A stretch of DNA of 64,000 nt, taken from the NCBI RefSeq assembly GCF_006345805.1, contig NC_043016.1, positions 29,450,001 to 29,514,000 of the forward strand. Direction: 5' to 3'. The position numbers were made by a program, and so were the translations under genes. This DNA comes from Octopus sinensis. Its lineage: Eukaryota. A model generated the notes under the pieces. That model had not been told where the DNA came from. It saw only the letters and a program-made list of their open reading frames with translations, and did no database searches. Below, piece by piece: positions 1-64,000 of the stretch (its first letter is position 1; every line of letters begins with the position of its first letter).

Positions 1-1323
1 CCCCATTGGAACACAGATAAGTGAACAAACCAGGGGATTTCTTTGCCGCCTCATCTTTATGTAACCAACAAGGCAGTTATGATTATATCGACATTAGTGA
101 AGAAGATATACTACAAGCTGTAGATGAGGTGGACGCAAACTCAACTGATGGTCCTGATGGTTTCCCAGTAATCTTCCTCAAATCGTGTGAGTGTGCCCTG
201 GTGAAACCTCTGCAGATTCTCTTCCAGAGCTTTCTTGCAAATGGCATGCTGCCAAGCAAACTGAAGGAAGGAATAATATGCCCAATCCATAAAGGAGGAA
301 TCAAAGTCATAGAACGGATAGTCAGAGGGAAACTAATTGCATTTCTTGAAGAAAATAACTTGCTGAGTGATACCCAGCATAGCTTTCAACCAGGTAGGAG
401 CTGCCCGACCCAGCTCTTACAGCACTATGACTGGGTGTTAAGGCAGTTACTCAACAACTTAAATGTGGATGTAATATACCTTGACTTTGCAAAAGCTTTT
501 GATAAAGTGGATCACGGTATGATATGTCACAAATTTCCAAGCCCTGCGCTACCAGCATCCAAAATTGAATATGAAAATTACAGAGTACATTGGTCCACAG
601 GGGATTACAATTCCAGAGCCTAAATCAGCGAGGAACCTGGTTATCAACATGAGTGATGACACCTCTTTCCAAGTGCACATTACCAGGATGGCCACAAAGT
701 GCAGACAACTGGTTGGATGGATCCTAAGAACGTTCAGGATCAGAGAGAAGGAAACCATGATGGTCCTCTGGAGAATATTCATCCTCAATCACCAGGACTA
801 CTGCTCCAAGCTATGATCACCCAACAGTATAAAATTAACAGTGGACCTTGAAACAATCCAGCAAAGCTTCACAAAGAAGATTGTCTTGTTGCAACTGCTC
901 AGCTACTGGAAAAGGCTGAAACAGCTAAGACACTACTTCCTGGAGCGAAGGTGGGAGAAGTATGCAGTAATATACATCTGGAAGACCCTGGAAGGAAGTG
1001 TGCCAAATTTTGGCATTGAAAGCTTCACCAATGCCAAAACGGGTCGACATTGCACAGTGCCAAAGATCCCAGCAATGCCATTATGCTTCAGGACCAGTTA
1101 CTGCTACAGTCTGGGTTTCAGGAACCCATAGCTTTTTAATATTCTCCCAAAGAGCCTGAGGGACCTACACAAAGTGGATGGAGAAGTTTTCAAATTAAAA
1201 CTGAATCTCTTCCTGTTGAGAGTACCAGCTGAACCCACCTCACGGCAAGAGGTGCAAATGGGGGTAATGACGTCAAACTCCCTTATTCACCAAACGCCAC
1301 ATATTAGAGGAGGCTCTCAATAA
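1..1323 (+). mobile_element. Decayed CR1/L2-group LINE, ORF2 reverse-transcriptase remnant with internal deletions and frameshifts
   Basis: ORFs 21-623, 565-816 and 841-1131 carry non-LTR RT motifs GPDG, QHSFQPGRSC and DVIYLDFAKAFDKVDH, plus C-terminal LETIQQSFTK...LSYWKRLKQL...LERR and FKLKLNLFLLRVPAEP. No YADD segment is visible. Confidence 0.85.
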
Positions 1324-1522
1324 CAACAGTGTAACAAAATGGCAGTGCTCCAGCACAAAAAATATTGTTGAAACTAGTTTGGTGTATATATAAATAAATT
1401 TATTCTAAACAATTACAAGTTTTTCAAATTTAGGTGCATTTTCAGAAACAAATATCCCTATATTTTTTCCTGCATGGAAATACACCCCTTCTTTTGTTAT
1501 ATATATATATATATATATATAT

Positions 1523-1720
1523 ACGTGAAGACCACTCGCGTTTTTTTCCCTCTGTCCTCCCACCTCGGGATCTTTCTTTCTCTTATGTTTCCGATGAAGA
1601 GCTCCGCTCGAAACGTCATACCCTCCTTCTTCCCCTTTTTTCCTGAGCGCCTAATAATACTTTAATTGTTCCACTTTTTGCGTTGTTGTCTTTTTTGTTT
1701 TTCTTGTTTGGATTAACTTT
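1523..1720 (+). mobile_element. Penelope-like terminal repeat (pLTR) fragment with a minimal hammerhead motif (family 1)
   Basis: Homologous to 46400-46587 and flanked on both sides by (TA)n. Contains GTTT-cCGATGA-A-GAGC-tcc-GCTC-GAAA-CGTC-ATAC at 1587-1621. Confidence 0.7.
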
Positions 1721-1737
1721 ATATATATATATATATA

Positions 1738-1864
1738 TATAACCAAGAAAAAAGCAACAAGAATGGATTAGAAATTTCGTACAATTGTTTCATAAAATTG
1801 TTCTTGGTATGAAACAATTGTACTAAACTACTAATCCATTCTTGTTGCTTTTTTCTTGGTTATA
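1738..1864. repeat. Fold-back inverted repeat, 57-bp arms with a 13-nt loop
   Basis: 1738-1794 is the reverse complement of 1808-1864 with 3 mismatches. Confidence 0.95.
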
Positions 1865-2165
1865 ATCACCCCACATTATTTTATGGTTAATACCATAAAC
1901 AATTCTGGTGCATCTAAGTTAAGTACCATATTCATTTGAATTCATTGGAATTCACTTGAATCTTAATTGTTTTTGCTGAAAGATTATATATACACACACA
2001 CACATATAAGGTTAGTAGAGTTAGAGATTGACATAACTGACTAAGGGATAAAAATATCTGTTATACTACTGGTATAATTATCTGGACATACATATGCAAG
2101 CATACTATGCTCATAGGCTACAGGCATTGACAAATCTAAACATGAGTTTATCAGGAATCAAATTT

Positions 2166-2288
2166 AAAGTAAACAGATAATGGAGAAATATTGATCAACA
2201 AAGACTGTATCCAGTCTACTTGTATCAAAAAGTAATAATTGATCTTAATCACTTGTTGATCAATATTTCTCCATTTTCTGCTAACTTT
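2166..2288. repeat. Inverted repeat, 36-bp arms
   Basis: aaagtaaacagataatggagaaatattgatcaacaa (2166-2201) versus 2253-2288, 3 mismatches. Confidence 0.9.
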
Positions 2289-2289
2289 G

Positions 2290-2321
<32 letters not shown>

Positions 2322-2557
2322 AGTATGTATGTATGTATGTATGTATATATATACATATATATGTATTGTGTGTATATATATATATATATATAAACACACA
2401 CACACACACATATGCATATACATATATACCCAGATGTGACAGAAGTAAATAGATACCCTATAAAACATCGTTTTATGTTTATTCTAACTTGTAAAGGTTC
2501 ATATCTTTTATTAATTGACATTTTTATGTTTCAGGTTCTATATGTGACTGTTTAATC

Positions 2558-3020
2558 ATGCCATGTACAAAAGAAGCCTTGAAACTGTCTCAATTTCAAA
2601 GAGGCTGTATATTGGGTCATTCTGAAGGTGGGCATAGTGTAAAATCGTAGAAAACCTTGGGATCCCGCTTTCTACAGTTAATAGTGTGATTTTGCAATTC
2701 ACAAGAGAGGGGAAAGAGTCCATATCACCTAGCTGAGGTTGACCAGGGCTCTCTTTGTTAAGATAAGTGTGGAGGATAATCCTCGTTGCAAGGCCTCTGA
2801 CATAGCAGAATGCATTGTCAGTCCAAGAACAGCTGTCAGGTATCTTCACAAACTTGGTTACAATGGCAGAGCAGCAAGAAGGAAGCCACTTCTTTGACCA
2901 GCCTAGTACCAGTGAGATGGTGGAGAAGCCACAAGCATTTTGGGACACTGTCCTATTCTCCGATCAGTCCAGATTTGCTGTATTCTCTAACAGTGGTTGA
3001 GTGTGGGTCTGGAAACTCTT
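2558..3020 (+). mobile_element. Tc1-type transposase remnant
   Basis: Broken frames give LSQFQRGCILG...NLGIPLSTVNSVI (N-terminal HTH) and FWDTVLFSDQSRF (first catalytic D motif, WxxVLFSDESRF). Confidence 0.8.
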
Positions 3021-3044
3021 GGATCAAGTGTATATATATGTATA

Positions 3045-3092
<48 letters not shown>

Positions 3093-3152
3093 CATATATA
3101 TGCTTACATATATATATATATATATGTATGTATGTGTGTGTGTAAGCCTATA

Positions 3153-3565
3153 TATCAGTCTGAGTGAAAAGTAAGCAACGTTTTGAAGCATGAAATTCAT
3201 CACAATATATTTCAGTAATGCAGAAATTTTATTCATCAAAGTAAGTACCATTACAATTGACACATTTTTCCCAATGAGTTACAAGTTTGTTTATTCCGGT
3301 AACAAAATCTGGACTTCTGGAACCGACGAACTCTTTAAACGCACTTTGATTTTTAAACTCCTCTCGCAAGAAACCATCAAGGTGCTTGAGAAAGTGATAG
3401 TCAGTAGGAGAAAAGTTTAGAGAATAAGCTGGGCGGGGAAGAACTTCATAGATCCCACAGCTTCTGGAACTTCATTACTGAAACGTGTGGTTGAGCATCA
3501 TCATGAAGAATGATTGGCCCTCTTCTGTTGACCAGTCTGAGACAGAGGAATATCAGTTTTTCATT
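3153..3565 (-). mobile_element. mariner transposase 3' remnant
   Basis: Minus strand gives ILHDDAQPH, PAYSLNFSPTDYHFLKHLDGFL (YSPDLAPxD-like) and HWEKCVNCNGTYFDE*. Confidence 0.8.
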
Positions 3566-3748
3566 CATTCATATATATATATATATATGTGTGTATGTGT
3601 GTGTATACATACACACACCACACATATATATATACACACATATATAAATACATATACATAAATATATATATATATATACACATATATATGTATATATACA
3701 TATATATATACATAAATAAATATATATATACATATATATATATATGTA

Positions 3749-3796
<48 letters not shown>

Positions 3797-3810
3797 TATG
3801 TATAAATATA
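3566..3810. repeat. Compound (TA)n/(TG)n/(CA)n microsatellite
   Basis: Seen directly; similar tracts recur throughout the window and generate the IYIY-type ORFs. Confidence 0.95.
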
Positions 3811-3811
3811 C

Positions 3812-4540
3812 TTCAACTTCTCTTCCTCCTACCATAAACACACCAAGCTTTCCATCCCCTATTCCCAATTCCTCCGTCTATGCACGTTCTCTAGTGACGA
3901 CCATGACTTTGAGACTCAGTCTCAACTCATGGCTTGCCACTTCATCCTACATGGATCCCCTCACCACTATCCACACCATCCTTGCCAGAGCATGTACCAT
4001 GGATCGTACATCGGCTCTCTCCCGCTGAACCTGCCCTACCTCCATTTCCCCTCACCTACAACCTCACCACCTTACCTCTCCAACGCACCATTCTCCGAGC
4101 CTTCTGACGACTCCAGTTCAACCCCTGCACTTCGCACATCCTCCCTAACTGACCCCTCCTCTCCTTCAAATGAACCCACAACCTACGAGACCTCTTGGTC
4201 CACAGCTTCTTCTCTAACCCAACTTCCCAACCTGGCTCATTCCCCTGCTCCCGCCCACACTGCCACTCTTGCCCTTACCTCTCCAACACCACCCTCCTCA
4301 CTGGCACCCATCATCGACTCCTTCACCTGCACTTCTACCAATATCATCTACTGCATCTCTTGCTCTCTCTGCCCTTCTCTATACATTGGGCCAACAGGAC
4401 ACTGCTTGGCTGACCGGTTCGCGGAACACCTCCGAGACATCTGACTCAACAACGACACCCCAGTCTTGTGCCATTTCCGCTCAACTGGTCACTCTTTGCA
4501 ACAACTGTCCGTGTTTGGATTGTCCTTGTACAGGGGCCAT
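3812..4540 (+). mobile_element. Penelope-like element (Neptune-type) ORF 3' remnant: RT thumb/linker plus GIY-YIG endonuclease
   Basis: PYSQFLRL...DDHDFETQSQLM, Cys-rich linker FPCSRPHCHSCPY, FTCTSTNIIYCISCSLCPSLYIGPTGHCLADRFAEHLRDI, PVLCHFRSTGH. Confidence 0.85.
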
Positions 4541-4561
4541 CCCGTTTGCGCCATGTCTTTG

Positions 4562-4615
4562 TCTCTTGTTTACTCTTGTGGGTTCGACCTCGAACCCACA
4601 ACAGTAAACAAGAGA
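4562..4615. repeat. Near-perfect 26-bp hairpin
   Basis: tctcttgtttact-c-ttgtgggttcga / cc / tcgaacccacaa-c-agtaaacaagaga; extends imperfectly to about 4545-4635. Confidence 0.9.
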
Positions 4616-4929
4616 GACAGAGAAAGACACAAACAAGGAAAATACCCCTTGTATTTGAATACTATGCAAATATTCCTTTAAAAAATCTTTTCTTTTAATT
4701 TTTTCAAAATTTAATTGTTTTCCATATTTACAGTTGAAAAAGTCTCAATGACTGAAACCAGTACTGAAATGTTTTTTTATAAAATTATTTTAGCATTTTC
4801 TACCTTGACTTTTTTTTTCCATATTTATCAAATTGCATGTTCCTTTTCAACTTTCTACATATATACATAGATATATATATATACACATAGATATAGTCTC
4901 AAAGTCATGGTCGTCACTAGAGAGCCTGC

Positions 4930-5769
4930 ATAGACGGAGATGTGGTGTGCAAGAGAGTCGACTGTGCTGGTATGGTCATGTGGCGAGACTGGATGAAGAT
5001 AGCTTCTGTGAAAAAGTGCTATACTCTAGCGGTTGAGGGAACCTGTGGAAGTGGTAGAGCCAGGAAGACCTGGGATGAGGTGGTGAAGCACGACCTTCGA
5101 ACATTAGGTCTCACCAAGACAATGACTAGTGACCGAGACCTTTGGAAATATGCAGTGTTTGAGAAGACCTGGCAAGCCAAGTGAGACCATAACCCGTGGC
5201 CTATGCCAGGGCTGTAACCAGCCCAATTATGCGTACTTTTCCTTCATTGGACACTAAACTCTGCTTGCAAAGACCTGTTGAGGCAAATGAAATCAAAATC
5301 AAATCAAATTCGCAAATTCGATGACTGGCACCCATGCCAGTGGAGCACTAAGAGCACCATCTGAGTGTGATTGCTGCCAGAGAAGCTGACTGGCTTCCAT
5401 ACCGGTGGCACGTAAAAAGCACCATTCAAACGTGATCATTACCAGCGTCTCCATACTGGCAGTTGTGCTGGTGGCACGTGAAAAACATTTGAGTAAGGTT
5501 GTTGCCAGTGTTGCTGGACTGGCTCCTGTGCTGGTGGCACATAAAATACACCATTTGAGCATGGCCATTGCCAGTACCATCTGGCTGGCCCTCGTGCCGC
5601 TGGCACGTAAAAGCATCTACTACACCCTCAGAGTGGTTGGCGTTACGAAGGGCATCCAGCTGTAGGAACTCTACCAGATTAGATTGGAGCCTGGTGTAGC
5701 CATCTGGTTCACCAGTCCTCAGTCAAATCGTCCAACTAGCATGGAAAGCGGACGTTAAACGATGATGAT
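4930..5769 (+). mobile_element. 5'-truncated RTE-clade LINE (ORF C-terminus plus 3'UTR with hairpin repeats and ATG-repeat tail)
   Basis: RLCWYGHVARLDEDS and VEGTCGSGRARKTWDEVVKHDL; closely similar to 40163-40968; ends ggacgttaaacgatgatga. Confidence 0.9.
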
Positions 5770-6345
5770 ATATATACATAAATATATAAATCTATATATA
5801 TATATACACACACACACACACATATATATATAAATATATATACATACTTACATATGTACACATATATATATATACACATATTTACATGCTAAACATATAT
5901 TTATAGATATTTATACATACAAATTTAAATTTTCTTATAAAGAATGTTTTTAAGTATACTTCACAATATATGGACTGTACTGAGAAGTGCTCACTGTGAG
6001 CTAAATTGAAAGATAAGGGAAATTATAGAAGGAACACGTGTGTTTAAAATTATGCTTTGGAATTTGTATTGATTGCCTGGATGTGGTCCTTCTATAATTT
6101 TCCTTATCCTTATATATACATACATATATATACACATATACATACATATATACTTAGATATATCTATAGATATAGTTGCATATATATATATTATATACAT
6201 ATATATATATACACACACACATATATATATACATACACATATATACATTTACATGTACACATATGCATGTATGCGTAATATCTGTACATATCTATATATA
6301 TATACATATATATAAACATATATATGTGCAGCTGTATATACATGC

Positions 6346-6414
<69 letters not shown>

Positions 6415-6529
6415 TGTTTGTCTGTGTATGCATGTATACATGTGAGATAATAGTTTCAGTATTAATAGTGAAAGTATCTCACTTTACATTAGAGATGTTA
6501 TTGTTTCACTTTTGAAACGTAATACTGAA

Positions 6530-6697
6530 ATAGTGTATGAAATGTGCTGGGCTCACATTAGGAAAGAAGTTGAAAACTTTTTGGCCCATGACACTGCATA
6601 GACCCTAAGTAAGGCATGTGTAAATTTTGAATGAAACTCGTTGGATAGTTCTCAAAATTTAGTGACGCGCACATTCTCAGTTTTATATATATAGATT
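6530..6697 (+). mobile_element. Possible Helentron/DINE-like non-autonomous element 3' end
   Basis: aaattttgaatgaaactcgttggatagttct followed by ttttatatatatagat resembles HINE/DINE termini. Confidence 0.35.
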
Positions 6698-7269
6698 ACA
6701 AAGCAAATATTCTTGAATAACACCAAATGTTTTGCGTGTTTGTCTTCCATTTTGATATAAATATATATGTATGTGTGTGAGTGTATGTGTATACATGTGT
6801 TGTATCTGATTGTGTCTATCAAAAAAATATGAGAATACTCATAAGAAGAGGGTAAACTCTTCTGTCATAACTACTGAAACTTCTGTGGTTTATCTACTCT
6901 TTATTAAAGTCAATCTTGTCTCCTTCAACATGACAAAGATGCAATTAGAACACATATCAAGGAAACAATGTTGTAATCTTACTTTTGGCATGAACAATAC
7001 ACAACAAAAACCCTCAAAATCCCTACAAATGCTAGGCCTCAGTCACTAGCATAGCAGTAGGGGCAGCTCTTTTCATCCTGTTGTAAGCTATTGCTGTAGG
7101 CAATATATGTTTTTTTGGGGGGTCTGGGGGCAGCAAATGGAAGGGTCACCTCATGAAGCACATACTCTAGCTACAATAGTAGCCTCAATATTAGTGATGT
7201 TTTCTTCAGGTTATTGCATATCCTCAACATAGCTTATCTCTTTAGCTTCCATGAAATACTGACTTTCAT

Positions 7270-7432
7270 ATAAAAAGCACTGGTGCTGGTGCCATGTGTG
7301 AAGCACCCAGTACACACTGTAAAGTGGTCAGTGCTAGGAAGGGCATCCAGCTGTAGAAACCAAGCCTAGCCGACTTTGGCACCTGATGCGGTCCACGTCA
7401 ATCCATCTATGGAAAACATAAAATGATGATGG
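7270..7432 (+). mobile_element. RTE-tail SINE fragment
   Basis: aaaagcac...taggaagggcatccagctgtagaaac...atgatgatg, shared with the RTE 3'UTRs in this window. Confidence 0.75.
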
Positions 7433-7759
7433 TGATACAAAGCTAAAGTGAGATACACATCTGGCATAGTGCTGCTGCTGCAGATGAGATGCAGACATTT
7501 TAGACTGCATCCCCTTCCAAAACCTCCTCATCTGGCCAGTATGAAGTTGGTCATTAATACATTTAACGCACAGGTACACTGTGTACTCCCTCAGCATTTT
7601 CTACCCAGGCTAAGAATGTCCTCTGCTCTGTATATCTCCTGGTACCTACACTTAGCTTCATCAGACTCACTCTTCACTCTTCTCATGACCCATGTTGGTC
7701 CTTTCTCACCAGGATTCTCCAACTTCTTGCTACCACTTGTTATATGACCAGGTAGTTAC

Positions 7760-8660
7760 AGAAATCATAGCAGGCATTCACTCCAAAGAGAAAAAAAATA
7801 TTGTTTTCTTGAAGCTGGTATTCACTGACACACCAATAATTCTACCTACCCCAGACAGCCAATGATGTTCTGCTCAGACATAATCACCTTCTCAGATCCT
7901 AGTAAAGAAATAATCATGTAAGAATCAACTGTGCTGTGGGAAGAACACAAGAAAGAGGCTCATTATTGTTATGGCTGGCTTCCAACACAAACTGTAGCAA
8001 CAAAGTCTACCCACCACACTTCTTGGTCCATCATCACTGCCTTGAGGACCTGGATACATTCCAGGCTAGTGTCTACGATCAAGTTAGCAATGTAAGTGTA
8101 ACCTCTATGTTAAAAAATCCCAACCCTGAATTGTGGGAGGTTGGTATGCGCTAGATGCAAGCTCCAACAAACCGTTTCATTGGATCTATGCAATTTCTGC
8201 CTCACTGAAGGAGATGCTGTCTCTACTAATGAGGATGTGCAATCTACAGAAGGAATATGCAACCTGTGTCAGTATTCAGATATTGAAAGCACCCCCACCC
8301 ACCAAAAATGAGGCATATAAGAGAACGCTTGCTCTAGGAGATGGCAGAGGAGAGCAGAAGCCAAAGCCAAGGTGATCACTGCACAAAAGCCTGGAGTTAG
8401 GCTGCCAGGATTTGTAGTGATCACTCTGCAAAGCTCCCACTTGGAATCAATAGTGCAGCAAAGAGTAGGTGGGGGTCTTATGTTCCATCACTGAAGCTAC
8501 AGAGAAAGCCTCTAAATGGCTTTGGATAAAGAGGGTAGACCTGTAGTCTTGTTTTTGCTGGGACTTGAAAACCTTGACAGGTTTGCACAATGAGAGCGTC
8601 TGATAACGAAACCAAAACCCTCTAAGACCTCCAGGAATATCACATCACTGAGGATGTAGC
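7760..8660 (+). mobile_element. Rearranged Hero/R2-group LINE remnant (restriction-like endonuclease)
   Basis: Degenerate PDII...EIIM.ESTVLWEE (about 7850-7945) and EVG..GFV...LGI...EATEKASKWLWIKR (8395-8540), resembling the Hero C-terminus. Confidence 0.6.
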
Positions 8661-8790
8661 TCGGAACATCTTATAGATGCATCTTGGAATTATATATATT
8701 TCACCTACATGTATATTTAGACATATGCACAAATATATTTATCTTCTTTGTTTCCTTTGTTTTAGCCAAACAATGACATTATATATATAT

Positions 8791-9177
8791 TACTCTTTTA
8801 CTTGTTTCAGTCATTTGACTGCGGCCATGCTGGAGCACCGCCTTTAATCGAGCAACTCGACCCCGGGACTTATTCTTTATAAGCCCAGTACTTATTCTAT
8901 CGGTCTCTTTTGCCGAACCGCTAAGTAACGGGGACAAACACACCAGCATCGGTTGTCAAGCAATGCTAGGGGGACAAACACAGACACACACGCATATATA
9001 TATATACATATATACGACGGGCTTCTTTCAGTTTCCGTCTACCAAATCCACTCACAAAGCTTTGGTCGGCCCGAGGCTATAGTAGAAGACACTTGCCCAA
9101 GGTGCCACGCAGTGGGACTGAACCCGGAACCATGTGGTTGGTAAGCAAGCTACTTACCACACAGCCACTCCTGCGCC
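8791..9177 (-). mobile_element. Full-length tRNA-derived SINE, family A (CORE-like central motif)
   Basis: Minus strand GGCGCAGGAGTGGCTGTGTGGT (A box)...GGGTTCAGTCCC (B box), tggcaccttgggcaagtgtctt, tail gactgaaacaagtaaaagagta; near-identical to 61969-62376. Confidence 0.9.
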
Positions 9178-9689
9178 TATATATATATATATACACACAC
9201 ATTCCTAGACATATACGTCCGTGTATATATATATGTACAGACGGTATGCAGTTATATACATACACATTTACGTGTGTGTCTGTCTGTCTCTCTCTCTCTA
9301 TATATATATAGAGAGAGAGAGGGAGAGAGAGATGGTGTATATAAGAAAGTTTATCAGCAGTACCTCTAACAAGTCAGCAATTATTAGTACTTTTTTAATG
9401 TTCGAACCAAAAGTAAAAACAACCTATATATACTATGTGACTCTAGACGATTGATTACAGAAGGTATTGAGAACTACTCTTGCATCAGACCAGAGGGTCA
9501 ACTTCCGATGTTATATTATTACTTTCAATTTAGAAGAAGATATATACAAAAAGTATGGTCATATACGAGTACCGATGGTTTATTAATTACTAAATGCCTG
9601 TCTCCCTCGTGTTTAATGCTAGCTTTACTCTTTCAATAAAGAGTATCACCTTATTAGTGAGTGTGAGTGTGTGTGTCTGTGTATGTGAG

Positions 9690-10400
9690 TGTCACGCTAA
9701 ATAATAATCCACCTCAGCAGCAGCCACTACCCGCTGCAGCTTCTACCTTCTACGTGAGCCGCTATTATTACTGCTGATTATTATTTCAAGCTGGTCTCTT
9801 CGTTTTTCCATGCCGGGGGCTTAGCAACCAGCTTACGGAAGTTACCGAAACTGTACGAAAACTTGTAAGTGCATCATGGGTAATATTTCGCCTATACCAG
9901 AATCAGTGATGATGCAAATGGCGTCTTTATTGTTTGACTGACTGGACTCGCAAATCCTTTCATTGTCATCTACTTGGGTTTGTGTTTAAGCTCATCGTGG
10001 CATTTTTCAGGGTTCTGCTAAAGGTAAGTTGCGACGATTTACCCTTCTTTGGAGGATATTTGAAGCTCTATAACGGGCGATAACTAAGATTGAATTTAGA
10101 TTTTCAAAATGGCGAAAGTCACGCGGTTACTGCCCCTGTACAGGGGCGACAATTTTTGCGTTAGTTTTTGCCGGTCTTACTTGCTGGGTGACATGGGTTT
10201 TCTTACTGAACTTTAATCCTTAATCCTTCAACTTCATTTTGCTATATTGGAAGATGTATTTGCTGCTCTACTTTGCTTGTAAAGCGGCTTCGATCAATGC
10301 CGGAGTTGCTATTCTGTCTCTTGTTTCTGTCCTCTTGACGAAACACTAAACGTGAATTAAAATGGCGGCTACCAATTATCTTACGATATTTTGATGTCTC
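9690..10400 (+). promoter_or_regulatory. Candidate CpG-retaining promoter and non-coding first exon of the zinc-finger gene (donor after 10023)
   Basis: Local CpG retention; RFX-like TTAGCAAC at 9821, ETS CGGAAGT at 9836, ZNF143-like GCATCATGGGTAAT at 9871, YY1-like AAATGGCG at 9916, 10106 and 10359; consensus donor AAG|GTAAGT at 10021-10029. Confidence 0.65.
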
Positions 10401-10920
10401 TCTCTCTCTCCTATTCATTTTGTACTGCGTGTGTGCCTTTTAATATGTACGTGCATGTGTGTGTGTGCGAGTGTGTTTTGATTGGGATGTACGTAAGCTG
10501 TACTTAATTGCTATATTCTTTATGCCCGTCTACTCCTCATAATAATGTCGTCTTCACCTAATTTCACTTTGCTATTAATATATCTAGCTATCTTATATAT
10601 ATTAGACTTCAGTTGACCGATATTGCTTGTTTCTTTTTTTTTTGTTTTTCGTTTCGTTGATCTTATACATATGGATGCGTAACCAGAGTTGAAAATAGTA
10701 AAATCATTTGTATAATATGCTTTTATGTTACTTTTGAACGACCAATTACAGTAATTAAAAGTCTGTCTATAGAAATATAAGAAAATTTCGCCATAACAGA
10801 ATTAAGTGCGCAGTCTTCTTTCATAATGTAGCTGGTGTTTCAGGCAAATGTCAGCGTATTTCTCCTTCTCCAGGTACTCGAAGTCATGTAGTAGGAGTGA
10901 TTTTGTAAAAATATTTCATT

Positions 10921-10956
10921 TTATAAATCCCATTAGTCATCTAATGGGATTTATAA
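10921..10956. repeat. Perfect 16-bp hairpin in predicted intron 1
   Basis: ttataaatcccattag-tcat-ctaatgggatttataa. Confidence 0.9.
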
Positions 10957-13604
10957 TGTTCTTTGTCTTCTTTTCACTTTAGTAATTTTTGCTCACGAAC
11001 ATTATACAAAAATTTATTCTAAGTTGGGCTTTTTTTTTTCATCGCTGTATCAAATCAGAAATATGTGAAATTAAATAAAATAAAAAATTAAATAATATAA
11101 AGCTATTCGTCTTAACTCGTTTGAAATCGGAGATTTTTTTTTCCCCAATATAATAATTTATCAGATTGTATCTTTATATAAATTATATTCCAGGAAACTG
11201 ATTCTATTTTCATCGAAGATCTGTTTATGATGTGTTGTAACGATTTTCACACTATAAGGAACTTATTTAAAATATTCTGATTATGTGTCTTTATCACGAG
11301 GCTCTTAAAATTCCACGTTTTTGCTCAGCCCAGACCTGTCTGTGGTGGTGGTACGCTGCTGCCGCCGCCACCACATCTGCACCTACCCATGATCATAATA
11401 ATGTTTGTGAACAGCTTCAAACTATATTAAATTCAGTCTTAGCTGTCTCGTCTACGTGTTTGCTGGCTGTCATCTATTTCTTCAATTTTCTATCATCTTT
11501 ATGGACGAGAAAGTTGTTGGTGCTCAAAAACATTAACGGAAGTTGTCATATATGTATATCCTGTTAGAAATTAATCTTAGTACCTCTTCCCGCCAAGAAT
11601 TGGTGGGGGCCCACCTACCTATATGCTAATTGTTAAATAACTTCTTCATCACAGAACAAGGATAATATAGTGAATCTTTTTATTATTATTATTATTGAGA
11701 AAAACAAAGACTTTAAAAGATTAAGTCCAGTTACCCTGTTAAATGCAATATCACTACTTACTGTTTACATTTGTGAGTATGATCTAATTTGTTTCCTATT
11801 AGAGTTGTTTAGATAAAAAGAATTCAATTGTATTTTTTAAAACTTTAACAATTACATTTATAGATTATTAGATAGCCTCTTTCTTAAATTTATATATGAT
11901 TTTGCTATTACAGCTAAAGAAATGTGTGCTTTTGATACATACCCTTTGGTCGATTATTCCTTTCTAACTGATTTACCTCTCTTTTTTTCCTAACTTATCT
12001 TTTCTTCGTCTCAATATATTTCAACATAAAAGCCATTTTATAAATACTGGATCGGTGACCTTCCTTTCGATTAGAATTTTATCTTGTATCAAGGTCAAGT
12101 CTCCTCATACATGTAGAAAATAACCTAAAACTAATATTTAGTAGCCCCTTTATATATTTTCGTTATTTTCAATGTATTCCCCGTAAGAACGTACTTAACT
12201 CCAAAGATTGTTTCCCCCTTTATTTTTTTTTTAGTTATATTATTCCGTTCCTTATATTTGTACACGTGGTTAACAGTCATTTTGCTTATATAGTTACATA
12301 GTAGTATTTAATAGTCTTGTAAGATAAAGCTTGTTAATTTATTACAAGGTCCAATATGTTTTTATTGAACCAATTATCTTTAATTGAGTAAACTGTTTTC
12401 GCATCGAAAACTTTATAGGGGACATAACTGATTTTTGGGAAATGTTGTTTATAAATGGACGTTCGTTTATAAAATATCCGGCTTATATAAACACGTATGG
12501 CGATTTCTATGTTAAATAGCAAATCAACTTGTGATAATTATATATAAAAAAAAATTAGGTTAGGAGATCTGTGAATTTTAAATTCTTCTGCTTGCTGCTC
12601 GCGAAATCGACTCTTTGTAATCTCATTTTGAAAAAGATTACCATAGCCCATCTATCGTATTTTTCATCGTGTGTACGGGTATTTTTTAAATTTTTTACCC
12701 GGAATGTGGTTCTACAGTGGAAACGTACATATTGTGGTTGTATGTGCTGTGAGAATATCAAATTAATAATAATAATATCTAAATAATGGCTAAACTGGCA
12801 ATATGACCATTCCGAAATATAACAATAAATAATATCACCTTTGGAAGAAATGTGTTGGTTTTAAATATAGGTATTGAAGTTGCAATCGTTATTAAACATT
12901 ACCGAAAATTATGATAAAATTTCTGAAGACAAATTCCTATATGATAAATTGAGGATTTTTTTTAAAGCTTTAGATGAAGTGAAGAGGAAGCAAGACCGAT
13001 TTAATTGGTTGCTTATTAGAAGTTTGTTTAAAATGTTAACGTAATTCACAAAGTTCTCTCGATAAATGTAATCGCTGTTTGATCATAGTCAAATAATAAT
13101 CCAGTAATTCAGGTTCTTTAATTTTCTGTCTAAAAAATTATAAAAGTTATCGGAACAAAGTTGTGTGGATAATTTACAAGATCTCTTAAATTTGACGGTG
13201 GTCTTCAAATATGAAAGGTGGTAAAAGGCCCCCTTACCCCCCCACCCCACCAACAACTTGCACGTCAAGTCATAATGTTTCTTATATAGTTGACAGTGGT
13301 GATAAATTTCGATTATTTTGTGATAGTGGGATATATAAAAATTTATATGTGTGTATGTGTATATATATGTTGTTTTGGTTTGCGTCCTTTGCTTACATTT
13401 ATCTCTCTTTTTAACAGGTGAATTAATTCAAAACTAATGATTTGAAATATCAAATAATAACAATCAGCAAGAAATAGCGTTAAACGCCTTCTGTAATATG
13501 TAGTATTGAGAGTTAAGCAATTGCTATACATGGAAAATAGTGACTTAACAGGGAAAGCTGGCCATAAAAAATAACGGATTCTCTTTGAAAATATTTTTTA
13601 TAAA

Positions 13605-16600
13605 ATGGAAATATCTGGAAACAACCTTCCTCAGTCAATAAATCCAGATACAATTCAAACTCAAGATGGTAGTATTCAAATTCCATCAACCCATGTTGGA
13701 TCACTCACATCTGAATCTCATGCAGTAACTGATGTGGATATCATTTCTGGGACCTCTCTTAGTTCTGTTCCTGGTGCCATAGTTACATCGGCTGGTGTTC
13801 AGCAAACGCAAACTGTTCTTGTCTCACCAGAGTTATTCACTACATTACCCCAAGTGCAGCCAACGTCAGAAGGTATAGAAACGACTGAAGTTACTAGTAC
13901 CACACTTGGTGGAGTTACTTATGCTTTTATCAAAGGTTTGGATAGTAGTCTTGGTAGTCAGGCAACATGTATCACTACACCAAAATCCATACTCACAGGA
14001 CAGTCTGGTGGTATGGATGTAGAGTTGATCCCTGTAGATAATGTAGCCCTTCAAGTGATGGCTGTTGAAACTAAATCTAATGATAAAGAAAAAGACCAAG
14101 ATAAAGATGATGGCTCATCCATCAAACACCAAATGATACAGCATGCTGTTCTTGTTCAAGATCCTAATAGTCAAATCTCTTCTCTGACTGGCAAAGATAC
14201 AGAGTTTATGACCACTTCTGGTAATGTTAGTTTATCTGTAAACAACACCTATGTTTGCGAAGATGGTAGTACACTTGATAGCACACCAATACAAATAACT
14301 TCAAAAGATTCAAAGATGGAAGAGAAAAATCCTGCTTTAGAAGCAGCCATTCAAGAAACTTACTTTCAACTGGACCATAACATGCTAAAATCTAGTGGTG
14401 TTGACCTGAATAAAGCAACATTGCAAGCATCTGCTGATGGTGCACAGTTCTTTGTCATTGACTTGAGTGAAACTGAAGTTCAGAATTCCATTCCAATGGA
14501 AATAGAAACTGAACAAATAATCAAGGAGGAAACTGTAAGTATCGATTCATCAGCAATGAATATTGACTCAAATAATGATGAGACCAATGAAGTGCCTACT
14601 GAGTCATCACCTTATTATGTTGTTCAGCATGTGACAAAAACGGATTCAGATCAACCAGAAAAGTATTTTCCAATTAAGCAGTTACCAGCAGATTTAAAAG
14701 GCTTGGTGTCTCTTTCTCCTGATATTAAGTCTAAAGAAACACCAGTAGCTATTTCCTTGCAAAAAGATTTGGAGACAATGCAAAAATCAGTGGCAAAAGA
14801 AGGAGATGTGCTTTCAGTTGACCCAAAAGCTTCTAGTAATGAATTGCTTATCACCAATATCCAAGGGGGACATGAGGTAATAATGGTTGATATTGGTAGT
14901 GCAGCATCTATTGTTACTGAGACAATAAAAACCTCTACTGATGCAGACCTTGAGGGAACCGAGCAAAAAGACAATAATCAACAATATGTATTTGATGTTG
15001 TTGGTTCCGAAGAACAGTCAGCAGGCAATTTATTAACAGCTAAATCTGGCTCTACTCTTTTGACAACCACTTCAACTGTGACCAGTACTCTTGGATCAAC
15101 AACCACAACATCCATTAATACACAGGCTGCTTCCAAATTTAGAGATGCTGGTCAGCAAACTGAGAAATCTCGGCAAGCAGCTGAACAAAAACAATCTGTA
15201 CTATCAGCAACATTGCCGCCAAAGCAGACTGTAGTCTCACAAGCTGTATCTCAAGCTAAGCAAGTTCAGGTTCAGTCTACATCTCCTTCAAATCCAGTTG
15301 TATCTTCTCAGCATGTTCAGCTTATTAATAAACAAGCTGGACAGTCTACATCCGCTTCTACACCATCTACAATTAACACCTCTAAACAGATGCAGGTAAC
15401 ATCTCAATTGCCAACAAAACAGACATTTGTATTTGCTCCAAAACCAGCTCAGGTGGCACAAACCTCATTACTGAAACAGGCACAAACAACTCAGCAAACT
15501 TTGCTTAAACAACCAGTAACAAGTGCATCTTTGCCGAAATTGGACCAATCCCAGCAAAGTACAGTTTCTAAGTTGGTTACAACACAGCCAATCACTTATA
15601 CTCAGGCTAAACAATCTTCTCAGCTCCAGTCAGCAGTTACTCCTTCTAAACTTGTACCTTCCAAAGTATCACTAATATCTGCACCTAGACCATCGACTGT
15701 AAGTCCACAGACAATAACAATAAAACAGCCACAAGCTCAACAGGTTTCTTTGCAACAGATGGCTTCGATGTCTAAAACAGGGCAGTCCTTACTTCAGCCG
15801 TCACAAGAAGCTCAAGTACAATCGTCTGTAAAGACCACGCCTGTGCAGTTGAAGCAAACAGTTACTCAGCCAATAACACTTCCACAATCTAAACAAATTG
15901 TACTACAATCATCCACCACATCTCCACAGAAACAGACTCAACCCCAACAGATTACTACATGGCAAGTCCAATCGCCAGTATCAAAACCAGCACAGTCGGT
16001 ACAAGTTAAACCAGGTCTCCAAGTTTTACAGCCAAAACCCATTCAGCGTTTACAACCAAAAGAAGGAGTGCAAGCACAAGCTAGCATACTGCAACAACAG
16101 CAACAGCCTAAGCAAATAGCAAAATCTCCAACAACACAAGTGCAAATGACTTCTACACAACAGTTGTCGGCTAAAACTACGACTGCACAACCAGTAACAA
16201 AACAAATTATTGTACAACAGTCTCCGAAAACAGTTACAGTGCAACAGCAGCAATCCACTAAACCAATTACTGTACAACAACAACAGCAGCAGTCCCCTAA
16301 AACAGTTACTATACAGCAGCAGCCTTCTAAACCAGTAACACTACAACAGCAGCAGCCTTCTAAACCAGTTACAGTACAACAACAGCAGCCTTCTAAAACA
16401 GTTACTATACAGCAACAGCAGCCTTCTAAGCCAGTTACAGTACAGCAGCAGCTTTCTAAACCAGGTACAGTGCAACAAGCTACAAAGTCAATTATAATAC
16501 AACAACCAGCCAAATTGGTCTCAGCACAACAGCAGCCAGTAAAATCAGTTACAATACAGCAGCAAGTACCAGTAAAATCAACAGCTGTTCAACAACAGCA

Positions 16601-19600
16601 GCCTACTAAAACAATTTCAGTGCAACAGCAATCTGAAAAGCCAGCAGTGGTGCTACAGCAACCGGCCAAGTCTGTTACTCTTGTACAGCAACCTGCAAAA
16701 TCTGTGACTTTGGTACAGCAACCGCCTTTAAAAGTAACATCCTTGCAACAACAGCAGCAAACCACAAAGTCTGTAACCGTGCAACAGCAAACTGTAAAGT
16801 CAACAACTTTGTCTCAGTCAGAGCCAGGTAAAACAACTGTAACACAACTGCCAGTTAAGGCTGTTGTCTCACCACAGACGCAAAAACCTATTGTTGTGCA
16901 AGTGCAAAAGCCAGTTCAAACAACACAGGCAGCAGTGACCCAAGTTTCATCACAACAAACATTGAAGCCATCGCAGCCTGCTGTCACTACTTTAGTTTCT
17001 ATTCCGTCACAGCAACAATTACCAAAAACTGTAACTGAAACACTTGTTGGTCAGCAGCAATCAGCAAAATCAGTTAATGTTCAGCAGTTAGTTAGTCAAC
17101 AAGAACCTATTATTCAGAAGCAGGTGATGTCAGCTGCATCTACATTACAACAACCACAGTCTAAAATCTTATCTGTCACTCAACCAGCCTCCACGCAACC
17201 TAGTACGGTACAACAGCAAACCTCAAGACTACATGAAAGTGTGCCAAAAGGCCAAACTCCAGAATCAAAAATATTCTCAGATGTTAAATCTAAAGATCAA
17301 CAGCAATCCTCCACTGCACAATCACAACAGCTTAAAAGTATGAGATCATTGGTAGTGCAACCAGGGAAAGCTCCAGAAACTGTACAAAAGGAAAAATCTT
17401 TAGGAACAGAAACAAAAAGGACAGAAGCAGTGTTGAACACTGTAAAGAAAGCAATGGTATCACAAGAAGTGGGGAAGAAACCAGAACATGTGCAAGATGT
17501 TCAGAAACAGACAGAATCATTACAGAAGGCTAGTAAGGAATCAGGCACACCACCTGTGAGTGTTAGAAGAACAGAAATACCACAGGAAGCTGGGAAGAAA
17601 GCAGAGCATTTGCAAGATACTGCAAAGAAAATAGACCTTTCCAAAGATGTTGCAAAGAAAGTGGAACTGTCAAAAGAGGCTGCAAAGAAGATGGAATCAT
17701 CAAATGAGGCTGCGAGAAAAGTGGAGCCACCAAAAGATGTTGGGAAGAAGGTGGAATTGCCAAAAGATGCAAAGAAAGTTGAACCACAAAAAGACGTTCC
17801 AAAGAAGGTTGAACCACCAAAAGATGTTGCAAAGAAGGTAGAGCCACCAAAAGATGTTCCAAAGAAAGTGGAACCACCAAAAGATGTTGCAAAGAAGGTA
17901 GAACTTTCAAAAGATGTTCCAAAGAGGGTTGAACCACCAAAAGATGTTGGAAAGAAGGTAGAAATGCCAAAAGAGGTTGCAAAGAAGGTGGAGCCTCCAA
18001 AAGTAGAAGTACTAAAAGATACTGCGAAGAAGATGGAAGTGTCAAGAGATGCTGCCAACAAAGTAGAACCATCAAAGGATGCCACAAAGAAAGTGGAACC
18101 ACCAAAAGATGCTGCAAAGAAGGTGGAACCACCAAAAGATGCTGCAAAGAAAGTAGAACCACCAAAAGATGCAGCAAAGAAGGTAGAGCCACCAAAAGAT
18201 GCAGCAAAGAAGGTAGAGCCACCAAAAGATGCAGCAAAGAAGGTAGAGCCACCAAAAGATGCAGTAAAGAAGGTGGAACCTCCAAAAGATGTTCCAAAGA
18301 AGGTAGAACCACCAAAAGATGCTGCAAAGAAGGCAGAATCACCAAAAGATGCAGCAAAGAAGGTAGAGCCACCAAAAGATGCTGCAAAAAAGACAGAACC
18401 ACCGAAAGATGCTGCAAAGAAGGTAGAGCCACCAAAAGATGCTGCAAAGAAGGCAGAACCACCAAAAGATGCCACAAAGAAAGTGGAACCACCAAAAGAT
18501 GTTACAAAGAAAGTGGAACCATCAAAAGATGCTGCAAAGAAAGTGGAACCTTCAAAGGATGTTGGAAAAAGGGTAGAGCCACCAAAAGATGCTGTAAAGA
18601 AAGTGGAATCACCAAAAGATGCTGCAAAGAAGGTAGAACCATCGAAAGAGCTTGGAAAAAAGACAGAGTCGCCAAAAGATGCTGCAAAAAGAGCTGAACC
18701 TATTAAAGATGCTGGGAAAAAGGTAGAAAGTGCGAAGGATGCTGCAAAAAAGGCAGAGGTACAAAAAGATATTGGGAAGAGAGCAGAACCTGTGAAAAAG
18801 GTGGAGTCACCAAAAGATGCTCAGAAAGTAAAAGATGTTGGAAGAAAAGAAGTATCAAAAGATACTGGGAAAAAGACAGAATTTGCCAAAGATGTTGAGA
18901 AGACAGAATCACCGAAGAAAGTGGAGGTGTCTCAGGAAACTGTAAAGAAGGCAGAATCTTTGAAAGAAGCAGCTGGGAAGAAAGCAGAAACAACAAAGGA
19001 GACTAATCAGCAAAGTTCTATGACAAAAACTGTCGGGGAATTAAAATCTATATCTATTAATAAACCAAAAGAAGATGCAGCTGTAGCTGGCCAGACGCAG
19101 ACAGTGAAGGTACAAGTACCAATGACCAGTATTTTAAAACAAGTAGGGGAAACTAACAAGGAAGTGCAACAAGTTGAACCACCTCAAAAGATGCAGAAGT
19201 TTGACTCTCCAAAATACCAGTTAAAGTCCTCCACCACCAGTGCTGCAGGACATCATTTAGGAGTTGTCAGCATTCCAGAAATGACTGTTACTACACAAGC
19301 GAATCAAGCAGTTGTTGGTACTCTAGAAAGTCAAGTGGAGGTTGTGAGTACTCCAAGTAACCAAGTAGAGATTGTCAGTACTCCAAGTAACCAAGTAGAG
19401 ATTGTCAGTACTCCAAGTAACCAGGTAGAGATTGTTAGTACTCCGAGTAATCAAATAGAAGTTGTGAGCACCCCGGAAAATAAAGTAGAAGTTGTTGGTG
19501 CGTCAGGGAACCAATTACAAGTTTTTGGAACTCAAATGAGTCAACTGGAAGTTGTTGGAGCTTCTGGAAATCAGTTGACAGTTGTCAGTACTTCAGGGAA

Positions 19601-22600
19601 TCAACTGGCACTTGTTAGTACCCCTAGCAACCAACTAGAAACATTTAGTATTTCAGAACAGCAGCTTCAGGTTGTTGCTGGTGGGGAGACTCTATTGCAA
19701 ACAGTTAACAGTGGAGAGCAGCCACTAGAAGCATTGGATGGCCAGACACAACAGCAACAACTAGAGGCAGTAGTTTTACAAGATCAGGGAACACTTAGTA
19801 TACAACAATTAGCAGCCAGTCAACAAGCTGTAACTGAACAGCAAGACGATGTACAGATTATTGAGTGTGCAACTCCAGATTTGACTGGGAACAAAGGACA
19901 AACAGAAGCAGCAACTCCAAGACGTAGAGGTAGGCCACCTAAGTCTACTACTCCAGCAGCATCTCAGGCCACTAAAAGCACAGATAGTGAGTTTGAAACT
20001 CCAAAATCCAGTAACCGATCTTTACGTGTTCGGAGCAAAGAAACCAGTGGTGATGAATCAGAGCCTAGTGCTACAAAAGAAACCAAACAAACAAAGAGAA
20101 AGTCTTCCAAAGAAACTGATTTATCCGAAGACGCTGAACAAAGTGTTGATAGTGCAGGGGAATCTAAGAATGAATCTACTTTAAAACGAAAGCGAGGTAG
20201 GCCTCGGAAAGATGATCCTCCTAAGAAAGCAGAAAAAGCAACCACTGAAAAACACGACACGCCTTCTTCAAGTCAAAAGAGAGGTCGTCCAAGAAAAGAT
20301 TCATTAGAAAAGAATTATGATGTTGATTCTCCAGAAGGACGAGCTAAACGTCAGAAGATTAGCAATGAAGAAGAGGAGGAGGACGAAGAAGAAGGTAGGC
20401 GCCGTTCTGGCAGAATAAAGAAAGGTCAGGAAGAAAAGTCACAGAAAAAGTCCTCTCCTGAAACATCTACTAAGAAAAAGGAAAAATTATCTTCAAAGGG
20501 CAAGGACGCAGCAAAAGAATCACCGAATGTGTCAAAGAAAGCTGAAGATACTCTGCCACGTCGTGGTAGACCAAAAAGTAAGGAAACACCAAAATCTGCA
20601 AAGAAAGATGCTGAGAGTATTGAAGTAGCTGAGAAATCTTCAGGTCGCCGATCAAAGGCAGCGAGTGAGAAAGATGGTGAGCCAGTTGCTAGCACTTCTG
20701 GAATTAAGTATGTCAGGAAGCGTAAGGCTGAATTTGATGACGATGAGGTGCCTTCAGAAGAAAGTGATGAAGCTGTTAGTGAATTATCAAGAATTGATCT
20801 TCCATCTAAAGTTTCTATGGCTTCGCCAAAAAAGAAAGCAAGGTATTTTGAAGATACTGCTGTAGGTACAAGTACAATTTATGATGATAGTGAAGATGAT
20901 GATGTTGACGAAGATGAAGAGGAGGAAGAGGAGATTGAAGAAGTTGAGGAAGACGACGAGGATGATGACGAAAGTGATGAATATATAGGAACTGTTATCA
21001 CTTCTCCTAGAAGTAAAACCATGTCGTATTCTCATATTAAAAGTAGTAATGAATCCATGCGAGACATGAAACAGGAGCCTCTTGAAATGGAAGTAGAGGA
21101 CATGGAAGGGTATATTGAAGATAAAAATGACAATACTATTGAAGACAGAGATGATAGAGAGGAAATTTATGAGCTTGAAGAAGAATCTTTGTCAAGAATT
21201 ATCTGTGGAGATGATGGAGCAGTTCTCACTCCTATTAGAGTTCACAGGCGGAGACTTGATGACAAACAAGATGATATTTATAACATTGATCAAATTGATG
21301 AGGATGAGTTTTTGGCTGCAAAAAATGCTGCTATGCAAGACAAATCTCCAAGGACACCACAGACACCTCAGTTTGTTGAGGTTGAAACTGTTTTTGAATC
21401 TCCTGGTAGACGATCTGTACAAACACAGACAGATCCACGACTGAGAAAAAAGAAATTTGGACCACTTGGGCAAGAAGGTGAAATTGATGAAATAGATGCA
21501 GATGATGGAGATCTTTATAGAAGACGTCGCCGAAAGAAGGAAGAGTCAGATTTCAGTTTATTTGAAGATGAACCGAAGCGCAAGAGTGTTAAAAGAAACA
21601 CTGAAGAAGCTCTGAAATGTCCATTTTGCGATAAGGCCTTCATTGGTCTGGTAAAGCATATTAAGAGTAAACATCGCCATGAAGCAGATTATGATGAAGA
21701 AATGCGTAATGCAAAATGGAGAGAGCGTATCATGAAAGTTTCAACACAAGGTGGGGACGAAGCTGGTGAGACCTGTTCTGAATGTGGTAAGGTCACGAAA
21801 AATATGAAGCGCCATCAAGAACTTCACCAGCAAAACAGAATGCAAAGCGCTTGTCCAATTTGTGGAAAGGTAGTCTTAAGAACAGGAATCAGCTCTCACA
21901 TGCGCACTGTTCATTCTGGAAGAAAGCCTTATAAATGTCCTCATTGTGATTATTCATCAGCATTCCGTGGAAATCTTAACACTCATATTAAAGGTATGCA
22001 TTTGCACACTCGTCAATATCTCTGTGACGTATGCAAAGCTGCATTCAAAACTTTAGGTGCTCTTATTGGGCATACGAAACGAGTACATGAAGGTTGGAAA
22101 TCTCCTAATCAAAAAATTTTCATTTGCTCTGTCTGTGAGAAAAGGTTTACAAAGAAGTACCATGTTGACCGGCACATGCTTATACATACAGGAGAAAAAC
22201 CACACAAGTGCACTGATTGTGGCCGCTGCTTCAATAATAAGTCGAACCTTATGTCTCATATTCAATTAGTGCATAAGAAATTATCACCTTATCAATGTGA
22301 TATGTGCCAGGAGACTTTTAAACGTAAGAAATTATTGCTTGAACATATTGGAAAAGTTCACGTAGCTGCTGGAGAAATGGCTCCACTGATTAAAGACGAA
22401 GATGATGATGATGATGAGGATGAAATGTTAGATGATGGTATGGATGATGAGGAGATTGATGACATGAGAAAAGTAACCGAATTAGTACAATCTCAAGCAG
22501 TATATGCTACAGTAACTGATGGTTCAGTTGCTGAAGGAACTTATACTGCTGTTGTCACTGATGCAGCACACGAACTTAACAATCAGACAATAACTACATT

Positions 22601-22769
22601 ACAAACAGAGGGTGGACAAGAGACCATTATTATTGTGCATACAGCTAACCCAGAAGAAGTTGCTCATGCTATCGTTGAACAGGGAGATGGAACAGTGCAA
22701 TACGAAACATCTGGTCAAACTATCACTGGAACAACTGCAGCTGAATTATTTTCTCAAATGCAGTCTTAA
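13605..22769 (+). CDS. 3054-aa AT-hook / C2H2 zinc-finger protein with long low-complexity and decapeptide-repeat regions
   Basis: Open 9165-bp ORF. Eight C2H2 fingers at 21618-22361 (linkers SGRKPY, TGEKPH); AT-hooks RRRGRPPK, KRKRGRPRK, KRGRPRK and RRGRPK (19920-20580); D/E tracts; basic NLS-like SPKKKAR and RRRRRKK. Confidence 0.95.
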   Translation: MEISGNNLPQSINPDTIQTQDGSIQIPSTHVGSLTSESHAVTDVDIISGTSLSSVPGAIVTSAGVQQTQTVLVSPELFTTLPQVQPTSEGIETTEVTSTTLGGVTYAFIKGLDSSLGSQATCITTPKSILTGQSGGMDVELIPVDNVALQVMAVETKSNDKEKDQDKDDGSSIKHQMIQHAVLVQDPNSQISSLTGKDTEFMTTSGNVSLSVNNTYVCEDGSTLDSTPIQITSKDSKMEEKNPALEAAIQETYFQLDHNMLKSSGVDLNKATLQASADGAQFFVIDLSETEVQNSIPMEIETEQIIKEETVSIDSSAMNIDSNNDETNEVPTESSPYYVVQHVTKTDSDQPEKYFPIKQLPADLKGLVSLSPDIKSKETPVAISLQKDLETMQKSVAKEGDVLSVDPKASSNELLITNIQGGHEVIMVDIGSAASIVTETIKTSTDADLEGTEQKDNNQQYVFDVVGSEEQSAGNLLTAKSGSTLLTTTSTVTSTLGSTTTTSINTQAASKFRDAGQQTEKSRQAAEQKQSVLSATLPPKQTVVSQAVSQAKQVQVQSTSPSNPVVSSQHVQLINKQAGQSTSASTPSTINTSKQMQVTSQLPTKQTFVFAPKPAQVAQTSLLKQAQTTQQTLLKQPVTSASLPKLDQSQQSTVSKLVTTQPITYTQAKQSSQLQSAVTPSKLVPSKVSLISAPRPSTVSPQTITIKQPQAQQVSLQQMASMSKTGQSLLQPSQEAQVQSSVKTTPVQLKQTVTQPITLPQSKQIVLQSSTTSPQKQTQPQQITTWQVQSPVSKPAQSVQVKPGLQVLQPKPIQRLQPKEGVQAQASILQQQQQPKQIAKSPTTQVQMTSTQQLSAKTTTAQPVTKQIIVQQSPKTVTVQQQQSTKPITVQQQQQQSPKTVTIQQQPSKPVTLQQQQPSKPVTVQQQQPSKTVTIQQQQPSKPVTVQQQLSKPGTVQQATKSIIIQQPAKLVSAQQQPVKSVTIQQQVPVKSTAVQQQQPTKTISVQQQSEKPAVVLQQPAKSVTLVQQPAKSVTLVQQPPLKVTSLQQQQQTTKSVTVQQQTVKSTTLSQSEPGKTTVTQLPVKAVVSPQTQKPIVVQVQKPVQTTQAAVTQVSSQQTLKPSQPAVTTLVSIPSQQQLPKTVTETLVGQQQSAKSVNVQQLVSQQEPIIQKQVMSAASTLQQPQSKILSVTQPASTQPSTVQQQTSRLHESVPKGQTPESKIFSDVKSKDQQQSSTAQSQQLKSMRSLVVQPGKAPETVQKEKSLGTETKRTEAVLNTVKKAMVSQEVGKKPEHVQDVQKQTESLQKASKESGTPPVSVRRTEIPQEAGKKAEHLQDTAKKIDLSKDVAKKVELSKEAAKKMESSNEAARKVEPPKDVGKKVELPKDAKKVEPQKDVPKKVEPPKDVAKKVEPPKDVPKKVEPPKDVAKKVELSKDVPKRVEPPKDVGKKVEMPKEVAKKVEPPKVEVLKDTAKKMEVSRDAANKVEPSKDATKKVEPPKDAAKKVEPPKDAAKKVEPPKDAAKKVEPPKDAAKKVEPPKDAAKKVEPPKDAVKKVEPPKDVPKKVEPPKDAAKKAESPKDAAKKVEPPKDAAKKTEPPKDAAKKVEPPKDAAKKAEPPKDATKKVEPPKDVTKKVEPSKDAAKKVEPSKDVGKRVEPPKDAVKKVESPKDAAKKVEPSKELGKKTESPKDAAKRAEPIKDAGKKVESAKDAAKKAEVQKDIGKRAEPVKKVESPKDAQKVKDVGRKEVSKDTGKKTEFAKDVEKTESPKKVEVSQETVKKAESLKEAAGKKAETTKETNQQSSMTKTVGELKSISINKPKEDAAVAGQTQTVKVQVPMTSILKQVGETNKEVQQVEPPQKMQKFDSPKYQLKSSTTSAAGHHLGVVSIPEMTVTTQANQAVVGTLESQVEVVSTPSNQVEIVSTPSNQVEIVSTPSNQVEIVSTPSNQIEVVSTPENKVEVVGASGNQLQVFGTQMSQLEVVGASGNQLTVVSTSGNQLALVSTPSNQLETFSISEQQLQVVAGGETLLQTVNSGEQPLEALDGQTQQQQLEAVVLQDQGTLSIQQLAASQQAVTEQQDDVQIIECATPDLTGNKGQTEAATPRRRGRPPKSTTPAASQATKSTDSEFETPKSSNRSLRVRSKETSGDESEPSATKETKQTKRKSSKETDLSEDAEQSVDSAGESKNESTLKRKRGRPRKDDPPKKAEKATTEKHDTPSSSQKRGRPRKDSLEKNYDVDSPEGRAKRQKISNEEEEEDEEEGRRRSGRIKKGQEEKSQKKSSPETSTKKKEKLSSKGKDAAKESPNVSKKAEDTLPRRGRPKSKETPKSAKKDAESIEVAEKSSGRRSKAASEKDGEPVASTSGIKYVRKRKAEFDDDEVPSEESDEAVSELSRIDLPSKVSMASPKKKARYFEDTAVGTSTIYDDSEDDDVDEDEEEEEEIEEVEEDDEDDDESDEYIGTVITSPRSKTMSYSHIKSSNESMRDMKQEPLEMEVEDMEGYIEDKNDNTIEDRDDREEIYELEEESLSRIICGDDGAVLTPIRVHRRRLDDKQDDIYNIDQIDEDEFLAAKNAAMQDKSPRTPQTPQFVEVETVFESPGRRSVQTQTDPRLRKKKFGPLGQEGEIDEIDADDGDLYRRRRRKKEESDFSLFEDEPKRKSVKRNTEEALKCPFCDKAFIGLVKHIKSKHRHEADYDEEMRNAKWRERIMKVSTQGGDEAGETCSECGKVTKNMKRHQELHQQNRMQSACPICGKVVLRTGISSHMRTVHSGRKPYKCPHCDYSSAFRGNLNTHIKGMHLHTRQYLCDVCKAAFKTLGALIGHTKRVHEGWKSPNQKIFICSVCEKRFTKKYHVDRHMLIHTGEKPHKCTDCGRCFNNKSNLMSHIQLVHKKLSPYQCDMCQETFKRKKLLLEHIGKVHVAAGEMAPLIKDEDDDDDEDEMLDDGMDDEEIDDMRKVTELVQSQAVYATVTDGSVAEGTYTAVVTDAAHELNNQTITTLQTEGGQETIIIVHTANPEEVAHAIVEQGDGTVQYETSGQTITGTTAAELFSQMQS
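17590..18830 (+). repeat. Coding 30-bp minisatellite encoding about 40 KKVEPPKDAA-type units
   Basis: Repeated aagaaggtagagccaccaaaagatgctgca; most homogeneous at 18090-18490. Confidence 0.95.
19330..19650 (+). repeat. Coding 30-bp repeat encoding STPSNQVEIV-type units
   Basis: agtactccaagtaaccaagtagagattgtc repeated and decaying, about 10 units. Confidence 0.9.
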
Positions 22770-22772
22770 AAG

Positions 22773-23471
22773 GTAAGCTTGGTTTTTCTTATCAAATATA
22801 CATCAATCAGTAATATGCATTATTATTATGAAATATATCGAATTAACATTTATTTCCTTTCTATTTATCGTTGTTTGTGAGATGATTTAATTTATTTATT
22901 AACAAGACAGTGAAGTGGTAGCAAAGTACAGGAGCTTGATGTAATCGACTAGTTTTAACCCCACCTAGAATTTCAGGCCTTGTACCTCTAGTAGAAAGAA
23001 TTATTAAACAAAGTAGTGAAGTGGCAGAATTCTTAACACACTGGACAGAATGCTTTGTGGCATTTCTTCAGTGTTTATGTTCCAAGGTCAACTTCTTTCA
23101 TCCTTTCAGTGTAGATGTAGTCAACTATCCCATTCACTCTTAAATTGCTAGCCTTGTGCCAAAATTGAAACCATTAATTTTATCATTATTATTATTAACA
23201 AGGCAGAATCATTAGCACGCCAGGCGAAATGCTTAGCAGTATTTTGCCCATTGCTACATTTTGACTTCAAATTCCACCACGGTCAACTTTGCCTTTCATC
23301 CTTTCAGGGTCAGTGAATAAAGTACTAGTGAAGCGCAGGCCAATGTAATCAACTACCCCTCCCCACAAATTTCAGGCTTTGTGCTTTTAGTAGAAAGGAT
23401 TATTAATAATTTTAAAATATTTTTTTCAGTTTACCTTATTAAAAGTTCCTTTAAATTCTTTATATTTACAG
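22773..23471 (+). other. Predicted 3'UTR intron filled with three tandem family-B SINE remnants
   Basis: GTAAGC donor 3 nt after TAA; acceptor tttatatttacag|G at 23471; SINE motifs ggcagaat...ttagcacgccaggcgaaatgcttagc and gcctttcatcctttc at 22905-23405. Confidence 0.6.
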
Positions 23472-24191
23472 GAGAGAGACCTTTCTTCCTTTTCGCTAAT
23501 GGTGTAACAGCTTCAAAATATCCATTATCAGAGCACAAGATTTTGTTTCAATTCCATAGCTGGTTAGTTTTGAAATGATAATGAATATTCTTTGAAAGAC
23601 TTTGTGTTTTATATATATATATATATAAATATATATATATATATGTGTCTGTGTGTGTGTATATATATGTGTATGTGTGTGTGTATGCATAAATGAATGT
23701 GTATGTGTGTATAAATATATATATAAACACATACATAATGTATATATACACACATACACATTGTACATCAGAAGAAGCACTTGGAAGTGTACGTTTTTGA
23801 TATTGTACCATTTATAAATTGGTTGAATAGTTTTAAACCACCTCAGACGAACAATGGCTTATCAGTCCTGGTTTACAATTTAGGTGGCAACATTGTTACT
23901 TATGTTCTTTAAGCTTTTAAAATGTTTATATTTCTATTAATATTTTTATCTAGGCTATGAATTCAAAAGGTAACTTAGAAAGCGTTTGAAATTCCGAAGA
24001 TTAATTCATTGTACCTCTTTTCTGGGGTGGGTGTGTATGTGTGTCAAATTGAATACGCATCCAAAAGAGCTACTATTATGTGTGTGTGTGTGTATTATAT
24101 GCTATGATGATTGTTTATGATTTGAATGACATTGTCAGGTAGGTATGAGGCCAGATCTAGCCAGTGTGAATGTGTGTACGTACACACACAC

Positions 24192-24226
<35 letters not shown>

Positions 24227-24722
24227 TATATATACATATGCACATGTATAAATATATATATATATATTTGTTTCAGCCAGGTGGCTGGAGCAACACTGTG
24301 TGGGAATATATATATCTATGTGAGTATATGTATGTCTGAGTATAAAAGAAATGACTTTTGGAAAGAAATTTCGGCAAGAACTTATTTTAGTTTGATTGAT
24401 TGATATCTTCGATTTATTAACTTTGTCTAGTTATATTTGTTTTCAGAAATTTTAAAATATTTTCAATATTTGATTTCTATTACAAGCCACCCATTAAACA
24501 AATTTTTTTACTGGTAAAAATGGAAGTTCCTTTTGTCATTTTGTCACTCTATGCTTGTTGCTTCCATTATACTTTCACATTATGAAATGTTCCTTATTTT
24601 TTTTAGTTTAGATTTCCTCAACATAGAACTAGTTCCGATATTATTTATATTGGCGTGATCATTTGCTTCTTATGTAATATTCAAATAATTTTTCTAATTT
24701 TTTATCTTCTCAATATCATCTA

Positions 24723-25332
24723 AATAATACAGTTCTATATTTAAGAGATGAGGAATTATGTATATTATTTACATTTGACAGATATTTGTCCTCATCTTGT
24801 TTGTTGTTAACCCATTTCGGCTGTATACCCTGCAGCCTTTGTCAGGTGATACATGCCACCCCCCTCAAAATAAAGGTAGAGGAACATTGCAAAGCTGTGA
24901 CACGAGATATTGATAAATCAAGTATAGCTGATCATGTGTGGAAAAATGGAGACCACCTCCCTCTGTGGAATGAAATTAAAATAATAGAGAACACCAATGG
25001 AAAATACGAAAAATAAAAGAAGCTGCATATATGCTAGGACACAGCAACCTCCTAAGCAGACTGAGTGCAGATATGAATAGCATATGGGAACCAGTATTAC
25101 AGAAGGATAGGAATATATTAGATTTATAAGCCCTAAAATTCACTCCATAGTTGCCCACAGACATATGGCATAGTGGTTAAAAGCGCAGGCTACTAACCCC
25201 AAGATTCCGAGATTGATTCCAGACAGTGGCCTGAATAATAATAACATCAGAATTTCCCCAAGACACCTGATGAAAGCTGGGGGGTATATCAGCTGAAAAG
25301 ATGAGGACAAATATCCATCAAATGTAAATAAT
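24723..25332 (+). mobile_element. Penelope-like insertion A: inverted pLTR, GIY-YIG C-terminus, tRNA-like cassette, hammerhead-bearing pLTR
   Basis: 24723-24848 is an antisense pLTR; 24850-25110 encodes PLKIKVEEHCKAV..KSSIADHVWKNGDHLPLWNEIKII / WKIRKIKEAAYML; A box at 25166, B-box-like at 25211; CTGATGA at 25267 and GAAA at 25295. Confidence 0.85.
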
Positions 25333-26246
25333 CATCCAAGTAGTTAAAAAATTAAAAGACATATATCTCAAAAGTTTCTTTAAGAAGCAATAGGGAAAAT
25401 CTTCAAATATATAATTTTTTAAAAGACAAAAAGCACTTTAATAGACATTTTAATTTTCAGTTCCAATAAACTGTGAATATATAATATATTGATGGTAGTG
25501 GCGGCATTAACTCTTATCCAAGTAGTTAATCTGTAGTGAGTTGTTGAGCCTCTTCATCCTAATGAGTGCAAAGGGTGCCAGTGCCTGCGGTGGCAGTTGA
25601 TATATGAAACATATATTATAGATTCTTAATATAATACATATATAAAGCATATCATATATATGTAATATGTGTGTGTGTCAAGAACACTACTCGCTGCCAG
25701 GAGTCAAACCCATGACCTTATGATCATGAGCCAGTTACAGGTCGTGAGCTTCCACTTTGTATAAACACACACACACACACACATATATATACACGCACAC
25801 ATGCATATATTTCTTTTATTTTTGAAGTGCCTTACCATAAAATGTTTGAAATTTGTAGCATTAATAATAACAATGTTTATGACTAGATGAGTAGTTCCAC
25901 ATTGAAGAAGATTATTGAAGTTAGATTTCTTTATAGTAATCCTGCTAATACAGATTGAAGATATTTTGCCAAAGAATAAGATGGTTTTAGACTTAACATC
26001 TAATGACATGTGAAATTAACTCTCTTAACAGTAGTATTTGTATTAGATTCAGGTTGATTTCAGTCTTTCTCATGATATTATCTTTAAGTATTTCTTTAGG
26101 TTTAAATAGTCAGTACATAGCAGATAGGGTCAGAGAGTGTTATTCATGTTGTACAAGTGTTTATCACTTTTTGTATGTGTGTATATATGTATATATATGG
26201 GTAGAGAGAAATCATACATATTTGTACATATGACTGCCTAAATATA

Positions 26247-26614
26247 TAATACAGTTCTATATTTAAGAGATGGGGAGTTATGTACTTTATTTACATTTGG
26301 TGGATATTTGTCCTCATCTTGTTTCTTAACATGTTTCGGCTGATATACCCTCCAGCCTCCATCAGGTGTTTTGGGGAAATTTCAAACCTGGGTTCTCTTT
26401 CTTAATCTATTATATGGTGTAATGGTTTGAGAAATTAAGGCCAATAGGCCAGATATAGTTGTCATAGATCATGAAGGGAAAAAGAAAAAAAAAAACCTTG
26501 GGAATGAGAACCCATTCCCAAGACACCTGATGAAGGCTGGAGGGTATATCAACCGAAACATTGTGTTAAAAACAAACATGATGAGGACAAATATTCGTCA
26601 AATGTAAATAATGT
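26247..26614. mobile_element. Penelope-like insertion B: inverted pair of hammerhead-bearing pLTRs
   Basis: 26247-26405 (antisense) and 26490-26614 (sense) belong to the same family as insertion A; the spacer carries IKANRPDIVVIDHEGKK. Confidence 0.85.
26522..26567 (+). ncRNA. Minimal type-I hammerhead ribozyme motif (family 2), core intact
   Basis: GACAC-CTGATGA-A-GGCTG-gagggtatat-CAaCC-GAAA-CA-TT-GTGTT. Stem I GACAC/GTGTT; family consensus stem III is the AACGTT palindrome seen at 47418-47423. Confidence 0.7.
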
Positions 26615-26981
26615 CTAAATATATGTTCTTTAGTCATTAGAGTGCAGCGATGCTTGGGTACCTACCACTTTGTAGGATATATATATATAGTAAATTTACA
26701 TAAACACCAGTTTGGCTCAAAAATTACATAAACACTAGTAAGGCTCAAAAGCAATGTATCACAGTGTCAAATGCAATATATTGTCTCCCAGTCATTTTAA
26801 TTCTACTGTTCACTTGCCTCTCTCTTTATGTAGATATATAATGTCACCAATGCTGTGTCATTAAAGCAGTGGTAGGCAGGATCAAAGGAAGGAACTGCCA
26901 CCACCTCTGTTGCTTCCACTTCCTATTCCTTGTCTTTTCCTTCCACTTTTTGCATGCTGCCGCCACCACATGCTTTTCTGA

Positions 26982-27185
26982 TACATGGTTGATTCTGCCA
27001 GTAGTCATGCTTGTCTCAAAAGCTTAAGTCATGCAAGTTCATGCCATAAACGAATGGTGAAACCCTCAAACAGCTCAGGAATTGAACTTCATCCTTTGGG
27101 CCTTTTTCCTCAACACAATGAAAGTGGACAACTGTGGCAATTGCAGCACTAAATCATGCAACCAAAAAGATTGTACCCAAGCTCC
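26982..27185 (+). pseudogene. Degenerate 18S rRNA 5'-end fragment
   Basis: tacatggttgattctgccagtagtcatgcttgtctcaaaagcttaagtcatgca matches the conserved 18S start TACCTGGTTGATCCTGCCAGTAGTCATATGCTTGTCTCAAAGATTAAGCCATGCA; then gtgaaacc and ggacaactgtggcaatt...catgcaacc (GGATAACTGTGGTAATTCTAGAGCTAATACATGC). Confidence 0.85.
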
Positions 27186-27884
27186 AGGCTAACTGATTAT
27201 ACATCCACATTTTTTACCAGTTTTAGCCATGCTGAGGCATCAAGTAATTTTAGTCAGTCATATGGATCCAACTTCTTATTTCAGTATGATACTTAGTTAG
27301 TTGACAGTTTAAATTAGATTTTTAACTCGTATAGTTACATCTTTGGTTACTATCTTCAAACACATTACCAATTTAGCATCACTATATAAATAAGTTTCTG
27401 TTACCTATATGTAATGGGAAGCTACTTTATTTTATCAAGCAGCAGTGGGAGACTTCTGAAGATTTTTAATTTGATAACCTGGTTACAGTTTTAATACATA
27501 TAAATATATATGTTATAGATTACATGGGAGTCAAATGTCTTAGAGTTAATAACAGTTTCAATTATGGATGTTTGAAAAGAAAAAAGAAAAAATTTACATT
27601 AGATTTCAAGTAATAATTGAAAAATTACTTATAAATATTGTCATTACCACTAGGCCTTCATTTTAGATAATTTGTTTTCATTAATCCAAACAGTATTTAT
27701 GATGTGAGAAATTTAATGGTTGTGAAATGAAAATGTGCTATTTTGTGGGTTTTATTTTAAATTTATTGTCATAACTTCCCAAAGATAAAAGAAATTTCAT
27801 TTTTACCAAATAGAAAATATGAGAATTTTTTCAATTTATTGATTATGCTTCTTAAGACTGTCATAATTACTTTTTTTTTCAATC

Positions 27885-27921
<37 letters not shown>

Positions 27922-28691
27922 CAGTTAAGCTATACATGTATGTGAGAAAAAAAAGTATTTGAAATGTTGAAATAAAAATTTGTGCTAATGCCATTCTCCA
28001 ATAAAACTTGCCCTCTATCTCCCTGCTTTATTTTTCTTACAAAATTGTGTAAGAATAGGCTTAAAATATTGTGTATATATTCTAAAGTATTAACAAATGA
28101 TGATAAATAATAACCTAATAAAGACATTTGCAAAAAACAAAAACAAACTATTTCTTGTATATTTTTTTCCATAATTTTTAGATTTCATAAACATTCATGA
28201 TAAATTCATATTTATTTTCCACTTAGAAAAGAGAAAAAAATGCAAATATTAAGTAAGAGTTGTAGTTTTTTTTTTTTTTTTTTTTGTGTCTTCTGACTAA
28301 TCTTTCAGTCCACTATCATGATGTAAGCATTTTATGGCTCATTTTGTCTTGTTCATTTCACACAACATATTCTTTTCTCACTATGTCATATATTAATAAG
28401 TACATGGCAGATAAAATGAAAATTATAACACCATGTACAACTACAACAACACAAATATATTGGGCAAGTCCTGATTATCATTTATTATTATTATTACTAT
28501 TATAACTTTAATCGACTTTATTTGTTGTGAATTGTTTAATGGCACATTCATTTAAGTACACTTTTTTTTTCTTCTTAAAACAGTAGCCAGTGACTTACAA
28601 TGTCATTTCACTATGATTGTAATATTAAAATATTTGGAGATTTTTTTTATGTCTTGTAGTAACCAATGCTATAGTTACTACTGGCACTTCA

Positions 28692-28697
28692 AATAAA
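28692..28697 (+). terminator. Candidate polyadenylation signal of the zinc-finger gene
   Basis: AATAAA followed by GT/T-rich sequence at the end of a long repeat-poor U-rich stretch (27200-28700); other upstream AATAAA copies exist. Confidence 0.4.
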
Positions 28698-28883
28698 GCT
28701 ATTTGTAATGTGATGCTTTTGTTTATTATATTTTTTATATTTAGATTTGAAATTGATATTTACAGTGCATGTGTGTATAAATTATGATTTTTTTTTTTTC
28801 TGTATTTTTGCTTTTACTCAACATTTCTTTATGGTTTGTATTCATGTTCCACAAATGTCTTGCCACTGGGCAAGGGTTTTGCT

Positions 28884-28924
<41 letters not shown>

Positions 28925-28927
<3 letters not shown>

Positions 28928-29105
28928 ATATATACATTTTCCAATTTGGCATGGGTTAGGTGATTTGACTGAAGCTGGTAAGTTGGAGAGCTGCAGCGGG
29001 CTTCAGTTGTCTGTTTTGAGCTGGTTTCTACAGCTGGATGCCATTCCTAACACCAGTCATTCTACAGAGTGTACTGGATGTCTTTTAGGTGTCACCAGTA
29101 CAGGC
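28925..29105 (-). mobile_element. RTE-tail SINE fragment
   Basis: gtttctacagctggatgccattcctaacacc is the reverse complement of the shared tail core. Confidence 0.7.
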
Positions 29106-29287
29106 ACGTGTCTTCTCAAGCACATGTATATAATTTGTTCGTTGTTGGCTGCCAGAAAGAAAAGAATACTCAGTACCGTAGTAGAGATTAATAATGTTTT
29201 GTTCTAATTGTAATTTGTATAAAGACCCTGTGTACCAACAGGTGAGACTCAAATTAGCAAGAGATTGATTCAACTATATATATATAT

Positions 29288-29618
29288 AGGCATAAGAGTG
29301 GCTGTGTGGTAAGTAGCTTGCTTACAAACTACATGGTTCTGTGTTCAGTCCTACTGCATGGCACCTTAGGCAAGTGTCTTCTATAGCCACGGGCCGATCA
29401 AGGCCTTGTGAGTGGATTTGGTAGACAGAAACTGAAAGATCCCCATCGTGTGTGTCTGTGTTTGTTCCCCCCCCCCCTACATCGCTGGTGTGTTTACGTC
29501 CCTGTAACTTAGTGGTTCGGCAAAAGAGACTGATAGAATAAGTACTAGGGTCAATTTGCTCGACTGTATGCGGTACTCTGGCATGGCCACAGTCAAATGA
29601 CTGAAACAAGTAAAGAGT
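29288..29618 (+). mobile_element. Family A SINE
   Basis: gagtggctgtgtggtaagtagcttgc...gactgaaacaagtaaagag. Confidence 0.85.
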
Positions 29619-29730
29619 ATATGTTATTAGATAATAAATCATATGGTATACACCTGGTAGCTTACTAGTAAAGCAGGTTCACTTTCACAGTGTTTGTTGG
29701 GTATTTTATTGATAAGAGAGATGCAAGAAT

Positions 29731-29834
29731 GTTTATTGATCACTACAATTGTTTCGATCCCTCAAGGGTGAGATACTAAACAACATTTGTATTTCACCCA
29801 TGAGGGGTCAAAACAGTTGTAGTTATTAATAAAC
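29731..29834. repeat. Fold-back inverted repeat, 46-bp arms, carrying hammerhead 3'-half sequence
   Basis: 29731-29776 versus 29789-29834, 7 mismatches; arms read (G/A)AAA-CA(A/G)TTG-TA outward. Confidence 0.85.
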
Positions 29835-30597
29835 TTTCTCATTAATCAAATATATATATAATCAGACTCAGTTCCTCCATGTGGTATTATCTTGGGCAAG
29901 TGTCTTCTATACCCTGAGTGAAAACTATGGACTCAAGAATCACATACAGACCGACAAAACCGTATGTGTCAGGTGTGCAGGAGCAATGACTACTATGGCT
30001 GTAATTAGCAGAACTACATATTTCAACCTTTTCTCTACTGTTACACTCTTCCTTTGAGTCACTTTCTTTAGACACCTGTCATTAACATATTTATCTTATA
30101 CCACATCTACCTTGACCCTATCTCTGTCCATCTCTAACCTTAACCAACCAACTTATCTCCATATCTCGAATCCCTAGTCCATCTACTGTGTTATTATTCT
30201 GCTAGTTGACTTCTCATATTTATCATTGATCGCCACTCTTTTTTTTTCCCCATTTACCCCACCCCTACTTCTGACCGTTTTTCACTCTCCCACATATTCA
30301 TGTAACTTTTACCCGCTCATGTTTCTGATCATCTAGTGCATTGAGACACTGTCACCGTTATCTTTTATCTCTCTCTCTCCGGATCTACCTGCCTGTATAT
30401 ATTGTTTGGATATACTAGCATGGAACGTGGGTATAATATGATGATGGCATGGTTTTATACATTCAGTCTGTACTCAGCAGTTGTGCCATTGTCTGCAAGA
30501 CTCAGCATTCTTGAATCTAACCTCACCTTATTGCTACATTTTACGTTTTTTTACTATTTCATGGAAAATGATTTTGAGATTACAAGTGGAATTTATC

Positions 30598-31000
30598 AAG
30601 GTGATGGGTTGGCAGAATCATTAGCATTTCTTCTGGTTTTTTATGTTCAGAGTTCAAGTTGTACCAAGATCATCTTTACCTTTCATCCTTTTGGGAATGG
30701 TAAAATAAAGTACCAGTCAAGTTCTGAGTTAATGTAATTTGACTCCTAAGAAATTGCTGGCCTTGAGCGAAAATTAGAATTTTTATATCAAGGTGATGAG
30801 CTGGCAGATTCATTAACACACCAGACAAAATGCTTTGTGGCATTAAGTACCAGTTGAGCTCTGGGGGTCAATGTAATTGACTTAGCCCCTCTTCAGATTC
30901 TGCTGGGGTCGACTTTACCTTCCATCCTTTCGGGGTCGATCTAATCAACTGGCTCCCTCCCCCAAAATTTCAGCACCATGTGCCTATAGTAGAGGAGGAT
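30598..31000 (+). mobile_element. Two tandem family-B tRNA-derived SINE remnants
   Basis: aaggtgatg(g/a)g..ggcaga..cattag and cctttcatcc...taagtaccag motifs occur twice. Confidence 0.75.
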
Positions 31001-32611
31001 GTCATTAACATGAGGAAAAGAAAGTAGCACCAGTGAATGAAATTTGCTGAGGGATGCTTACAAGTTTGATGGTTCACATTGATTCAGTTGTCATTGCTCA
31101 GCATGAATCTGAAGGTTTTTTTTAGGGTTGGTGTCTATAGGAAAAATATATGGATCAACAAGGGAGTCTGTACAGGGGTTTGGTTGAGAAGCTAGAAATA
31201 AATAGCAGCCAAATTTCAAATTATAACCTGTATTCTGAAAAAAAAAAAATGGCATTCCACAATATAATCCTAGATACTCGATGTCTGGTAATCAGACAAG
31301 ATGGTCATTGTTGGAATGCCTTTAATAATGATGAGCTCAGTTAAAGTCAGCTGGAACTAAATAATACGCTACAGAGGGAGGCGACTATGCAATATGAGAT
31401 TACACAGCCTGCTAGAAATAACAGCCAATTTTCAAATTATACCCTATCTTAAAAAAATTAAATGGTTACTTTGAATGTGGTCTTGGATGCAATATTACTG
31501 GATTGTCATGGAAAGAATGCGTTTGATCAGAACTAAAGAAGAATTGTGTTACTGAATTAACCCTTAAATGGCAGACATCAATTGTTTCAAAAATTTTACA
31601 TGGATACAGCTATCATCAGTTAATGCTTACACGCCTACTTTTCTAATGCACTTAGGTGTAAAGTGGCCATTATTGATATCAGAAATGAAAGAATTACACA
31701 GCAATGAAGAAGTATATTTTTAAAAAATTTCTTTTATCATCAGAGGAAGTAAATGATGATGTTTTAGATAGCACAGAAGAAACTGATGCTTCAACCAGCT
31801 CTGGATGGAAGGAGTGCACCAATTATATCTCTATTTGTATATTAGTTTTGGCAACAACAATGTGGGAATCTCAGATGAATTTATGCTCACACTGGATGCA
31901 AAGGAAAGTGAACATTTTAAGGCACTATTCAATAATGAGATTATAAATATTAATGTGCAAGATACTAATTTACCCTTAAGAAAAAAAGATTTTTTAAAAA
32001 TAATTTTTCTCATTTGGTACACACATTCATGTAACCCTTTCCTAAAGTTCAGGGGTAATTTACTGGTGAAGGGTCATGGCTTTATTTTCTTAGCCAGATA
32101 GTTCATGTTCTTCAGCAGAACACTTTATTCCATGTTACTTCAGTTCACTCAACTATAAATTTATTCCAGCAATTGCGTGGCAGTTAACCCTGCAACAGAC
32201 CAACATCCTGTTCACTTACCACAGAAACCAGGTGAAACTCTGGCTTCATGAGTCTTGGGGCTGATGACAAACCTAAGTCTCAATAATTAATTGCAGAACT
32301 GATGTCAGTTCTGCAGTTTGTCCACATAAATTTGTGCCATTGAAATTATGATAGTAGAATATAAACACCAAACTGGTATACATAATTGTATTGTCTTTCA
32401 TGTTTCTGCATTTGAAATTAAAGTTCTTGCTTTTCACTCTTCCACAGTCTGTAAAAGAACTGAAAGACAACCCATGTTTTAGGTTGCTGTCATACAACAA
32501 CAGTAGCCATACAATGAGTTAAACCCAAAGGTACACATTGTCTGGTGAAAAAATGTATGAGGGAATAACATAGGAAGAAGCCTTCATTTGGTGTGGCTTA
32601 AATTTTTAGAC

Positions 32612-33000
32612 CAGGGGTTCTCAATCATTTTTTGCCTATGGACCCCTTTGATTACCATTTTACTCTGGTGGACCCCCATAGCCATTCGATGTTTAATAAC
32701 TAGTTTTACAGATACTTCTTTCAAAATTTGCATTTTGCTTTTCATCCATTCATTTGCGTAAGTTTGCATTAGAAATCTCAGAGAGCATGCTTCAGAGGTA
32801 AGAAACACTTTAATCTATGTAAAATGTTAGAGAAAGAAGCCTAACTGATTCTTGTAATAAATACACTTAAACCATAATAAATAAATAAATTTATCAATCC
32901 AATTTGCATCAAATATTTTTTTATCAATTACAATAAGTAAAGATTACAAAAAAATTTTTTTTTCAGAAATTGCATAAAAAATCAGATTAAACCCTTTAAG
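32612..33000 (+). mobile_element. hAT-like non-autonomous element fragment
   Basis: Begins CAGGGGTTCTCAA with atggacccc subterminal repeats; related copy at 61343-61500. Confidence 0.55.
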
Positions 33001-33060
33001 CTGATTTGGGCAAGTTGGCAAGAGGTCAAAAAATAAATAGGTCAGTAATTATTAACAAAA

Positions 33061-33311
33061 GTGGAAGCACATGGCCTAGTGGTTAGAGCAGCGGTCAAGG
33101 GATCGCGGGTTCGAATCTCAGACTGGGCGATGTATGTGTTTATGAGCGAAACACCTAAGCTCCACGTAGCTCCGGCAGAAGGTAACAGCAAATTTCTGAC
33201 TCTTTCACTCCTGCATCTTGCAGCTTACCAGCGTCCCATCCAGGTCGGGAACCTATAACGTCTGGGAAACTGGCCCTGATGAGCCAGGCGAGGCTCGAGA
33301 AGGAACAAACG
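33061..33311 (+). mobile_element. Family C tRNA-derived SINE
   Basis: TGGCCTAGTGG A box and GGTTCGAATC B box; related to 47740-47974 and 62551-62891. Confidence 0.85.
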
Positions 33312-33439
33312 ACAATTATTAACAAAAGAAAAGAAACATCCTTTGCATACAAGCAAGGATGTCAAAAATGTAAGTCTGAAATATAAAATATTACAAGTGT
33401 TATAAAAACTGTAGGTCTATAAAATAAAGTTTATAAATA

Positions 33440-33600
33440 GGCGCAGGAGTGGCTGTGTGGTAAGTAACTTGCTTACCAACCACATGGTTCCGGGTTCAGT
33501 CCCACTGCGTGGCACCTTGGGCAAGTGTCTTCTACTATAGCCTCGGGCCGACCAAAGCCTTGTGAGTGGATTTGGTAGACGGAAACTGAAAGAAGCCCAT
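33440..33600 (+). mobile_element. Family A SINE, 3'-truncated
   Basis: ggcgcaggagtggctgtgtgg...gaaagaagccc. Confidence 0.9.
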
Positions 33601-34559
33601 TATATTGCATGATTTTACCAATTGGTTTTGCTCAAGGAATACAATGGAGTGTTAGGTAACAATCTGATTATATAACCATATGCTCCTCAGAATTAGCCAA
33701 TATATCAGATAATATACCCACTCTATTGACAGATATATGAGTGCATCTTTTCCCTTACTTATGGACTCTTAGATGACCCATGTACATATATATATAAATG
33801 ATCATCACCATGATCATAATCGTTTAACATCCCTTTTCCCATGCTAGCATAGATTTGATGGTTTGATAAGAAAACAAGCCCAAGGGCTCCATCAGGTTCT
33901 ATATCTGTTTTAACATGGTTACTACAGCTGGATGCCCTTCCTAATGTTAACCACTTAACACAGTATTGATTGCTATTTAAACTGTGCTTGTGGATGGTCA
34001 ATGGATTGGCTATTGTGCTGAAGAAGGAGCAAAATTTCTTGATATATGCATATACATCCCTTACCTACTTTTCTATTATCAATCGCATTGTTTACATATA
34101 CATATCTGTATACAGGATGTTGTATCTTCTAGTGCTGGTTCTTAGTTTTTATAGAAAATCTATGCAGATAACTTTAAACAAAAAGGGACTTAACAGAATG
34201 TACTGGGTACACTTTACAAGGCACCAGCACCAGTGAGGTTGCCAAGTGCCTGCAAGATAAGATCCTTCAACCAAGTGGGATATAAACTGGAGAAAGAAAC
34301 TATGAGAGATGGAAAGGAGCATGTCTCTTGCTCAAGAAGTAAATATATCTATTATAGTAATAATAACAACCCATAGGTGGAATTTATAAGTATTTTAATG
34401 CATTACCTGATGGAATGAAAATAATCCACTTGATGTCCATGGATACTATGGACTGTACTGTAATCATCCCAGGAATACAGACTGTGATCATAAGAAACAT
34501 GTGACCTGTTGAAACACACATAGCGATGCATTAAAATATTTATAAATTTTATCCATAGA

Positions 34560-34720
34560 TTATTACCTCCACCATAGTGAAGGTGGAGGTATTGTTTTCG
34601 GTTGTGTTTGTTTGTTTGTCTGTGGACAAGATATCTCAAGAACTGCTGGATGGATTTGGATGAAACTTTCAGGGATGTTTGGCCTCATGACTGGCACGGA
34701 CTGGTTAGATTTTGGGAACA
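34560..34720 (+). mobile_element. Helentron-associated (DINE/HINE-like) element 5' part
   Basis: ttattacctccacc...ggtggaggt hairpin, (GTTT)n tract, gatatctcaagaactgctggatggatttggatgaaacttt core. Confidence 0.65.
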
Positions 34721-34748
34721 CAGATATGCAAACATACATATATACATG

Positions 34749-34799
<51 letters not shown>

Positions 34800-34803
<4 letters not shown>

Positions 34804-34968
34804 ACGACAGGCTTCTTTCAGTTTCCGTTTAGCAAATCCACTCACAAGGCTTTCGTTGGCCCGAGGCTATAGTAGAAGACACTTGTCCAAGATGCAATGA
34901 AGTGGGACTGAACCCGGAACCATGTGGTTGGTAAGCAAACTACTTACCACACAGCCACTTCTGCACCT
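34800..34968 (-). mobile_element. Family A SINE 5' part
   Basis: Reverse complement of the family A head. Confidence 0.85.
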
Positions 34969-34985
34969 GTATATATATATCATTT

Positions 34986-35035
34986 GTCTTTCTACTCTAT
35001 AGACATATATACATATGTCTATAGAGTAGAAAGAC
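34986..35035. repeat. Perfect 23-bp palindrome
   Basis: gtctttctactctatagacatat-atac-atatgtctatagagtagaaagac. Confidence 0.95.
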
Positions 35036-35333
35036 GAGGGACAACAAAGTAACAAGGCATAAGGAATGTATTTATATGAAAAGTTGCATATCATATAGAT
35101 TGAATACTTGACTTCTCATATAAATACATTCTTTACTCCTGTTACCATTTGCTTGTCAGACTATTCCAATACCAACTCAATTTCAATTGTTCTTCCAGTC
35201 AACTCCACTACCTCAGGACTACCAACCTCAATAAAGTTGAAGTTTTCAAAATGATCTCTCTAAGCACTACTTGGTAACTATCTAAACTAGCTGTTAAACT
35301 AACATTTTACCACCCATTGTTTATAGATACAAT

Positions 35334-35767
35334 AGGCATTGGTATAGCTGTGTGGTAAGAAGCTGGCTTCCCAACCACATGGTCCTGGGTTCAGTCCCAC
35401 TGCGTGGCACCTTGGGCAAGTGTCTTCTACTATTGCTTCAGGCTGACCAAAGCCTTGTGAGTGGATTTAGTTCGATGGAAACTGAAAGAAGCTCATCATA
35501 CATATATATATATATGATGGGCTTATTTCAATTTCCATCTGCCAAATCCACACACAGACACACACACACACACATATATGTGTGTATGTATATGTATATA
35601 GCAATATGCATGTGTCTGTATTTGTCCCCCATCACTACTTGACAACCAGTGTTGGTGTGTGTACATCCCCATAACTTAGTGGTTTGGTAAAAGAGACCAA
35701 TAGAATAAGTTCTAGGCTTAAAAAAGAAACGACCTAGGGTCAGTTTGTTTGATTAAAAACCCTTCAA
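35334..35767 (+). mobile_element. Family A SINE, diverged
   Basis: gctgtgtggtaag...ggttcagtcccactgcgtggcaccttgggcaagtg...gaccaatagaataagt. Confidence 0.85.
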
Positions 35768-35787
35768 GTAAAAGATAATATACATAC

Positions 35788-36425
35788 ATCATCATCGTTT
35801 AACGTCCGTTCTCCATGCTAGCATGGGTTGGACGGTTCGACTGGGGTCTGATCTGGCAGTGTTTCTACAGCTGGATGCCCTTCCTAACGCCAACCACTCC
35901 ATGAGTGTAGTGATATATATGTATGTGGTGTGTGTATGTATATATAGATAGATGGATTGTGCTCCCATACAATCTTGTAAACCACCCACCCATTTCTACT
36001 TACTTTCTGCTTAGAGGAGGCACCTCGTTGCCATTATATATCTCTTTAAAGCTCCTTTTTTCTTTTCTCTTTTTCCTCCTCTTCTACATGTAAGTAGCCA
36101 TGCAGATCCTCTCTAAGAACTGGCACTTCTACTCCCTTCTATCTCAAACCATAATATATTATCTCCCCTGGTGTAAAAGTGACTCTCACCTCCCTAAGGG
36201 GTTCGTAGTCCTGCAAGCTGCATGGTGACCTCGGCAGTTCTGGTGGCATGAAAAAAGAAAGCACCCAGTATACACTGTAAAACAGTTGGTGTTAGGAAGG
36301 GTATCCAGCTATAGAAGCTATGCCAAAGTAGGCACTGGAGTATAATGCAGTCCTTTGACCCATCAGATCCTGTCAAAACTGTTTAGCCCACGGCAGTATG
36401 GAAGGAGGATGTTAAATGGTGATGA
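35788..36425. mobile_element. Two RTE-tail SINE copies in opposite orientation (35788-35910 minus, 36195-36425 plus)
   Basis: Shared aggaagggcatccagctgtagaa core and atgatga tails. Confidence 0.75.
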
Positions 36426-37184
36426 TACACACACACATGAGCACACATGCACACAGAAAAGGAACATACTGGAAAACAGAGCATCATGGGATGATGACAG
36501 GCATACAGCAGTAGTGAGGGAGATTGAGGTGAGTTGAAGTTGTCCGATGTAGCCACCCACACATCAATAAGGGTTGAAGGAGTTGGGTGACAAGTGTGGG
36601 GGCATGGTGAATGGAAAGTTGTTGAGTCCTATACCAGAATGCTGCATCAGGGAGTGCAAAGTTAGGGTCAGAACAGGTGCGGTGACATCCTAACAAGAAG
36701 CAGTATACAACAAACAGAAGGGATCCACTACTATCCTCAGTCATACTAGATACATGGTACAGCAAGAGCTGAGAAGAGGAGGGAGTAATGGCAAGAAGAG
36801 TAGTGGGTATAGGTGAGAGGAGCAATGAAGGCAATAGTGAGAGTGAGAGAGTGCAATGTATAGGGAACAAAAGAGAGAACTACTGTTGTCCTTAGTCATG
36901 CTGACATCACAGATATATTGTCAATACAACTGACAAAGAGAGAGAGAGAGAGAGGAGTGATAGGGATATAGCTGCAGAGAGCAGGAACAAAAGAGATAAA
37001 TATGTGATAGTGGTATGAACAATAGACAGGTATGTGATAGGGAGGTGTGATGCAAGGGAAGAGAGATAAAGGGGTGAGTGATATGGATGGCTGTTAGAGG
37101 GATGAGAGGTCATCGAAGACATCAATGATGTACATTAGATAATAGGCAGGCATACATGTGTACATCTTGTAATATATGCTTGTG

Positions 37185-37600
37185 CAGTGCTGGATTAACC
37201 ATTAAGGAAAACAAGCATGTGTTTAGGACATCAAGGGGAGTACAACACCAGAAAAATGGTAAATGGTCTAAAGCACAAAGGAAATCACTTTGAACTTGTT
37301 AAAATAATATCTGAAGTGGTTTATATGATTGGAAATATAATCTTGAAGTGTTCATGGTGTCATAGTGAGAATCTGATTAAAGACAATTAAAAAAAGTAGG
37401 AGAAAACTTTTCAAATATAAATAAAGTGGGAGTATACAAAAATAAACATTATTTTCCCTCTTATGGTTAGTTTTGGTTTATTTTGAAGAATAAAGAAATT
37501 ATTTTATAGTTTATTATTGTTTATATTTTGAATTACACATATATCGGGGCACCAAAAGCTTTTAAGTGCTTAGGGCTGAATGGTTCTTAATCCAGCTTTG
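37185..37600. mobile_element. hAT-type MITE, 416 bp
   Basis: TIRs CAGTGCTGGATTAA / TTAATCCAGCTTTG and an exact 8-bp TSD TGCTTGTG (37177-37184, 37601-37608). Confidence 0.9.
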
Positions 37601-38306
37601 TGCTTGTGTATGTACATAACAATTTTAACATCCATTGTCCCACACTTCAGCAGGTGAATGGCTATTCTCCCACATAATACATCACCACTTAATTCAGTGC
37701 TTTGTCATCTCCTTTGAGAGGTATTACAGTTTTTGAACTGTGTTCCTCCGTCTTTTTCTCTTTTATTTATTTTGGGTGCACATTACATCTTTATACAGCT
37801 ATCAAAACGTCCTGACTGTGGGCTCCACCTGTTTCTCATCTCTTGGATTAGTAACCTCCTATTGGATCACACTATTGCCACGTACGTTAACAGATCTCTT
37901 GTTTCTCATTCTAATCACTTCTGGTGTATCTGGTTTCCTTCCTGACTCTCTTCCTTCAATGATTTACTTCCCACTCTATCCATCAGCAGCACCCAACCCA
38001 TATGTAGATGTTGTTAACCTTCATTTCTTCCTAACATTCTCCAATTACACATGAACCACTTGCATCATAAACACCACAGGGCAAACTCACAGTGGCTTTG
38101 TGGACAGAGACTGGAACAAAAATGCAATAGAGGGCATTAAAACATTCAGACAGATAGATGATACCAAGGTGGACATCAGAAACAACAATTTGGCCTTCTT
38201 TCATCAGTCAAGGTCCAGAAGTCACGACCATTTCGGGCAGTTACACTTGAGATGGTTCGATCTGGTTGCCCCCCAAAAAGTCTAAGCTAAGAGCATTAGA
38301 CCCCTT

Positions 38307-38356
<50 letters not shown>

Positions 38357-38679
38357 TATATATATATACACATATATAGTAAGAGGAGGGATATAATATC
38401 CAGGCAAATACTGAATTTCTCAATGTAAATACCAAGACTGGTTCTTTCAGATGGTGTGTTTTATGATAAATTTCATTTAACTCCCATCCGATGTGTAAAG
38501 AGTGTAAAGTACAATGCTGATAATAAGGAGAATGAAGAATTTGAACATTCAAACTTTGTTTATTTACAGTTGGTTTATTCATAATATTTGTCTGACACCT
38601 GTTTTGATTGCATTAATTGCATATTTATAATAAAAGAATTAATTAATTGCATATTTATATGCAACAATATATATATATA

Positions 38680-40968
38680 AACGAGGCTGCAATACTGATG
38701 GTTCACTTGCACTAAACGAGGCTGCAAAGAGAGAGGTTTTGAGATGCCACTATGAAAGGTTGCTCAATAAAGAAAATGAGTGGGAGAAAGAGAGTCTGCC
38801 GAATGTCAACCTAACAAAGGGACCAGCTATCTGAGTTGACAGTACCTTGGTAGATAAAGCAATTAAGAGTATGAAGTCAGGGAAAGCCCCTGGCCCATCA
38901 GGAATAACTGCAGAGATGCTCAAAATATCTGGCAGTGTCGGCTATAGCCTAGTCACCTGTATAGTTAACCAGGTGATACACAAAGGAGTCATATCCAATG
39001 ACTGGTGTAGCATCACCATAGTCAACTGCTACAAAAGTAAAGGTGACACTTTAGATACAAATAATTACAGAGGTATCAAGTTGTTGGATCAAGAAATGAA
39101 AGTCACGGAGAGGGTCATAGCCTAACTAATTAGGGAGAGAGTCAGTTTAAATGAGATGCAGTTTGGGTTCGCACCAGGGATAAGCACCACTGATGCTATA
39201 TTTCTGGTAAGACAGCTGCAGGAGAAATACCTAGTCAAAGATAAACCTCTGTACCTGGCTTTCGTTGACATGGATCTCTTATCTGGTGGTCAATGAAATA
39301 ACTAGGGATAGATGAATGGTTAGTGAGGACTGTGCAAGCCATTTACAGGGATGCTGTCAGTAAGGTGAGGGTTGGCAACGAGTACAGCCCCCTCCTATTT
39401 ATCATAGTCCTCCAGGCAATAACAGAGGAATTCAAGACAGGATGCCCCTGGGAGCTCCTCTATGCTGATGACCTTGCTCTAATTGGTGAGTCACTAGAGG
39501 AGAAGTTTCAGGTGTGGAAACAAGGATTAGAATCAAAGAGCCTTAGAATCAACCTAGCTAAAACCAGTCCTAATTAGTAGGAAGGCAGGCAAATCACAAA
39601 TCCCTTCAGGTAGATGGCCCTGCTTGATCTATAGAAAAGGTGTAGGTAGAAATTCTATAAGATGTACCCAGTGTAAGCTATGGACACATGGGGTGCAGCA
39701 ATATCAAAGGAAGGCTAACTGGGAAGATAGTTTTTGTATGTGGCAGATGCTCAGGAGCAATAAACACTGAAAATGTGCAGAGAACAACTACTGCCACATT
39801 CCAGAGAGAAAAATTAGAAGTAGTTGATAGCTTCCGTTACCTAGGTGACCAAGTCAGTAGCAGGGGAGGATGTGCTAAAAGTGTAGCTGCTAGAATAAGA
39901 ATAGCCTGGGCAAAGTTCAGAGAGCTCCTACCTCTGCTGGTGACAAAGGGCCTCTTGCTCAGAGTAAAAAGTAGACTGTATGACGCATGTGTATGAACAG
40001 CCATGCTACGTGGCAGTGAAACATGGGCTGTAATTGCTGAGAACATGCGTAAGCTTGCAAGGAATGAAGCCAGTATTCTCCACCGGATGTGTAATGTCAG
40101 TGTGGATACTCGACAGAGTGTAAATACCTTGAGAGAAAAGTTGGACTTAAGAAGCATTAGCTGTGGTGTGCAAGAGAAGCGACTGCACTTGTATGGTCAT
40201 GTGGCGAAAACGGATGAGGATAGCTTCTGTGAAAAAGTACTATACTCTAGCGGTTGAGGGAACCTGTAGAAGAGGTAGAGCCAGGAAGACCTGGGATGAG
40301 GTGGTGAAGCACGACCTTCGAACATTAGGTCTCACCGAGGCAATGACTAGTGACAGAGACCTTTGGAAATATGCTGTGCATGAGAAGACCCGGCAAGCCA
40401 AGTGAGACCATAACCTCGTGGCCTATGCCAGGGGTGTACCCAGCCCACTTATTATGCGTACCTTCCCTTCATTGGACACTAAGCTCTGCTTGTGAAGACC
40501 TATTAAGGCAAGTGACATCGAAATCGTAATCAAATTCGATGACTAATAGCACCATCCGAGCACGATCGATGACAGAGCAGCTGACTGGCTTCTGTGCCGG
40601 TAGCACGTAAAAAGCACCATTCGAGTATGATCATTACCAGTGTCTCCTTACTGACACTTGTGCCGGTGGAACGTGAAAAAGCATTCGAGCGAGGTCGTTG
40701 CCAGTGCTGCTAGACTGGCTCCTGTGCAGGTAGCATGTAAAAGCACCATTTGAGCATGGTCGTTGCCAGTACCACTGGACTGGCCCTCTTGCCAGTTGCA
40801 TGTAAAAGCACTCACAATACTCTCGGAGTGGTTGGTATTAGGAAGGGCATCCAGATGTAGAAACTCTGCCAGATCAGATTGGAGCCTGGTGCAGCCATCT
40901 GGTTCGCCAGTCCTCAGTGAAATCATCCAACCCATGCCAGCATGGAAAGCAGACATTAAACAATGATG
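38680..40968 (+). mobile_element. RTE-clade LINE, 5'-truncated, disrupted ORF plus full 3'UTR
   Basis: KSGKAPGPSG, NYRGIKLL, QFGF, SPLLFIIV, LLYADDLAL, FRYLG, YGSETW-like and WDEVVKHDL motifs; stops and frameshifts. Confidence 0.95.
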
Positions 40969-41032
40969 ATATATATATAGATAGATAGACAAACAGACAG
41001 ACAAATAAATACATGATATGTTTATATGTATA

Positions 41033-41944
41033 CAGGGTGTCCCAGAAAGACTTACCCATCGTTCTTTCTTAATTATTCAAAATAAACTTAAAAGTAGGAT
41101 AATAAAATTTGGCACACACATTCTAATGTAAATTGTCAATCCATTGCAGTAATTGTGTTTCAAAATCATCACCTTTCACCTTGATCATAACCTGCCAACT
41201 AGTGGTACCACCACTTCATCCAATTTGACCCATGAAGACGGTAGGAGTGAGCAGAAACATTACTCTCTAAAATGGACCAGATTGCAAAGTCCATGAGACT
41301 GATGTCTGAACTTTAGGGAGGCCATATTGTCTTGTCTCCCAAACTGCTGATCTGCTCTTTGCACCACCTCTGTATCAATTGGATGTGTGGGCCATTTTGA
41401 GTGACGGTCACCAAAGATTTTTGTGACTCAGGAAGACATTTTCTCATCCAATATTTTCACCTAAACTTCATTGTTGACCTTGATGCCAGCATCCGCTTTA
41501 AAAATCCAGTGCATTGACGATTTCGAAATATCAAGAGCTTTTGCAGTTTTTCTTGGACTCCTGCAGGGATTTCGGTTCATTCGCTTCTTCAGTTTTAACA
41601 GTTTGTTGTGTACGAATTGATCGTTTTCTACCAGGAGTTGGCTTGCTAGAGATAGTGGTGGATTCCATATATCGTTTCCAGACATTGAACACTGTTTTAC
41701 GGCACACGCTCAACTGTTTTGTTATGTCTTTGTTGCTCACTCCAGTTGTTTTCAAAACGACAGTCTGGTCACGTTTTGCTTTCGACGCCATGTTTGTTTA
41801 CAAACCTGTTATAGACGAACGAAACAATAGACACATGAACAAAAGACATATGCAGATCTTTATATAAAATGTAGATAATATTACCTGAATCGATATTCTT
41901 TAGGGAGAGTTTTAAACATGGGTAAATCTTTCCTGGACACCCTG
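41033..41944 (-). mobile_element. Tc1/mariner (maT-like) element, 912 bp, internally deleted
   Basis: 27-bp TIRs CAGGGTGTCC..GAAAGA.TTACCCAT (3 mismatches) and TA TSDs; transposase remnant from 41791 (MASKAKRDQ...) with WPP.SSDISLMDFAIWSILE. Confidence 0.9.
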
Positions 41945-42399
41945 TATAGGTCGGGTAGAACAAACAAAAGAACAAGAACTCAGTATATGAATATATATAC
42001 GTATTTATTTATTTTTTTAATCGACTGAAAGTTCCAGAAGGAACTCGTGGACTGGAAATTTCGTGCATTGCACTTATCAATGCTATTTGGTAAGTGCAAT
42101 ACAAGAAACTGCCGGTCCTTTTATAACTTTGTACAAATTAATGCGCGCACACAGACGCATTTGTATGACATTGCTGTAACAATTACTTCCGCAATGTAAA
42201 TTCAAGTTATTATTATTAACACGCATAGGCATCGGACTGAATGCCTTGCAGCATTTCTTCCGGCACTTCAAGTTCTGATTTCAAATTACGTCGAGGTGAA
42301 TCTTTGCCTTTCATCCATCCGGTGTAGTACTCAGGTCAATTGTATCGACTATTAAACCCACTCCTTTCAAAACTGTTCAACTCGTGCTTAAATTATGAA

Positions 42400-42561
42400 G
42401 ACAATTATTAAAGGAAGGGTTATTGCCCGACACGTTGGTAGCACCTGATTAGCAGTCAACAATCCGTCCTTAGTAAGTACAACATACTATTTCAGGCTGC
42501 ACCGTGTTCTATATAACCGGTCGTCATTTATGTAAGTTACTGTTTTGTATGCAAGTGTATG

Positions 42562-42609
<48 letters not shown>

Positions 42610-43150
42610 TTGCATTAATATATATATACTGTTCTGTAATGATTATTTCAGTAAATATAATTTTAAAGCTCATTCATTCAATGATATTCGTTAAACGCGT
42701 ATAAAAATAAATTTTTCTTGAAACTTAAATTTTTTTTATTGATCTTTCCCCTTTGATTTACATTGTAAACAAATGCTGTTTTGTTTTTAAACGATATCTT
42801 TTCTCTTCCTAATATCCTTAAACCTGAGAGCTTCCACCAGGTTGGCGCTCTCCTAGAAACACCTGCAAAATTTTATCATATAGTTTCATTTTCAAACAAC
42901 AGGGAACAACTGTTCTGTGACGTGGTGATAAATACGACTATAAAGTCTCTGTGGTCACAGTTGAAGTGACTTTTCAGCGTAATTTTGCTCACCAATGATG
43001 TATTAATTAGGCATTCTTCAGATTTGATTGGTAGTTTATATGTTGAAAGAAACACAACAATAACATTACTGAGAGAACTTTAATCGAAACCACGTGTTCT
43101 GTAACATTTGATAAATTTTCGTCTTAGAACCGCTTAAAAAATAATTATTT
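42400..43150 (+). promoter_or_regulatory. Possible promoter of the GSTCD-like gene
   Basis: Local CpG retention, TGACGTGG at 42918 and CACGTG at 43091; no TSS or first exon could be fixed. Confidence 0.3.
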
Positions 43151-43297
43151 ATATTCTGGAATTAACTAATAAAAATAATGTTTTAGCTTTATTTGAACTC
43201 AGCATTTTTTCTTTCATAATAAGGTTGATTATTTGGATTTTTTTTTGCTCAAATTTAACATATCCGGCTAACGTAGTATTAGATATCTTTAGTACGT

Positions 43298-43810
43298 GTT
43301 GTTGTTTAGTGCCAGGTCAGTCATGAAGCAGCACGTCTATAATCAAAGACATTCCAGCTGCGATCATCCCATCTTTTATTTATTTAGGACTACGTTAACG
43401 AATGTGTAGTATAGTAGATAGTATTAATTGCTACAGTAGTTGTACAGTCCCAGTTCGGTCCTGATCCGGCAAATTTATAATTGAAGATGTCCCAGCTCCG
43501 ATTATCCCATCGTTTTTATTCAGATACAGTGTATCTAGGACTACATTAACCAATGTGTAGAATAGTAGTTAGTATTAATGGCTATAGTTGTTTAGCCTTA
43601 GGTCAGTCCTGATCCAGACAGATATGATCAAAGATGTTCCAGCTGTGACCATTCCAACTTTTATTTAAACAGTATCTCGAACATTATCTAGTGTATGTTT
43701 TTAGTATTTAGTGTTAGTGACTGTAGCTGTTGTTGCTCAGTCTTGATCTAACCGATCTATGATGAAAGATGGTCCAGCTGTGACCATCCCAACGAATAGA
43801 CGGTGCATCT
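43298..43810 (-). repeat. Four tandem diverged units of about 140 bp of a SINE-like tail
   Basis: Recurring gttgtttag..ccaggtcagtcctgatc...gatcaaagatgttccagctgtgaccatccc at about 43298, 43437, 43585 and 43725; dispersed relatives near 31280 and 60915. Confidence 0.75.
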
Positions 43811-44174
43811 AACCACATAACACCTATGTGTACACCTCGGGTTTCTGAATGATGGGATGTGATTTGAAGATGAAAAAAAAAACCTCAGAGTAGATGGCTC
43901 TGCTCAAGCGCACGTGTATATACACACACATGTGTTTATGTGATATATATATATATATATACACACACATACATACACACACACACACGTGTGTGTGTAT
44001 GCATGTGTACATATACACATACTATCTCATTCTATACTTATGTATGCATAATTATGGGGTATGAATCTTGATGTGTTTCCTTATGTGTGTGTGTGTATAT
44101 ATATATATATATACGTATATATATATCATCATCGTGTAAGCGGACGTTAAACGATGATGATATATATATATATG

Positions 44175-44206
<32 letters not shown>

Positions 44207-44459
44207 TATGTATATGTATATATATATATGTATCTATATATATATGTATATGTATGTATATATATATGTATGTATATATATATGTATGTATATGTATGTA
44301 TATATATATGTATGTATATATATATGTATATGTATGTATATATATATGTATGTATATATATATGTATATGCAGTTATATATATGTATATATATGTATATA
44401 CATATATATACATATATATATATACTTATATATACATATATATATATATAGATATATCA

Positions 44460-44905
44460 TCATCATCATTTAACATCCGTTTTCCATGCTAGCATGGGTT
44501 GGGCGGTTCGACCGGGGTCTGGTAAGCCATGGAGGCTGCACCAGGCTCTAGTCTCATTTGGCAGTGTTTCTACAGCTGGATGCCCTTCTTATCGCCAACC
44601 ACTCCGTGAGTGTAGTGGGTGCTTTTTACCCACAGGGGCCAGAGCAGGCTGGCAAACGGCCACGATCGGTTGGTGCTTTTATATGTCACCGACACGGACG
44701 CCAGTCAGGCGGCGCTAGCATCTGCCAAGTTCAGACGGTGCTTTTTACGTGTCACCGGCACGGGTGTCTTAACTACAATTTCTATTTTGATGTTGATTTA
44801 CTTGACTCAATAGGTTTCCTCAAGAACAGCGGGTCACTCTACGATCCAAGGTTAGCACAGCAGGCCGTCCTGCGAGCCATGAACTCACTTCATTTGTCGG
44901 GTCTT
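44460..44905 (-). mobile_element. RTE-tail SINE with hairpin-repeat units
   Basis: Reverse complement of the 48255-48812 family. Confidence 0.85.
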
Positions 44906-45165
44906 TGAACATATATATATACACACATACACACACACATATATATGTATATATATATATATATACAAAATAAGAAAGTGGAGAAATACATCCAAATCAA
45001 ATATCAATTACCAGATAATACCCAATCACATACTTTATTAAACCACCACATAAAAAACTTTAAGGTCAAACATAATAATGTAGAACAAAACAGTGTACAT
45101 AAAGGAGTAATGTTATACAATTAGTACAATATGTATAAGAGAATATAAATATAAATATAGCCTAC

Positions 45166-45292
45166 ATCTTACAGCTGTTTCGGCCATGCAGATAAGTATG
45201 TCTCATTTTACTTATATTAGCCATTTATGGTAGGTCAATATGTAGTTATAAATGAGACATTTACAAAAATATCCTAAGGTCTCTTCGGAGAT
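45166..45292 (-). ncRNA. Hammerhead motif with a 92-nt stem-II insert (family 3), one core substitution
   Basis: Minus strand ATCT-cCGAAGA-GACC-[92 nt]-GGCC-GAAA-CAGCTG-TA-AGAT. Confidence 0.65.
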
Positions 45293-45589
45293 TATGTGAT
45301 ACAAATCAGATTACATACACACTTATATAGGTATACATATACACAGATATATATGTGTGTATATATATATATGTGTGTGTGTGTATGTATGTGTATATAT
45401 ATATATATGCAAATAAAGAGAAATAAATGGGACAAGTAATACAAAGAATGACCCTTTGTCAGTTGTTGGCTGTCTATCTACTTGTTTTTTCTCTCTTGTT
45501 ATTTGTGCATTTCATTTGTGTTTGTATTTCATGTTGTTTACTGTTGGTGACATCCTGTACCCATATATGCATATATATATATAGTCTTT

Positions 45590-45950
45590 CTCTTACTTGT
45601 TTCAGTCATTTGACTGGGGCGATACTGGAGCCCCGCCTTTAGTCGAGCAAATCAACCCAAGAGCTTATTCTTTGTGAGCCTAGTACTTATTCTATCGGTC
45701 TGTTTTGCCAAACTGCTAAGTTACGGGGACATAAACATACCAGCATCGGTTGTCAAGTGATGTTAGGGGGGACAAATACAGACACACATACATATATATA
45801 TATATACATATGCAACAGGCTTCTTCCAGTTTCTGTCTACCAAATCTACTCACAAGGCTTTGGTTGGCCCGAGGCTGTAGTAGAAGACACTTGCCTAAGG
45901 TGCCATGCAGTGGGACTGAACCTGGAACCATGTAGTTTGTAAGCAAGCTT
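45590..45950 (-). mobile_element. Family A SINE
   Basis: cttacttgtttcagtcatttgactg...gtaagcaagct. Confidence 0.9.
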
Positions 45951-45985
45951 ATTTATATTAGTTTATATGATATAATATATATATA

Positions 45986-46032
<47 letters not shown>

Positions 46033-46129
46033 ATATATACACCCAAACTCTACGCATACACACACGAACACACACATACATATACATACACGCACACACA
46101 CACATACTTCAAACTAGCAGTACCTACTA

Positions 46130-46587
46130 CTGACCTGGGGTAAAGACAAAAGGAGCCACTCCCAATTCCTTCTTCCTTGACCTTAAACACTATTAAGCCC
46201 TACAACATGCAAAGATTAACAGCCACAACCACACACACATACACACACACGTGTTATCATTGCACACATGCACACACATGTACACGCAGACCTTCGCGCA
46301 TGCACATATCCACACTCACACACACATACCTCCTTTGCACTCTCCTGTCTTTGAAAGAACTTTTCTTCACCCATTTCCTTCCGGTCATTCAAAATGTGAC
46401 CGCGTGTGTACCGTTGGCGATTTTTTTTCCTCTCTCTTCTCTTCTCTGGATCTTTCCTTCTATGTTTCTGACGAAGAGCTCTGCTCGAAACAATAAACCC
46501 TCCTTCTTTCCTTTTTTCCAATAATACTATATTTGTTCCACGTCCTCGCGTTGTGTTTTTTTGTGCTTTCTTGTTTGGATTAACTAT
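46130..46587 (+). mobile_element. Penelope-like 3' end and pLTR with hammerhead motif (family 1)
   Basis: LNTIKPYNM resembles the PLE endonuclease end (LxTxxPxGxN); GTTT-CTGACGA-A-GAGC-tct-GCTC-GAAA-caat-AAAC at 46464-46498; homologous to 1523-1720. Confidence 0.7.
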
Positions 46588-47366
46588 ATATATATATATA
46601 TATATAAAGTGAATGAAATTCCAACATAGCCTGGTTTTTATGTATTATTTTTGTATTTTTCCCAATTTTACAATATTACATATTGTGATAAGACAAGTAC
46701 TTTCATACTTTCTGCAATCTTCAGGTTTATATAGTAGCAATATTAACTGATGGGTATGCTATGTACAACTGTAGTGGAATGCTTGAATTTATTCTTTAAC
46801 TAGTTTTCAGTAGGCTCAAGCAAGCTGTATTTTACAAACTGTATTTCAGCCAATCACAGTGTGGCTTAGACATCACAATTCTGTGAGTGTGCCAACATAG
46901 TTCATACTGACATCATGCAATTTAGCTGTCATGTCTTGGGTAGCATACCAAAATAGTTGGCATTATCAGCGTCTTATTCATAAAACCATTTTAACCAATC
47001 AGTGTGCGTCTTAGACATCGTGGTTTGGTGAGTGTGCCATCACTGTTGACATTGACAGAGCTTATTCATAGAGACATTTTAGTCAGAGTCGTCTCTAAAG
47101 GATTGGATGATGAAGAACACTTGATACAGTAAACAGTATTCCTGCCTTAAATGACTATAACATTACTGTTAAAATTTCTAGCATTTTATTATTACTACTA
47201 CTACTACTACCACAACCGTCATCACTAATTAACATCATTATTATTATTGTCTATTTTGAAGGGGTTTGGATTCTTCAATGAAAGTCTTTTCTCATTTCTT
47301 TTCTCAACATCACTTGAGTTGTACAGTTTGTAAAATGGGAATATTACAAACATTTTCTGACATTGC

Positions 47367-48020
47367 ATTATTTACATTCGATGGATATTTGTCCTCACCT
47401 TGTTTGTTGTTAATACAACGTTTCGGCTGATATACCCCGATATACACCCTTCTTCAAGTGTCTTGGGGAAATTCAGGTGTCAAGGGCATATGTCATAGTG
47501 GTTAAGAGTGCGGGCTACTAACCCCAAGATTCTGAGTTTGATTCTATGCAGTGACCTGAACAATAACAATAACAACAATAATAATAATAACATCGACAAA
47601 TACCTTAGAAAAGAGAACCCAGGCTCGAAATTTCCCCCAAGACACCTGAAAAAGGCTGGAGGGTATATCAGCTGAAACACTGTGTTAACAACAAACAAGA
47701 TGAGGACAAATATCTGTTGAGTGTAAATAATGTAAATAGATAAATGTTCCTTCTCAAGCCATGCCAGGCTCATAAGGGCCAGTTTCCCAGTTTCAGTGGC
47801 GTAGAAATTCCTCACCTGGATGGGATCACTCATTTTTGCCAGCTGAGTGGACTGGAGCAACGTGAAATGAAGTGTTTTGCTCAAGAACACAACGCATCGC
47901 CCAGTCCAGGAATTGAAACCACAATCTTACAATCATGAGTCCAACACCCTAACCACTAAGCCACGCGCCTCCACTAAATAATGTACATAATTCCTCATCT
48001 CTTAAATATAGAACTGTATT
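47367..48020 (+). mobile_element. Penelope-like insertion C: inverted partial pLTR, tRNA-like cassette and pLTR, interrupted by a family C SINE
   Basis: Antisense arm 47367-47473; tRNA-like 47484-47557; decayed hammerhead 47641-47690; SINE 47740-47974 flanked by duplicated taaataatgta; tail resumes at 47976. Confidence 0.85.
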
Positions 48021-48254
48021 TTCTGACATGTTTCGCAATGGTTGCTTAATGGTATCTAGTGAACACCAGGCTCCCTAAGTTGTTGTCATGTACTAAATTG
48101 TACTCATGAGCATTTTGATAATGAGTTTTCTGTCTGGCCAATATATATCTCTTAACAATTCAAGCATCTGATGCACTAGATTAGATTTCTTCTTTTATAA
48201 GTTCATATTTCTTGCACCAGCTTCACATAGCAGCCTCAGCCCATCCATATACCC

Positions 48255-48812
48255 TGGATTGTAGGACAGCCTGCTGTGCTTATCTTGGATCATAAGATGA
48301 TCTGCTGTGCTTGAGGAAACCTATTGAGTCAAGTACATCAACATCAATACAAAAATCAAATGGAAATCGTAGTTGTGATACGTGTGCCGGTGGCATGTAA
48401 AAAGTACCATCCGAATGTAGCCAATGCCAGCGCTGCCTTGACTGGCTTCCGTGCCGTTGGCACGTAAAAAGCACCATCTAATCATGGCTGTTGCCAGCCT
48501 CCTCTGGCACCTGTGCCGGTGGCACGTAAAAAGCACCATCCAAATGTGGCCGATGCCAGCGCCACCTTGACTGGCTTCCCTGCCGGTGACATATAAAAAG
48601 CACCAACCTATCGTGGCTGTTGCACTTGTGCCGGTGGCCTGTAAAAAGCACCCACTACACTCATGGTGTGGTTGGCATTAGGAAGGGCATCCTACTGTAG
48701 AAACACTGCCAGATCTGACTGGAGCCTGGTGCAGCCTCCTGGCTTCCCAGACTCCGGTTGAACAGTCCAGCCCATGCTAGCATGGAAAACAGACGTTAAA
48801 CAATGATGATGA
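48255..48812 (+). mobile_element. RTE-tail SINE with five GTGCCGGTGGCAC-GTAAAAAGCACC units
   Basis: Units at about 48384, 48451, 48513, 48580 and 48628; ends gttaaacaatgatgatga. Confidence 0.85.
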
Positions 48813-48814
48813 TT

Positions 48815-50570
48815 TGCATTTGTAAATATTATTCTTCTTTTTGTATTGATAAGTATGAACTGGCATGTACATATCAATTGTCATTTCATTTGGATACTAT
48901 GAATGTTTGTATCATTGTTATTTACGTCAAACTTTGTCATTGCTGAAGATTATTTCAAATTTTTTGGTTGCTTTTACTTTGAATCAGTTTTGGTTAGTAA
49001 CTATATCTTTTAGTTTGCTACTCTGACCAATGACAGGCAAGTTTAATTCGGCAACATTAAAGATATTGTGGTACCATGAGGTGTGTTTCACTATAAATAG
49101 TATAATGTTCTCGTTCTTGTGTTCCTCTTCTTGAGCTGCTCTAAGATGTGTAGGGCTTTGTTTAACATGCTCCATACTAGTAATTTTCAACTGGGGTCTG
49201 CATAAGGTTTTGTTGTTAAAGTTTATCTGCAATAAATTTTCTGTAGTTCTTTTACTTGTTTCAGTCATTTGACTGTGGCCATGCTGGTACACTGCTTTGA
49301 ATTGTTTTTAGTTGAACAAATCGACCCCAGGACTTTTTTATGGCCTGGTACTTATTCTATTGATCTCTTTTGCTGAACACACAGATACATACATACATGC
49401 ATGCATGCATGCATACATATATACATACATACATGCATGCATACATACACACACACATACATACATACATACATACATACACACATACATACACACACGC
49501 ATATACACACATACATACACATATACATACACACACATACACATACACACCATTTATGTATTTTTGGTAAGCCATAAAAGATGCTGAATGTAGGTTCAAA
49601 ATTGCGGGGTGGGGTTGGGTGGTGTGCGTTATTGGTGATAAGGGAGGTGTAGTGTTGTAGGTTCAAAATTGTGGGTGATAAAGTGAGTTGTGTTCTGAAA
49701 CCCACTTACTGAACTTCATGACGCTGTAATTTAGATTTTAAGGTATTTCACAGTAAAATGTTGCATCCTTCAATTGATCTTCAGCTAAATCCTGGTAATA
49801 TTAAGCATCTATTGTGACAATAACATTCCCTTTTTCTGCTTCTTTTATAACTATTGTGTTACTGTTTTGGAGGTGTTTAAGCACAGACTTCTGTGGTTTG
49901 GTAATATTTAACCTGACATAAATTGACTAGTTGCAGAATCGTTAGCATGCCAGGCAAAATACTTAGTGGCATTTCATCTGTCTTGAGGTTTTGAGTTCAA
50001 ATTCTGCTGATGTCAACCTTGCCTTTCATCCTTGATGAATTAAGTACCAGTTGAGTACTGGGGTTGATGTAACCAATTTACTACTCCTCCAAAATTGCTG
50101 GCCTTGTGCCAAAATTTGAAACTAATACTTGGTCTGACTAATATTTTACCAAAGTGGGAATTTAGAAAGGATATTAATGTGTTGGTCCGGTTGAGTATTT
50201 CTTCCTTTTGGCAGGGTGAATTTTGAATTATTCTTTATCAGGTATTCATCAATCTCACTATTTTTTATTGGTGAAAGCCTCAACAAGCCATAACTTCTAA
50301 AAAAAAACTTTTGAATATCCTCTTCCAGTTGTTGGTGGTTGACTGTTGATGTAGATTTGAATTTAAGTTCTTTTGATAAAAGTTGGAATTCATCATTGTC
50401 TATATCCCGTTTCGATAGATTAATTGTATTACATCAGATTTTGAAATTCTATGGACCAATGTAGATATGGTTAATTCAGAGTGCTCGTTAATCAAAATCT
50501 TTTTTCTTAAGTCTTATCATTGTCTTGCAGGAAGATATTTGATGAGACTCAGGGAGTTGAGACAATGATA
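48815..50570 (-). mobile_element. Fragmented Neptune-like Penelope ORF interrupted by SINEs and a microsatellite
   Basis: Minus strand NLSKRDIDNDEFQLLSK..., IKEAEKGNVIV...YYQDLAEDQLKDATFY, FYGLPKIHK (about 49550-49580) and linker IILFIVKHT...QPKNLK. Confidence 0.8.
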
Positions 50571-51154
50571 TGGTATCACAAACTGGAAGTGCAGCTGCTG
50601 TGATGCCAGTTTTCATTAGATGTCTGAATGAAATTGGCATAGGGAGATAAGAGTGAAGGTTGAATAAATAAAATATATACCTAAGAAAAAAATATATAAA
50701 AACATTTATCAACAAGGAATGAAATATGTACACTGAATAAAGAAAACATGCTACCATTGGATAAGAAAAGTAGGTAGAATGAGAAACAAGAAAGACTAGA
50801 AAAATTGAAGATTTGGTATTAGTCAGAATGAAAAGAAATAGTGAAGGTGTCAAACAATATAAGATGGGTTCACGAGTTGAATGAACAAAAATTGGTAAAA
50901 TGGAAAGAAATTAATTTAACGAAAGTTAATGGGGGAATGAATCAGAAGACAGAAATACATGATACTCTATTTTAAAGAATATGAAAGTGAGGATATGATC
51001 ATGGTGTGGAACTTCAAAGAATGGGCGAGAAGGAATTGAGATTGGTAAGTTTATGCACAAATCATGTTTACAATTATTGGTAACACTCCAAGAAAAAAAC
51101 TCATATATTCCTGGAAAAAGAGTAAGAGTATGAACTTTAGATTTTCTACCACTG

Positions 51155-51862
51155 GTAGAAACTAGGGATAGATGAGTGGTTGGTGAGAGCTGTACAAGCC
51201 ATGTACAGGGATGCTGTCAGTAAGGTTAGGGTTGGCAATGAGTACAGCAAAGAATTTAGGGTACAAATAGGGGTTTACCAAGGGTCAGTCCTCAGCCCCC
51301 TTTTGTTCATCATAGTCCTCCAGGTATTAACAGAGGAATTGAAGACAGGTTGCCCCTGGAAGCTCCTATATGCCAATGACCTTGTTCTTATAGCTGAATC
51401 ACTATCAGAACTAGAGAAGAAATTTGAAGTATGGCAGCAAGATCTAGACTCAAAGGGCCTTAGAGTAAACCTAGCAAAAACCAAAGTCTTAGTAAGTAGG
51501 AAGGCAGACAAATCACAAATCCCTTCAGGTAGATGGCCTTGTTCGATCTGTAGAAAAGGCATACGTAGAAACTCCATTGGATGTACCTGGTGTAAGCTAT
51601 GGACACATAAGAGATGCAGCAATACCAGAAGAAGGTTAACAGAGAAAATAGTTTTTGTGTGTGGCAGATGCACAAACAAAAATGTACAGAAAACGAACTC
51701 CATCAACTGCTAGGTGGGTAGCTAGAAGTAGTAGATAGCTTCCGTTATCTAGGTGACCAAGTTGGTAGTGGAGATGGATGCTCCAAGATCGTAGCTGTGA
51801 GACTATGAATAGGCTGGGTAAAGTTGAAAGAGTTCCTACCTCTACTAGCAACAAAGGGCCTT
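51155..51862 (+). mobile_element. RTE-clade LINE internal fragment with a PHD-like Cys/His cluster
   Basis: GVYQGSVLSPLLF, LLYANDL, CSIC..CTWCKLWTHKRC..CGRC. Confidence 0.9.
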
Positions 51863-52341
51863 ACGCATAACCTCTGAAGAGCACACTGTTATATATATAT
51901 ATTATATATTATATATATATATACTTACTAAGCACTTAACAGACATCCTTAATTAAATTAAACAGCACATGGATTTAATCACATGGATTTAATCACATGG
52001 ATCTCAGTCCTCCAAGGCAATTTTTTCATGAACTATCATTAAATTCGAGATACACAAAGACTTTACAATGTATTGGAATACCTATTTTTTAATTTTTGTA
52101 CATGTTTATAATTATTTTTTTCCAAAAACAATGTAATTTTTTTCTTTTTTTCCCCTCCTCAAACATAAACAAAAAAATTTTTTTCTTTCCACCTTACAAT
52201 TCTTGAAAAGTCACATTGTGACAAAAACTTGTTTGAATTAATATATATATATATTTTATTAATTTTTCAAAATTTTCCATACACCCATTTTCATTAAAAC
52301 TTTCCTTTAATTTAGCATTCTGCCTTTTTAATTTTGCCTTG

Positions 52342-52378
<37 letters not shown>

Positions 52379-52583
52379 CAATATGAAAATGGAGGGGACC
52401 AATTGTTGGTTCATCAACTTTTAGACATTATATTATGTTAACTTATTTATTTATTTACTAAACTGATAATTACAATAATATACACACATATACATATTAT
52501 GCTTTACATATAAGATATAAAATATAGTAATATATAAGGATATCAGTAATTATTATAAAGTAACATGACTATAAATTGGGAAA

Positions 52584-52713
52584 ATAACTTACAGCTGTTT
52601 CAGCCAAGAGGTAAAAATACCTCATTCTACCTTTATTACTCAAGTGGAGCGAAGTAAGAGGCAGATGAAACTGAAGTACTTGGGTATATCTCTAGGCTTC
52701 GTCAGAGATTATA
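52584..52713 (-). ncRNA. Hammerhead ribozyme motif with intact core and 79-nt loop II (family 3)
   Basis: Minus strand TATAATCT-CTGACGA-AGCCtAGAG-[79 nt]-CTCTtGGCT-GAAA-CAGCTG-TA|AGTTAT; GUA cleavage triplet. Confidence 0.75.
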
Positions 52714-52829
52714 AAGTACATAATGTTAAGTTATAAATAAATATAAATATAAAATAAATGAAAATACACACACATTTATATATTTATATATCATATATAT
52801 ATATATATATTCATATTATATATATATAT

Positions 52830-53690
52830 ATTTACGTTAAATAGATGTGTGTATTTTTCCCTTGTTAACAATTAACACGGAAAAAATATATAAATAGTTA
52901 CCAGGTTAGCAAAAAATTGCACAAGTAAAGAGGTTGTAACTCCTTGTTTTTAAAGGTAGAAACTTCAGGTTTACGTGGAATTTTTTCTATAATATATAAA
53001 TAAATGGAGTTTAACACAGGTATAATTCAAACACTTTTACTTCTGACACATGTTTTGAAGATATCACTGATATTATTCCAAAGGAATAATGGTGTAAAAC
53101 AATGTAATCTTCTCTTCAGGGAAGTGAAGAAATGAAACTCATCAATAAGACATTTTAATAGAAAATGATGGATATATATAGTGATTTACTGAACACTATT
53201 GATATTGTTTGAAAAAACGTTATATGATATAACGTCAGAAGTAGCCTATAGAAAGAGGAGGGATATTTTTTTTAGTAAATGTTAAATATAAAAGAAAATT
53301 AATGTTTAAATTATATATAATGATAGAGATTACTTATATGAGCAAAAGGTGTGTTTTTGCCAATGTTTACATCGGTATGCACGCTCTATAACCATGTTTA
53401 CTAGGGGATTTTTAGAAAAATAATGAAAAATAGTTCAGAATTACAGAGAAGACAAAATTCTTTGCCTTTGTCATAAGGTATTGAGATTGAGAGAATCAAC
53501 CATTCTAAATAAAATTGTTCATTGTGGTTTTAGATCCCAAATTAATTTACTGAGTCCTGTACTGTTACGTTTATTCCTATCCCTAAATGTCGAGTAATGG
53601 ATAGAAATTCTTTTAGATAACTGTAACGATGTGCTTCCAACGTAAAATTGTACTTTATTATGAATAAACGTAACAGTACAGGGCTCAGTA
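52830..53690 (-). mobile_element. 5'-truncated Penelope-like element (Naiad-like GIY-YIG C-terminus) with hammerhead remnant and 5' inversion
   Basis: FYVGSTSLQLSKRISIHYSTF...STGLSKLIWDLK...W.I...PYDKGKEFCLLCNSE...LVN...CKH, stop at 53330-53332; hammerhead remnant 53039-53125; 29-bp inversion 53548-53576 / 53662-53690. Confidence 0.8.
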
Positions 53691-54782
53691 CAGGATATTA
53701 TTTAAAGGTTACAATACATGTACTTTTTTGTTGAAATTTCTTTCATGGATCAGTACTATATATATATATATATATATAGATAGATAGATAGATACACACA
53801 CACACGCACACATATATTATAAACATTTATAGATATATAAATAAAATATAAGGATAAAATCTATATAAGATTTTGAGTAGCCAGGCTGTAAGCTTATTAA
53901 GGAAGTTTCTTCTTGTGTATTATATATATATATATATATATAATATAGATAGATATAGATAGATATACACATACATATATATATACATATATATGTGAAA
54001 TATTATTACTGTTTTAAACAGTAATAATGAGGTGGCTAGCAAGACTTCTACATATACAGGTATAATATACAATGATTGAAGAAAAGGGTAAAGATACCAC
54101 TTGCTAAAAATCAAAGCGAAAACTCCAAAAAAACCACCAATCTTACTATAAAAATACACACAAGCAATGCAGTGAATATTTTAAAAAATAGGCCTACCTT
54201 CAGAATGGAATACGAAAATAGATAATACATGTCCTAATATCAATTGATTTCATGCTCTGCAATCATTGGTTCGAAATAGTATTTAACATCTATTTCTATA
54301 ATAAAAATACTTCACATATTTACATTTTTATTGTTTATGATAGTTTCTTTTTAAACGGAGCAGGACTTTTAAAGTTAGAAATGCACACATTTCTTGTATT
54401 TTGGGATAGTCATTTTATTTATTCATTATTATTTTTTTGCCAAATAAATACACACTATATATATATATATATATATTTTTTTTTTCTTCACTTGTTTATT
54501 ACTGTTATTTTTTTTATTTTCAAGTCTGTTCATAGTCTGGAAATCTTTTGTCACACACCAGTAACCCCAGTGGCACTTTTCATTTCCATGTGTGTTCTTG
54601 CTCTAGATACTCCATTCTGTTCTTCTATATGTGTATATGTGTGTGTGTGTGTATAAATATATATATATGTGTATGTATGTACAGATATCTATATATATGT
54701 ATATATAAATATATATTTTTCTTATGTATATAATTATAAAAATATAATTATAGATAAGGGCTACTGGAAATGATCATTGTCA

Positions 54783-54848
<66 letters not shown>

Positions 54849-54880
54849 GCATACATAATATATGGATATATATATATATG

Positions 54881-54916
<36 letters not shown>

Positions 54917-55129
54917 CCCTTATATATAATGTAATATTTTGAATTCGCCTAAAATGGTCCCTTTACATACTGAATACTTGGTGAAATTGATTAATAATTA
55001 ATTAATTTTACCCTCAATTGTTGAAATTATATATATATATATATATTATATATTATATATATGTATACATATATAATGTGTTGTGTGTGTGTATTTATAT
55101 ATATGTATATATATATTTGTATATATGTA

Positions 55130-55642
55130 CGATAAATCCTCGTGTATAGTCCACCCTTGAGTATTAATATGGAGGTGATTTTTAGGGGGCTGTACCTCTG
55201 GAAAACCTAAACCTTGTGTATAATATGCACCCCTTCTCTAACTTGAGTCAAGACGGTCTATATAATGTCCTTCGTTTGTAAAAATGTATGTGGTAGCGTC
55301 CTTTATTTTTATTGTACATATAACATAATGAAAACGTGTAGCTTTTTTGTGCATTTTGTTTGCAGAAAATAAAGAAATAACAGTAATAACGTTTAATAAA
55401 TGTTGCTTACTGCAAGTTATGGATGACTCTTTTAGGACTTCATTGGTTTCAGGTTTAGTTTAAGGTATTTTCACCCCCGACATCACTAAATGCATCTGAA
55501 TAAACATTGCCAGACAGCAAATAGAGACTCGGACATTACTTAGAAAATGTTTTTCCTTTTTTACCTCATATATAGTTCACACTAGGGATCATGACCTTTA
55601 AATTTTGGGATAAAAATGCGGATTATACTCGAGGATTTATGG
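55130..55642. mobile_element. Tc1/mariner-superfamily (Tc2/pogo-like) MITE, 513 bp
   Basis: 25-bp TIRs C.ATAAATCCTCG.GTATA.TCC.C (21/25 match), TA flanks. Confidence 0.8.
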
Positions 55643-55649
55643 TATATAT

Positions 55650-55700
<51 letters not shown>

Positions 55701-55734
55701 ATATATTTGTATATATGTGTATATATATATATAT

Positions 55735-56518
55735 AGTATGATGCATGTGTACGAACAGCATGCTACATGGCAGTAAAACATGGGCCGTGACTGCTGAGGT
55801 CATGCGTAAGCTTGCAAGGAATGAAGCCAGCATGCTCCACCGGATGTGTCATGTCAATGTGTATACATGACAGAGTGTAAGTGCCTTGAGAGTAAAGTTG
55901 GACCTAAGAAGCAACAGATGTGGTGTGCAAGAGAGATGACTGCACTGGTATGGTCATGTGGTGAGAGTAGATGAGGACAGCTGTGTGAAAAAGTGTCACA
56001 CCCTAGCAGTTGAGGGAAGCTGTGGAAGAGGTAGACCCAGGAAGATCTGGGATGAGGTGGTGAAGCATGACCTTCAAACATTAAACCTCACTGAGGCAAT
56101 GAGTAGTGACTGAGACATTTGGAAATATGCTGTGCTTGAGAAAACTTGACAAGCCAAGTGAGACCATAACCCATGGCCTATGCCAGTGGTGTAACCATCC
56201 CATTTATGCATACTTTTCTTTCATTGGACACTAAACTCTGCTTGCGAAGACCTGACTCCTGTGCAGGTGGCACGTAAAAAACACCATTTGAGCATGGCTG
56301 TTGCCAGTGCCGCCTGACTGGCCCTCATGCCGGTGGCGCATAAAAGCACCCACCACACTCTCGGGGTGGTTGGTGTTAGGAAGGGCATCCAGCTGTAGAA
56401 ACTCTGTCAGATCAAGATTGGAGCCTGGTGCAGCCATCCAGGTCGCCAGTCCTCAGTCAAATTGTCCAACCAATGCCATCATGGAAAGTGGATGTTAAAC
56501 GATGATGATAATGATGAT
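55735..56518 (+). mobile_element. 5'-truncated RTE LINE 3' end
   Basis: Homologous to 39980-40968. Confidence 0.9.
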
Positions 56519-57104
56519 GTATGTATATATATATGTGTGTATGTATGTGTATATATATATATATCAACCCATGCTAGCATGGAAAACGGACGTTAAACGA
56601 TGATGATGACAGTTATATATATCTGTATATATATATATATATATGTGTATATATATATATGTATATATGTATGTATATATGCATATATAGATATGTATAT
56701 ATGTATGTATATATGCATATATGCATATATAGATATGTGTATATGTATATATATGTATATATGATAATTATCATCATCATCACCAAAATTTTGAAGTTAC
56801 AAAGTAACATGTGGTTAATTAAAAACAATATGGATGAAAAAAGTATCACATTTGATAGAATAATCTGAATGCTAAAGGGTTTAAGAAGATGGAGCCTGTG
56901 GGAGAGAGAAACCTCAGAAGACATGGGACAAAGTGAAGAAGAATGGTCTTGGGATAGTGAACCTCTTAGAGAAGATGATAAAAGATTGTAGCAATTGCCA
57001 ACATGCAGTACTGGAAATGAATTACCCACCTACACAAACAAATGTTGTGTACAAAATGCTAAAATGATAAAAGCAATGGAAACTGGAAGCTGTATATATA
57101 TTTA

Positions 57105-57330
57105 TATCTTTATTGCCCACAGTGGGGGTTAATCACAGAGGGGACAAACAAGGATAGACAAAGGGATTAAGTTGATTACATTGACTCCAGTGCGTAACTG
57201 GTACTTATTTAATCGACCCCAAAAGGATGTGAGGCAAAGTTGACCTTGGCAGAATTTGAACTTGGATTGGCAGATGTAATACTGCTAAGCATTTCACTCG
57301 GTGTGCTAACTATTCTGCCAGCTCGCTGCT
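57105..57330 (-). mobile_element. Family B SINE
   Basis: Reverse complement of gcgagctggcagaa...gttcaaattctgcc...gcct..catcctttt; homologous to 58425-58658. Confidence 0.85.
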
Positions 57331-57745
57331 CTGAAGCTGTATATATATTGTCATATATCCCTGCTATTCTACCATTCGCTTCCCCCCGCCTACACTTATC
57401 ATATATTACTCAGCTCCTTGATGCCCTCTCATCTACATACTTATCCATTTGTCTGTCTGTCTATCTTTTTGATTCTGTGTATCACCGACATCTCTGTCAC
57501 TAACACTTCCACTGCTCACCTTTTCATTCTTCTTGCAATCTCCTTTATCTGCTGCACCCTGTTTCCTACATCACATCCTCACTCAAGCACTGTATCTCCA
57601 CCATTACCTCCTCCACTACTGTATCCTCACTCTATTCATTATTTCTTTCCATAATCTTCTCCCCTACCCCAAATTTTTCTTCTGTTCACCGCCCCCTTCC
57701 TCACCTTGACAGTCATGTTACCTTGAATGAATAGGGTCACCTTAA

Positions 57746-57965
57746 CCCTTTCGTTACTGTATTTATTTTGAGATGCTCTGTGTTTCTTTCAATTACTTTA
57801 AAGATAACAAAGAATTTAGTAAAATACTTAGTTATCATTCAGTTAATGTTAGGAACATAAATTGCAAGTAAGGTTTGGTGGAAGATTTTAATTCAAAACT
57901 TATGAAAACAAGACATTTGTACTACAAAGCCAGAGGCGGTTTTAGCCGGGTTGGTAACGAAAGGG
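57746..57965. mobile_element. piggyBac-type MITE, 220 bp
   Basis: TTAA TSDs (57742-57745, 57966-57969) and TIR CCCTTTCGTTAC / GTAACGAAAGGG; partial relatives at 59905-60046 and 60085-60297. Confidence 0.9.
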
Positions 57966-58424
57966 TTAAAGTAGCTTTGACTCTTTTGACTCTTCGTGGA
58001 GTGTCAACAGAGTTGGTGCCAAATAAAATGCACCCAGAATATTCCTAAAAGGATTAATGAAGGAGTGAGGACAACTAAAGTTGAAAGGATCCCCTAGTCT
58101 CCAAGAGCAAGACTTGTTCTGTTGATGCTACATCTAAATAATTAATCCAGTCTACCCAATCAAGTTATTGATGTTAGGAAGGACATCCAGTCATAGAAAC
58201 CATGATAAAAAGGGAATGTTTTGAGTGACATGACCCTCCTACATGTCTAGAAGGGCAGAAATTCCAAATTAAAAACTAACTCAGCATGGAAAGAGCTCCA
58301 ACTTTCATCTAACTTATTTATTTTTAACCTTACTTTCCAGGTAAATAATACCAGATATCAGGCTGACTCAGCCACTGAAAAGGCCTGCTGTAGTAGTTGC
58401 CTTTAGAGTACTGCTTAGTAATAT

Positions 58425-58658
58425 ATATTTCTTTACTACCCACAAGGGGCTAAACATAGAGGGGACAAACAAGGACAGACAAAGGGATTAAGTCAATTAC
58501 ATCGATCCCAGTGCGTAACTGGTACTTAATTTATCGATCCCGAAAGGATGAAAGGCAAAGTCAACCTCGGCAGAATTTGAACTTGGAACGTATTGACAGA
58601 CGAAATACGGCTACGCATATCGCCTGGCGTGCTAATGTTTCTGCCAGCTTGCCGCCTT
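58425..58658 (-). mobile_element. Family B SINE, full length
   Basis: Minus strand aaggcggcaagctggcagaaacattagcacgcc...gttcaaattctgccgagg...gcctttcatcctttcggg. Confidence 0.9.
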
Positions 58659-58679
58659 TAGAGTGCTGCTTATTGATAT

Positions 58680-59900
58680 AGAGATAGCTGGCTTCCTGAA
58701 AGTTGGTCAATTCTTTGTTGTCATAGTTCAAAAGGAAGTGGAAGCTAAATGCAAAATGCATGCACAGGGTCCTAATCCCATTAGAACACATAACTTTGTA
58801 TAAAAAGTCCAAGAAATAATTGATAAAAACACTGGAAAATCAATCAGTGCCACTGCAAAGGAATTCACAGTTTCAGAATGCACCAACAGAAGAGTTATAC
58901 ATGTGGACATCCAGTATAAGTTGTATGTGATGTGGAGGGATCTGTCGAATGTGACAAGAATCATTAAATCCATGCAAATCACTTGCTAAACAAGTTAGAA
59001 CACCAAAAGGCTGGAATGCTTTGGTTTTACTCCAATGGGAAAATCTTTGATTAGGGTCAAAAGGTAAACTGAAAGAATGACATGGTTATGCAGCAACCTG
59101 AATGAGGTTCCATAAGGTCATGCATATCAAGTTCCCAGCAAATGTGATGGTTTTGTGAGTCATCAGCAATGATGATGCCATTCCCCATCACTTTTTTTTT
59201 CCACAGGACTTAACCCTTTAGCATTTAAACTAGCCATATTCACCCAGACTATTCTACTTGTTTTATGTTCAAACTGATTAGATCCAGGTTCTCGCACACC
59301 TACTCTATAATGTCATCCTAAAGTAAACAGTCACATTATTGAAATCATGGAGCTACAAGATTATGCATAATTAATTCCAGTACTGCCTGACTGGCCCTTG
59401 TGCCGGTGGCATGTAAAAGCACCCACTACACTCTCGGAGTGGTTGGCGTTAGAAAGGGCATCAAGCTGTAGAAACTCTGCCAGATCTGATTGGAGCCTGG
59501 TGTAGCCATCTGGTTCGCCAGACCTCAATCAAATCGTCCAACTTATGTTAGCATGGAAAGCAGACGTTAAACAATGATGATGAATTCAAAACACTGTGAA
59601 TAAATAAGCATCGCATTTAACAGTAATCTGAAGGCTAAAGGATTAAGAGTCAATGCTGCTGCCTACACAGAGGTGATGGAGAAAGTTGCAAGGCCCTAGA
59701 TAGACTATGCAATGGAACACTGTGTCTTCTAACAAGACTGCGCCGTCTCATAAGCTGAGACAATCTAAGTGTGGTTGCATGCCAGTCGTCATGACTATGT
59801 TCTTCCAGATGTATGGACTCCTGGCTCACTATTACGTGTGGGGGTATAGTCGAGAGAGAGGTCAAACAACACCCCCATAACACCTTTCAATCTCTCAAGT
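58680..59900 (+). mobile_element. maT-like Tc1/mariner transposase remnant split by a nested MITE
   Basis: WFYSNGKIFD, VMHIKFPANVMV, HFFPQG|LRVNAAAY, F*QDCA and YVWGIVEREV motifs. Confidence 0.85.
59210..59647. mobile_element. piggyBac-type MITE containing an RTE-tail SINE (59378-59584)
   Basis: ttaa-CCCTTTAGC...GCTAAAGGa-ttaa; related pieces near 56780-56884 and 62525-63091. Confidence 0.8.
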
Positions 59901-60431
59901 CAATCACTTTTGAAAATAATGAAGAATTTAATAAAATATCTTTGTAATTATTAAGCTGGTGTTTGGAACCTAAATTAATATGGAATTTTGATGGAATATG
60001 TTTGAATCAAGGCAGTTGCAGGTGGGGCTGGTATCAAAGGGGTTAAAACAGACACAAGGTAAAGACCTGGAAGCTAAGTCATATGACTTGTTGAAATATG
60101 CTATCATTATTTCAATTAATTTTGAAAATAACGAAGGATTTAGTAAAATATTTTTATAATTTTTAAGTTGGCGTTTGGAACATAAATTAACATGGAATTT
60201 TGGTGGAAGGATTTAATTTAGATCTACTTTGCAACAGGAAGTTTGTATTACAGAACCAGGGGTAGTCTCAGGTGGAGGTTGTTATCAAAAGGGTTAAAGA
60301 AAGTAAATATTTGAATCTGATATTGCAAAACTGAAGTAAATTGTAATGATGGCTTTGTTTTATTTTTCTATTTCAGATTTCACTCTTGTTTCTTTGTTGT
60401 CTCCGCATATGTATATCAATGGTAATCCACA

Positions 60432-60794
60432 ATGTCTACTGAAATATATCTTTCTGGACAGAAAGCAAACAAAGAATCTTTTGCCCTACCCTTAAATTCC
60501 TGTGCTGTCATATTTGCCATTCACTATTGTCATTTAGAAGGGATCATTCTGAACTTTGTGGACGACGAAGTATGCGAAGAACTTCAGATAACTATCACCC
60601 ATCATGCCTTGCATTCTCTGAACATTAATTTTATAACACAAAATGAAGTCCCTTCTTTGGTTAATGTCTGCTCCTTACCAGTTCTGGTCACATCTAACAG
60701 CAATCTCATCAGATCGGGACTGTGTAATGTCATCCGGCAGATTATAATGGTGGCCCATAGTCTGTATCCGAAAGAAGACTTCAAGGATTTGCTG
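60432..60794 (+). CDS. GSTCD: First coding exon (121 codons) of a glutathione S-transferase C-terminal domain-containing protein-like gene; exon 60377-60794, gene continues beyond the window
   Basis: LPLNSCAVIFAIHYC...CSLPVLV...IRSGLCNVIRQII...KDLL resembles the GSTCD N-terminus (LPAVV..CRAGLAVVLRHII..LLGF); acceptor tttcag at 60376, phase-0 donor CTG|GTAAGT. Recognised from memory, no search run. Confidence 0.75.
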
Positions 60795-60999
60795 GTAAGT
60801 AGGTTATTGTTGTGTTATAGTTGCTGTTGTTGTGGTTGCTATTGTTATTGTTTTTCTTATCTTTTATCTTTCCATAAAATTAAATTTTGGGGAAAAACCA
60901 TTATCAGTAATGTTGTTGTTTAACCCCAGGTCAGCTCTGGCCTGAGCTGATCACTACGGCTAAAGATATAACTGCTGGGTGTCTGGTGGTGGCAGTGGT

Positions 61000-61200
61000 T
61001 TTTGTTGTTTTTGTTGTTGTTATTATTGTTGTTACTGCTGTTGTTGTTAAGTAGTAGCAGTAGTAGTAGTGGTAGTAGTAATAGTAGTAGTGGAAGTAGT
61101 AGTAGTGGTAGTAGTGGTAGCAGCAGTAGTAGTGGTAATGGTGGTAGTAGTAGTGGTACTAGTAGTAGCAGCAGTGATAGTAGTAGTAGCAGTAGTAGTG
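61000..61200. repeat. (TTG)n followed by (AGT)n-type trinucleotide microsatellite
   Basis: Seen directly; intronic. Confidence 0.95.
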
Positions 61201-61968
61201 GACAAAGTGCTTTTATGTGGCACCAGCACTTGGTCCACTCTATAAACTTTGGATCACCCTCCCATAAATTGATCCATCTCCTTTCCCTATTTAAAGAGTA
61301 GATCCTCTCCTATATATAAATCAAGTTGACCCATACAGTAAAGCAGTGGTTTTCAACCATATTTTGCCCATGGATCCATTTGATTCCTGTTTTATTCAGA
61401 TGGACCCTCATAGCCATTTGATGTTTAAAAAAATCCCATTATATTTTTAGAATTGAATATTATTAGGAATTGCATAAAAAAAAAAAAAAAAATTGTTAAG
61501 GCATGGCTGTGAAGTTGCAGACATGGCTGTTTGGTAAAGAGCTTCCTTCCCAACTACATGGTTCTAGATTAAGCCACACCGAATGGCACCTTGGCCAAAT
61601 GTCTTCTGCTGTAGTCTCAGGCTGACCAGAGTTTCATGAGTGGATTTGGTAGATGGAAACTGAAAGAAGCTTGTCGTATATATATATTTATATATGTGTG
61701 TGTGTGTGTATTTGTGTTTGTCCTCCACCACCACTTGACAGCTGGTGTTGATGTGTTTACGTCCTCATAACTTGGTGGCTCGGCAAAGAAACTGATACAA
61801 TAAGTACCAGACTTTACGAAAGAATAAACTCTTCAAGGTGATGCCCCAGCATGGCCACAGTCTAACGACTAAAATGAGTGGAAAAGAAAAGATATTTGGT
61901 CTATTGAAGAAGTGAAAGCAATTCAGTGCAAATAAATTTTAACAAAAAAACAAAAAAAAAAAATTATA

Positions 61969-62376
61969 GGCGCAGGAGTGGCTGTGTGGTAAGTAGCTTG
62001 CTAACCAACCACATGGTTCCGGGTTCAGTCCCACTGCGTGGTACCTTGGGCAAGTGTCTTCTGCTATAGCCTCGGGCCGACCAAAGCCTTGTGAGTGGAT
62101 TTGGTAGACGGAAACTGAAAGAAGCCTGTCGTATATATGTATATATATATATGTATGTGTGTTTGTTTGTGTGTCTGTGTTTGTCCCCCTAGCATTGCTT
62201 GACAACCGATGCTGGTGTGTTTACGTCCCCGTCACTTAGCGGTTCGGCAAAAGAGACTGATAGAATAAGTACTGGGCTTACAAAAGAATAAGTCCCGGGG
62301 TCGAGTTGCTCGATTAAAGGCGGTGCTCCAGCATGGCCACAGTCAAATGACTGAAACAAGTAAAAGAGTAAAGAGT
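61969..62376 (+). mobile_element. Young full-length family A SINE (older copy at 61500-61890)
   Basis: Near-identical to 8791-9177; CpGs retained. Confidence 0.9.
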
Positions 62377-62550
62377 ATATGGACCTCTAAGGTCATGTGT
62401 GGATGTCCAGAATCCTAATGTGATGCCGTACAGGAGACATGAATGCTTAGAACAACAGATATGTGAATTGGTTCCTGGTCTTTGGACTGACGAGTCTGTG
62501 TGTTATTGTCTCCTTTGTCTTGGGCTTTTAGCATTTAAACTTGCCCAAAT

Positions 62551-62891
62551 ATGGGGAGACCTCCTTCGGTCATGAATGACCATGGGATTGCACCTAGTGA
62601 GTTACCCCCTGAGGTACAAGTTCGGGCAAGGTGGTTTATGGATGACCAGCAGTCACCCATGCATACCAGTGTCCCCTCTCCGCACCATCAATGTTATCCA
62701 AGGGAAAGGCAAAGGCCGATACAGCTTGGCACCAGTGATGTCGCAACTCATTTCTATAGCTGAGTTAACTGGAGCAACGTGAGATAAAGTGTCTTGCTCA
62801 AGAACACAACACGCAGCCCGGTCCGGGAATTGAACTCACAACCTCAGAATCGTAAGCTTGACGCTCTAACCACTGAGCCATGCACCTTCAC
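62551..62891 (-). mobile_element. Family C-related tRNA-derived SINE
   Basis: Minus strand TGGCTCAGTGGTTAGAGCG A box, GAGTTCAATTCC B box, gttgtgttcttgagcaagacactt. Confidence 0.85.
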
Positions 62892-63297
62892 AAACCGGCC
62901 CTAATATTGTATTTGTTTCATGGCAAACTGGCCAGACCTGGCATTGCACACCTACCCTAAAATGTCATTCTAAAAATAAAGAATCACATCATTGAAATCT
63001 TGAAGATTTGAGAAAAGCCATGCTTAATTAAAAAGTATGTGAATAAATAAGCATTACATTTGATTGAGCAATCTGAGTTCTAAAGGGTTAAGGGTTTTGG
63101 TAGCTTTCTAAACAACTATGATATCTATAAACATTTAATTTTTGTTTAAACTGTTTTAGGTTTGGTTTTGAAATAATCTAATTTAAACAAATGTTGCTTT
63201 TACTGTTTTCAGGGTTTTCGCGGTGGAAGTCTGAAAGCTTGCGCAGAAGTAAGTATAGTAATTCACAATGAATGAAAACATATGTGTATGTGCACTA

Positions 63298-63633
63298 ACA
63301 CACACACATATGCACTCACACATACACACACTCACACACACGTATATGCACACACTCACGCACATACACACACACATTCACACATACACACACAAGCACA
63401 AAGATACACACACTCACACTTAGACTCATACATATACTCACATACATACACACTCATACATAGATTCATACATACACTCATGCACATACACACATGCACA
63501 CACACACGTACATGCACACACTCACACACATACACACACACATTCACACACACATTCACACATAGACTCATACACACACTCACACACAGATACACACACA
63601 AACACACAGATTCATACATACACTCACACACAC
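63298..63633. repeat. Degenerate (CA)n microsatellite
   Basis: Seen directly. Confidence 0.95.
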
Positions 63634-64000
63634 TTTATTTGGAGATTTTGTTCTGGTAGATGGGTTGTCTATGCTGCTGTGGTTTGTTGAATCAATAGTT
63701 CCTCTATTCGTACCTATACATACATATGCACACTCATTAACACACACACACACACACATCAGACTGTTTGTCTTTTTGTCTCATATACTTCCAAGCAAAC
63801 ATTTCCTGTTGTTATTCTCTATTTTCTTACTCTTTTTACTAACAAATTTGCTAGACATCTCTTATTCTCCCTTCCTCTAATCTTTATTCTCTCTCTTTTT
63901 CTTGTCTTTCCACCTCTTCCTTTCTTTTTCCTCTTTCTCTTCCTTTATTATTTCTTTTTTCTATTTTTTTTTATTTTACATTGTATATCATGCTTTTTCT

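Follow-up and report, generated by a model that had tools for sequence, protein, structure and literature searches.

A Penelope-type retrotransposon family with a tRNA-derived head at a fixed place in its terminal repeat, and the head's possible role as an internal pol III promoter

Three inverted insertions in the window

The window analysed here, a stretch of 64,000 nucleotides of Octopus sinensis DNA (NC_043016.1, positions 29,450,001 to 29,514,000), contains three insertions, A (24723-25332), B (26247-26614) and C (47367-48020), each consisting of an antisense arm followed by a sense arm, at the coordinates that a sequence-only reading of the window had given. Each inverted pair is flanked by a target-site duplication (TSD) of 9-11 nt, read by eye: 24715-24723 and 25331-25339 for insertion A, with one mismatch; 26238-26247 and 26615-26624 for B; and, on the forward strand, 47353-47363 and 48019-48029 for C. 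Since the duplication brackets the whole inverted pair, each pair represents one insertion event. All three belong to a high-copy Penelope/Poseidon-type element (PLE), of which they are decayed copies in head-to-head arrangement.

Insertion A begins with its inverted arm (24723-24848, reverse strand), which carries the 3' part of the terminal repeat (pLTR), a broken hammerhead core and a tail of ~40 nt. On the forward strand there follow the frameshifted 3' end of an ORF (24849-25129), with the C-terminus of a GIY-YIG endonuclease and a stop codon at 25127-25129; a 29-nt spacer between stop codon and head (25130-25158), whose last bases form a short palindrome with the first bases of the head; the tRNA-derived head itself (25159-25232), with an A box and a B-box remnant, which forms the 5' edge of the pLTR; and a short (AAT)n run with an internally deleted pLTR (25233-25332). 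The hammerhead of this sense arm is left without helix III and without the 3' side of stem I, and the arm ends, without a tail, at the upstream RT start site. The GIY-YIG C-terminus that had been read ahead of the tRNA-like unit is a real, frameshifted remnant; one copy of the family has a match, at E 1e-20, to a protein that carries PF01541.

Insertion B consists of an inverted arm with a tail and a mutated hammerhead core (26247-26411, reverse strand), and a 5'-truncated sense arm without the tRNA head (26496-26614, forward strand), whose hammerhead has a stem II mismatch and a decayed helix III palindrome. At the junction lie about 80 nt of unrelated, LINE-like sequence (26412-26495, forward strand) that can be read as an RPDIVV-type peptide resembling an RLE-type LINE endonuclease; the piece probably records a template switch to another retroelement RNA. 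In insertion C, the inverted arm (47367-47473, reverse strand) has no tail and a decayed hammerhead, and the sense arm is an ORF-less copy that starts with the tRNA-derived head (47484-47557). It continues on the forward strand (47558-47738) through an (AAT/AAC)n run, a short leader, the mutated position of the ORF start codon and a hammerhead at about 47641-47688, with G8 mutated, to the upstream RT start site. Its tail of ~40 nt (47975-48020, forward strand), a stretch of the ORF that separates the two RT start sites, is interrupted by a younger, unrelated tRNA-derived SINE (47739-47974, reverse strand; related copies at 62746-62894 and 33060-33307).

Elsewhere in the window, a 30-bp coding tandem repeat at 17450-18700 (forward strand) encodes a Lys/Glu/Pro-rich stretch of the KKVEPPKDAA type, open over at least 300 codons, and is probably an exon of the host gene that surrounds the insertions. 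The repeat search of the window was dominated by microsatellites.

The element family, its ribozyme and its head

An exact 25-mer 3' of the ribozyme has 9,662 matches in the 2.72-Gb genome and a 29-nt pattern of the head has 3,351, with none in the controls of either search. A random 200 kb sample of the genome held one copy, and because such sampling was too sparse, loci were picked by pattern. Copies diverge from the column modes by about 5-6%, every copy that we saw is dead, and family sequence is present in sequencing runs of six organisms. Two sets of insertions (L213/L216 and L331/L332/L333/L341) recur at separate places, identical or nearly so with their flanks, and are segmental or assembly duplicates. 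No matches came from a scan of metagenomes with the homolog P0016 or from a scan of viral contigs with the family alignment.

One unit of ~2.7 kb runs from the head through an (AAT)n run, a short leader, the ATG, a hammerhead inside the ORF and two RT start sites ~40 nt apart, and then through the rest of the ORF (RT, GIY-YIG), the stop codon and the 29-nt spacer to the next head. The locus L285 is a full-length copy of about 2.7 kb, head to next head, and its pLTR opens with the tRNA head. Long copies have a single ORF, with RT followed by a C-terminal GIY-YIG domain; the RVT_1 match, at E 1e-4, lies under the cut-off, and homologs of the ORF carry PF00078/PF26215. The ORF reads through both hammerhead and tail, as in the Anolis element PAc, and the homolog P0016 has a similar N-terminus. 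No intron was seen, and the RT-EN linker of the translations has no visible extra Cys motif of the kind found in Neptune and Nematis. By every feature tested, the family is classed as an EN+ Penelope/Poseidon-type PLE, an assignment made from features and not from a reference RT tree. The earlier assignment to Penelope agrees with the RT and GIY-YIG ORF, the pLTR, the hammerhead near the ORF start, the optional tail and the inverted 5' arm. Insertion as inverted pairs, likewise proposed from the window, extends to the family: among 48 head-to-head pairs, in which overlapping loci may repeat a pair, 45 carry the tail on a single arm and none carries it on both.

The type I hammerhead layout proposed for the window holds for the family but is intact in none of the six window arms. 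Across 108 copies, each core position is retained in 92-107 and the pairing of stems I and II in 84-98%, the five-pair stems I and II are conserved, and a strict test leaves 19 copies with an intact hammerhead. Among the commonest pair types of these 108 copies, stems I and II show no two-sided change. Position 7 varies between T and A, with the core kept and an Asp/Glu swap in the ORF. The predicted cut would remove the start codon of the ORF. Copy ends do not coincide with the cut site; the predicted hammerhead, which would need a dimer, is probably not what sets them. For the Anolis element PAc, the available part of PMC11167929 reports that insertion in vitro does not require hammerhead cleavage.

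What is the head? It has A and B boxes at tRNA spacing together with tRNA homology. A covariance model built from 15 tRNA genes of the genome matches the unit of insertion C (47484-47557) at E 1.4e-4 and has no match to that of insertion A (25159-25232) at E<=1. The two units, which are 86% identical to each other, had been described as tRNA-like; they are real and fixed in position but decayed, and only the one at 47484-47557 is recognized by the tRNA model. ARAGORN, run on the window, did not call the head as a tRNA, and neither a tRNA nor a hammerhead appears among the 150 Rfam matches listed of 241 in the window or among three matches on one genomic copy. As a functional tRNA gene the head falls short: it has no cloverleaf fold (z 0.2-0.7), its acceptor and T stems are broken, and no T run follows it. 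The best parent tRNAs score closely, Ser(GCT) at 52.4 against Cys at 50.5 (means, 10 types compared); genes for these two tRNAs occur in clusters at L077, C3:67264740-67295650 and C7:93040342-93065556. The window also contains tRNA-derived SINE heads at 62811-62890 (reverse), 33065-33145 (forward) and 47739-47974 (reverse). Two of these align to the PLE head at a score of 58, against 50-55 for tRNA genes, hinting that the head may be derived from a SINE. Many 5'-truncated arms (L146, L189, L205, L207; L176, L182, L196; L184, L153) are joined through their own AAT run to the AAT tails of other SINEs. Such joins could reflect insertion into SINE tails or template switching, and are a possible route by which the head was captured. 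An origin of the 29-nt spacer as a relic fold-back of the head was also considered and dropped for lack of significance, with P values of 0.13-0.28 for three copies and 0.01 for a fourth.

The position of the head is nearly invariant. It follows the ORF stop in 29 of 30 loci picked by GIY-YIG (one of them the window, two overlapping) and in 19 of 20 picked by RT, and it opens the pLTR of L285, in line with the earlier proposal that a tRNA head was captured inside the terminal repeat. Lying at a fixed place after the ORF, the head is no chance SINE insertion. Among 30 loci selected with only the head as criterion, a hammerhead lies downstream in 27 and GIY-YIG upstream in five, while 25 have no upstream ORF; no TSD was seen around the head, so that it does not behave as an independent SINE of few copies. 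All 50 PLE-RT loci pulled with a distant protein belong to this head-bearing family, and among them no head-less PLE family or head-less parent was found in the genome.

Do the short copies form a lineage of their own? The C of the B box is kept in 77 of 86 copies that start at the head, from which copies picked by the window query are excluded, and in 45 of 69 heads attached to an ORF (P 3e-4). The internal control fails, with C56T in nine and G57A in eight of the head-start copies, and a second CpG (26-27) also differs between the groups (P 0.01); we take the B-box difference as no more than suggestive. At three linked sites, ORF-attached and head-start copies cannot be told apart (P 0.57-1.0, in an unselected set of 51 with seven attached and hence low power), and the linked haplotypes are found both with and without the ORF. 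Since these sites separate nothing, the short copies cannot be called a separate SINE lineage. The ORF-less copies carrying tRNA unit and hammerhead that had been envisaged are numerous, but no separate SINE or retrozyme subfamily emerges, haplotypes being shared with ORF copies. Apparent subfamily differences were discarded as mostly due to selection by the window copy used as query. The short copies resemble SINEs in starting at the head and sharing the partner's 3' end, with no diagnostic changes of their own found. They do not have the organization of retrozymes or SM-alpha: the copies stand alone or head-to-head, their ends lie 50-95 nt beyond the ribozyme, and tandem hammerhead-bounded monomers are absent.

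Copy starts, T runs and RNA reads

We mapped 5' ends on 95 arms, the first 95 of 100 places listed for the 3' pattern, a selection blind to the head, with one unresolved arm excluded and the end of another set by hand. Of the 39 arms that reach +6, 26 end at -8 to +6 and 13 continue into GIY-YIG. The hazard of ending at the head is 0.074 per nt, compared with 0.002-0.003 elsewhere, which is 23-30 times background (Poisson P ~1e-26, the arms being not fully independent); with one arm per locus and a duplicate removed, 24 of 36 end at the head. A second group of 22 ends lies within the AAT run, often abutting the AAT tails of other SINEs, and a minor cluster (5 of 95 arms) lies at another palindrome at +155.

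Copies that retain the ORF start at the head as well. All 62 matches to a pattern running from tail into ORF include eight that reach the 5' end of the head, and seven of these stop there, four with at least 150 nt of ORF; the eighth is a true tandem GIY-head-ORF junction (L493). Both loci that reach the head, among 25 picked by the N-terminal part of the ORF, start at it. The bulge of the upstream spacer is kept in none of 64 non-ORF junctions, and none retains spacer beyond about -8, while many ends keep 2-7 nt upstream of +1. The short palindrome (-7 to +5) coincides exactly with the pile-up of ends and is the main rival cause of it: fold-backs on it make up 25 of 72 junctions. Nevertheless, 39 of the 64 non-ORF junctions end at the head although they lack a long fold-back. 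About 30 nt upstream of the head, the stop codon is overlapped by a weak TATA-like word.

Across the whole 2.7-kb unit, in 440 aligned pieces that total 226 kb, no TTTT on the sense strand is common to as many as 10% of the covering copies, whereas half of the copies share 13 TTT, 29 AAAA and 9 CCCC runs; GGGG is likewise unshared, where shuffles expect about one. Codon shuffles of natural open stretches expect 2-3.6 TTTT runs. Four copies have none (P 0.02-0.09) and two have one private run each (P 0.12-0.25), these six representing one element and not six independent tests. In comparison, 13 LINE ORF clusters of the genome have 2.2-8.0 TTTT per kb, with 142 runs observed against 112 expected. 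The PLE controls were taken from metagenomes, none from the same genome, and comprise 78 loci with 300 codons out of 86. Their 50 clusters show no overall depletion (370 observed, 363 expected), although five have 0.6 runs per kb or fewer, and of 19 control stretches matched for length and T content one has at most one run. Two of these metagenome ORFs, L401 and L472, are low in TTTT (1 against 4.3 expected and 5 against 12.8), with no tRNA head detected. Of 46 host tRNA genes, 40 have a run of T>=4 within 40 nt, and in 18 the first such run is exactly T4. We regard the TTTT deficit as moderate and not decisive evidence for a pol III reading. Three points go beyond the sequence-only reading: ORF-bearing copies, too, start at the head; the ORF contains the hammerhead; and TTTT is missing from the whole element. 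The anatomy, end positions and run counts are direct observations.

Three RNA runs from a related organism place 6,490-9,672 reads each on one copy, equally on both strands; 64-68% of reads continue into the flanks and there are no piles of starts or ends. The signal is read-through of old copies, and is therefore uninformative on pol III. Compared with DNA contigs at L030:1150-1830, the RNA runs show 13-15 A>G difference sites against 7, and 12-13 T>C against 8. Inverted pairs would in principle be editing substrates; C>T and G>A sites are doubled too, and the RNA and DNA organisms differ.

What the head may do, and related systems

How could one element yield both SINE-like and ORF-bearing copies with a common start? 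We consider it probable that the head is the element's internal promoter, that pol III reads through a terminator-free unit, and that internal RT starts yield both kinds of copy. That the polymerase is pol III we infer. Pol III would start a few bases before the head and would read the whole unit, since it would meet no terminator. The element's RT/endonuclease would nick both target strands and start reverse transcription internally: starts in the first pLTR would give ~300-nt copies of tRNA head and hammerhead that resemble a SINE, and starts in the second would give 5'-truncated ORF copies such as that of insertion A. Two cDNAs joined head to head would leave inverted pairs with a one-sided tail. 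We propose more tentatively, as a serious possibility a little short of probable, that this retrotransposon is autonomous and protein-coding, that pol III transcribes it over the full 2.7 kb from a captured tRNA promoter, that its ORF has been purged of TTTT, and that it makes its own SINE-like copies through reverse-transcription starts in the first terminal repeat. The protein might be translated from the uncapped pol III RNA or from pol II read-through. Against the pol III reading, translation of an uncapped RNA stays unexplained, and the TTTT deficit relative to the element's own codons is modest.

That modest deficit (P 0.02-0.05) would be compositional chance if pol III made only short RNAs. 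The head would then drive a SINE-like, Penelope-mobilised tRNA and hammerhead element from short or 3' copies, with the ORF RNA coming from pol II read-through of tandems or host transcripts. We think this unlikely, though it has several observations in its favor: the 25 of 30 head-picked loci without an upstream ORF, the better B-box CpG retention in head-start copies, which fits secondary source copies, the true tandem at L493, and the argument, in the part of PMC10886601 available, that pol III processivity is too poor for autonomous elements. It has to contend with ORF-continuing copies that also start at the head, including the full-length L285, with the haplotypes shared by ORF-attached and head-start copies, and with the rarity (1 of 19) of so few TTTT runs in matched control ORFs.

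The pile-up of ends might instead arise from a pol II start directed by the TATA-like word, or from snap-back of cDNA on the palindrome, the head being a passenger or a pol II promoter. The position of the palindrome at -7 to +5, the frequent fold-back junctions and the small end cluster at +155 all fit, and the promoter of Penelope is of the internal, TATA-less pol II type according to the accessible text of PMC2377424. Related PLEs have TATA/CCAAT words at the head slot, in 4 of 18 by regex and in five more by eye; in the metagenome PLEs L397, L400, L407, L471 and L475, CCAAT-like and TATA words stand upstream of the hammerhead in the 3' pLTR, in the head's slot. We rate this explanation lower again. 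It does not account for the 39 junctions that end at the head without a long fold-back and with no spacer beyond about -8, the upstream TATA-like word is absent from head-start copies, and the TTTT deficit is left unexplained. It is very improbable, finally, that RNase P cuts long pol II transcripts at the 5' end of the head, as in tRNA precursors, with the cut RNA as template: ends do cluster near tRNA position +1, but the head lacks a cloverleaf fold, its acceptor and T stems are broken, and many ends keep nucleotides upstream of +1.

The mobile elements described with pol III promoters are short and non-coding (SINEs, TRIMp3). What appears new here is a coding PLE with a tRNA head fixed at the start of its copies and a unit free of shared TTTT; PLE anatomy itself is known. 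If the pol III reading is true, a coding element that starts at a tRNA head and avoids pol III terminators over 2.7 kb would break the expectation that autonomous elements must use pol II (PMC10886601), and would pose for pol III, as R2 did for pol I, the problem of how an uncapped RNA comes to be translated. Such an element would also offer a simple route for SINE-like families to arise from Penelope elements, and the combination of head and TTTT-free ORF is a signature to seek elsewhere. Were pol III to make the short copies alone, this would still be a Penelope-mobilised tRNA-headed element, of which we found no description in the literature searched. We found none of a tRNA-headed PLE either, where Repbase, Dfam or the O. 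vulgaris repeat library may hold a consensus. Near 80 metagenome PLE loci there were three tRNA-like matches, at L400, L438 and L471, and the 3' pLTR of all three lacks a tRNA head; those at L400 and L438 look like unrelated upstream SINEs, and an A/B pattern at L417 was rejected as a head since it lies in the antisense arm.

TRNA-derived SINEs combine a tRNA head with a 3' end recognised by the RT of a partner LINE. The short copies of this family likewise consist of a tRNA head and a 3' end recognised by a partner RT; in contrast, the partner is a PLE, the head is part of an autonomous element, and no distinct SINE lineage is resolved. Such a head goes unmentioned in the portions of PMC8557442, PMC13282606 and PMC7229834 that were available, and the following comparisons rest on similarly partial texts. 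Like Penelope/Poseidon EN+ PLEs such as PAc (PMC11167929), the family has a single RT and GIY-YIG ORF, a pLTR, a hammerhead that overlaps the start of the ORF, a pair of internal RT start sites that makes the tail optional, and inverted 5' arms; in PAc nicking and extension take place on both target strands, and the tail lies between the two start sites. D. virilis Penelope has its promoter, of an internal TATA-less type, within the pLTR (PMC2377424), and a promoter slot in the pLTR is common to both. Unlike known Penelope/Poseidon PLEs, the family has a tRNA-derived A/B-box head in this slot where the others have a pol II promoter, its copies show sharply fixed 5' ends at the head, its sense strand is TTTT-free and no intron is seen.

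With minimal PLE hammerheads (PMC4209133) the ribozyme shares a type I core, an extra base after position 9, a G10.1-C11.1 pair and a palindromic helix III of dimer type. It differs from them in a putative GUU cleavage triplet, and its head-to-head ribozymes, on opposite strands, cannot pair in one RNA. Schistosoma SM-alpha/Sj-alpha offer another parallel, with a pol III-type promoter followed by a hammerhead (SM-alpha) and units of ~300 nt (PMC6765202, PMC7229834). However, SM-alpha and non-LTR retrozymes are non-coding tandem repeats processed by efficient hammerheads, whereas the copies here, which derive from a coding element, lie dispersed or inverted and have their ends at PLE RT start sites and not at the cut. 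In promoter placement the family resembles the TRIMp3 elements Cassandra, Helenus and Ajax (PMC10886601), which have a small-RNA-derived pol III promoter inside the terminal repeat, proposed to come from a SINE insertion. TRIMp3 are short non-autonomous LTR elements, for whose autonomous partners PMC10886601 expects pol II; here, by contrast, the terminal repeat that contains the head belongs to a PLE that codes for protein.

Follow-up and report, generated by a model that had tools for sequence, protein, structure and literature searches.

The question raised by this locus is whether a stretch of minus-strand DNA from Octopus sinensis, in which two hammerhead core boxes lie 97 nt apart, is a genuine ribozyme motif, what kind of element carries it, and whether this particular copy can be expected to cleave. 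The window (i.e., the whole stretch of 64,000 nt that was analyzed) holds the motif at 52584-52713. Our answer, which we consider very probable, is a type I hammerhead within an end fragment, truncated on its 5' side, of a Hydra-like Penelope retroelement (PLE), likely used for self-cutting of the parent RNA, probably as a dimer, with a window copy that is predicted to be misfolded. The parts of the motif, in the order in which the RNA would be read, are:

52706-52713, minus strand: stem I, 5' strand (from sequence)
52699-52705, minus strand: core box CUGACGA (CTGACGA in DNA), C3-A9 (from sequence, descriptor scan, and conservation)
52690-52698, minus strand: stem II base, 5' strand (from pairing across copies and the published Hydra layout)
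52611-52689, minus strand: distal stem II arm, 79 nt, a predicted bulged hairpin (from folding)
52602-52610, minus strand: stem II base, 3' strand (from sequence and pairing across copies)
52598-52601, minus strand: core box GAAA, G12-A15.1 (from sequence and conservation)
52591-52598, minus strand: palindromic stem III, ACAGCTGT (from sequence and energies)
52589-52590, minus strand: predicted cleavage site after GUA, between 52590 and 52589 (from the hammerhead consensus)
52584-52589, minus strand: stem I, 3' strand (from sequence)

Read from the letters, every element of a hammerhead is present on the minus strand: an intact CUGACGA/GAAA core, a GUA site, and a palindromic stem III. The sequence-only reading had reported the intact CTGACGA and GAAA, a 9-bp stem II with one mismatch, the palindrome, GUA, and a bulged stem I, and all were confirmed where it had placed them. 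Stem I joins 52713-52706 to 52589-52584 with one bulge and A-U outer pairs, is open and flanks the predicted cut, and is 97.5% paired at its proximal two pairs in 40 copies. The base of stem II, formed by 52698-52690 and 52610-52602, is 9 bp long and includes a single U-U mismatch; its first A is an extra N beside A9, as in Hydra hammerheads, after which the closing pair G10.1-C11.1 is GC in 38 of 40 copies. The computed energy of stem III is 0 kcal/mol alone and -11.1 kcal/mol as a self-duplex, and stem III therefore likely requires a second molecule.

Scanned on both strands with a strict descriptor, the window returned three rows, of which only 52584-52713 has 8/9 stem II pairs together with a short palindromic stem III; the remaining two are a single A/T-rich site at 27456. 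It is also the sole intact core among the four hammerhead-like motifs that we found in the window; a relaxed core scan missed the main motif itself and is not usable as a count. As judged from sequence, the motif is a genuine type I hammerhead of PLE type, with core and NUH site in place and cleavage predicted, which agrees with the earlier proposal of a Penelope-type hammerhead, i.e., type I with a palindromic stem III of the dimer type.

General searches do not see it, as had been anticipated for descriptor searches. The descriptor of Cervera 2014 allows 3-7 bp for stem II and 3-10 nt for loop 2 (PMC4209133 supplement), and with a loop 2 limit of 10 nt it therefore misses a long-armed motif. 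Rfam gave 0 matches at the gathering score, and at E<=10 there were 27 matches below threshold, most of them TA runs hit by miRNA models, with no hammerhead in either case. Along the same lines, the arm matched no Rfam family at threshold, its one sub-threshold match being MIR395 (19.5 bits vs 56).

The letters at the cut site invite a different reading. GUAAGU at 52592-52587 (minus strand) matches the 5' splice-site consensus, and GUAAG is conserved across all four subfamilies of the repeat described below, where stem I pairing accounts for the letters too. A 5' splice site is not favored: besides the stem I account of these letters, the contigs contained no splice joint. Parts of the stretch are covered by four contig sets guessed to be RNA, which mix copies and show no ends.

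The motif belongs to a dispersed repeat. A 201-nt query yielded 1135 first-look candidates in the 2.72 Gb genome, with 40 full-length matches that are 88-97% identical, the window itself aside; queries from four subfamilies (A, that of the window, to D) yielded 1135, 1095, 568, and 755 candidates, which may overlap. From 233 loci, coverage and fuzzy core filters left 139 distinct copies (43 A, 34 B, 30 C, 32 D), including 27 A, 28 B, 24 C, and 22 D copies with an exact core. The window copy is about 70-80% identical to B, C, and D. The closest sister copy, at L092:4756-5175, is 97% identical over the hammerhead and lies 42 kb further downstream. It adjoins a methyltransferase-domain exon (PF13679), which probably belongs to a gene starting near window position 60426; this gene may be GSTCD-like, an identity for which Pfam gave no confirmation.

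The ends of the copies point to the kind of element. In the window, the limits are:

52378-52790, minus strand: pLTR/end fragment, truncated at its 5' end, of a Hydra-like Penelope element of subfamily A (from genome copies and end comparison)
52344-52377, no strand: (TA)n run adjoining the 3' end of the element, probably its target (from a repeat scan; same in other copies)
52777-52831, no strand: TA-rich run at the truncated 5' end (from a repeat scan)

This fragment of ~410 nt, flanked by TA runs, stops at the family's inner 3' end and has no ~175-nt tail. The 5' ends differ widely among copies, while two 3' ends are fixed: among the first 30 loci, 16 end like the window copy, six extend about 175 nt further to a second 3' end followed by (TA)n, and eight are otherwise broken. 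Insertion in (TA)n was found for the window copy and for other copies. Loci with several hammerheads are mostly inverted pairs; inverted 5'-truncated partners occur in L268, L125, L269, and L093, and in the last three one arm has the extra 3' stretch and the other has not. This predominance of inverted pairs is a PLE signature, and such an end and inverted layout is described for PLEs, where the tail is given as 30-40 bp (PMC8557442), in contrast to the ~175-nt extra stretch here. A repeat scan of the window found no tandem array over the window copy. A MITE reading was rejected, as terminal inverted repeats were not seen at the ends of the copies.

The copies also decide whether two short motifs have met by chance in A/T-rich DNA. 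The sequence-only reading had, beforehand, made conservation of the core relative to the flanks one half of its test, and on this half the core came through. The majority letter is the same in all four subfamilies at 22/22 core, stem I, and stem III columns vs 34/129 insert and flank columns (Fisher p 1.4e-11), a contrast in which core conservation is inflated by the fuzzy core match used to pick the 139 copies; G12-A14 is likewise invariant in 139/139 of these core-filtered copies. Basal stem II columns agree across subfamilies at 7/8 positions. The core is thus kept perfect across an arm of ~100 nt, and therefore, as far as conservation can tell, it is under selection in source elements. A chance arrangement would account for the missing Rfam match and for a minimum-energy fold of the window copy that is not a hammerhead; it is refuted by core-specific conservation across subfamilies only about 70-80% identical, and the motif sits where PLE hammerheads are expected, so that we regard it as extremely improbable.

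The 79 nt between the halves of stem II had been described as an insert and as a loop, and neither description held. The distance between core boxes is 90-97 nt in A, 97-109 in B, 108-113 in C, and 97-98 in D; with an arm of 90-113 nt in all four subfamilies, the 79 nt are therefore not a private insert of the window copy but a family-wide trait. For this stretch, folding predicts for the most part an extension of stem II rather than an open loop (-18.2 kcal/mol, z -2.2). Folded without the basal 9 bp, the arm reaches z<-2 in 27/27 A, 12/22 D, 10/28 B, and 2/24 C copies, and the distal arm of subfamily C has little structure (median z +0.22). In a 40-copy alignment drawn from the 139, 80% of the 1479 cells are paired under a named structure of 37 pairs, compared with 34-42% in slid controls, the structure being derived from the same 40 sequences and the cells counting related sequences; its covariation score was reached by 0/500 shuffles. 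Pairs with changes on both sides (15 vs 13.0; 112/500 shuffles) and pair types (189/500) were not above shuffles, and unconstrained RNAalifold on the 40 copies recovered a 5-bp local hairpin rather than stem II and the arm. Distal both-side changes are found at 64-97 (AU/GC), 50-105 (CG/UA), and 52-103 (CG/UA). Outside the arm, the divergent copy L140 carries a double change in the palindrome (CAGCTG to CGGCCG) that keeps it palindromic. A conserved nascent 'off' hairpin over CUGACGA was also considered and is unsupported (median z -1.8, 0.0, -1.0, and -1.0 in the four subfamilies).

From these folding models, the arm appears in A and D to be a genuine bulged hairpin with partial compensation; in B and C its distal part is looser, and the tip is variable. 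The simplest view is of an expansion that was tolerated and is held closed to let the core form. Selection of the arm as a functional domain, e.g., a binding platform for the element's protein, with its reverse transcriptase (RT) and endonuclease (EN), that chaperones cleavage or loads RNA, would fit the retention of 90-113 nt in all four subfamilies, the both-side changes at several distal pairs, and an anole PLE hammerhead that cleaves only with its own protein (PMC11167929). We consider it unlikely: the independent events are few and the pair-count measures do not exceed shuffles, the distal arm of subfamily C is unstructured, and selection just for closure of the core predicts the same pattern. 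A broader version is similarly doubtful. It would turn stem II of octopus-type Hydra hammerheads into a ~100-nt folded domain that has a task of its own, for instance RT/EN docking that couples cleavage to template loading, present in thousands of copies and several unrelated families and invisible to descriptors; if true, 'hammerhead-less' PLE families may need re-examination. As for the suggestion that loop II supplies tertiary contacts or carries cargo, the tip sequence differs among subfamilies and the arm holds no Rfam family at threshold, which speaks against both.

What the hammerhead is attached to was sought in 20 larger stretches, and then six more, around RT sequences. Walking upstream from the hammerhead revealed an RT-like frame in L091. 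RT, zinc linker, EN, UTR, and hammerhead are collinear in L133 and in L137 with L266, RT, EN, and hammerhead are collinear in L142, and L268 reads hammerhead-ORF-hammerhead with an additional inverted copy. In L138, L267, and L268, respectively, 476, 478, and 494 nt separate an upstream hammerhead from the ORF start region. Only 3/30 loci found with the ORF-start region retain an upstream hammerhead, which is what 5' truncation would produce. The gap from EN to hammerhead is ~2.8-3.4 kb in two loci and may include later insertions.

The ORF has 181 homologues, mostly ~700 aa, a protein assigned to Octopus sinensis is 81% identical, and a Pfam search of the ORF pieces gave no family. In L142 and L138, RT (YRDD) is followed by a C-terminal GIY-YIG-like EN (VVY...VYIG), read by eye, with the GIY-YIG regular expression unmatched. 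RWK and DKT are both in the N-terminal piece of L138, and DKT is in L142, whose linker has CNCRIKDNC (CxCX5C), CPLC (CxxC), and CLH (CxH); CCHH is, as judged by eye, absent from EN. The Hydra clade is defined by RWK, DKT, CxCX5C, CxxC, and CxH (PMC8557442, section 11), and at the level of motifs RWK, DKT, YRDD, CxCX5C, CxxC, and CxH of the octopus ORF match this definition. The Nematis clade (CX2-5CxxC linker, CCHH in EN) was ruled out, the linker here being CxCX5C. The Hydra-type ORF (L142:2524-5237, L138, L125) has long Asn-rich expansions within the linker joining RT to EN, and L138 has a duplicated EN piece within the RT N-terminus. Relatives of the window motif thus flank an RT and GIY-YIG ORF with Hydra-clade motifs, and the window motif is therefore very probably the pLTR hammerhead of a Hydra-like PLE, the clade being assigned from motifs.

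In-line links between hammerhead and ORF come from subfamilies B, C, and D. For subfamily A, no intact in-line element with hammerhead and ORF was found among the loci examined; in L124 an inverted piece (88%) sits next to ORF pieces, and L091 has a shorter such piece. The EN region of L124, used as a query, gave mostly 61-nt matches, and L125 runs from RT/linker into UTR with no EN match. Subfamily A may therefore be partly non-autonomous. The stronger form, that A copies are not stubs of full elements but retrozyme-like parasites that carry the hammerhead and borrow the Hydra protein, draws on the excess of end parts (1135-2335 candidates, compared with 86 from the ORF start and 542 from RT), on L125 as an EN-less internal-deletion copy, and on the proposal that animal retrozymes derive from PLE pLTRs (10.64898/2026.07.22.740005). 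We find it improbable: 5' ends vary widely with no fixed unit, the window copy has no tandem array, loci with several hammerheads are mostly inverted pairs as in PLEs, and in sister subfamilies this sequence runs on into the ORF.

Whether the window copy itself would cleave is a separate matter. It differs from the subfamily A majority at six positions, five within the arm (52675, 52671, 52662, 52658, and 52650, all with letters rare in A). Its minimum-energy fold departs from the hammerhead, the G10-C11 pair has a probability of 0.0, and G12-A14 pair with the arm in the ensemble. Forcing the hammerhead fold costs 18.1 kcal/mol, rank 22 among the 23 copies of A whose stems are intact (median 9.0; four more, with broken stems, were left out). 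Two of the rare letters, 52675 and 52671, lie within the helix that competes over G12-A14 (P 0.63-0.86), and 52569 is a rare letter in a helix competing over stem III. In these nearest-neighbour predictions, made without protein or partner RNA, the window copy misfolds and its hammerhead fold is poorly accessible.

The sequence-only reading had named this copy the best candidate for an active ribozyme. That stands in so far as its core is the only intact one of the four in the window; it does not stand for fold access, with G12-A14 predicted to be occupied by the arm. An active window copy that cleaves host transcripts, aided by loop II contacts or cargo, has its core letters and palindrome in its favor, as well as the neglect of proteins and tertiary contacts in nearest-neighbour models. 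Against it stand the predicted penalty and pairing just given, an unconserved tip, the weakness of PLE hammerheads in vitro (PMC4209133), and the solitary position of a copy whose stem III needs a partner, no same-strand partner being present nearby; we hold this reading to be quite unlikely. On its own, the single window copy is of little interest.

For the parent element, the following course can be proposed. As expected from PLE biology, a tandem transcript would read out of the 3' UTR, across the hammerhead, and into the 5' UTR that follows. In source elements, two hammerheads would pair via the ACAGCUGU palindrome and cut after GUA, which would place a 5' end ~480 nt ahead of the ORF; cleavage may be weak and dimer- or protein-assisted. 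The element protein would nick (TA)n, with reverse transcription beginning 210-390 nt downstream of the hammerhead, and its early termination would leave a ~410-nt stub such as that in the window. Tandem transcription, target-primed reverse transcription, and assisted cleavage are taken from PLE work (PMC4209133, PMC11167929, PMC6765202). The long arm likely grew from loop II in an ancestor of the four subfamilies, and would have been kept as a mostly closed hairpin because its pairing joins the two core halves, while the distal sequence drifted. The anole element inserts in vitro without need for cleavage (PMC11167929).

Comparison with described systems suggests that a Hydra-like PLE hammerhead is already known and that the ~100-nt arm is what is new. 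Hydra-clade hammerheads (Craig et al. 2021, PMC8557442) are likewise type I with an extra N on either side of stem II, share the N-stem-N-GAAA and ACAGnnCUGUA layout, have a short near-palindromic stem III (e.g., ACAG-TA-CTGT-A in Penelope-1_SK), and belong to elements with RWK/DKT/CxCX5C and (TA)n targets. Their loop 2, however, measures 3-10 nt in every one of the 26 Hydra rows in File S2, compared with 90-113 nt between core boxes in the octopus family, and Hydra elements are given as 'generally <3 kb', unlike the Asn-rich ORF and the EN-to-hammerhead gap of ~2.8-3.4 kb here. The published Hydra-1_Obim has a different hammerhead, and its printed protein sequence differs on reading; it is not the octopus family described here. 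Metazoan PLE min-HHRs (Cervera and De la Pena 2014, PMC4209133) share a CUGANGA-N core with a short stem I, a palindromic helix III, a predicted dimer, and mostly solitary truncated copies, but in 56 aligned examples helix II is up to 7-8 bp and loops reach about 10 nt; similarly, the 'long helix II' of PMC13725137 is 6-8 bp.

The spike-moss PLE-X1 hammerheads (PMC8557442 File S2) are flagged as non-canonical for an enlarged loop 2 (35 and 29 nt), which has about half the arm length and occurs in EN-less, Chlamys-related elements with 28S rDNA targets. The Anolis Poseidon element PAc (PMC11167929) also has a pLTR hammerhead, AT-rich targets, and an internal RT start that leaves a one-sided tail, but it is of another clade and its ORF begins inside the hammerhead rather than ~480 nt downstream. 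Animal non-LTR retrozymes (10.64898/2026.07.22.740005; PMC7229834) are non-coding, multi-copy, and PLE-tied with a type I hammerhead, as here; they form tandem units of fixed length, whereas none were found here and the coding element is contiguous in sister subfamilies. In the literature searched, no report of a PLE hammerhead with a ~100-nt stem II was found.

PLE hammerheads are known; the long-armed family shows apparent core selection where standard searches see nothing. This argues for repeating the searches with a long stem II, including PLE families reported as hammerhead-less or with only 'half cores' (PMC8557442). The strong distal arms of A and D and the weak ones of C offer a natural comparison for cleavage assays.

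The other hammerhead-like motifs of the window are also on the minus strand. A second, divergent family member at 45288-45170 has a CCGAAGA core (U4C) and the same palindrome as the window copy, with a 100-nt arm predicted to fold (-20.3 kcal/mol) and a weakened basal stem II; it resembles L078. At 53119-53045, 340 nt upstream of the main motif, lies a hammerhead of a different repeat family, with a 56-nt folded stem II, the palindrome ACATGT, and A in place of G12; its relatives in L021, L124, L264, and L269 retain GAAA. A decayed short-stem motif at 26365-26328 has a CTGATGG core and boxes 21 nt apart. Elsewhere in the window, 48375-48813, 56252-56660, and 40544-40811 are copies of a common repeat family with 65-67-nt units, and 13575-22769 on the plus strand is a single open frame of 3064 codons, Gln/Thr-rich and with 10-aa repeats, that ends in C-terminal C2H2-like zinc fingers.
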